64,000 nucleotides of DNA, from NCBI RefSeq assembly GCF_003704095.1, contig NW_020846655.1, positions 372,001 to 436,000 of the forward strand, read 5' to 3'. This document shows positions 1 to 64,000 of the stretch, piece by piece. Both the position numbers and the translations under genes were made by a program. Source of the stretch: Pocillopora damicornis (Eukaryota). The notes below the pieces were generated by a model. The model was not told the origin of the DNA and searched no databases. It saw only the letters and a program-made list of their open reading frames with translations. Within the stretch, counting starts at the first letter, position 1, and every line of letters begins with the position of its first letter.

Positions 1-3
1 AGC

Positions 4-130
4 AACCTACCCTGCGCAATCTGCTCAGTGCGACTAACATATCCTGCGCAATTTGACTGCTGCGAGCAACATAACCTACGCAAACTGATGGTGTGAGTAA
101 CATAACCTGCGCAATCTGATTGGTGAGAAC
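4..130. repeat. Minisatellite, four ~31-32 bp units (consensus ~AACATAACCTGCGCAATCTGATTGGTGCGAGC)
   Basis: Four consecutive degenerate units read directly; the same array recurs at ~6293-6420. Confidence 0.75.
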
Positions 131-1224
131 AGCACTGCTCTCGATGACTTAGGTGTGATTATTATAATTTTCTTTGCCAAAGATATCTCAGTTAAATGAA
201 CGGCCTCCAGGAAGTTGACTGCGCATTCAGATTAAATTAAAAGCCACTGCTGGGCTAAGTGAAAAACATGGTCATGTTGGTATTCTTTTGTTCAAAACCT
301 CTCATATCCCCATAACCCATAAGCTTATCGTACAAGAACTTGTCGATGACTCAGTGAAATCCACGTCAGATCATATTGATTGATCAGATCATCATCTATT
401 TTCGAACTGTAAAAAAATATGACTGTAAGAAATGAACTAAAAGATAAACGACGAAATGTTGCTTTTCGGGAAATTAAGCTTCTCGGTATTGTCTGAAGCC
501 TCTAGTCATAAATTTCCAGAGCGAGTTGACGTTAGGTCTGTTAAAGGGCATAATAATTTGTTTCTTCAGTTGTAATTACGTTCAGAGCTCCCAAACGAGA
601 AAAATTTCTCATTTTGGCTCCTTGTCAGCGGTATGGTCGCCAGATAATGACATTATTTGTACTACAACTTGTAGATGCACTGCAATCTATGTTAGTCTGT
701 ACTGTTATATGATCTCAAAATGTAAAAAAGGGAAGAGAAACAGCCTCTCGGTGCAGTCTGACGTCTATTAGTAGACCTCTAGAGCGAGTAAACATATAGA
801 CGCAGATATCATCTACGAACCAAATAGAAAGTTTAAAATAGCTGAGCCAGTAAGCCCTGTCATTCGATAATAAACAGATTAAAGCAGGATAAATCTGTTT
901 TCAAGGCGGTCAGGGACTTAGGCGGCTCCTGGTCTGCACTTAACAGTATTTCATGCGTCTCGAATTTTATGGGAAAAATTCAAACTTCCTTTAATATTTC
1001 TTTTCAATAAAAGTTACATGTCATGTAGTAATTTTAAGTTTTAACACGCGTCGCGTCAAACCCTTTGCGACCTTCATCATTCCTTCAGAGCGTCGAACGT
1101 AGAAGAAAGTAGGTGAGTTTCTGTAGTAGTGTGGTAAGTCTTACGCAATCCATCTGCTTGCGTGACCTGACTCAATTGGAAAGCAATATATATCATGTAT
1201 TTAGTGTTTAGTGAATTGCACAAG

Positions 1225-4200
1225 ATGGCGGCTATTATTATATCGGTGTTTTTCGCTACTCTTTCCAGCTCTCTGGCTGCAAATATAGTCACGATTCCCA
1301 TGTTTGGGAAGAGCCATTACATGTTTGTCTCCCGTCTTGGTCAGGAACTGGCGGAGAGAGGTCATCAGGTATGCAAATTTGAAATGAGACTTAGAACATT
1401 CTAACTCAGCCTCTGGCAGTAAGCAACGTTAAGGCAGCTGAATGATATCTAGATACGAAACTTATCTAATCGTGTTTAGGCGAGGAGCATATTTCATAAA
1501 GAAAAGCAGAATATGAGAAGAATATAACGAGTTCATGGACTGCTTTCATGTCATTTGCTGACACAGCGACTTCCTCACCAACCTCGCCATGTAAAATAAT
1601 TAACTACAGTCCTTGTGAGCTTTTCGCTCGCACAAATGGGAAAAAGAGACCCGCATAGAAACATTTCCTGGACAAAGCACTGTTAGATTGAATTTATTCT
1701 TGAACTTTTCAGTTTTTAGCTATCTTCCAGTCTGGGCCACAAGGCTGATTTAATTTTGTTTACTTTACTGTGGTTTAATTAGAGGCCAAACGTGACATCA
1801 GTAACTGTTGAGGACACTAGCCAGAAGGCTCATTTTTATTTAATTGAGTATCAGAATAATCCTAATAGTAACAATGTTTATCTGGTTGTTTATATTTCTA
1901 TTGGTTTCGTAAAAGGTTTCTATTTGGTTTTTGTAAAAGCGAGTTTAGCGTCCCTGTAATCAGCTCTTCGTGAGTATTGAGTAGTCTTCGTGAACTTTCG
2001 TCTTTTCGTTTCCTAAACCTTTGGCACAAGCGGAACCGAAATTTTACGATCGATCGATCGATCGATTGATTGATTTTCGATTACTTGCAGGATTAAAAAT
2101 TCGTGTAAATGGTCAACTTTGGTCTGTTATTCTTCAATCTCGATCTGTAAAATAGCCCCCAAACACCTCGTTAACCGCCTCTTAGAGCGACACCGCTTAA
2201 AACCTTCTGAATTAGAATTTTCGTCGCCGCAAGTGCTACAATAACCTTAACACCCTTTATTTTTAACTAATCCTAAGCAAATAATGTACCCATCGTAAAT
2301 TTACTCAGACTAAGTAAGTACTGCTGTGACGAATTCTGAGCCGACTAATTTTTCACCGGACTATTGGTAATTTAGGAAATGCAATGCTAATGTTGAGGTA
2401 TTGTTTATTTTGTAAAGAGATTGTCCAAAGGAAGATTCACTCGCTAAGAGAACATGTGCACGAAACATTTGCACGGCTTGCGAGTTGCTATTACTGAGTT
2501 CAGCATCAAATCTTTGCTCTCATTCGGTCAATCTTGAAAACGATCATATACTGCTGAATCAGGCGGAAAGAATATAGCCTCGTCACTCTTGATCAATATC
2601 CGGAAGGATTACATTTTAACTTCATCTGAGATTTAATTACCCTTTTCCGATGCACACCAATATCTCCACTGGAGGTTCATTAATCCCCATGGCTTCTCAG
2701 CCGGGTGTCTTTTGGAGAGAGAAAGACTATTACAAACTTGTAAGAGAGGCACAGTAGGAGTGATTGTTTTTATTCCGAACTCTCGCACTTCTTTGGTTGA
2801 AAAAACTTCAATATTTTATAACCAACAAAGGTAGGTTTTCAGATACAGGTATATTTTGAAACAAAACAAACAGCCTACACTAAATCTAGAAACCATCAAA
2901 TGTATTACGAATTCTACGTTATACCCCTTGTGTATATCCCTTGTGCAAGTATTGCCGGATAAAGCCTAAAATACTTGTAAATATTTCCACAGGTAAAGAT
3001 ATATGTGGGAGAGACACAAACGTATGCTGTAAATAATTCACTTGTACGAGTCTTCAATGATGACAATTTTGCTCCAGTGTTGCGGTCAGCATCAACAAGT
3101 TCTCCAACCTTCAAATCGCTAAGCCCAAGACAAGAATGGCAAATGCTCCTAATGTTCCAATCCGTTTACTGTGATGACCTTTTTAGTAATACAGATGTCA
3201 TGGAAGAGATATCTCACGCAGACATCATTGTTGGTGAATTTATTTACCTCTGCTCAACTTTAATTGCGGACAAATTCTCACTTCCACTTGTTCTAATATC
3301 AGCTGCCACATTGGATATTCCCTCAGCATTCGCCTTCGGCTTACCTGCCCCTCCTTCCTACATACCACAGTATGGAGTTTCTCTTTCAGACAAGCTAACA
3401 TTTTCGGAAAGAGCATGGAGTCTTTTACAATGGATTATTCTATATGGATCTTACATTTACGATACGTGTCCGCCTTATGAGAAGATCAAGGCAAAGTACG
3501 CCATTACACCCAGCAAGAGCATACAAGAAACACTTGGCAGAGTTGACTTGATAATCGCACAGATGAATTTCTTGATAGATCATTCAAGGCCTCTTTATCC
3601 GAGTAAGTACCAACGCTCTTTAGAATGGGCATTTTTTTATTTTTTTAAAATTCCTATACCACGGTCACTATAAATCTGGAGACTACCTGCTTTTCGTGAG
3701 CCTCGCTCCCACTCGGCTGTACGACGAACTTAGCGACGAACTCCACGACAAACTTCGCGACGGACTTCGCCGAAAAGGAGGGAATGATCGTAGTCTTATG
3801 TAACTCGAGTACTTAAAATTTGCGGCGAGAGAGAAGGCTACTGCTAGTTGAACATTATTCCTAAATATTTTTATAACTGCAAATTAAGGTTTCAATGAAT
3901 TTGAGTGAAAAAAGGAAAGTTCACATCATGGAGATATTTGTCATCCTTTTAGGTGCAGGCCCTCACCAGCTGGGTTTTTGACTTTCTTAACTTCATTGAT
4001 CAGATGATCAAGGAATGAGCATTTAAGAACTTTAATTCTAGACTTTCTAGAGCCTACTGAAGAAAGTAATCCAACGGATAGGATGAGATTCTGGGCTTCG
4101 AGGGGACAAACAAGATTTATAACCAATCATCTTCCTTAATGTATATCGTGAGATCTTCATTTCATTCTAGATACACGGGTTGTGGGTCCATTCCTTGCTA

Positions 4201-5612
4201 GTCCAGCTAAATCTCTACCAAGCGAGATAGATCAGTTCTTTCAGAAGGCTGGGGACGAGGGCGTGATCTTGGTGTCGTTTGGTACCGTGGTTGGAGCGCT
4301 GAGTGATTCATCACTGAAAATTATGGCTGAAACTTTCTCCAAACTACCACAGAAGATTATATGGAAACTTAAGCCCAATGGTATGGTTGTCGGAAAAATC
4401 GTATGGTTGTCGGATCCATTAGTAATTCTCCTTACTGTCTGCCATACGCTTCTTCTGATGTTAGTTCCTGGAATCTGGTATTGAATCAACTAATATTTTC
4501 CCCTAAGTAATATTTTTCTTTATTCTCATCACTTGTCTGTTTGATATTATGTTTATTTAGTAAGGAGAAATTCTGTCTTGGTCGCCTATGGGAGTAAAAG
4601 GGTTAATAGAGAATTTGAATGAAAGAAACATCATATATCTGTAGTGCTGACAGTTCAAAGGGCGATTGACTTCTTGAAGTATTCATTAAAAAACAAGACA
4701 GACGTTCAATGTAAAATAATTATAACAAGAGAATAATCTTCTGCTTATAACTATCGTATTGGTGCTACAACCGTAATTAGCTTCTAATTGAAGTTACTTC
4801 CCACAAACAATATTGACAAAGAACATGACGATCAAACGAAGATAATATGACAGGGTACCTAGTGAAGATGACAGTATTTGCGTGTACATTTTTCGCATAA
4901 CTCTTACACAACGTCGCAATTCATTATCTTCTTTCTCAAATTTGCAGACATTTCAAAAATAACCGTTAGCGACAACATCAAACTGCTGCCATGGCTACCC
5001 CAGAATGACATTCTTGGCCACCCTAAGACACGGCTATTTATCGCACACGCAGGAATCAATGGAATGCTAGAATCAACCTACCATGGTGTTCCTATGATAT
5101 GTTCACCTTTCTTCGGAGATCAACCACACAACGCCCAGACCGCAAAGCGGGCCGGGTTTGCTGAGGTGGTGGACCTTGAAGCCACATCAACAGAGGAGTT
5201 TATTAATTTGATACAGAAGGTTTTAACAGATCCAAGGTTAGTATCACAGAACTTAAATACTTTTTCATCAGTTCTTGGAAACATTCCTTCAAACTGATAC
5301 AGATATTAACAGTTGCAATTTGATTCATTTAGCTACCGAGAGAAAGCAAAGCGAATATCAAAATCTGTTCAGCTGTTGCCACGTTCACCCGTCATGGAAG
5401 CCGCTGATTGGGTGGAATATACACAGGCTCAAGGTGATTTACAGTACCTAAGACCACGTGGCCTGGATCTGCCGCTTTATAAGCTCTTCCTTCTTGATGT
5501 TTTGTCCGTCGTGCTCTTAGTTTCATTTGTTGTTTTATTGGTCATCATTATCATGTTTACATCTGTAATACGGTGTTTATTAGGGTCCTCAAGGAAAGAG
5601 AAGGTAAACTAA
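1225..5612 (+). CDS. UDP-glucuronosyltransferase (UGT/GT1 family), copy 1; exons 1225-1368, 2993-3602, 4171-4380, 4948-5236, 5333-5612 (~510 aa)
   Basis: Signal peptide followed by GKSHY (catalytic His region). UGT signature WLPQNDILGHPKTRLFIAHAGINGMLESTYHGVPMICSPFFGDQ. C-terminal TM helix and KEKVN dilysine ER-retrieval motif. All introns are GT-AG with matching phases (0,1,1,2). Confidence 0.93.
3679..3796. mobile_element. Degenerate MITE-like repeat related to the 11963-12158 element
   Basis: Shares the 3' end CGGACTTCGCC(G/A)AAAA..AGGGA.TG.TC.TAGTCT with 12122-12158. Confidence 0.5.
4410..4606. mobile_element. Copy of the ~200-bp TTAACCCTT-terminal MITE-like family, in UGT intron 3
   Basis: Ends in AGGAGAAATTCTGTCTTGGTC...GGGAGTAAAAGGGTTAA, matching copies at 22613-22825, 58303-58346 and elsewhere. 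Confidence 0.65.
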
Positions 5613-6290
5613 AACGAGATCGAGTTAGGAATTCATTGTTATTTTGGTTTACATGGCGACTTCTGAAATATAGTTACAGGGCTAACGCTCAGAACGTCAG
5701 CTTTAGAAACTCTTTACGGTGCCCAGTTTAAATTAGCAACTCACTTTATGATACCAAATAATCTTGACATACCGAAGAGTCGAGAACGAATTCTTCGTTA
5801 TCCTTTACTCTCTTTGATGACTGTGTTGAAATAAATATGAAGAGGCAAAAAAAATGTTGAAATTGACCTTTACGTAAAATCTACAATATCACCGGTGCTC
5901 ATACACAGGGTCGTAGAAAACATCAATACATACTTGCCTATCGTCTTTTCTCATTGCATTTTGTATCTAAAGTAAAAATTTTGTGGTGTAACAGACATTG
6001 TTACTCGGTGAGCCCGCGGTGTCGAGTGTCGAACTTGTCATGATACTAGTAGCTAAGGATGACGCACTTGAAAAGAATCTCTGGTAAACATGTTCCGCTT
6101 TTTAGGCTGCTGAACGGGTATCTTAATAAACACGTCTTGGATTGAGTTATATTTGGGTTATGGAAGAAATTACGGGACTGCCAATCTATACCACAATAAC
6201 TTCGTCTGTTACATGCAGCATGCAGAACTCAGAAGTGTATCAAGGATGTGTAATGTCTGTTTTCCTATTCATAATAATCATAGACTGAGA

Positions 6291-6917
6291 GAAACCTACC
6301 CTGTGCAATCTGATTAGTGCGACTAACATATCCTGCGCAATCTGACTGCTGCGAGCAACATAACCTACGCAAACTGATTGGTACGAGTAATATAACCTGC
6401 CCAATCTGATTGGTGGGAGCAGCACTGCTCTCGACAACTTAGATGTGATTATCATAATTTTCTTTGCCAAAGATATCTCAATTAAATGAATGGCCCTCAG
6501 GATATTAACTGCTCATTCAGATCACTGAATTAAAAGCCACCGCCGGGCCAGGTGAAAAACGTGATCATGTTGGTATTCTTTTGTTCAAAGTCTGTCATAT
6601 CCCCCTAAGGTTATCGTACAAGAACTTGTCGATGAACTGAAGTCCACGTCAGATCATATTGTCATTTATTTTCGAACTGTAAAAAAATTAATATAAGAAA
6701 TGAACTAAAAGATGAACAATGAAACGTTTCTTTTCAGCCTCTCGATATCGTCTAAAGCCTACTGATAAATTTCAAGGGTGAGTTGACGTTAGGTCTGTCA
6801 AAGGGCATAATAATTTGTTTCGTCTGTTATAATTACGTTCAGAGCTCTCAAACGAGAAAAATTTCTCACATTGGCTCCTTGTCAGCGGTATGGTCGCCAG
6901 ATAATGACATTATTTGT
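6291..6917 (+). repeat. Segmental duplicate of window 1-660 (upstream region of the second UGT unit)
   Basis: Colinear similarity from AACCTACCCTG to GATAATGACATTATTTGTA, ending abruptly where the LINE begins. Confidence 0.9.
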
Positions 6918-7853
6918 ATTGTTATGTGATCTTAGTGATGCGGAGATGGGAACTCCCATCCACCGGCTCCCCAGGTTGCGAATAGGGGAACGGCCTCTAG
7001 ATATAGAAGTTAGCTGCCAATAACCAATTAGCAGTGCAGGACAAAATAACAGGTCGCCCTTTGGCAAGGCGAAACACATGTCAGCCAGGTAGGATGTTGG
7101 ATAGCAGAATGATCGAAATACTGAAACGTTGGTTCAAGCTTCTAGAGGCGAGGCGATTCACAACAACCAATGTTGATTGTTTTGGCTAGGCACAAACGTT
7201 CTGATACAGAGTACTACTCACACTTGTATGGAGTAGCGACCGCAAGTGTCAAACCAGTCCTTGAAAGTATGAAATGACACAAAACCCAAGGCGTTCATCC
7301 CGCATCGCTCGTCGCGCGCTCAACTAAGGAGCGCGTACTGTAATGACGTTTCAGGTTGCAGTCGAAATCAACTACTGAAACCAAAGCGACCAAAACAAAA
7401 AAAGTCAATTCCAGACTGATGAAGGGAAAGAAAGACATCTTCATTGCGACCTTTAATGTCCAAACACTCCAGAAAGAAAGAAAGATACCTGAACTAATCG
7501 CCTCAGCTGATTCTACAAAACATGACATCATCTGTATACAAGAACACAGATTAATTAGGAATTTGCAACAAAAGAACAGATCTTTAGCAGCTGGAAACTG
7601 ATCACCTGCTCTACATGGAAGAATACTGTGAATGCGGCCACTGGAGGAACCGGAATACTATTTAGCCCACAAGCCTACAATGCTCTTACCAGTGCTGAAA
7701 TGATAACATCTAGAATTATGATAGCTACCTTCAATGGAAATCCTCAGACCACTATTATCTCCTGCTACAGCCCCACCAACATAAGCGATGAAACAGAAGT
7801 CAAAAAGTTTTACCAGGAATTGATATCAGTTACCAAACAAGTTTCCAAACACA
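6918..7853 (+). mobile_element. 5' part of a non-LTR retrotransposon (RTE-like): 5' UTR plus frameshifted APE endonuclease; truncated
   Basis: APE motifs IFIATFNVQTL, DIICIQEHR, GGTGILFS and TIISCYSPTN are split between ORFs 7356-7601 and 7628-7954, which are in different frames. No reverse transcriptase is visible. Confidence 0.85.
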
Positions 7854-8573
7854 ATTTATCACATAAACTGCGGTGTTATACAGAGATTTCCGGCCCTGGG
7901 AAAAGTCGTAACAACACACGTGAAAAGATATCGTATTTTTTCCACGTGTGTTGATATAGCCAATCAGCTGCTGACACGTCACTCGCCTTTGGCGCCCTTC
8001 GGTCAGGTTGATGAATGAACGGCAAAGCCTTCACGATTCTCAATACAAGTTGTTTGTCGGAGGGTTCTCGAATTATGGTGGCTAAAGCACTAAAAAATCC
8101 GTATCGCTGACATACAGTGAGGTTCAAACTTTCCAAGAAGGGAAAGAAAACCAGTATACTAAAAGAAAAACCGAAAGTTACTTATTCAGTGGCTTTGGTG
8201 TTAGCATTTCTCTCGGCTGAGAATGAAAATCGACAATTGGAAGATTTGCCACTGGTCGATTTTGGCCGTTTACCTGAAAGACTTCTTCCATCGGTAAGGA
8301 TAGAGTTAGCCGGCGCCAACGCAGTCTACGATTGTTATTCGGGGATTGTCGATTCATTAACTTTCATTCATTAACGAGATCGGCTTTTCTTCTCAGTAAG
8401 AGCTCTTGTGTTTATATGATAAACAAAATAATACATGGTTGCTTGTAGATATGGAACTTCTCTTCTCGTGTTCAACTCGACATCCCACTCGTTAACTGCG
8501 CTCACTCGTGAGCTATCGATTTAAACACTCGAAGAGAAATTCCATATCTACGCGCACCCATGTATTATTCTCT
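7854..8573 (+). mobile_element. Non-autonomous element with a terminal hairpin and a decayed Crypton/DUF3504-like coding remnant
   Basis: It interrupts the LINE. The peptide LVLAFLSAENENRQLEDLPLVDFGRLPERLLPSVR resembles the N-terminal helices of Crypton-type tyrosine recombinases. A long imperfect palindrome lies at ~8427-8570. Confidence 0.45.
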
Positions 8574-8705
8574 NNNNNNNNNNNNNNNNNNNNNNNNNNN
8601 NNNNNNNNNNNNNNNNNNNNNNNNNNNNNNNNNNNNNNNNNNNNNNNNNNNNNNNNNNNNNNNNNNNNNNNNNGCAAGTCATGATCTTCTCTCTCAAATT
8701 TGCAG

Positions 8706-9370
8706 ACATTTCAAAAATCACCGTCAGCGACAACATCAAACTGTTGCCATGGCTACCCCAGAATGACATTCTTGGCCACCCTAAGACACGGCTATTTATC
8801 GCACACGCAGGAATCAATGGAATGCTAGAATCAACCTACCATGGTGTTCCTATGATATGTTCACCTTTCTTCGGAGATCAACCACACAACGCCCAGGCTG
8901 CAAAGCGGGCCGGGTTTGCTGAGGTGGTGGACCTTGAAGCCACATCAACAGAGGAGTTTGTTAATTTGATACAGAAGGTTTTAACAGATCCAAGGTTAGT
9001 ATCACAGAACTCAAATACTTTTTCATCAGTTCTTGGAAACATTCCTTCAAACTTTTACCGATAGTGACAGTGGCAATCTTATTCCTTTAGCTACCGAGAG
9101 AAAGCAAAGCGAATATCAAAATCTGTTCAGCTGTTGCCACGTTCACCCGTCAAGGAAGCCGCTGATTGGGTGGAATATACACAGGCTCAAGGTGGTTTAC
9201 AGTACCTAAGACCACGTGGCCTGGATCTGCCGCTTTATAAGCTCTTCCTTCTTGATGTTTGGTCCGTCGTGCTCTTAGTTTCAGTTGTTGTTTTATTGGT
9301 CATCATTATCATGTTTACATCTGTAATACGGTGTTTATCAGGGTCCTCAAGGAAAGAGAAGGTTAATTGA
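8706..9370 (+). CDS. UGT copy 2, only exons 4 (8706-8994) and 5 (9091-9370) visible; 5' exons in the gap or absent
   Basis: Near-identical to copy 1 exons 4-5 with the same lengths (289 and 280 nt), an open frame, intact splice sites and a RKEKVN* end. Confidence 0.85.
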
Positions 9371-9902
9371 AACAAGATCGAGTTAAGAATCGTTCGTTAT
9401 CCTTACTGGTAAACTACTTCTGAAGTATGGTGACAGTTTGTAGCCTCTTCCGAACTCTTCTCTTGAATAATTGAGACCGAGTTTCTTACTTGAGGTACGT
9501 TGATTTTCATCCAACTCTTAATTATCTTTCCACCACTGACAATTACGAGCATATTTAAAGAAGTTGACGAGGTTTCGAAAAGATCTGATTCAACAGTTCA
9601 GAACGAATTCTTTGTCATCGCTCACGCCATTTTGATGTAAACTGTGTTGAAATAAGTATTGTCAATGCATTGAGTAAAGGTTAAAAAGCGTTCACTAATT
9701 TGTTACATTTTATGGTGAGCCCGCGCTGTCGATTGTCAAAACTTGTGATAACTGTGGATGAAACACTTACTATAAGAAGAATCTCGGGCAATTATCTGCA
9801 CGCGTATCCAAAAGAATACTTCTTTCGTTGAATTATATCAATTTTATTTGGATACCTCATTCATCATAATTTCATTTTTTGATTCCTAACTCCAAAGCTT
9901 TA

Positions 9903-10264
9903 TTTACATGGTCTCGGGTTCCCAAAACAACCCTCCCCTTCAAGACAACTTTAAGCAGCGTTCATTTGGAAGTTGTGAGTGGTAACAGTTGTAGCCTCGC
10001 TATTCTCTCTGGTGACAGCTGGGCAGGTTATATATCAAATAAAATTTGAGCCGCCTCGTCTCGGGCAGGCGAGCCGAAGTGTTTAGATGGGAAAAGGATG
10101 ACCCGAGGCGGGACAACTCGCCATCCCGAGCTGTCTCGCCCCAGAGACGAGTTCACCATTTTCATTTAGACATTGGTTGAATATTTCAGAGAAATAAATG
10201 AAGAGATAGCTCGACCAGGGTAACTCGGGGGAAGGGTTGTCTGGGGTATTCAAGACCATATAAA
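9903..10264. mobile_element. MITE with ~35-bp imperfect terminal inverted repeats
   Basis: TTTACATGGTCTCGGGTTCCCAAAACAACCCTCCCC ... GGGGAAGGGTTGTCTGGGGTATTCAAGACCATATAAA. Confidence 0.7.
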
Positions 10265-10951
10265 TCACGTACCACAGTGAGGAGAACGTTAAGTTGTTCC
10301 ATCCGGTTTGACCGGTTTTAGAGTGATTTGGATTCAAATCTTAGTGAGTAAACACACCACCAGAATCCTAATTTCACCACATTTCGAGTTGCGTGAGTTG
10401 AGTGATAAAAAGACATTTGGAAAAATATAAAGCTTATTCTAAGTTAATTTACACTTGTATGTTTATTTTGAGCAAAGTCTAAAAAGACTTAAAAGATCAT
10501 GTTCTAAACCAAGAGTTACGAGTTACGCAAGTTTAGTCATAAAAAAAGGCATTTAGATGTGCACTCTGACTTAGTTAAATCCTGTAAGTTTAGTCTACGC
10601 TAAGTCTAAAAACGTTGAAAGAGCAGTTCCTGAATCAGGATGGGACTATTCAGCCTCGAGCTTTTAATTTAAATTTTACGAAATATGCACCTAAAGAATT
10701 TCAGTAGATTAGTTTTAACAACTCGTTTGATGGCGGTTTAAATGAGCTCTTTTTAAGTCACGAAATTTTCTAGGTCAAAACCAGGTTGACCAGCAACATG
10801 GGTGACCTCAATCCTACAGTTCCGCGAAAACGGTCGTTCTTCGCTAATGGATGAAAATCGAACTTAATCTTTACGGGATAACATCTCATTGTGACTCAGA
10901 TGCTGCTGAGTCATAATAAGATGCTGATGCTTTCCATTTCCGGTCACTAGT

Positions 10952-24607: not shown

Positions 24608-27600
24608 ATGGCTGATGTAAAAGATGAAGAATTTGATCTCACCTTTTTGGACGAAGATGGTATCGATGTAGATGTACCTGACGCCGCTTCAACCCGACTT
24701 ATTCACCTCGACAAAGATACGGAAATCCCGAAACGATATTTGATTCGCAAGATTTTTTCACCGCATTTGGAGCCGCCAGCTCATTACCACCCTGCTGCAG
24801 AAGAGTCCCAAAGAAGGAAAAAGGTACCAGTTGTTTTGTGTCACCGTCTATATTTTTATGACCAAGCGCGCGACATTGTGCAAAAACCGAAAGGTTGTCT
24901 GTTGATTATAAAAGCATGCCCCGAGAGATTTGATTTCACAGATGTCAACGCCACAGGATAAGCTTAGCTTACGTTTAACAGATTTCGGACAATTGGAATG
25001 AAATAGTTCAAAGTGAATTCCCTGTATTTTGTTATCTAATCGTTTTTTTTTTGAGGCTCCTCTCAAAATTGTCAGCCGAACATGTAGCAAATGAACGATG
25101 TTTTTGTGCGAAATGGAGAAATGATTGACCACAAGTAATGCGCTAGGTGCAGTTTTTGTCGCTGGTTGGCTGGTTATATCGTCTTTTATGTTATAAATGT
25201 TTTAACTGAAGATATTAACCCCTCGGTGTGTATTTAGTAGGGTATTTCCGGCTTTTTCTCTAACAGGAGAAAAGCGAAAGTTCGACATCGTTTATGAGCG
25301 GGAACTCAGTCGTGTGTAGGCAGTATAACTTCTGCCATTTCCCAAAAGAAATAAACATCTCTAAATCTTTTATCTTTGTAGAAACCTGACATGTTTGCCT
25401 GTTAAGCCTAAAGTGATCCCATTTGCTGTCAATTTTGTAGTATTTCTTTTATACAGCGATTGGCGTAGGCCAGCTTGAAGTAGACAAATTCAGCGCTTGC
25501 TGTTATTAGCATTGTTTTATCGCATTAATTTGACATGACATTTGTAAAAAATGGCATTATCAGTGATTGACATCTTGTCAAGTTTCGATAAATTGAGTAT
25601 CAGCGGAAACGTGTTGAATGTAGTGTTCTATGGAAAATGGATAATTTTGAAAATTTAAACAATGTTTTGTCCATACTTTTAAATATTATGGAAATTTTTG
25701 CAGATGACAATGTCACCTTTAAATCTAGTAAATAGGAACACTGTGAAATTAACAAGTCTATTCAAATTGTGTGTTTGACAGTTTCCTTTTTTATTTAAAC
25801 ACACACATGTACTGTTTATTTAATTATAAAAGGCATTTTTTCCTGCAATACCTAGGGAGCAGTCACTTTTTTTAAAAATTGTCATTAAAGTAAGTATGCT
25901 AATCAAGATGGAAATGAATGCAGCAGGTTCATTTGAAGAATTAGCAGTGAAACTGATAGTAGTAATTAGAAAAATTGTTTAGAGTAGTTGAGTATATCAG
26001 ATATAACAATTTTATCTTGAAAATCAGGAGTGTGTTCCATTCTTCAGTTTCATCATTGAAAATATTTCCAAAGTACTGTGACTTTCACAATAAGATATGA
26101 AGATATATACATGTATTTATTATGCACCAGGCAATACTTGCATTCAATCCTGGATGTTAGTGTGACATAAATCTAGAAAAGGGGGATGGGGGAGGGGGGG
26201 GCTAAAACAGAACCTTGAGGTCAGGGAAAGTAGTTTCACCATTATTTTAACACTTTTGACTTTATTTCTGTGATTACTAAGAGTATAGATGTTGGATAGG
26301 AAGAAACCATGAGTTCCAGGGAAGTAGTGTTACTGTTAAGATTTTTAACACTTTTGACTTTATTTCTGTGACAACTATGTGTAAGACTATAGACATTGGA
26401 TTATTGTGGAGGATTTTGTTTTGTTGTTTTTTTTTTTATAATAACTGACTCAAAAGAATATTTCCATCAAAAATATTGTGTAACCAGTATGAGGGTTCAG
26501 AGATCTTTTAAAGAATTGTGAAAAGAGAAAATAGCAACAGTACAGTCTGAAAAAAATAGCAAATAGCATGGCATATTTATTAATAATTGTAGTGGCACTG
26601 AGTAGAGTCCAACTTGGTCTGTAATCATACAAGTGATTAACACAATAAGACGACTGATAAGCACAAGTTGGATTTGCTAGTCACAACAATAACAGTGAAT
26701 TAAATTTGTCAAATCACAAATAATTAGTGAAAAATAAAGCAGCTAATGTATCTCTAACATTTGAAGAAATTGTAATGTTATGATAAATCATTTAATTATG
26801 ATTTTTATAAATACCAGGTGTTTGAATTATTCAGCTACTAGCTAACACAGATTCATTCTCAATGCTAAATTACAATATCTGCGAAGGGAATACCATTAAT
26901 ACAATACTTTTTATTTCTCTTGAAAGGTTCACAGCAAGTGGGGTACTGAAGTAATCAAAGGTCGGCATAGTTATTCCAATCAAGATGACCTTGTAGCCTT
27001 ATTAAGCTTTGAAAATACATCTAGTTCTCGTAATTCCAGCCTTGATGAAACAACCATCAGAAAAGTAAGACAAGTTTTATCACAGAAGAGTGGAGATGAC
27101 AATCTAGAACCTCTACGCCATAGTGCTCTTCAGCTCTTAATGAAGTTTTCCAGTACTGCCACTTACGACAAACTGGGGCAATGTTTTTTAGAGGGAAAAA
27201 TTGAGGAAATATCTCATTTAAAACTCACTGAGATTCAAGGTTTGTTTCAATATAGGAAGTGAATTTTATTCTCAAAAAAATTGTGAGTGCAATTATGCAT
27301 CTAATGCTGAATAAGTCTCCATTGTTACTTTAGATTTTATTTGTGCACAAAACTCTTAGTGGTAAGTGGCTAACTATTTATTGGCTTTACCTAGTCCATT
27401 TTATCCAAAAACAGGACCCTGAAGGATATTTTTCCTACAGCTCCCACTCTCCCATGTTACATGAACGTTGTTACATAAATTCACATTTACACTGAGAACA
27501 GTTAATCTTGTGAAGTAGGATTGAAATATAGTCTTTTCTTATTTTGCGATGTTTTCATACATGCAAGTGTCATCATAAGCTTGTCTCAAAATGTATGTTT

Positions 27601-28557
27601 ACCACCTCAGCTATGGGCTCATCCTTTACTCCTAGCAGGCTTAAAAAAAAATGGGAAAAAGGAATTTAACGGAATTAGCCATTCATATTAGCAGTGCTGC
27701 ATATTTTTGCCATGATAAGGGGCTATGCACTCCCTAGAAATGAAAGAAAATAACACTGATTTGATGTGTTTGTATCATTTTCAGCTGTGTCTCTAATAAT
27801 TCCCCCACCATGCTTCATAGAGATAGCCATGCCTACTGATGAAGGCTCAAATCTCAAGGAAACCCTTTCCTCACTGTTGGTATCACATCATTCTACTTTC
27901 CCATTCTTAAGTGTTAGAGAACCAGAACACAAATTTAACAATGGATCAAGCCCCTCAAATTCTCCAGCATCTAAGACCAGACGGGTGGATAATGGTGGTC
28001 TAACAAAACCTGCTGTAGGTGTGATGCTAATGTTTACACAGCGAGCAGAAAAAAATTCTGAAAGCTGTTTGAGTGTAGTAAGAGGTAACTCTAAAGAATG
28101 GGAGCAAGTCAATGTGCCACAAGGAATTGCAGAAGGACCTGGTGATGAGGTTTATTTCAAAGCTGCAAATAGGGAAGGGCCTGTGTTTGCAGTCAAGAAA
28201 CTGTCACCTGGTTCTGGAGTTCGCATTATACTTTTTGTGAACAAGGACATAGACGAAGTAGAGCACTTTTACCACCTGATCACTGGTAAGCAACCACTAC
28301 ACCTAAACAAGATCGAAGAAGGCCTTAGTACCCGCACATTCCCTCTATCACCCAAACTGGAACTGCAACTTGTTTGTCATCCAGCCCTTACATCACATCC
28401 TGTGAAAAATGCTGCTCTTTGCTTCATGTTGAAAGGGAATGATGTGAACGAAATGTGTTCAGAAATTCCTGGTGGACTTCGGAACATTGGTGAAGGACAT
28501 TGGCAAGGAAAAGATCCAGAGGGAAATGCTGTTATACTTTATAGTTTACTAAAATAG
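24608..28557 (+). CDS. FAM124-like protein with an N-terminal extension; exons 24608-24823, 26927-27239, 27785-28557 (~433 aa)
   Basis: Three GT-AG exons join in frame. The last exon has FAM124-like segments (PAVGVMLMF, PVFAVKK, VRIILFVNKDIDEVEHFYHLITGKQP, LELQL). Family assigned from recalled motif resemblance. Confidence 0.7.
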
Positions 28558-31408
28558 ACTGCAACTGTTGTTTCTTGGGTTGCTTGATAGATGTATATCT
28601 TGTGATATCTTTACCTCTAAGTAGCAGTTGTGAAGGTGTACATATTTTGTGCACTGTATATTTTACTTTCTCCAAGGTGTGGCTTAGTCAGTTTTCTTTA
28701 CATAAGGACAAACATGACTGACCTGAAAATTTTGATGTCACCTCATTTTTGGAAGAAATAAAAATTTATCACTAACCCTTACACCCTAATATCAGTGTCC
28801 ATGTTCTTGATACTCCTCTCTATACATTTTCTTCAGTAATTTGTTATCAATAAAAGCTTCTTACACAGTATTAGGCTCACAATCACCTTTGTTATTCCCA
28901 TGATCTTCGTGGAATATTCAGCTGTATTACTTTAGAAATTAGATGCTAGTCACTGTTGAAAGGGTGAAGTTCACAGCATGTGGTTATGGAATATCCTTAT
29001 ATACAGCTTTCAGAAAGCAATCAAGTGTTCTTTCTCTGGTCAAAGAGTGTTTTTATTTAATTTAATGGATATTTTTAATAACTTTTATTTAGTAAAGTTC
29101 CTTCTGTCAGAATCCAAAAACTGAAAACAGATGAATATAGCTGAAATCAATGTAAAGTGAAAACTCCAATGGCATGAAAAAAGTTTTAATAACAACAGAC
29201 TTTGTTAAGACACTCGGAGGACTATATAGATTTTGTACACATTCTGTAGGATAAGGTTGTGAAAAAATCTCCCTTAAATTAAAGCAAGGATATTATAATA
29301 TTTCTACAAATATCCAAGTAGAATCTACTCCACAATATGAACTTCAACACTTAATCTGCCTTTTTTTGTTGCTTAAGATAGATAGTAACGTATAGAGGTA
29401 ACAAGAAATTTGCTTTCCGCGGCAGTCACGTGTAGATATCACATATGGATTAATTTAGTTTCAATTAAACATCTAGTATCACTGAACAAGGTATGGTACT
29501 TAGTGGTATGGTATTCATGGTAGGTTATTGAAGGCACAGCTGTTGTAACTTACCGGTAATCAAACATGAAGCAGCAATGGTAAAAGATTCTCTGTCTGTT
29601 TTGTCTTATTTTTTTATTTTTTTTTTTTTTGTTGGTTGACTACACTTGCTGATGTTTCTGAATTATGCTGATTGAGAAGAACAATTCTATAACCTCACTA
29701 ACCTGTTTCCCAGAGTCCTCTCTTTTCCTCCCTTGAGAGAGAAGCCTAGGAAAAAGTTTACAACCTCACTTCAACGTTATTCGTCCAATCTGCACGATTT
29801 TTGATCAACTGTCCTTGACAGCATACAAAACAGTTTAATACGTCCCTTAGTTTCCTGGTCTACCTTGCAAATGTCTAAAGTTAACTCTGTTGTGACAGTG
29901 AATTTATTACTATTATTTCAATATGTCTAGTCTTGTTATTAATGAGTGCCAGTATTTCTTTGAAATAAGGAAATCATTTATTACTAGCCTGTTAAACCAG
30001 CGGAAGGGGCTGGTAACTGCATAGTTTTACCATAGTGAATTAACTGCAATGATGGAGCCCGATTTACGTCTTTCCCCGTTGACATTGTCCTTATCTTTGA
30101 CGGGAGTTGCAGAACTAGATCCCCACGCCGACGTGGAGGGAATGTAAAGAATGAGTATGAAATCCCTCTCTTCAATATAAAGTCCTAATTTCAGCAGCTT
30201 GGCGACGGGCACCAACTCTCCGAAAAATTTGGGCTTTATACTTCCCAAGGTCAAGCAATACTGAATATATGACAATTTAATTTTCATTTAAGGATTAACA
30301 TATCAAATATAGGTCAATATACAGGTGAACAAATATAGCAGGAAAAAAAGTCTTTTTCTTTTATTCTTTGGTGATTAAAAGAAATGATTAGACAATTAGC
30401 GCGCTTAGCTCGCAGGATTGTGCGCGCCACCAAGCACACGGGTTTCTTTCAAGAGAAACAACTGAAGGAAGGACTTAGGGCCGGCTATTTACTCGAAGTC
30501 TAACCCAAACCACGGTTTTACGCAATCAGTGGACCTGAGGCTTTCTCTGTATGAGGGTTGATTTAATCAAACAAATATTCTGGCAATGTCAACTTTAGGC
30601 CCTCTTTACACTGTTCACAAAGATAAATGTTCGGATAAAAGGTTCAGTTGGATTGAGGATCGTTTAGGACGCAGTTTCATCAAACGACGGCTGAATTTCT
30701 TTTAATGACCATACCTTAGAATTTTAACTAAGCCGAGAATCAAGCGCTCAGACCATTACCAACCCGCACTGGGCAACTGGTAGAAACAGACGCAAAGAGA
30801 ACAGGGAGAGGGCGAGTGAATTACCTTGTAGCTGAATTTTAACGGCATTGTGGACAAGAAGGGAATGAAGAAAAGTTAAGAGACTTTATTTATTCACTTA
30901 GAGACTGTAATTGCCAAGTTAATGGATGTCATTGCCGTCTGTTTTCTTTTGAAAAACTATTAAGGAAAAATATGCAGGTGAACAAATGAAGCGGACAGTT
31001 AAAAACGCCACTTCTCCCCTTTTATAATCAATGCCAAAAGTTACATTTTCTGAAGTGTAAACGTATTAACAGGCTGGAATTGCAACTCATTCGAACTGAC
31101 TGAGGCATTTTAGGTGAGTTTGATTCTTTATCATTACTTCCTTTTTCCAAAAAATATTTCTTTCGTTGTATACTAGTAATCACAGCGAAACGTTTCGAAG
31201 CTACAGTTTAGTGCAATTACACACACCCCTTAATCGTGGGAGACTGAGATCTCAAAAATTTACTCTTAAAAGTTAAAATTAGCAAGAATTAAACTCAAGG
31301 TCCAACTAAAAGATCACAGAACTCAAAAATTGTATCTTTGAATGGCTTGACTACGCAAAAATCCAGATCACTAACTATCCTGAAGCGAGGGACTGATCAC
31401 AAGTAACC

Positions 31409-33103
31409 TCATGTAAGAGAGACCCTGGGCGCCATTTGTAGTAGATATGCTTCAAGATCCTTAAACCGCTTGACGTAAAAGCTGGTAATACCCTGCAAAT
31501 CTTTCATGACGTAAGACTGTAACTCACGTGTTGTTTGATTGATGTAAGTTAGAGTAGACTTACCCTCCTGCCCCTCAGTTTCTCTAATGAGTAACCCTGA
31601 GCACAAGTGCTCTTTCCGGTTGTACTGTGGGTATGGAGGTAGCGTTGTCAGTATTACTGATCGGTAGGCGATGGTGAAGTGGTCTCTGCCATCACTTGGA
31701 GCTCTGCGTGACACTAGTAGTACTACGTCATCTGGTTTCGTTGCGTTATGCATCTTGTTCTCTAGCACCATATGGAGTATCTCATCATCGTTATCAACGA
31801 CTTCCATCACTTGAACTTTAATCAAAAGAGGATCCCATTCTTTGCGGGCTTTCTCGTCCCTCAGTAACGTGAAAATAATTTCAGCCCGGAGCTGAATAGA
31901 GAGCGAGACCTTTACACAGAGATAGTTGTCACTTTCACACTTGGAGAGCGTGACACCATCAGACGATTGCACCTCTTGCCATTTTGTTAGCTGGTATAGT
32001 TTCACCAAAGCCTCTATGTTGTTATAGTTAAGCAACTGACCATTGCATTGGTTCCAAGGTACGGCGATCACAGGACCAACAGATTTGCGGATTTGTTCAC
32101 GCTCAAAGCGCAGGCGTTTTCGAGCCATAGCCTCTAATGCTCGTCGTTTTTCTTCGTCCGTCCCCATCCTTAACTTGGGTAACATTTTTAAGCCTCCTCT
32201 CCCATCACCGCACCGCGGAGCCGCAAAAATCAAGAACGCACTATTTACATGTCGCACCTCACCACCGATGGAGTAAGCTTCTACTCGACATCCCACCTCC
32301 ATATGGACGTCATACGTGTTGTTCACCATCGTCTTGATGACCACTCGGTCTCCCACTTTGATGGGTCCACGGAACTTGACCTCATCGACTGCTTCCAGTT
32401 GCGGGTAAGACCGACACAAGCGAGTAGCTGTGATGGTGCAAGCGGCTACCATCCATGCCATGATCTGACCCCCGAATGCTGTTTGATGATGGTTTGCATG
32501 TGGAGGAAGAACTAGCTCTACACTTTCTAGCGAGGTATTAGCAGGTACAATGTCTCCGTTAGTGCGGGTCTCATTCTCCGAACTGCACATTTCACAGTCA
32601 AGCTGTTCATTGTGCTTTTTAGCAAGCTCTCTCAGGTTGACTGGGTATTGAATACGCATTCTCCTCCTCTCGTTGGCGAGAGTGTATTGTGATTTCTCCT
32701 CCTCTGTGAAAGGAACCACGGGGGTCAATTGCTGTTTTTGGTGGTTCTTATCCAGGGCTACGAATGTAAAGAAAGCGTTGCAAACATTTTTTATCTCGCC
32801 ACTAAGCAGGTCTTCCACTCTTATCGACACTCCAACTTCCATACTTGTATGGAAAGCGCGATTTACTCTCGCAGTGATGTTAACCACTTGGCCAACGTAG
32901 ATTTGTTGTTCAAAGTAGAGTTCGTCGATGGAGGCCGTCACACAAGAAGTTCGAGCGTGTTTCTCAGCCGACAGACAAGCTGCTGCGTCCATCCACTTCA
33001 GAAGTTGTCCACCACTGAGGCAGTGTTCTTGTCGCTCGTTTGTATGCGAAGGGAGAACGAGCTTATTCATTTCAACTTCGGTAATATTCTTGTACGAATC
33101 CAT
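31409..33103 (-). CDS. Acyl-CoA thioesterase ACOT11/ACOT12-like (two hotdog domains plus START domain), single coding exon, 564 aa
   Basis: Hotdog motifs LVLPSHTN..GQLLKWMDAAACLSAEKH and LVLPPHANHHQTAFGGQIMAWM; START-like C-terminus (RKEWD, DVVLLVSRR, IAYRSV). Confidence 0.92.
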   Translation of the reverse strand: MDSYKNITEVEMNKLVLPSHTNERQEHCLSGGQLLKWMDAAACLSAEKHARTSCVTASIDELYFEQQIYVGQVVNITARVNRAFHTSMEVGVSIRVEDLLSGEIKNVCNAFFTFVALDKNHQKQQLTPVVPFTEEEKSQYTLANERRRMRIQYPVNLRELAKKHNEQLDCEMCSSENETRTNGDIVPANTSLESVELVLPPHANHHQTAFGGQIMAWMVAACTITATRLCRSYPQLEAVDEVKFRGPIKVGDRVVIKTMVNNTYDVHMEVGCRVEAYSIGGEVRHVNSAFLIFAAPRCGDGRGGLKMLPKLRMGTDEEKRRALEAMARKRLRFEREQIRKSVGPVIAVPWNQCNGQLLNYNNIEALVKLYQLTKWQEVQSSDGVTLSKCESDNYLCVKVSLSIQLRAEIIFTLLRDEKARKEWDPLLIKVQVMEVVDNDDEILHMVLENKMHNATKPDDVVLLVSRRAPSDGRDHFTIAYRSVILTTLPPYPQYNRKEHLCSGLLIRETEGQEGKSTLTYINQTTRELQSYVMKDLQGITSFYVKRFKDLEAYLLQMAPRVSLT

Positions 33104-35139
33104 TGTTGCAATTGCTATTAACTTGTTTCCGCTTGTTGTGACCTCGTATCTATATTCAATAACTCAATAATCGAGAAAAGCGAGAATACCAAAGGCAGTT
33201 CGAGTTATGACTCACTGCCGTGAATTTCAGCTCCTCTGAGTCAGATTAAGCGGTTCAATAGACTTTACTTGCATTGACGTGTTTGACTAAGTTTGTAAAC
33301 ACGTGAAGTAATTTGCATGTTGTGTGACCTCATGTTGTTTTGACTCTTTAAGAAAGGGATGGCGTGACAAATGGACGAAACTCCGGCTTAGAGATAAAGG
33401 AACACATCAACCAAAACATTCTCAAACAGCATACGAAACTTCACCCCAGAGACAAAAGATAGTAATATTGGAAACTCGCCAAATCATACTCACAAAGCTT
33501 CGATAGTCTCACGCTCTCTAAAAACACATTTCTGATATCTATCTATCTTTTTTCGGTTTGCTTCTTGTTTGTTTGGTTGTTGTTGTTGTTTTTTTTTTCC
33601 AAGTTTTGCAATTTTTCTTTTTTCCTTGTCCCTTATTTTTTGTTAACTGTAAAGGTTTGATTGAGAGTTTTGTTTGAAAGGAAGTGCATTGGTTCACCTG
33701 CGATAGTTCTCCTTTATTTTGGGATTGAACATAGTAATGGCGAAGGGGGTCGACAGGTCGATGTAAACTTCGTGAGAAACCTGAAATTGTCCAAAGAATC
33801 AGCTCCCTCAAAGCATACATAATAATATTAGGTATGAAATATAACAATCCACAGTATCTAAAATCGAGCAGCCAAACGGACCAAAAGGCCATTGAAAGAT
33901 AAAAAAAAATATTTTTAAATCCTTCTTTTTAAGAAAAAAAATCAACAATTTATCTACTTTCGAGCTCGTAGGGTACGCATGGGTGTACCTGCCATGATAT
34001 CAAATAATACATATGAAAGAGAAAAGGGCGAAGCCTATCGTGATGTTATCATGACAGGGTGGGAACTACCCAGTCAAATGAAAGAACCAGAGGAGACTGG
34101 TTGATGAGTGATGACGTTTATGAAACATGCAGTGAAATAAGTAACTCGCAATAGGCCTCATTATCAGCACTTCCGAATCGGCGAATCTAACAAGATTTCA
34201 GTGAATTCTAACTTTCCACCCAGTCGTGTTCAGGAGGTCGCATTTCCTCCCACCCCCTGAAAAAGAAACTCCTAGGAAGGCTACGGCACTTTTCCCTATC
34301 CCCCCCCATGGCTGATTAGTCTCTTCAACGTGAGGTTCAGTGATAAAGCTACAAAGTTTGTTAGTATGCGATTATGTTTTGATCTATTTTCTGCGCGGTT
34401 TTACTCAGACTACGTCACTTTTCGGGCAAAAAGGTATATAAAAATAAAAAACTTTGTGAGTGTTTACATAACTTAATCTGAGAACATGATTTTCTCTAGT
34501 AAAGAATACAATCTTGGTGCTCCTATAAAAAAAAAAAAAGAAGAAAAATAAGGAACAATTATTCCACAATATAACCTTGGAAGCCTGAAGAAAAATATTG
34601 TCAGTATGATAACCGATATTCAGCGGAAAAAGGAACATAAAATACAAGGCTCTCGGTCCATCTGAGGCATGAACACTACATACTCCATAGTTCATTGCCC
34701 AGAGCCCACTGAATATCAAGAATGGGCTATCACGCCACTGATTATCAGAGAATCCGCGTTTCCTTTCATTTTGCATATTTCTTTTCTAAACTAACATAAA
34801 AAAAAAAACGCGGCGATCATTTTAAGAGCGCTTCAGTAAGGTGACTTAATCTGCGACCAATCAGAATGTTTGCATCTTTATAATCGCCCTATGGTATACT
34901 AGGAAAATATAACGTGCAAGACTCCTGTAGATTACTATGGATACAATTGTTGTTATTAAGTCCGTAATTTGAATTTTAAATTCTATCTTTTGCATTTGAA
35001 GAGAATTTACTTTTCACATTTACGTAAGGCTTCCCCGGGCGTTCCTGATTCAGCCACTAATTTCTCTGATTCGTTACGTACAGCCAAAACAGGAGCTGTA
35101 GAAGAAACTGTAGAAGACTTTCACGGGCGCCACAAAACT

Positions 35140-38100
35140 ATGACAGAGTGGAAATATTGTCGCTTTATAATGGTCATTGGTAGTTTAACTGTGCTCTTCC
35201 TGGTTGGGAGAGTGTTGGAGTTGCCCTTAAAGAAGACTATAATAGGTAAGCTTGGCAAAGCTGCTCATTAAGAAAGAGAGGTCTTTTATAAAAGTTTACA
35301 AGAGGAGGTATTTAGTTAAAGAATTTGAAGAATATCGTTGAAAAAAAAAACATATTATCTTGCCCTTTTAAGGGTACCAACAAAGTTTCTATAGTTTGGT
35401 AGTGCTACGAGAATGAAATGTACTCTTTTTGAAAAACTATCAGGTTTACATTCGAAAACCCGTTTTGATGTATTGGACAAAAAAGTTAATTCAAGTTGTT
35501 TTTATGTAGCCCCCCGGCGAGTTTTCGTTTCAAACTTAATCATGGATTTTTCAAGTGATAACGAATTGCATAATTCGTTGATACAGAGGCTAGTAATTCA
35601 TCGCTGATAAATTTGTCCTTTTGGGATAAAAACATTTGATGCCTGCAACTGCCACATCCTCGGAGACCATATCCCTCGGTAAAACCTTTGATTAGAGGTG
35701 AATAACTAAAAAAAATTCATGACAGTTATCAAGGAAAGTAAACTATAATCGCAGAATTTTTAATAATTCAAGTACTCTATCGTTTGATCTCTCTGCCTCC
35801 TAAGGGAAGTAGATTATTGTCGGTGAATTAAAACACCAAATCAGACATTTTTTGTAGCGGTAACACAGACTAACAACTCGGGGAAAAAAGGTTACGATTT
35901 TCTTCTTTTTCGGTTTTAAAAGAAAAACATTTATTTTGAAAATTTTGCAGAATCGGTCGGGTTTAATAATATTGCCATGCATTAACAAACTTTTCTTTCA
36001 GCGTATTCCTGTATTAGCTTGGAATATTCAGCGCAGCTGATCTCAAATGGTCTTTATTTTGACTATATCATTCTCAAGAGTGTCCAAGAAGTAATTTAAC
36101 CTTACAATATCAATACACTATTAAGCAGACTGGCGATAAGAAAATAAAAAAACCGAGGTAAATCATTTGATTAAAAAAAAAAAAGAAACAAACTCTCACG
36201 ACTAATTGCATAAGAAATGTCAGGTAGAAGGTTAGGATGAGTGCTGTTTACATCTTGGAAATGAAAGGGTCAAAGGCTCGCCGAAGCTTTTAGAAGTGCG
36301 CCTCTGTTTACCCTAAGTTGTGTTATGTACCGCTGGTCATCATACGAGCTATTTGCTTGTTTTAAAAGGAATACAACGCTATCTGTTGGAGGGTTCCTGA
36401 AATATACTCAGGATCTCTATTTCTCTGTTTAAAAAGTAAACATACATTGATAAAATCTTCTTGCTTTGTACAGGACCATTTGTCATTCATCCGGGTGGAA
36501 CCACAAAGAATAAAACGGTATCTATTTGTCTCTTGGTTAGAATCTCTTCTCACAGTTTTATTTTGTGTAAATCGACAACCTTTAAAATCCTAAAATATAA
36601 CATACATGGGGCAGTAACGAAACCAAACTTATTGGAAACAAAAGACAAATGGGTAGCGTTTATTTCCCAGCGAGATCATACAACTGTAACAGTGTATTCA
36701 AAGACCAGGTTGTCTCGGAAAGACTTCAGGTTACATGGTCATTTTTAACTCTAGCCGCCTTAAGTTCTTGGCGTGTTAGAAGAAAATGCTAACCGACAAG
36801 AGAGATGAATGAAAAAAGGTTCCTCAGTCTAAAAAACTAGAATACCTTTCTTGATCTGCAAAGTTCATCGATAAATTCCGTGAAAAGCCAGCTTAAAAAA
36901 AGGATGGTGTGCGAAATACTGGGCTGTGAGAATAATTTTCCATTCAGCGGGGGTTCCTGTATGTCAGGTTGCTCTATTATTTGAAGTTGGACATTTTATG
37001 GTAAAAATTCTGTAACGACAGAATTTCCCCTTACAATAACGATACAATGATGAGAATAAAGCAAGATATCAATTGGAGGATTAGCTGATCCAACACCAAA
37101 TTCTCAGAACTAACGCTATAAGAATTGTATGGCAGACAGTAAGGAGAATTACTTATGAGATGTGGGAGTAAAGGGGTCAGTAATGGAATATTCAAGGAAC
37201 CCTTGCTCGTACAGAAGCTCTTGTCGTGTTATTTACTTCAGCATACAGGGTGTCGGTTAACCTCTGATTCTGGTACGTTTCGCAAAGTTAGCAAGCTTTT
37301 TAAAATTACTTTTCCCTTTATGACAACGTTCACAACTAGTTTGGGTTTTTGGTATCAAATGGGCTCAATTTTAGGGTCTGTGCCCTCTTTACTCAACCTT
37401 TATTCAAAATTTACTGTCTTGCAACGCGGGGCCATCCTGTAAGACAGGGGTCCGCTGAATGCAAGTATAGAGGAGGACAATAGGGACTTTAAGAAAACCA
37501 CGACGGCAATGGCAACGAGAACGTCACGTAGTAAACAAAAGGTTTAGTGAGCAGAACAATGGCCCTGCACTTGCATTGTAAATTTCTTTGCGTCCTTTGA
37601 TGAAATGACCAAAATTTACGAACGTGAACGACAACAGCTAATTTTCCTAATTTTCTAACGCTGTGTTCCATATTTAGCTTAGACAGTGGGAAGAGTATCG
37701 AGATTCGTCATTTTTTTAACCGAAGTTGTCCACGGCGTCGCCGTCGGTCGTTTCTTAAACCCCGTATTATCAGGACTTCCGCTAAATGTAGGGTCAACTA
37801 CATACTGGTTTCACTGTAACCCCCAGACTGTGCCTATTAAACATCGGAACAAAAAGAAGTAGTCTACATAGTTTTGAGCACTCTTAACATTTGAAACTAT
37901 TGTCACTTTTCGTGTGCTCTCTGCCACATGTGACTACCGTTTTTACTCTTACAGTCAAACACAACCTTGGCGGTTAACGATGCTTTTACGAGAGCCGCCA
38001 AAACACAAGCAGCAAGAAAAAGACACCTGACACATTATTGCAGGACACATTCTAAAAATCCAGAACTACCTGATAAACAGCAGCTTGGGCAACTTCTTGT

Positions 38101-38848
38101 CGACGATGACGAAAATTATATCTTTTGCTCTGTTCCTAAGGTTGCCAGCACAACAATTAAGGGAATTTTGTTGAGTTTGCGAAATGACAGCGATAAAATT
38201 GAGAAATTTTCCGTGCATACGCCGAGTTTGTGGCAACACATGAGTCAATTCAACAAGACGGAAAACTCAAAACGTCTAATGACACATTTTAAGTTCCTTT
38301 TTGTACGTGAGCCGTTTCACCGTTTACTATCCGCCTACAAAGACAAATTCTGGGGGAGTAATCGAATATACACAAATGGTTTTCGCCGAATAATAGTCCA
38401 AGAATTCAGACCTCAAGATATTGAAACAATCAGCACTACAACTAACAATGTGACTTTCAATGAATTTCTCAGGTACATCTTAACTTATCCTGATTCCTTC
38501 ATCTCCCGCGATGACCACTGGAAACAATACGCAAATCTTTGTTTCCCTTGTGTCATTCAATTTGATTTCATCGGCCATTATGAAACGTTAGACGACGACG
38601 ACGCCACTTATTTACTAAAACTGGCGGGAATTGACGACCGCGTGGTTTTCCCGCCAATTCATTCGTCGAGAGCTGACGATGATTTCCTCAAATTCTATTC
38701 ACAAGTTCCACACCAGCTTATTTTTCGAATAGGAGAAATTTTTAAGAAAGATTTTGAAATGTTTGGTTATTCCTTCCCTGGACCCTTAAAAGAATTACTT
38801 ACAAACTATACAATGAATACTAACTCTGATTCTAGGAAACATGAGTAA
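35140..38848 (+). CDS. Golgi carbohydrate sulfotransferase (CHST8-14/HNK-1ST family); exons 35140-35245, 36474-36517, 37955-38848 (~347 aa)
   Basis: Type II TM anchor in exon 1. A 44-nt middle exon reconciles the phases. PAPS-binding motifs CSVPKVASTT and FLFVREPFHRLLSAYKDKF, plus DDHW, CFPC and FDFIGHYETL. Confidence 0.88.
37481..37768. mobile_element. MITE-like repeat with imperfect terminal inverted repeats in CHST intron 2
   Basis: TAGGGACTTTAAGAAAACCACGACGGC ... GCCGTCGGTCGTTTCTTAAACCCCGTA; a similarly ended element lies at ~18745-18972. Confidence 0.6.
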
Positions 38849-38987
38849 AACTCATATTTTTAAAGATCCATATTATTTTGTAAAGAGAGACGGATGACAA
38901 AGTATTTTTTCCACGCTGACTATAGGTACTAGGGGAATCAATACAACTACAACGAATGCTCTGTCTCTCAGAAGTGGAAAAATAAAG

Positions 38988-41900
38988 TCACTTCTTGAAG
39001 AAATCAGATATCATTCTCTGGTTGTTTGGTGTGGAACATTTCTTTTGATTTTTCGAGCTTGGTGATGGATGCTTTTCTCTGGGAGATAATAAACCTGCTT
39101 GACTTGAAGTTCGTTTGGTGGCCAAACCAGACGAGCACAATTTCGACTCTTCGAGGGGTGGCATGGGACGTTTGCTTTCAGACCCTTCGGACTCTGTTGT
39201 AGCAGATATGATTGTTTCAGATACCTTAACGTCATCATCTTTTTCAGAAGCCACCGTATCAAGTGAGTCCTTTTGAATGACAAGCGATTTTCTTAAAACG
39301 GAACTTTCATTCTTTTGTTTTTCTGGTGTTGTGGGAACTTTTGAGCAGAACCGTAACATGCCAGTGTTGGAGATCTTGCTTTTCCAATCGTACGCCATGT
39401 TTCCTATTTCCTTTGTCAAGTTCTTTGAGTTAATGATTGGCTAAAAGCGAACATGAATAGATTTGTCACCTGAAAAGCTCTGCAAATTTTGCCCCACATG
39501 TACTCGTTTTCAAATCATCTAGCCTAAATGGGTGTTTTACTTTAGTAAAAAGAGGCCAATTTCATCGAAAAGTTAGTGTTTCCTCAGGCAGGTCACAACC
39601 GAGATATTAGACATAAAATAAACTTTACAGGAGAAAAAATAGAAAAAATGACTTCAAACACAAATTTCTCTTCGAAAGCTTCTGACCCTACCTGATCTTC
39701 ATGATCTGTTCCCCACATAAAATAAATTGGTCCTTGTATTGAATTCTGCAATTCAGGCGAGCGTAAGCGCTTTCCCCAACTGTGGATAGAAAAAAAGAGT
39801 TACTGATCGAGAGGGAGTTATAAGTGAAGTCCCCACCTCCCTTGTTAAGGCAAATGCGAGACAGTTTGTCTCCCCAAACCGTGAGACCCGGGAGCTGATC
39901 AGGCTTCTGTTAAGGGTGAAACGTTGAAAAAACAGAGCTAAAAAAAATGTAGGTGGAATGAAAAGAGGAAGATGAATTGGTCCACTGCTGGGCGTTAAAA
40001 CACTCACGTAAACAACTTTGATATCAAACATAGGACTACCATAACAAGCAAGACTCGTAAATACATTGACAAAGAAAGATAACAACTGCTCCTACAAACC
40101 TCTTGATCTCCTCTTCACTTAAGACCCGTTGTTTCCCAACTCTGCGATGCACGCGGACATAAGCAAAGTCACATGACCCAAGCGCCATGATAATCGGTAC
40201 CACTCCTCCACAACCTGACTCCTGACAAAAGAACCAACTCTTTATCCTCTCAGACTAATTTTGATGTCCAATTTTTTATTTTTATTTTTACTCACCCTAA
40301 CAAGACTTAGTATGTTTAGGATGAACACAAAAGAGTGATGAAAGCTGAAAAATTTAACAATGATGGAAGCTAAGGGAAAATTTTTTCTTTTTCAGCGTTG
40401 GTAGTAAAATCAGTGGAACAATAAAATAATGACTCCATATAAGAATCAATCAAACAGTTATATAGAAAACATAATATGCGTCCTTGTAAAGTAAACGTTC
40501 TTTAAGACGTATAATCATCAAACTTGATATGTTCATGTTACTTGTAAAATGTACATAAGCCTACAGGCCCACAACTGCCTGATTTCATTACAACTTGTTC
40601 CTGTTTGAATAGCATGAAGCCAATAGAGGGTGTAGGGAGTGAAAGTACTTAGCCACTAACCCCCACCCCTCCCCTCTGCTGGATGTGAAGAAGGTCTATT
40701 ACGGCTAAACCCTTTCCAAAAGGCTTCTGACAGCTTCCAAGTATTCATTTGTACTCCAGGGTGCCCAAGTAAATAAGTAAGTAGGTAGATGTTCCAGCAG
40801 TATATTAACAATTACTCAAAAAAGTTGGGTAAATAGTTGTGGATATTTACCAAGCCACAAAACAGCAAGATAAATATCCACCACTTTCACCAACACTGAG
40901 GTGTTTTTTTTTAGCATAAACCACACAGATGGTGGGAAATTAAACTCTTGATGGGCAATTTTGATAGTACTTTCTACTCAATTCCAAACCAGCCATTCAA
41001 TGCACCCTAAAAGCACTACTTGCCTGTATGGTATGTATTAAATCATAATTTGTAATGCTAATCTAACATAAGTGTATCCTGAAAAAGTGTAGCTATGATC
41101 AAAGGGATTTGACTGTCAAGATAAATGAAAGTACCTTCCCTTGTCCTTCTGCTGATTTGTTCTTTTCAACATAGAGCTGTAAACAAATTGGACATGGAAT
41201 TTCAGAATTGATAAATGAACTCATTTTATGATACATTCCCAAAACCATCCAGCAAAGTTGGAACTAAAAACTGAGATTTCTATTGTGTCAAAGGTAGTTG
41301 TCATGACTACACCTGCTTGAACAATTGTCTGAATATTTTCAGTTTCCCAATACAAATAGAAAGGATGGAGGATAAAACTAGGAAAAAGTGCACAGCTATA
41401 GAGGGCTGCAATAAGTGGTCACCAAAAATATTCAGAATATAGAGCAGAGGAAGAAATTTACAAATATGACCAATTTGTAACTTAAATATCATCTAAATAG
41501 AACATAAACAGTAATTAACAAGCAAAATTTTGAGGTAGGTTAAGAATAAGAGAACCCCTAAAAGTGATTACAAAATGCTTCTCTAACCTCACTTTGCAGT
41601 TCATCAGCAACCACCAGAACTTATATGAAAAATAATCACAAAAAATAATTGATCTTTTATAAAAATGCACTGTTACAATATATAGTCATGTAGAGTCTAC
41701 ACCTGAACAAAGTTCTAGCACACAAACTGCTGGAGCATGTCTTGGTTTCCATAGCATAAAGAGGAATCATAGAAGTATGGGTGTGTCCCTTAGATGGGGC
41801 ACTTGTCAATCCCAAATTACTCTTTGTATCTACCCATGTTTGAACTGTGGCAATTCTTTGACACTCACTTCTGGGATTTTTCAAGAAATATATAAGCAGG

Positions 41901-44802
41901 AAAACAATGTAACATAAAAGGAAAGTACTCTCTACCTCTGAATAAAAAGCAATTCAGGCCATCAAACTCTTATGAAAGAATTTTATGATTTGTGATCTGT
42001 CATTCATATTCATGGATGGTGAGGGGCTCTTGTGAAAGTTTAGTGTCATACCTTTGTACAATACACTTTAGCCCCACCTAGAAACTCAGGAACTTTTAAT
42101 CTTTTAATCTTTTCCTTCTAAGGAAGGTGTTGTATTACAGGCATGATAACATCTCAAAAGTAATCCCATTTGCCTCAGTTCTGGAGCAAAAATTTAGCCT
42201 CTAGCATTCTTCTAATTTTCTTATTCCAAATTACAAGTTGCTGTACTCACCAATATTGTGCTGTTTCAACCAGTCCAGGGTTGTATGTAAATTCTCAGTT
42301 GTAAACCAAACTCTTGAGCGAAATTCTACAGCCATATGATAATTCACACCCAGAAATTTTCTACACTCCATAATGTGCTCCTTATTTTCATTGGTAGGAT
42401 GAAAACCTAAGTGAAACTGAAGGATGCAGAGTGATTTTACAAAGAAACAAAGCGATAAATATGAGATTGATCAAGCCTTATTAGCTGTAAGCAGGCTCAA
42501 TTGGACAGCATACTCATTTCTCTTGTGCTTAGACAACAATGTTCTTGTTATGTCACCAGGTACACTTGACACCATTACGATGGTTTTCTGGTTTTTCCTC
42601 AAATCTTTTTCCTGGTTTTGATTAATTGTTAAAATTGATAACAGGGCTTAGCATATTCAATTCTGTTTGTAGTCATACTTTTCTTTGTGTTTCTTTAGCT
42701 ATATCTTTAGGCCCCCTTCACCTCAAAATAACAAACAGTATGACTTTGAGAATGTTTTTGAATTCATAATATAATTTTTTACTTTAGCAAGATTGGAAAG
42801 AAATTTAAAGAAATGGCTGTACATGTACATTAATGACATGTACATTAATTCAAAACCCTAACATGCATAATAAAGGAATATCTAGTAACAGAATAACTGG
42901 CTTTTGTAGATCATCATTTAAAATGCACATTCTACAACTAATCAAAATCAAGGAACATGAAGATATTACTTGGTGGATGCTTCATTTGTTAATTTACAAC
43001 AATTATCACCAGGTTACCTGGAAAATGACAACTCCCAATTTGTTTTTCTGATAAGCAGGTAGAATAGCAGAGTTGAATCTGTCCCAGAGCTTCTGTTTTT
43101 GCAGTAAACTTAATTCCTCCCAGGTGATTGACATTTGTCCTCTAATGACATTCTGTGGAAGCTCATCTCTGACAACATGTGGTAGTGCTGACACAGAGAT
43201 TGACTGAAAAACCAGAGCAGTTTCAATCCCTCTAGTCTTTCTGAGAGGTTTAACCCTTAAACTCCCAACATCTGATTGTTAATTCTCTCCTCTAGCTGCC
43301 ATACAATTCTTAAAATAAATGGGACTTAGCAGCATACAGTTCAAGAGGTGACTCTTTTTCACTGTTTCCAGGTCAGAGTGGAATTTTAAAAAGTTAGTTT
43401 TTGCAGAGAGGGAAAAACTTAAAGACCTGGAGAAACACCCTGGAGCAAGGACAAGAAACAACAACAACAAACTCAACCAACATATAACACCAGGTCTGGG
43501 AATCAAATCTGGGCCACAGTGGTGGGAGGTGAGTGCTTTCACTACCACGCCATCCCTAATTCCCTGAATTCTTGTAAATTAGTTGTGATAACTTTGTGTT
43601 GGATCAGGATATCACCCTCTACCAAATAAGTTTGAGTATTCTTGGTACCTGTTTGCTGGATAATACATGGATATAAGGAAAAGTTACATGTTAACCACTT
43701 CAGGAAGTTAAAGGGTAAATATTAAAGCTCTCACTTGTTAGTTAATTTAGCAATATAGTCTCATGAGCTATAAATCTTTTACTATGTGAGTCAAGTCCTC
43801 TTAAGTCTTCACACACTATAAGCTCAAAAATGTAAGAGTTAAAATCCTTGTTCTGAAGTGTAAAGAGACTAGGAATGTATTTAATTCCTTTGAATAGAGA
43901 ACTGATGCACAGCAAGATCCAGAAGATTTGCCAGGAAACCCATCTATCCTTCTTGATAGAGTAATATACTGTAGGAGCCTAGTATCTTGCTCAAGAACCA
44001 AACCAAATAATTCCTTCTAAGTCTGAAATAAGAATTTTTCATTCAGAGTCTGAATATTGGATATTAGGCAACCATGTGACATGTGTCATTTCAAGTCAAG
44101 TACACTTGATGATGTTTTGTCTGGTGATCAGTATAACGAATTTGGGTCAAGAGTTCAACAGCATAAGCCCTAGCCCAGCTATTGTGTTATGTTACCAAAT
44201 AACTTGTATGACCTTTCAAAAAGATTATATAAATAACCTGTTTGAGGGGCAAACAATGTAGCTCAAGCTAAGGGGGACTAATAAGCCCCATGGTCTAGAG
44301 CACAGCCCCACCAGATACAAAATACAATCACATCAGGGGAAGTAAAAATACTGTCACAAAAACTCTTCTACCCAAGGTAATAAATTTGTTGGAAAAGAAT
44401 CACGACACTAGAGGCTTCCAATGCCCCTCGCTCCGCCTCCTCCACCCACCCAGTTGTAGTGATACCCCGCTGTGAAATTCATTATCATGTCCAACAGCTT
44501 ATAGCTGTAACTTCTATGGTAACTCTTACCTTCCTTGTAAATAATCCAAATGCTTTGAAGTGGAACTTGAAACCCGTCGGAACGCACTTGAGCCATTTTT
44601 CCACTCTCATTGGACTAGGAATCGCATAATTACTCGTGTCGCATTCAACACAAGGGAAAAATCTAGAATAATGCAGTAAACGGTCCTCTGTTGTCTTAAC
44701 TGAAGCTGGATAAAACCTTCCGCACTTCACAATCGACGAATCCGACCAACCACAAGTTCCCTGGAGAACTTTCCCCACGAGATCTGCACTATTCCCCGCC
44801 AT
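38988..44802 (-). CDS. DUF72 (YecE/UPF0759-family) protein with a disordered tail and C-terminal PIP box; exons 44802-44530, 43203-43018, 42416-42251, 41619-41588, 41176-41135, 40221-40100, 39779-39692, 39440-38988 (453 aa)
   Basis: DUF72-type motifs in order: QGTCGWS, RFYP, RLLHYSRFFPCVECDTSNYAIP, WLKCVPTGFKFHFKA, KLGVVIFQF, AVEFRSRVW, LVVAD, FAYVRVHRR. Eight exons join stop-free with consistent phases (1362 nt). Confidence 0.88.
43250..43719. mobile_element. TTAACCCTT-terminal MITE containing a tRNA-derived SINE (43312-43566, minus strand)
   Basis: Termini TTAACCCTTAAACTCCC ... GGAAGTTAAAGGGTAAA. The insert has an A-box-like GGGATGGCGTGGTAGTGAAAGCACTC and a B-box-like GATTTGATTCCC, and is flanked by an AATTCTT duplication (43305-43311 and 43567-43573). 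Confidence 0.75.
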
Positions 44803-45003
44803 TTTCTTGCTAGTACTTAGTCTCTATACTAGTCTCCCCTTAACGATTGCACCTGGAGCATTGGAAAGAAAATTGATTCCAATATGGTGGACGTGTCAAC
44901 ATATTTGGGTCTTTCGTGTCTACAAGTTATTGTGAAACGTTGTTCCCCAATATTCTGAAGTAAAACCCAGAAACATGGAGTTTTGTTATTGAATTATTCC
45001 CTG
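44803..45003. promoter_or_regulatory. Bidirectional promoter between the DUF72 gene and GORAB
   Basis: Divergent ATGs are 201 bp apart. YY1-like AAAATGGCGG (minus strand, overlapping the DUF72 ATG) and AATATGGTGGAC (plus strand, 44881). Confidence 0.7.
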
Positions 45004-48000
45004 ATGTCATCTTGGGCCGGATTCACAGACGAGGAGCTCCTCCGGCTAAGACAGACTGCAGGAGAAGATGGGACAGCTCTAGGAAGCCTTAGAAAGTCAG
45101 CGATAAACACTGCAAAACGACAACGACCTCGTGAGAAAGTACGATCAAGAGGTACATCTTCAGGGAAACTAGATTCCGGGAAGAAAGAAGGAAATGAAGA
45201 CCAGGGCGCGAGAGATTGCGCTCAGTTTGCGCCGCAGAACACAAGCTCCAAATCTTACAGTGGTCGCTCAACTTCGCGACTTGATTCCAGGGAAGAAGAA
45301 AAGGAAAATTCTTCTCCAGAGTGTGAAAGGCGGGGAAAAAGTGTAAGCCAAGTGAAAGAAAGGAATTCTCTCTCTGAAGAATCGTCTTTAGAGAACAAGT
45401 CTCTGAAGAACGCCAATGATCAACAAGGAAAAGCTTTCGAGGTGGATGATGGCCATCAAGAGCAAAGCGGTATACTTACGGATAAAGAGGTGGAAATCGA
45501 TCTCCCTAATATAATCGACGAGAATGATAGGTAGGATTAGGGAAAGGTATTATTAAAGTTTTATTTGATCAGTTTACTGTTTTAGTTGCTGTTGAGGGTA
45601 CTTGCCAGTTTGCGAACATTTGAACCCACATTCCATAATTGAAAGATTGGTCTCCTAGTGACACATTTAATTAAAAGTAATTTTACTTCTTTTGCCATTG
45701 AACGCACTTTATGCCTTGTATGTTCGTCTTGTTAACTGCTTTCAATAAGTGCTGGACATTTTAGATAACCTATACAGAAAATATGGTGAGTAATCAAGAA
45801 ATTGTTTTGGTTTTTACACAATACCTGTAAGTGCAGTACATTCAATTTGGCAGAGGTACATGAAAATTTTTCGAATGTGCAGTATTAACAAAAAAAAAGT
45901 TGGGACACTTTAATCAAAAGACCAAAGTGATAAAAAAATGATTTTTCCTCCTTTTTGTTTCATTTTACACTTGTAGCCTCCTCCTACCCCCAGGTTTTCC
46001 ATATTTTGTGCCAACAAAGCAACTCTTTGAGATGAAAGCACATGATGGGGGGGAATGGGGTGAAAGTCAATAAGGGGTGCACTTTGTCCAAAATGCAAAG
46101 CAATAGGTGTTACATCCCTCAATGCTTACTGCAGTTGTCAGACATCTGATAAAGTTTGCTTATTTCTAACAGTTTGTGACTAACTAAAGATGCTGCTTCC
46201 CAGTCAAGTCTATTTAGATTTTCTTGAAAAAATTAAGTTCTCTTTTTGAGCAATCACAGTCTCTGTATCCAAGTGAGGACCTATCCAAGAAGACAAATTA
46301 TTAAACATATATTAATCAAAATAAACCTATCAATACTTTTAATGACATGTGAAATTCTCTAAACCTTTTGCATAGAATACAAGCAATTGAATTGTCAGCT
46401 TTGGAAAAGATGCAAGAAAAACAGAAACAGATTGAACAGGAAAATAAAAGAAAGAAAGCAGCTCTACAGGAAACAATAAAGAAAAGGTATTCATTTACTA
46501 GTTCACAAATTCAAAAAAGGGCAAGTCAAACATATTGATTAATGATACTGTCTTTCCCTGATTAACTTTTAAAGGTTCGATTACAGGGGAATCAGTACAG
46601 GATAATAAGTGCCCCCATCAATTAAGCCTTCTTCCAATAAGCACCCCTCCTTTCAGCTGAAATTTTGAATGAGTTAAGTTAAGTTAAGGATTATATAGGT
46701 TTTAAGTCTGAGGGGAACATATTGTCGCATACAACAACAGGGTGAATATATCACATACAAAAATAGGAGAAAGCAGAGGGAATTTTCTAGACTGTGTAAT
46801 GATTATATTTTGTGGTGTGAAAAGTTTGCATGAACAGAGCACTCATCAAGGAGGTCATTCATCACAATGGTTTCATTTATTACCAGTAACTTTTCTTCAG
46901 TTGTGATTTGTGCCTCTCATGTTGTCTTATTTTGTTTATTTTTTGTTTGGTTAGATATCAGAAAACCCAAGCAGAAGCACACACTCTTAGTTTAGTTCAG
47001 AAAGAGTTGAGCCATCTTGACAGTCTACTGTCTGCTGATGTAGCTATTCTTCGAGACAAGATAGAGGAGAGCAGTAGAGATTTCCTTAGTGCACAGTAAG
47101 TGAATAAGCACACTAACCAGTCTAAGTTTGTCAAGATGTTTCACAATGAATTCTCAGTTTTACATAGCACTTTTTCTCTAAATTTTATAGGAGTAAATTG
47201 AAAAATGCCAATCTGAATTAACTGCAGCATTGGCAACAGATTTTGTATTTCGGCAGATTTCTAAGATGTTTTATTATTGACTCTTTAATCATCTCTCTGC
47301 CCCTAATGTCACTTCAATGAAGCGTTATCAAATTAGACAAGGGGACCAATCAAATTTAGCAGTTCCAATGGATAACATCTCATAAGATCACAGAAACATA
47401 CACAGTTGCTTAAATTTATTTAAATCAGGCATAAATTTGTTGCCATACTATTTTGTGTTCTACTTGTCTACCATCTTGAGTCTGACATTTGACAGTTCCT
47501 AAACATTTCCTCGCTCAAACAAAAGTTCACATTCTGTCTTTAACAGGACTCTTATTGAAAGTATATCAGTATCATTGACCTCAACTGCACTCAATCTTTG
47601 ACATGAAAGTCTGCTAAACAATTGTAAAAAGTTTAAATTTTTGATTGCCAAACATGACACGTGTCCACGCTTAGATGAAAACAGTGGTAATGTTCACAGC
47701 AGGACAAACTACTTGAAACTTTATTTTCAGAAAGAGGTACGAAAAGGCAGAAAAAGAGTTTGTGGAGGCGAAGATGGATTTACACAGAAAAACGGAAAGG
47801 AAAGATTTGCTAACAGAGCACCTGTATACCATTATTAGAGAAAATGAATTAAGAAAGGCAAAAAAACTCGAAGAACTCATGGTAAAGCTTAATGTCGGGA
47901 ACGATTTTGGCTTTTCAGCACAAAATGAGGGTGATGAAGCCATTATGGAACAGAACAATTCAGAAATTCCTGTACTATCAGAGGATAATGCGAGAAGAGA

Positions 48001-48148
48001 GATTCCAGAATCGAATTCAGGTTCGGCTTTACATCCATGTCATGCAGTGGAAGACAAAACTCCTATCGAACAGACTGAAGTTGACATGGCAAAACAGAAA
48101 ATGTTGTCTGAAGCGGTTTCAGAAAAAGAAGTTACAGTTCCGACCTGA
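45004..48148 (+). CDS. GORAB: RAB6-interacting golgin; exons 45004-45530, 46376-46486, 46955-47095, 47731-48148
   Basis: N-terminal WAGFTDEELLRLRQ motif. Coiled coil EQENKRKKAAL...KTQAEA...LDSLLSADVAILRDKIE...LLTEHLYTIIRENELRKAKKLEELM. Phases are consistent. Confidence 0.92.
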
Positions 48149-49259
48149 TTAAGCTTCCCTTTACTTTAGACAAACATTTCAAAAATTTAGGACCGGAAGT
48201 GACAATCATGACTCCAGGTGAACTACTTGGATATCGTGCTGGCTGACACTTCTTAGATACCGAGTGAACCTCATGAAATGCCAAAAAATCAGCAGAATTC
48301 GTTGGAAGACTTGATTTTATAGCTTAACTTCTCAATGGAACGTAGTTTTATATACTCCGCATTAGAGGAGTCATTCACCGTTCAGTTTTTTTAGCTGAAT
48401 CTCTTCTGGGAAATAAACGTTGTAAATTACTATAAGAGGCTTGCTTATTTACTCGAACGTAACACAGACCTGTCGAATTAGCCACGCCCTCCTTTCGACC
48501 CTCCCGCCTTATATGAGGGTCTCAGTGGTGTTAACCGTTAGGCATAAAACGGACAAAATTGAACAGTTTGCTTTAAAAGTCTTCACCCCTTTGAGATCCT
48601 CTTATTAGCGTCTTTGTTATCTTCCACTCAAATTATAAAATAGTCGACCAGTGGAAATCGTGTTAGACACTAAAAACAATCAAACTCGGTCATTTGAGTG
48701 TTCCTGCGCTTGAAGCACTTTGCTTGTTCCACTTTGAGTTTTCATTGGCGATTGAAAAAGTTAATCTTAGTTCTGTTTGGTTACTAGGATTACTTTGTGA
48801 AACCTCTCTATTAAAGCAATTTCAAGTGTGTGTTTAGTGTAAGTGTTGCTCCAGGAAACTCGCGCCACTTTCTTAATTAATCAGATTCAAGATATAAACC
48901 AATGGTGGCTTGGTAACTCGTGTTATCGTGTTTTATTTTGAGTTCTACTGGGGCTCTTTGTGATAATTTATTCCGATTGGTTGAAGTGATTACTTTGGTT
49001 TTGGTTTTACAATCGAAATGCGCTTCACATCCTGTAATAATTTGCAGTTATGAGACAACGAGGATGAATGTAAGTGGTCAGAGTGAGGGGAGATAAAGTC
49101 CAACAAGGTTTATCGTTCATGGTGAGAACTTGCTTCTTATTTCATTTCGTCCTCAACTGAAAGACGTAAACAAAGCGGCAGAAATTTTGTCCTGGTCAAT
49201 GTGTGACATTCATGAAATTTGCCATTTGTTGATTAATAACTAGGGATTCATAGGCAAAT

Positions 49260-50957
49260 TCATTTCCTACCCACTTCCTCATCGTTAAACACCCCGAGTG
49301 TTGATATCGACATAAACTGAATCCATTGATCGTCTTTTGAGGAAACCACGAGGGTGCCATCGGAGAACAGGGCTATATCCGTGGGGCGTCCATCGATGGG
49401 GAATGCCTCGAGAAAAGTTCCGTCGGGTTTGTACGTTTGAATAGAACTAGATCCCCAGTCACACACTAACAATATTCCCTCTCTTGGATCAAAAGTCATT
49501 CCTGTCGGTAAAACCAGACGACCATTGCCATTAATTTCGTCGTCTTTACTCCCAAAATGCCGAAGAAAATCGCCATACTCGTTGTAAACCATAATGCAGC
49601 CTTTTTCCATGTCTGTCACAAAGTAATGCTTGTCATGGTAAAGGACTTTGAAAGGGAACAACAAAGCCCCTTCGCCTGAGAACCCGAACCTCAAATCGGG
49701 TTTTCCGAAAGGCGTATCCGAGTGTACGATGATGCACGCTCGGTATTGTTTCGCCAAGGGTTCGCATGTGAGTAAAAATCGTCCATACCGATCAGTTGAA
49801 ACAAAACAGTATTTGACACCCCACTGTGAGCTACTTCTGTAACTCACTTTAAAGGTTCCGTCAATTGGGTTAATAAGATGTACGTCACGAGCACCGTTGA
49901 CGGTGATCAAGTCTTTTTTGTCCTTGGAAAAAGCAACACCTGAAAACATCATGGCAGGCTGGGGAGAGTTCGCTGGAGATGTAAATCTATTCACGAAATC
50001 ACCATTTCGATTCAAAATCAGAATATTGTTGTTCTCTGGATCAGCTACAGCCACCTGCTTGAGACCATCTGTCGTGATGCTTAAGGGTGAAAATGACTCG
50101 AAGCCAAAGTTTGAAGCAGTGATCTTACGCAGTGTTGTGAGTGATACTCTCATGAACTGCAGAGGGGTAGAGATTCCAATTTTCACTCCGCTCGGATCAC
50201 TCATGGATAATTCGCCGATGCCCTGACTTTCCATCCTTTGCAGAAAATCTTTGTTTGCGTCAAATGAAGCAGCAAATGAATTTAACTCGTTCATCTCTTT
50301 GTATAATTTGTCCTCTGGGCTATTGTGCGCCAAGGAAGCTAGAGTGGTTTTCATCTTTGAAATTTCCCCATCGTTCTTCCCATCGTAAGTGTTCAAAGAA
50401 ACATTAACGTGAGCTTGTACCCTCTGTTTGAAAGCTTCCGTATTTTCTTCAAGGCGGCTGAAGACGCTGTCTTGTTGAGAGATAAACTCTTCCACTCTGC
50501 TGATCAACTCTGTTTCGCTTAGCCTTGTCTTTCTGACAATCTCATCAGCCATTTTGTGAATTTCTTCTTTTATAGACTCTCCATGTTCGAATTTTCTTTG
50601 TCGACTCAATTTTAGTTCCTTCATCAATTCATCCAAAATTTCCACCTTTGTTACGCATGCTTGAATCCCCTTGGAAAGCTTCTCGCGTTCTTTTTGCGGC
50701 TCGGTTTGTTGTAAAAGTTTCACCAGGAACACGTTTGTCTGTAAATCATCAAGGTCATCCTCACGAATAAAAGATTTTTGTCGACACGTAGGGCATTGTA
50801 TGTAGGCCGGTTTCGCTCGCATTATAATATTTTTTAGACACTGTCGACATACGTTGTGATTGCAAGTAGGCAGAACTTTCGGATCTTGAAACTCTTCTAA
50901 ACAGACCGGACAACAGTAATCATAAAAATCCGTATCCTTATACTCGCTGGAAGCCAT
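49260..50957 (-). CDS. RING-HC / coiled-coil / NHL-repeat E3 ligase (TRIM-NHL-like, no B-box), single exon, 565 aa
   Basis: CPVCLEEFQDPKVLPTCNHNVCRQC...CPTCR RING; helical middle region; repeats such as FSPLSITTD..VAVADPENNNILI and LVLPTGMTFD..LLVCDWGSSSIQ. Confidence 0.88.
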   Translation of the reverse strand: MASSEYKDTDFYDYCCPVCLEEFQDPKVLPTCNHNVCRQCLKNIIMRAKPAYIQCPTCRQKSFIREDDLDDLQTNVFLVKLLQQTEPQKEREKLSKGIQACVTKVEILDELMKELKLSRQRKFEHGESIKEEIHKMADEIVRKTRLSETELISRVEEFISQQDSVFSRLEENTEAFKQRVQAHVNVSLNTYDGKNDGEISKMKTTLASLAHNSPEDKLYKEMNELNSFAASFDANKDFLQRMESQGIGELSMSDPSGVKIGISTPLQFMRVSLTTLRKITASNFGFESFSPLSITTDGLKQVAVADPENNNILILNRNGDFVNRFTSPANSPQPAMMFSGVAFSKDKKDLITVNGARDVHLINPIDGTFKVSYRSSSQWGVKYCFVSTDRYGRFLLTCEPLAKQYRACIIVHSDTPFGKPDLRFGFSGEGALLFPFKVLYHDKHYFVTDMEKGCIMVYNEYGDFLRHFGSKDDEINGNGRLVLPTGMTFDPREGILLVCDWGSSSIQTYKPDGTFLEAFPIDGRPTDIALFSDGTLVVSSKDDQWIQFMSISTLGVFNDEEVGRK

Positions 50958-51511
50958 TTTCAGGCGGTATTTTTCAGACCAGTGGAGAAGTAACTGCCAA
51001 ACACTTCCTGACAATACACAGCTGGGAGTTTAAAAGTTGTTCATTTACATTGGATAAAACCGACGATATGATAATGCGAACGTGTGGCGTTCAGATTTGC
51101 ATACATGAAACAGTTTGATTGGGCTTAGCGAATGAGAAGTGAATCTCAAAACGTCACTATCGCAATATTAGCCTCAATGGACAAACATACATGACTCACC
51201 TTGGAAAAAATTAAATATCCATTAACGAAAATGGGATAATTGGGTGCACTCTCGTGAATATAATGACTCTTTCGTAGAACTACATCATTTATTTGCTCAG
51301 TTGGAACATCCAACTGCAATAATAAACAGAAACGAAATAATAATGAGCGAGCTCGATTACCGATTTTCAAACCTTGTCTTATCGCCATGCCGTTTGAACA
51401 ATGAAAGCACTTTCTGCTGATAAAAACTGTATCGGAAAATTAATTTAAAAAATTCTGAAGCTTTGTTTTGAGACCAAGAAAAGAAACTTACGGGAGTTCA
51501 TTAAATTAGCA

Positions 51512-52239
51512 TACCGTAAACTGCCGCTTGTAGGCGCCGCGCTGATGCAACTTCGCAAGGGATTTTAGAAGGGCTGATAAACGGTGGGGCTTATATTCGA
51601 GGGGGCTTATATCCAAGGGGGCTTATGACCGGTATAGAAAAAATGGTTCGAAAAGAGCCATAGCAGTACTGATTAGAACGCGTTTTGCGTTCACTAGTTC
51701 TTAATTAGGCTTCAAAACTTCAAAATCGACTTCGCATCAATACCTTTGAATTAATGTGTATATGTTATCTCTTGGGGAACAAGGTGCACAAAGCGCAGGT
51801 AAGGAAACAAATACGTGAGACGCAGAGTGCATTATATAGACTATCATCATAATCAATGGCAAATTCGTGCTGTACACAAAAAAAGATCGTCGTTAAGTTG
51901 AGTGTATGCGATAAGTTGATTGTATGCGTGAAGTTGAAGCCTGTTAACTCAGTGTTCCACAATAATACCACAATGAAGCATTGAAAAGTTCCGTCAATAG
52001 TATATTACATTGAAGTTTTAGTCATATAAGTGAAAAGTTGATGGTTAAAAAGAAGTAATAAACTTATTGCTCTGCAATAATTTTTCAAATTTTGTTTGAA
52101 GTGGTACAGACTTCTTATCTCTCAAAATACGATAAGCAAAAGAAGGGGCTTACATGATCGGATGTATTTGGTGGATTGGCCAATAGACTTATTACCCAAG
52201 GAGGGGAGGGGCGGGGCTTATAAGAGGCAGTTTACGGTA
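51512..52239. mobile_element. Non-autonomous DNA transposon (Tc1/mariner-pogo-like MITE)
   Basis: Termini TACCGTAAACTGCCGCTTGTAGGCGCC ... GGGGCTTATAAGAGGCAGTTTACGGTA with TA ends, and internal GGGGCTTAT subterminal repeats. Confidence 0.75.
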
Positions 52240-53198
52240 CTTGGCAGTGGTATAAATTAAAGCCCGAGACACAATTTTTAGAGTATCGGTTCCAAGAAAA
52301 TCAAACAATGCCATCATGTTAATATTTTCCTTTTTCTCATTCCACTCATCTCCTTGCTGTTTGAAAATGTAAGGATTCTGTAAGGAGAATGTTTATTTTT
52401 CTCTTGGGAGTAAAAGATCAACCTGTACTTTCTTGTGAATATCTCAGTTGTTTGTTCTCGTAATTGTTTCTAACCTTGATATCTCGTCAAGCTTGGGATA
52501 GCTTAATCTCACCAGCCCCACACTTAGATAGAAAATTCTTCTTTTTATTTTATTTAAGTTCTTTATTCGTCCTGCTATTGTTAAGCGAGTTGTCTCCAAG
52601 TGTAATATTTGAATGATATGTGACTCGATTCGGTTTTCATTCCGCCAAATGTAGATTGAACACTGCATGTTATATCCTGACCCAGCCATTCCAGGCGCGA
52701 TAGTAAAGGAGGAGTAGAAAGACAAGGGAGGTTTGGATCGAGTCTATCGCGCCGTTTTCTATTTCGCACGGATTTCGCACCGTTTTACTTGGTAAATCAC
52801 TATCTACGTATTCCCATATGGATTTAGACTTCTTTGACGAGTGTTTATCACCAGTCGAACTCCGTCTAATTGCGTCATACTTCTACTTCCCTATGTACAT
52901 TTTTTAATTTTTCCATTGAATCAGTTAGTATTCTCCTAACATGTTACCAATTCTATTTATAATTAACAAACGATAATTTAACAATTTCCCATCCAGTTCT
53001 TTAGGCGTGTGGATTAACCATGATCTTGCATCCTTTCCCAGATTTCAGCAAGTCAAAAGCCTGTAATGAAACAGTTAACAAATCAGAATTATTCTGACTT
53101 GCTTACTGGCAAGGAATGGTTCTGTGTCATTCTGTTAAATTGCGTATATTATGGTATGCCAGTGCCAGTTGGAAGCAACAAGCATTCTAATAGGGGCA

Positions 53199-53455
53199 AT
53201 TGTGAAGAACAGCTCCCCTCACCGACAGTCGGCTGACTGTTGGTAATCTGTCGGCCGACTGTCAGCAATCTGTTGGCCGACTGTCGACCAACACCTTACC
53301 GACAGTTGACTGACAGATTTATTTAGATTTTTCTGAAAAGGATAATTGTGAAGAACAGCTCCCCTCCACCAACAGTCGGCCAACAGTCTGCCGACAGTTG
53401 GCCAACACTAAACCCACAGGCCACCGAAAGGTAACCAACAGGTTAGCAACAGGCG
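53199..53455. repeat. Duplicated repeat head followed by short palindromic CCGACAG/CTGTCGG arrays
   Basis: AATTGTGAAGAACAGCTCCCCT occurs at 53199 and ~53344, each followed by degenerate CCGACAGTCGGCCGACTGTCGG units. Confidence 0.65.
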
Positions 53456-53863
53456 GTGAAATAATTTTACTAGTGCATTTTTGCACTCAAAAATCGATGT
53501 AAAACTTACTATAAATGCTTAAAATTTTTCAAAATGCCACTAAAACTAAAAGGCACACGAACATTCCCCATGCATTAAACAAAAGTGTGTTAATGTTCTC
53601 CATTGAAAAGTGTGGTTAAGAATCGCCCTATAATGCAATGCTATCCCAATTGGTACATCATATATAAATAGAGACTGTGGGAAATTCAGAGGGGGATTGG
53701 GACAAAGTTAAAATCCAAAATGGCGAACGAACCGAGAATCGAAGTGAGTGTTGGAAGAGAAATNNNNNNNNNNNNNNNNNNNNNNNNNNNNNNNNNNNNN
53801 NNNNNNNNNNNNNNNNNNNNNNNNNNNNNNNNNNNNNNNNNNNNNNNNNNNNNNNNNNNNNNN

Positions 53864-54877
53864 GTCGTGTATGAAGCTATGGATAACCGAGCTTTAGCCA
53901 CAGATTGTTTCAAAGATGCGCTCAAAAATGACGTGCATTGTTTTGAAGCGTTTGATCTGCTTGTTTCTCATCACATGCTGACCGATAAGGAGGAACGAGA
54001 GTTGCTGTCTTGCCTGCCTTTCTCAGAGCAATGCATGCCTGAAGAGGTTGATTTGTTGAAGTTCTTGTACGAAGGCAAGGTGAAGAGGTACTGCAAACCT
54101 GTTGACCCAAAGCTACCTCCTGGTTTGGAAACCCTGTACGACAACCTGGATGTAGTTGCTGGAATGGCTGAGCGGCACTTTTACAACTGCAGTTACTATC
54201 AGTCATACAAGATGACATCTGCTGTCCTGACGTCTGATCCTTATCATGAGGCTTGCTTGCCCATTCATATCACCTGCCTGGTAGAACTGAAGAAAACGAA
54301 TGAGCTATTCTACCTTGGACATAAGCTTGTTGATAACTATCCTCAAAAGGCTGTCGCTTGGTATGCAGTTGGCTGTTATTACTATGTCATTGAAAAGTAT
54401 GAGCAGGCTAGGAGGTACTTTAGCAAAGCTACCAGTATAGAACGAGTTTATGGACCAGCATGGCTTGCATTTGGGCATGCTTTTGCAGCAGAAGGAGAGC
54501 ATGATCAAGCAATGGCAGCTTACTTTGCAGCTTCTAAGCTAATGCCAAGATGCCATCTGCCTCTTCTCTATATTGGTCTGGAGTATGGAAAAACCAATAA
54601 TGCAAAACTGGCTGAGAGATTTTTTGAACAGGCTTTAATTCTTTCACCAGATGATCCTTTTGTGAAGCAAGAGATGGGCGTGATTGCCTTTCAAAATGGA
54701 GATTATCTTTCTGCAGAAAAGAACTTCAAGGCAGCTCTCCAGAAAGCACAGATCACTAGCGGGGAAGTTCTCTCAGAAACTTGGGAGACACTGCTCAGTA
54801 ACCTTGGCCATGCCTGCCGCAAGCTAGGGAGATACCAAGAAGCATTACGATACCACAAGCAAGCACTTGTTCTTGTT
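53864..54877 (+). CDS. CDC16: APC/C subunit CDC16/APC6, internal TPR fragment bounded by gaps on both sides
   Basis: YEAMDNRALA..CFEAFDLLVSHHML, AERHFYNC, LFYLGHKLVDNYP, WYAVGCYY, GPAWLAFGHAFAAEGEHDQAMAAYF, CHLPLLYIGLEY, WETLLSNLGHACRKL. No intron in 1014 bp. Confidence 0.93.
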
Positions 54878-56577
54878 NNNNNNNNNNNNNNNNNNNNNNN
54901 NNNNNNNNNNNNNNNNNNNNNNNNNNNNNNNNNNNNNNNNNNNNNNNNNNNNNNNNNNNNNNNNNNNNNNNNNNNNNGTGTCAAAACGTTGGGTCTATGA
55001 ATTGTAAATTCTTCAGTTACATTCATTAAATCTGCAAACCAGAGTAGCATCAAACTATGTCAGATCAGACACATGTTAAGAATGATATTTGAAACAGTTT
55101 GCTAACAAAGAGAAACAACACCACCTTGGAAAGATGATTGTGCACTAAGGAGGGTAATCACCAGGTAGTAATATTGTGAATGTGACAAAAATTTACCATG
55201 CTGTGGTTGGCTGGCATGTTTTACATGACATGTGATGCAACATGCTATACTGTCAGTCCTCTCTAATATGAACACTGAAGGGAAAGAGCAAAGTGTCTGT
55301 CCCAGCGAGGTCAGCACAAATTAATGGCATCTACTTTACAATTTCACTGGAAGTTTTAACATGTTTAGTACAGTGCTCTCAATAAGACCTGGCACCTGCC
55401 AGAGCTCCAGCGAGTATTCTCTTGTGAATCACTAGGTAAACTTTGGAAGCTTTTAAGTAAACTTATGAAGTGAGACCTAAAACACCTCGAGATCCCCTAG
55501 AGTTCTTTCAGTTGACTTTAAGCATTATAAACAAGTTTTGATTAAAATGATTGATATTGTCATATAATGTATTCCAGTGTACATTTCATAAATTTCCAAG
55601 AATATAGTGACTCAAATTTGAACAGTGACCATATTTCCTTTCAGAGCACTTAAGTGTGAAATTCATGGAGCAGGTTTACAAGTCAGCTAAAGGTAGATTT
55701 TGACTGGAAATAATACAGTCAGTTAAACAATTGTTATGAAGGAGACAAATATGTGATGATCATCTACAGAAGTTTAACACCGAAAACTCTGTTTGAAGCC
55801 ATTTTATTCTCATTGGAAGTAATTAGATAACAAGAGGGAAATTGTTGTTCATGTTATCCTCCAGTGGGTGCTTTACCGAGGTGACCACCTTCTTCAAATC
55901 TTATTGAAAGCACTGCTAGTAAGAAAAAACAGGTACACACAGGGATCTTAATGTGCAAACATACAGTATTGAGACACAGAAGAATGAAACCAACTTCAGA
56001 ATAATGTTGCACCTAAAAGAGTGGTAGTATACTTCAGTTTGTGAAATAATTGTTTTTCAAAAGTTTTCAATGGCAGTAAATAGTAGCGAAATTAAAAAAA
56101 TTGCAAATTTTAGCCACATAAACCTTCAAAAGTCTTAACATTTTTTGGAAATACTCAAATACTCCACCTGTCTAAAAAAAGTTTATGATGCGAGGTTTTG
56201 CCAAATGAACTCCCTGGCAATTATGCCTTTGATTTGTCAGTGATTAGACACTGCTTTTGCTAAGTACCTATATCCTTTGGCAAGGCCTAGCTTCAGTAAA
56301 AAAAAACATCAATGTTTGTGTAACTGTAAACAGGAGATTGTATCTCATACATCAACTCCTGTCACCTGATCACTTAAGCATATGCTGTTTAAGGCAAAGA
56401 TTTATTGTCCCTTATCCATTTTAGAGTCCACACTTAGCAGAAGTTTTTTTTTAAGAAAATAATTTTGTTTGTTAGGCTTTGGTTTCAACAAGAGAAATTT
56501 TCTGTAGTATTAAAGTGTACTGAAGGAGTGGCTCACCTGTAATTTTTAGCCTTTGTTAAGAGATCAGTGGATGGTTT

Positions 56578-56856
56578 TTTTCTAGAGTATTATGGGGAGG
56601 ACATTACTTAACATGTGAATGTGCAAGATTATGAGACAAGAAAGGGTTTTTTCTTGCTCATAGCATAAGCTATGGAAACCAATCTTGTGTGTTTTTTTAA
56701 TTAGAAGGCATAGTTATTTTCTAGAGGATTATAGGGAGAACATTACTAAAGATCATGTGATTGTGCAGATTATGAGACAGGGAAAGGTTGTCTTGTTCTC
56801 AGAGTAAGCTACAGTTGCTGTGAAAAACTGATCTTGTGTTCCTTAATTAGAAGGCA
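56578..56856. repeat. Old tandem duplication, two ~135-bp units
   Basis: TTTTCTAGAG.ATTAT.GGGAG.ACATTACT...GATTATGAGACA...TTAATTAGAAGGCA occurs twice in succession. Confidence 0.75.
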
Positions 56857-58762
56857 GTTGTTTTTAAAAAAGAAAGCTCATTAATTATTCAAACTTCTGA
56901 TTCTAGAAACACTGAGATATACTGAAATTTATACTGTTCGCAGTTTGTTTGATTAGGTTTGTTAGCAAAACATCAAAACAGGTAAGCAGCGAAGTGGATT
57001 ATCTAGATATGCATTTTTTTCTCCCTGTTCATTAACTAAGGACCCACCCCTTGACCTGCAAATAACTACCTACAAATTCATGTTGCTCACATGCAAGAAC
57101 AAAGTGTGTTTTACAGCAAAGAATATTCAGCTCATGAGTAGATGTCTTTCCCTATCAGTGGAAAATGGCAGATCACTTCTATAAGCTATTCGATTTGCAA
57201 ATCTCAAAATACCTTATAATGGAGGCAAACTCCATGAACTATTGAACAAGACCATGGCAAAATATTCTGATTTGTTAGTAACACACCCATCTGTTGTTTG
57301 CCTCAGTCTTCCTCCATGGTAAATCATCAGTCTGCCATTAAGAATTCACTTTATTTTGCTTAACCATGTCCAAAAATTGTTGATTTGTTGATGACATCTG
57401 AGTGGAGGATAACATTTATGGGAGCACTCCCAAAAAACAGAAGTCAACTATCAGGATTGAGCTTTGTCTTAAACAATAACCTCACTGAATACAAGGTAAT
57501 CCAAGTTAGCAGTTACTAATAGAGGTGCTGTACACAGTTTATGAAATAAAACAAAAGGATCTATCAAGGAAAAAAGTTGAGATTAAAGAAATGAAGATAC
57601 TTTCAATACCTCAAAAATAATAGAGGGCCTTTGTATATTTCACTGTCTTATTTTAACTCAGATTTCCATTAAATTTTTACAATCATAATAAACACAACTA
57701 TTACCTTTCAGAACATTCAGTGGATACTATTTTGCTATGATTCTCTCAGCTGGCCTTAAACCCTAATATGCTGTACAATAAGTTCATGGAGAGAAAATTT
57801 CTGTCCTTTCCAGAGCTTCAAAGAAGAAAATAATTGTTGAGAGATATGTGGAGTTGATATATCAAACTTAAATGTCTCCCAGTTGGTTTTCATTTAGGGT
57901 GGGGTGGGTGGTACTCAACCAAAAACACCTAAGGATGTGGCCCCCTTAGATCCAAATCCTTATCCTTCATAGGCCACTTTTAATAAAAAAGATAGCCCTT
58001 TGATATAAAAAAAGAGGAAGAAACCCTCCAAACAGTGGTAAAAAATTGAGTTACAGTAAGTTACATCCCTTTTATTCACATGACTGATGACTGGCTAATC
58101 CTCATTAACCAAACAGGTCAAGAGAATAAAAAAATTGGAGGGGNNNNNNNNNNNNNNNNNNNNNNNNNNNNNNNNNNNNNNNNNNNNNNNNNNNNNNNNN
58201 NNNNNNNNNNNNNNNNNNNNNNNNNNNNNNNNNNNNNNNNNNNNNNNNNNNNNNNNNNNNNNNNNNNNNNNNNNNNNNNNNNNNNNNNNNNNNNNNNNNN
58301 NNAGGAGAAATTCTGTCTTGGTCACTTGTGGGGGTGAAAGGGTTAAGGATGTGGTCTTTTAGATCCAAATCCTTATCCTTCATCGGCCACTTTAAACCAT
58401 AAAGATAGCCCTTTGATTTAAAAAAAAAAGAAAATGGAGTTACAGTAAGTTACATCCCTTTTGTTCGCAAGACTGATAACTGGCTAATCCTCATTAACCA
58501 AACAGGTCAAGAGAATAACAAAAATTTTCTGGGATATCATTTGGATCTGACCCCCAAATAGTCAGGACTAACCCAAATAGAAATTTATTGACACTGATTA
58601 GTTTGCTGAAGGCAGTTAAGGCTAAGCATCCCTGGGCAAGCATATTTAGAAACCACCCTCCCCTCCCCCTCAAATTCCACCCGTGGAAGGAGGGTTTCCT
58701 GGACTACATACAAGAATATCAGCATGGGTCCTTTGCGCTATCTACGTGCTCATTTCAACGGT

Positions 58763-59365
58763 TCATTTTATATTTCTAACAATTCTTCGGCAGTGGGCAG
58801 TTTTCATTTCTTGCATTGCGTTTTCCAACTCTGAAGTAAGGTGAATCAAGTTCACTGGATCAGTTTGAAATATGTCTGCGGACTTCTTCTCTCCCTGTTT
58901 TGTATGCAACCTCATAAAGATCACAGGGTTTGTCTGATGCTGCAGTGACCTGCTGGCAAGCTCTACATCGAATCTCCATTCCAGGTCGTGGTAATGTGGG
59001 GTTCGCAAGCTCATCTCTCCCAAGATGTTCCTAATTTCTTTGCGATTTTCCAAATACATCTTCAACAATGCACCGATCATTTCTTCGGAGAAACCAAGTG
59101 TCATGATGGAATCTTGAAAATCAATTTCGCCGACCATCAAGCGAGAACTCTCTGTGAAGACATGCTGTAAACCACTAATTCCATTTTTCACGGTGTCCAC
59201 TTCAACAGCGAGCTTTTGAGCGGCCGCTTGGAAGATTTTGGGATTCGAAGAGCCTTTGAGAATAGAATCCAGGGATATTCGGGCAAACTCAAGGACCACA
59301 TCGAGTTCCAAAGATGTTAAGAACTTCAAATGTTCTTTTTGCTGCTCAGAAAGAATAAGAAGCAT
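58763..59365 (-). CDS. COMMD2: COMM domain-containing protein 2, single coding exon, 200 aa
   Basis: MLLILSEQQKEHLKFL start; COMM domain PHYHDLEWRFDVELASRSL...QTDPVNLIHLTSELENAMQEMKTAHCRRIVRNIK. Confidence 0.93.
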   Translation of the reverse strand: MLLILSEQQKEHLKFLTSLELDVVLEFARISLDSILKGSSNPKIFQAAAQKLAVEVDTVKNGISGLQHVFTESSRLMVGEIDFQDSIMTLGFSEEMIGALLKMYLENRKEIRNILGEMSLRTPHYHDLEWRFDVELASRSLQHQTNPVIFMRLHTKQGEKKSADIFQTDPVNLIHLTSELENAMQEMKTAHCRRIVRNIK

Positions 59366-59529
59366 AATAATCCTGGTAAGCGAGACAAGCAATGACAGAA
59401 TCTGTATGGAGGAAAGGAGTGTAGACTGAAAGCAGGTTGAGGATTCCTGGAAACTAATCAACTTGGTAGCCAAGCTTTACATTCATTATGGCGGACGATG
59501 TCTAAAATTGCACTTGCTTTTCCGACGAA
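59366..59529. promoter_or_regulatory. Compact bidirectional promoter between COMMD2 and JMJD7
   Basis: Only 164 bp separate the divergent ATGs; YY1-like ATTATGGCGGAC at 59485. Confidence 0.65.
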
Positions 59530-60501
59530 ATGGCCTCGGTCAATACGTTATCAGAAGTGTTAGAAAACTTATCAATCGAAGCGAAAGAACTATATCTCAG
59601 TTCAGAGGTGTCAAGGCTTGGAAAACCTCCGACTCCCCTGGAATTTGTGAGGGACTGGGTGAGCCCTAATGTTCCAGTTATCATCAAAAACGCGTTCAAT
59701 CATTGGCCAGCGCTTAAAAAATGGAATTGTGATTATTTGAGACAGAAAATTGGACACAAGACCGTAACTGTTGCGGTCACACCCAATGGATATGCTGATG
59801 CGGTAGTGGGAGATAGGTTTGTCTTACCAGAAGAACGGGAGATGGAATTCTCCAAGTTTGTAGATATTCTTGAAGGAAAATCTAAAGAAAGAGGGATATT
59901 TTATGTTCAGAAACAAAATTCCAACTTAACGAGCGATTTTAAAGAATTATGCGAAGAAGCAGCATGTGATGTACCTTGGGCAACCCAAGCATTTGGCAAA
60001 AATCCTGATGCAGTCAACTTTTGGATGGGAGACAATAGAGCAGTCACCTCGATGCACAAAGATCACTATGAAAACTTGTATTGCGTGATTTCTGGTACTA
60101 AAGTTTTCACATTGTTACCACCAAGTGATCTGCCTTTGGTTCCTTATGAATTATATTCACCAGCCAGATATAAAGCTAACAATGATGGAGTATTTGAAAT
60201 TGTTGATGAAGTTGATGAGAACTTAACAAAAACAGCACCAAAACAAAAAGTGCCCTGGATTGCTGTTGATCCACTGAATCCAGATCTGAATAAATATCCG
60301 AACTATGCTAAAGCTAACCCTGTCAATTGTGTAGTGAATGCAGGGGAGATGCTATATCTACCTTCCTTGTGGTTTCATCATGTTCAACAATCTCATGGGT
60401 GCATTGCAATCAATTTTTGGTATGATATGGACTATGATATCAAGTACAACTACTACAAATTTGTTGAGGCTGTGGCTGGCCTTGCCAACAATCATTCGTA
60501 A
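59530..60501 (+). CDS. JMJD7: JmjC-domain 2-oxoglutarate oxygenase JMJD7, single exon, 323 aa
   Basis: [68 protein letters not shown] (HxD), [29 protein letters not shown]. Confidence 0.95.
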
Positions 60502-61567
60502 ATTTTTTTTCTGCTGGGAAGCAACGGCTCACTTTTGACAACTCATACAAATTCAGAGGCCCTTCATTGGAAATTATCCTTTCATGATAGGTGAACATTT
60601 TTGTTGATTCTGCTCCAGCACAAGTCTGTCATCGGCATCAGTGGGCTGAAAAACAGATAGAGTTTGACTTCTACTAGGTATTCTTTGAAACTTGGAAAAT
60701 CTTGTTGAAATCAAAGTCAGTGTTTTTTTACTTGTCTTAGATGCAGACTTGTCGAATGATCAAGTTGTGACAGAACTGTTTCTCACTGTAAGATAACCTC
60801 TCACAAATTGGTTGTTTAATTCAGGTCAACTCTTGCCATGCCATTAGTCCCACAGCTAAGCATATCATGTATAGCTACAGTGCATGATTTCTACAGGTAA
60901 TCATGTCAAGTTTGCACACTTTTTATTGCTTGCTCATTTGTATATTTTTACAAGTTTAGAAGTAAATTATCAGTTCCACTTACTGTTGTGACCATTTTTT
61001 TTCATTCAGTGTATAATAAAACAATTATTACATTCAGTTTTTGTGATATCCAGATTAAACAAGATCTTGTTAAGGGTTATCAGCCAAAGACTTTGACTTG
61101 GGCTGTTAACCCCCACCTTGACCATTCTGGTTATCACAAAAGCATCATCCAATAATTGTTTAACATTACCAAAGCTTATTCTGTGTGTAGTTCTCTCTGA
61201 TCAAGGATGTGTTTCCAATGTAAACATAAGTTGTGAGTGATTGAAGAGCTACCTCTCTTATAAGATGCCTTTCCTGAGAACAGTTTAAGTGAGCCAGTGG
61301 CATTAGCTCACACCTGGAACTTACCAAGGTTAATTCAAGAGCACTAATTTACATTATTCCCTTTAAAATATTCAGTTGAGATTCTTTGATTTAACTTGAC
61401 ATAATAAATCTTTAACCATGAAATAGTAATGGAAAAAAATGAAGTAAAATGATGAGGTAACCATGCTTGTTTTATCACTGTGTGAAGTTATTTCACATGT
61501 TCTCTACTTAATTGCACAGGAAACACTTAAACCTTGCATCAGAACTACCACCTCCACCACATACAAT

Positions 61568-61765
61568 TTAACCCTTGAACTCCCAAGATCTGACTGTTAA
61601 TCCTCCCCTCTAGCTGCTACATATTTATTTGTCCAAGTCTGGTTTTCGATCAAGATGACAACATCTACCTGATGAGACCGAGTATTCTCATTACCTTTTT
61701 GCTGGATAATGTATGAATACTATGAGAAGTTACATGTTGATCAACTATGATAGTTAGAGCATTAA
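61568..61765. mobile_element. Uninterrupted copy of the TTAACCCTT-terminal MITE family
   Basis: TTAACCCTTGAACTCCCAAGATCTGACTGTTAATCCTCCCCTCTAGCTGC... is colinear with the flanks of the 43250 element and lacks the SINE. Confidence 0.7.
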
Positions 61766-62363
61766 TTTAGTTTCTTCTTCCAATACAAATTAACAATTAG
61801 TCTATTGTTCAACCTGTTTCCCCTATTTTGCATGATACCATTTTGAGAAATAAAAGTACTCCATATGGTTAATTCCATTCATTATACAATCCAGATGGTT
61901 TTCATGTCATTACACAAATTCTCAGTTCCCTTTTTAATCGGGGCTTTCAATGCAGGGAAGCACAAATGCCACAACACAATGAGGTAGGAAGCAAACTGTG
62001 ACACAGTTGTTTCTCATCATTTTTTTTTTAATAAACAAGAAATTAAATTAGTTCTGGTAACTACAGCAAGAGTAACCACAGGAGATAGGCCTTTCCATGC
62101 TAGAAAAAGATTATAACAAATTTAACCCAGCAAAGAGCAAGAGAATATTACCAGATAACAATTCAGTATTTCCACATTTTCCTCTAAAAAGAAATGATAA
62201 ATGTATACCTAGATGATGAAGAGGCCCTTTTTTTTTTTCTGCAAGCTTCTTCACATGAAGCAATTTGATACACCACCTAAATCTCAGTCACACACCATTT
62301 AATTAGGTGTGCTTTGTGGAGATCTTTTCAGTCAATAAAAATGCCTAGATGCATCAGATTCAA

Positions 62364-63901
62364 TTAAAGTTCATCCTTGGCTTTTGTTTCTTCATCTTCT
62401 GTTGCACTCTCTTCACTTTCTGTTTCTTCCTTACCCTCCTCTGTTTCATCTTCTTTTACCTCCTCAGATTCTTTGCCTTCTTCTTCCTGCAGAAATAAAG
62501 AAAGCAAACAATTAAAGTAACCAATTTTTTATCAACACACTATGGACTTTTTTTTTAGTGTATGTTATGAGCATTTGAAGCTAGGTATTTTTCCCCTAAA
62601 GACACATTTGGGCTTGAAAAGACAAGTCACTGTTGCATATTGAAATGAAATTAAAGTTTAATAATAATGAAAAAAGGTATAATTTTTAACTGTTCTAAAA
62701 TTTTTCCACTCCATCTCGTCTTGATTATAAGACGCACCTCTTCCTCTTCCTCATCCTCTTCATCTTCTTCCTCTGCTTTCTTCTTGTCCTCCTCTTCTTT
62801 CCTCTTCTTTTCTTCTTCCTCTCTTTCTTTGCGTTCCTTTTCATCCTGCTCATCCTTCATTTTCTTTTCACCTTCCTTGGTTTTCTCAAAAGTTTCCTTT
62901 GCAAATTGTTCTGCATACTCCACAGAATCTGTTACAAGGATATTATCAAAAATGGTTCCAGATTTAACCTGGAATAAGAAAAGGATTTTAAAATAAAAAG
63001 CTCTGTTAGACCCCACTCTTTGACAAGTCACAAGTAGTGAACAGAAAACAATTATGGCTTACCTGCCACAGATCAAATCCAATGGCACCAATGTCATCAT
63101 ACTTGTAAAGTTTGTCATCAGGTTGGTATTCAGGGTTGTCAATTTCTGGGTGGATCCACTCTCCCTTGTAGTTAGGATTGTCAATCTGTTTGGGTTTCCA
63201 TTCTCCCTAGAGGGGAAAAAAGGTAGAATAACTATAACTGTTGAAATTAAAATGAGTACATATGATGATCAGGTCAGTTGCGAAACATCCCTTCAATTTT
63301 TGCTAACAGGGTTGTCCACCAACCTTGTAGTCTGGGTTGTCGATCATTGGAGGTTCCCATTCACCATCAATCTCATCATCCCAGTCATCAGGCTTCTTAG
63401 CATCAGGATCAGGGATGTGCTGAGGCTTGTCCCAATCCTGAAGCAGAGAATTCTCACATTAAATTACACTGAGAACAAATGTGCTCAAAAAATAATTCGC
63501 TCTTCTTCCCAAAGTAAAAACCAAACTTCCTTCAACATGCAAATAACCTTAAGATTCTATGAATTCTTTTCTATATACCCTTGCAAGTCAGCTACAAAGT
63601 GGTAAAAAGATTTTACAAGTTCACAGGGTTACCAGATTAGACACTGAACTCACCTCAGTTAAACCTAACACACAACACTATTAAATTTACCTCAGGTTTC
63701 TTATCCTCTGGGTCATCAATCTTCTTTTTATCATCCCAGTCCTCTGGTTTCTTGGCCTCAGGATCTTTTATCTTCTTTGGTGGCAGAAAATCCCAGTCAG
63801 CTTCAAGCTCGCCACTTTCAACCTTCTCTCCATCAATACGAACCTCATAGGTGTTATCAGACTTCACAATCAGTGTGTAGAGATGGGTGAACTCATCATC
63901 C
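62364..63901 (-). CDS. CALR: Calreticulin, 3' exons (about 63901-63691, 63437-63324, 63206-63063, 62969-62737, 62487-62364); continues beyond the window
   Basis: [19 protein letters not shown]; P-domain repeats [37 protein letters not shown] and WKPKQIDNP; [21 protein letters not shown]; acidic tail ending KDEL*. Confidence 0.97.
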
Positions 63902-64000
63902 TGAGAGAAAAATCTGCTGGTTAGGCAAGTATAAACTGTTGACTTGGAAGAGAGGTTTTTCGTGAATTTAATTAGCTTGGAAGCAAGTATTTTGAGATTC

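What the first reader, a model, noticed from the sequence alone, without database searches (positions are those of the whole stretch)
38988..44802. Intron-containing animal DUF72 (YecE-like) gene ending in a PCNA-interacting PIP box: candidate undescribed PCNA-coupled DNA repair factor
Seen: eight GT-AG exons, two of them only 32 and 42 nt, splice into a stop-free 453-aa protein. The first ~320 aa carry DUF72 motifs, followed by ~120 aa of low-complexity Ser/Lys/Glu-rich tail and the terminal sequence NNQRMISDFFKK*. Known: DUF72 (Pfam PF01904, E. coli YecE) is a TIM-barrel family of unknown function found mainly in prokaryotes. As I recall, comparative genomics has placed it in DNA-damage gene neighbourhoods (SRAP/YedK, ImuB/DnaE2, uracil-DNA glycosylases), and I know of no member in human, fly or nematode. 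Inference: an enzyme domain tethered by a flexible linker to a terminal PIP box is the layout of clamp-recruited repair enzymes, including the eukaryotic SRAP protein HMCES. This would be eukaryote-side evidence that DUF72 acts on DNA and could mark a repair route absent from model animals.
Basis: partly seen in the sequence, partly recalled or inferred. Interest (0 to 1): 0.9.

Follow-up and report, generated by a model that had tools for sequence, protein, structure and literature searches.

The report
Coral DUF72 enzyme with PCNA tail
A real, transcribed eight-exon coral gene encodes an enzyme of the still-uncharacterised DUF72 family whose floppy tail ends in a textbook PCNA-docking motif that its relatives across eukaryotes also carry, which points to an unstudied DNA-repair enzyme that appears, from a limited survey, to be absent from sea anemones and was not found in bilaterians.

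Summary
On the minus strand, eight GT-AG exons (273, 186, 166, 32, 42, 122, 88 and 453 nt) give a stop-free 453-aa protein ending in QRMISDFFKK. RNA contigs from four runs support all seven junctions. The product is letter-identical to RefSeq XP_027052775.1 (Pocillopora damicornis, "uncharacterized protein"). Residues 31-312 match Pfam DUF72 (E 3e-37). The model is a confident TIM barrel (Z 27.7 to the DUF72 crystal structure 1VPY) followed by a disordered tail of about 117 aa. The only aromatic residues in that tail are the two Phe of a canonical PIP box.

The motif is a family trait. Of 91 tailed homologues, 72 carry a PIP-like core in their last 25 residues (1.3 expected from shuffled tails). 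Named carriers include a sponge, Capsaspora, a choanoflagellate, amoebozoans, green algae, ferns and stramenopiles. Three homologues add ubiquitin-binding-type zinc fingers. Some bacterial DUF72 proteins end in a beta-clamp-like QxxLL.

Best reading: a sliding-clamp-tethered DNA-lesion enzyme, ancient in eukaryotes. PCNA binding and the chemistry remain untested, because the complex predictor was unavailable. The gene is already annotated, and DUF72 in corals was tabulated in 2018. I found no description of the PIP architecture.

The parts
38988..44802 (-). Coding region of the DUF72-PIP gene (8 exons, 453 codons plus stop). The 5' UTR continues beyond 44900.
   Evidence: the product is identical to P0235 = XP_027052775.1
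44530..44802 (-). Exon 1 coding part (273 nt, residues 1-91). It holds the start of the DUF72 domain.
   Evidence: Pfam PF01904 E 3.7e-15; joint 43203|44530 in 4 runs
43018..43203 (-). Exon 2 (186 nt)
   Evidence: joints 42416|43018 and 43203|44530 in 4 runs
42251..42416 (-). Exon 3 (166 nt)
   Evidence: Pfam PF01904 E 1.9e-4, profile positions 89-136; joints
41588..41619 (-). Exon 4, micro-exon of 32 nt
   Evidence: joints 41176|41588 and 41619|42251 in RNA contigs; frame check
41135..41176 (-). Exon 5, micro-exon of 42 nt. It encodes part of a low-confidence surface loop.
   Evidence: joints 40220(+1)|41134(+1) and 41176|41588; pLDDT about 62 for residues 221-240
40100..40221 (-). Exon 6 (122 nt)
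39692..39779 (-). Exon 7 (88 nt)
38988..39440 (-). Exon 8 (450 nt plus stop). It encodes the end of the barrel, the proximal motif, the disordered linker and the PIP box.
39414..44712 (-). DUF72 (PF01904) TIM-barrel domain, residues 31-312, spliced across exons 1-8
   Evidence: E 3.1e-37; AlphaFold2 model with block-mean pLDDT mostly above 90 for residues ~11-330, except the 221-240 loop (~62); Z 27.7 to 1VPY and 25.1 to 1VPQ; all 62 columns that are at least 80% conserved are kept
39345..39368 (-). Proximal PIP-like motif, residues 328-335 (NTGMLRFC). It is conserved in eukaryotic homologues as [GS]-[ILM]-x-x-[FMLA]-F and is degenerate (F-C) in corals and the sponge.
39021..39341 (-). Disordered Ser/Lys/Glu-rich linker, residues 337-443, with four S/T-P sites (341, 422, 429, 440) and the basic patch KNQKK (433-437)
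   Evidence: block-mean pLDDT 43-63; composition; 15-40% identity between corals
38997..39020 (-). Canonical PIP box QRMISDFF (residues 444-451), followed by KK and the stop
   Evidence: short helix at 447-450 with pLDDT 71-77; conserved in orthologues

Best explanation
The gene encodes a nuclear enzyme that acts on DNA and is tethered to the sliding clamp. The N-terminal ~320 residues form a DUF72 TIM barrel that keeps every family-conserved residue. These comprise acidic and His residues (E53, E184, D214, H258, E271), basic residues (K83, R186, R256, R260) and several Trp/Tyr, so the domain is probably catalytically active and metal-dependent. A disordered linker of about 105 aa carries a canonical C-terminal PIP box (QRMISDFF). 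This motif would insert its short helix into the hydrophobic pocket of PCNA under the interdomain connecting loop, bringing the barrel to replication forks or repair patches. There the enzyme would process a DNA lesion, most likely a damaged or abasic sugar or a UV-type lesion. That guess rests on analogy with the Endo IV / UVDE TIM-barrel nucleases and on the prokaryotic gene neighbourhoods. Shown here: gene structure, transcription, DUF72 membership, the disordered tail, the exact PIP consensus, and conservation of the motif across eukaryotes. Inferred: PCNA binding, nuclear location, DNA as substrate, and the chemistry.
For: The gene structure and its splicing are shown. DUF72 membership and fold are shown. 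All conserved residues are kept. The PIP consensus is exact, sits at the extreme C-terminus of a disordered tail, and contains the tail's only aromatic residues. In 72 of 91 homologues with C-terminal extensions, [ILMV]xx[FYW][FYWL] occurs in the last 25 aa, against a mean of 1.3 and a maximum of 5 in 500 tail shuffles. The full Q-containing motif occurs in 17, against 0.07 expected. The linker diverges while the motif stays. The same layout is seen in named species: a sponge, Capsaspora, a choanoflagellate, Amoebozoa, Diphylleia, a jakobid, green algae, bryophytes, ferns and stramenopiles. Ubiquitin-binding-type zinc fingers lie between the barrel and the terminal motif in three homologues: zf_UBZ at E 1.9e-5 in Cymbomonas, a CPIC..H..C pattern plus a RanBP2 finger in Didymoeca, and a RanBP2-like pattern in P0078. 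This is the PIP+UBZ layout of translesion polymerases. A subset of bacterial DUF72 proteins ends in QxxL[LF]-COOH after a variable linker, which resembles a beta-clamp-binding motif (6 of 27, 9 of 80). The literature reports DUF72 enriched next to PolB2 together with SRAP (PMC11791011) and modelled as an Endo IV-like DNA enzyme (PMC3828134; PMC4939058). Three bacterial loci I inspected had UvrC, a DinB-family gene or a DNA_alkylation repair gene within 5 kb. This last point is anecdotal.
Against: Beyond the DUF72 structures, the fold matches are generic TIM barrels at Z 11-14, where sugar isomerases/epimerases, glycosidases and Endo IV are tied. No Pfam nuclease family matches. Most homologues lack the Q of the PIP box, so at family level the motif is only 'PIP-like' and could serve Rev1, MLH1 or another reader of FF motifs. 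The homologues are related to one another, so the counts are not independent events. No clear classical nuclear localisation signal exists in the Pocillopora tail; the KKKR-type patch of other corals reads PREKH here. The bacterial neighbourhood check covered only three loci with no statistics.
Confidence: 0.7

Rival explanations
1. The terminal (and proximal) FF motif is a 'PIP-like' motif that docks on a partner other than PCNA, such as the REV1 C-terminal domain (RIR-type FF motifs) or MLH1 (MIP box). The enzyme would still work in DNA damage tolerance or mismatch repair, but it would not ride on the clamp.
For: Most homologues lack Q at position 1, for example ITSFF, GIKRYF and SIERFF. Only 17 of 91 have the full Q motif. 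Two FF-type motifs per protein recall the mixed PIP and RIR sets of Y-family polymerases (my own knowledge of those families).
Against: The coral, sponge and Capsaspora motifs are full canonical PIP boxes with the hydrophobic residue at position 4 and the correct spacing. The h-x-x-a-a spacing is kept in 72 of 91 homologues, and RIR motifs do not require it.
Confidence: 0.12
2. The DUF72 barrel does not act on DNA lesions. It would be a sugar or metabolite isomerase/hydrolase or an RNA-directed enzyme, and the tail serves only for nuclear import, turnover or scaffolding.
For: Apart from DUF72 itself, the nearest solved folds are mostly sugar isomerases, epimerases and glycosidases. No experiment has assigned any activity to a DUF72 protein (PMC11791011).
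Against: A clamp-docking motif conserved across eukaryotic supergroups, ubiquitin-binding fingers in some members, clamp-like C-termini in some bacteria, and published linkage to PolB2 and SRAP are hard to explain for a metabolic enzyme. Conserved Lys/Arg and Trp/Tyr around the barrel mouth suit a polyanionic substrate. That reading is inference.
Confidence: 0.12
3. The gene is bacterial or algal contamination, or a recent horizontal transfer without function in the coral.
For: DUF72 is common in bacteria: 9 of 14 control genomes have it. It is reported absent from sea anemones (PMC6214176).
Against: The gene has seven spliceosomal introns, is spliced in polyA RNA from four studies, and sits beside an animal-type sulfotransferase gene. 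It is a single locus in the genome. Orthologues occur in five coral genera and a sponge, forming a clade with 99% SH-aLRT support. All eukaryotic sequences are separated from the sampled bacteria by a branch with 100% support, and the plant sequences follow the organismal order.
Confidence: 0.02

Closest known systems
Prokaryotic DUF72 / UPF0759 proteins (E. coli YecE, B. subtilis YunF, T. maritima TM1631 = PDB 1VPQ, E. faecalis EF0366 = PDB 1VPY/1ZTV)
   Same: They share the catalytic TIM-barrel domain (Pfam E 3e-37; Z 27.7 and 25.1; about 21-26% identity) and the same conserved residues. Their function is likewise not assigned by experiment.
   Different: The prokaryotic proteins are about 250-320 aa and end with the barrel or a short extension. 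The coral protein adds a disordered tail of about 117 aa with a canonical PIP box, and its gene has seven introns. Some bacterial members instead end in a QxxLL motif that resembles a beta-clamp-binding motif.
HMCES (eukaryotic SRAP protein)
   Same: The layout is the same: a lesion-recognising catalytic domain shared with bacteria, then a disordered tail with a C-terminal PIP box. SRAP and DUF72 genes are reported as co-enriched next to PolB2 (PMC11791011).
   Different: The fold (SRAP) and chemistry (thiazolidine crosslink to abasic sites) are unrelated. HMCES is present in human. The HMCES comparison rests on my own knowledge and was not tested here.
Endonuclease IV (Nfo/Apn1) and UV-damage endonuclease UVDE
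   Same: They are TIM-barrel, metal-dependent DNA-lesion endonucleases. DUF72 has been modelled on them in the literature. In one search, M. tuberculosis Endo IV scores Z 11.3 and the ASFV AP endonuclease Z 12.0.
   Different: There is no sequence-family match. The structural scores are no better than those for sugar isomerases. DUF72 has fewer conserved His residues than the three-metal site of Endo IV.
Enzymes with a C-terminal PIP box (FEN1, POLD3/p66, RNase H2B, DNA polymerase eta)
   Same: They have a canonical Qxx[ILM]xx[FY][FY] at or near the extreme C-terminus of a flexible tail, flanked by basic residues.
   Different: Their catalytic domains are different. The coral protein ends two residues after the FF pair, so it has no residue at +4 and no TD pair, which means it is not a PIP degron.
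PIP + UBZ proteins (Pol eta, Pol kappa, Spartan, WRNIP1)
   Same: The Cymbomonas, Didymoeca and P0078 homologues combine zinc fingers of ubiquitin-binding type with the terminal PIP-like box.
   Different: The coral protein itself has no zinc finger. The UBZ calls are just below the Pfam threshold (24.6 versus 25.6 bits) or rest only on a pattern.

Membership tests
DUF72 / UPF0759 (Pfam PF01904) | Match to the Pfam profile above the gathering score, over the full profile length | tested here: met
   129.2 bits against a cut-off of 25.3, E 3.1e-37, profile positions 1-215 of 217. Exon 1 alone scores 57 bits.
DUF72 / UPF0759 (Pfam PF01904) | TIM-barrel fold like the solved members 1VPY and 1VPQ | tested here: met
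   AlphaFold2 model with mean pLDDT 81.7 and the barrel mostly above 90. Foldseek E 1.6e-17 to 1ZTV. VIA Z 27.7 and 25.1 over 245 aligned residues.
DUF72 / UPF0759 (Pfam PF01904) | Retention of the family's conserved (presumed catalytic or substrate-binding) residues | tested here: met
   All 62 columns conserved at 80% or more in 118 homologues carry the consensus residue in the Pocillopora protein.
PIP-box PCNA partners | Sequence consensus Q-x-x-[ILM]-x-x-[FY]-[FY] | tested here: met
   Q444-R-M-I-S-D-F-F451
PIP-box PCNA partners | Motif lies in an accessible, disordered region and tends to form a short helix | tested here: met
   The tail has block-mean pLDDT 43-63. The last 13 residues reach 71-77, with a helix at 447-450.
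PIP-box PCNA partners | Motif conserved in orthologues while the flanks diverge | tested here: met
   named species
PIP-box PCNA partners | Physical binding to PCNA that depends on the hydrophobic and aromatic residues | not testable with these tools
A cnidarian-like full-length PCNA (L003:191-985) and the coral's own multi-exon PCNA gene (L001) were located for such a test.
PIP degron (CRL4-Cdt2 substrates) | TD at PIP positions 5-6 and a basic residue at +4 after the box | tested here: not met
   Positions 5-6 are SD, and the protein ends at +2.
UBZ-containing PCNA partners | C2H2 or C2HC ubiquitin-binding zinc finger in the tail | tested here: not met
   The coral tail has no Pfam zinc finger and no CxxC..H..H/C pattern. 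Such fingers occur only in three distant homologues.
AP endonuclease family 2 (Endo IV) / UVDE | Sequence-profile match, or a structural match that stands above other TIM barrels | tested here: not met
   No Pfam match even at E 10. Z 11.3-12.0, tied with sugar isomerases and glycosidases.

The most novel reading that the evidence does not exclude
DUF72 enzymes are an ancient class of sliding-clamp-tethered DNA-lesion processors. In eukaryotes they have been tethered to PCNA since about the last common ancestor, through one or two PIP-like boxes and sometimes ubiquitin-binding fingers. In some bacteria they are tethered to the beta clamp through a C-terminal QxxLL. They would define a fork-associated repair route that I did not find in bilaterians or seed plants (fungi were not examined) and that is therefore invisible in the standard model organisms.
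Probability: 0.45. Interest if true: 0.85.

Novelty: new variant of a known kind. Interest (0 to 1): 0.68.

Why it matters
DUF72 is a large family, present in 9 of 14 reference prokaryotes and in many eukaryotic lineages. Crystal structures have existed since 2004, yet the family has no assigned activity. A conserved clamp-docking tail gives the first eukaryote-side argument about where the enzyme works: on DNA, at PCNA. It also turns an open annotation problem into simple experiments, namely PCNA pull-down with FF>AA controls and lesion panels on the purified barrel. If the reading is right, reef corals, sponges, the unicellular relatives of animals, mosses, ferns and many algae keep a replication-coupled repair activity that I did not find in bilaterians or seed plants. 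This bears on how sessile, sun-exposed organisms protect their genomes.

Tried and rejected
- **Joined model not searched.** Exons were searched by reference. The join was made only inside scripts, to check frame and stops and to compare with database proteins. The full-length analyses then used database proteins P0154 (98% identical) and P0235 (identical).
- **Complex prediction.** The job (PCNA L003:191-985 plus the last 50 residues of the window's protein) came back as not available, so there is no verdict on binding.
- **Coral PCNA.** The coral's own PCNA gene is split into many short exons, so it could not be supplied by reference.
- **The search for related loci.** The broad alignment A1 failed for lack of a conserved stretch. 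The bacterial alignment A2 worked but returned only Chloroflexota and Actinomycetota. Archaeal DUF72 C-termini were therefore not examined.
- **Pfam scan of alignment A1.** It exceeded the size limit, so selected long homologues were scanned instead. P0031 (3536 aa, with a subtilase) looks like a merged gene model.
- **Protein Atlas.** It returned only DUF72 clusters.
- **Structure searches.** They could not separate nuclease-like from isomerase-like barrels.
- **Readings rejected.** The PIP-degron reading was rejected (no TD pair, no +4 residue). A UBZ in the coral protein was rejected.
- **Other checks.** No repeats were found within the gene region. No paper mentions the locus identifiers.

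Full report
**What is in the sequence**

The finding lies on the minus strand. Reading the three minus-strand frames and applying GT-AG rules gives eight exons:

| Exon | Window coordinates | Length |
|---|---|---|
| E1 | 44530-44802 | 273 nt |
| E2 | 43018-43203 | 186 nt |
| E3 | 42251-42416 | 166 nt |
| E4 | 41588-41619 | 32 nt |
| E5 | 41135-41176 | 42 nt |
| E6 | 40100-40221 | 122 nt |
| E7 | 39692-39779 | 88 nt |
| E8 | 38988-39440 | 453 nt with the stop |

The total is 1362 nt, or 453 codons and a stop with no internal stop. All seven introns begin GT and end AG, and the protein ends NNQRMISDFFKK. An in-frame stop lies 18 nt upstream of the ATG.

**Transcript support**

One search for public runs found polyA or oligo-dT RNA libraries of corals and marine samples that hold the stretch. 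Laying the contigs of four runs from four studies on 38901-44900 returned exactly the seven predicted joints, each CT..AC on the plus strand. One 3551-nt contig carries all eight exons in order. These are assembled contigs, so they show that the spliced form exists. They do not show its strand or level.

**How the spliced model was handled**

The join was made only inside scripts, to check frame and stops and to compare with database proteins. Exon 1 alone hits Pfam DUF72 at E 3.7e-15 and exon 3 at 1.9e-4. A phmmer search of exon 1 against 1.84 billion representatives, followed by a search with a coral homologue, returned full-length relatives. Cluster look-up then gave P0235, which is letter-identical to the spliced product. 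P0235 is XP_027052775.1 / RMX38645.1 of Pocillopora damicornis, named "uncharacterized protein LOC113679982", and UniRef calls it "DUF72 domain-containing protein". The window is therefore most likely P. damicornis, whose assembly here has 234 Mb in 4393 contigs. The gene model is already public. All full-length analyses used P0235 or its 98%-identical relative P0154.

**The protein**

- P0235 matches PF01904 at E 3.1e-37 over residues 31-312 and matches nothing else, even at E 10.
- AlphaFold2 with a 118-sequence alignment gives mean pLDDT 81.7. Residues ~11-330 form a confident eight-stranded barrel (block-mean pLDDT mostly above 90). The loop encoded by the micro-exons is low-confidence. 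The tail is disordered (block-mean pLDDT 43-63), and confidence rises again to 71-77 over the last 13 residues, with a short helix at 447-450, that is, inside the PIP box.
- Foldseek and an exhaustive structural alignment put the DUF72 crystal structures far ahead: E 1.6e-17, and Z 27.7 and 25.1.
- The next tier (Z 11-14) is a continuum of TIM barrels. It includes MbnB, sugar isomerases and epimerases, glycosidases, the ASFV AP endonuclease (Z 12.0) and M. tuberculosis Endo IV (Z 11.3). The fold therefore does not decide the chemistry.
- All 62 alignment columns conserved at 80% or more keep the consensus residue in the coral protein. These include E53, K83, Q153, E184, R186, D214, R256, H258, R260, E271 and several Trp/Tyr. 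The enzyme is probably active.
- The 117-aa tail is rich in Ser, Lys and Glu. It has four S/T-P sites and one basic patch, and its only aromatic residues are F450 and F451.

**Is the PIP box more than chance?**

Within corals (Orbicella, Montipora, Acropora and one unnamed coral), identity to the Pocillopora protein is 73-82% in the domain, 15-40% in the linker and 75-92% in the last 12 residues. The homoscleromorph sponge Corticium ends in QLKVTSFF.

Across the family, 91 homologues have a C-terminal extension of at least 30 aa. Of these, 72 carry [ILMV]xx[FYW][FYWL] in their last 25 residues, against a mean of 1.3 and a maximum of 5 in 500 shuffles of the same tails. The full Q-containing motif occurs in 17, against 0.07 expected. 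Several of the remaining 19 have weakened versions such as IARMF or LLAAF. The sequences are related to one another, so these are not independent events, but the tails are otherwise unalignable.

Named carriers of the same layout:

- Holozoa: Capsaspora, the choanoflagellate Didymoeca
- Amoebozoa: Balamuthia, Phalansterium (Planoprotostelium also has the family, but its tail carries a GNAT domain and no PIP-like end)
- Discoba: the jakobid Andalucia
- Green algae: Cymbomonas, Chlamydomonas eustigma, Picochlorum; and the streptophyte alga Spirogloea
- Land plants without seeds: a liverwort, a moss, a lycophyte, ferns
- Stramenopiles: Ochromonas

Ulva, Ectocarpus, Diphylleia and Micractinium have the family but showed no terminal motif in the sequences available (some are partial).

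Three homologues also have zinc fingers between the barrel and the terminal motif:

- Cymbomonas: Pfam zf_UBZ at E 1.9e-5, one bit below the threshold
- Didymoeca: a Rad18-type CPIC..H..C pattern plus a RanBP2 finger (E 1.6e-5, below threshold)
- P0078: a RanBP2-like pattern

PIP plus a ubiquitin-binding finger is the signature of proteins recruited to ubiquitinated PCNA. That statement rests on established knowledge of the Y-family polymerases and Spartan.

**Origin**

- The coral genome has a single DUF72 locus. The gene has seven introns and lies tail-to-tail with an animal-type Sulfotransfer_2 gene.
- In a 118-sequence tree, corals and the sponge form a clade with 99% SH-aLRT support.
- In a tree of named taxa rooted on 16 bacterial sequences, all eukaryotes sit on one side of a branch with 100% support. 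The green lineage follows organismal order, and no well-supported branch contradicts holozoan monophyly. This was the quick search; the careful one did not finish.
- The pattern fits ancient vertical inheritance with many losses. Only the nearest bacterial groups were sampled, so the donor question stays open.
- Ying et al. 2018 (PMC6214176) list DUF72 in Table 2, among the Pfam domains found in every scleractinian studied but in neither sea anemone, as I read the flattened table. My searches likewise found no anemone, hydrozoan or bilaterian member. Absence in human, fly or nematode was not tested directly.

**What is known**

Only 12 papers in the library contain the word DUF72.

- TM1631 was modelled as an Endo IV-like DNA enzyme (PMC3828134; PMC4939058).
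- A 2025 study found DUF72 and SRAP genes enriched beside PolB2, called the function unassigned and the fold close to UVDE (PMC11791011).
- That 2025 study is also the only paper holding both DUF72 and PCNA, and it does not link the two.
- No paper mentions the locus identifiers.

I found no description of the eukaryotic PIP-tailed architecture.

**Two additional observations**

1. Directly after the barrel, eukaryotic homologues share a second PIP-like motif, [GS]-[ILM]-x-x-[FMLA]-F. In corals and the sponge it reads GMLRFC or NLLQFC, with the second aromatic replaced by Cys. The family may therefore carry two clamp- or partner-docking motifs. In corals the distal one is the canonical box.
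2. Six of 27 bacterial relatives, and 9 of 80 Chloroflexota or Actinomycetota loci, end exactly in Q-x-x-L-[LF] after a variable low-complexity linker. This looks like the bacterial beta-clamp-binding motif (QL[SD]LF, and MutS QMSLL, from my own knowledge). The crude chance expectation is about 0.05 in 80. The QMRLL of shorter members is part of the last barrel helix and does not count. This is a lead, not a result. If real, clamp tethering arose in this family in two domains of life.

Three bacterial loci that I inspected had UvrC, a DinB-family gene or a DNA_alkylation repair gene within 5 kb. This is anecdotal.

**Mechanism and verdict**

I commit to a PCNA-tethered DNA-lesion-processing enzyme, with confidence 0.7. 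The barrel would be a metal-dependent hydrolase or lyase acting on a damaged sugar or base in DNA. The flexible linker gives it reach, and the C-terminal PIP box docks it on PCNA.

- **Shown:** gene, splicing, family, fold, conserved residues, disorder, the motif and its conservation.
- **Inferred:** PCNA binding, nuclear location, substrate and chemistry.

The main rivals are that the FF motif reads another partner (REV1 or MLH1; 0.12) or that the substrate is not DNA (0.12). Contamination or recent transfer is effectively excluded. The one in-silico binding test on offer, complex prediction, was unavailable.

The gene itself is already annotated, and its presence in corals has been tabulated. 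The new element is the architecture and what it implies for a family that has been without a function for twenty years. I therefore class it as a new variant of a known kind (clamp-recruited repair enzymes) and score interest at 0.68.

Noticed in passing
window 39345-39368 (-), residues 328-335: A second, proximal PIP-like motif lies right after the barrel. It reads NTGMLRFC in Pocillopora and [GS]-[ILM]-x-x-[FMLA]-F in most eukaryotic DUF72 homologues, and some short-tailed homologues have only this one. It may be a second docking motif or a structural cap.
   Followed up: partly
loci L053-L056, L062, L064, L073, L106, L113; proteins P0207, P0211, P0218, P0221, P0222, P0224: A subset of bacterial (mostly Chloroflexota) DUF72 proteins ends exactly in Q-x-x-L-[LF] after a variable low-complexity linker. 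This resembles the beta-clamp-binding motif. P0117 ends QAQLDLG.
   Followed up: partly
loci L081-L129 (Actinomycetota): Many actinobacterial DUF72 proteins end in an acidic Leu-rich LLDLDLPE or LDLELG-type tail of unknown meaning.
   Followed up: no
P0074 (Didymoeca costata), P0160 (Cymbomonas), P0078: Homologues carry Rad18-type CPIC..H..C, UBZ3-like and RanBP2-type zinc fingers between the DUF72 barrel and the terminal PIP-like box. P0085 (Planoprotostelium) carries a GNAT acetyltransferase domain instead.
   Followed up: partly
window 41619 (first base of exon 4, minus strand): The genome encodes V209, whereas nearly all transcript-derived proteins and three of four RNA runs have G209. This is one base difference at the exon 3/4 junction. 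The aligner shows it as a joint shifted by 2 nt (41617|42249 instead of 41619|42251).
   Followed up: partly
window 43101-43300 (intron 1) and 40742-40903 (intron 5): Summed RNA contig depth is very high (5,000-10,000 at 43101-43300), and many contigs run on into unrelated sequence. These are short repeated elements shared with many other transcripts and are not part of this gene's mRNA.
   Followed up: no
window 37967-38848 (+): A single-exon ORF of 293 aa matches Pfam Sulfotransfer_2 (E 2e-50). It is convergent with the DUF72 gene, with only about 140 bp between the two stop codons, and RNA contigs run across both 3' ends.
   Followed up: partly
window 44983-45534 (+): An ORF of 183 aa with no Pfam match starts about 180 bp from the DUF72 ATG on the other strand. 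This suggests a divergent gene with a possible shared promoter.
   Followed up: no
L001 = G000:C3576:563910-567236: The coral's PCNA gene is split into many short exons (first coding exon about 109 aa). L003:191-985 is a full-length 265-aa cnidarian-like PCNA cDNA from a metatranscriptome. It is 74% identical over the N-terminal domain and could be used for a docking test.
   Followed up: partly
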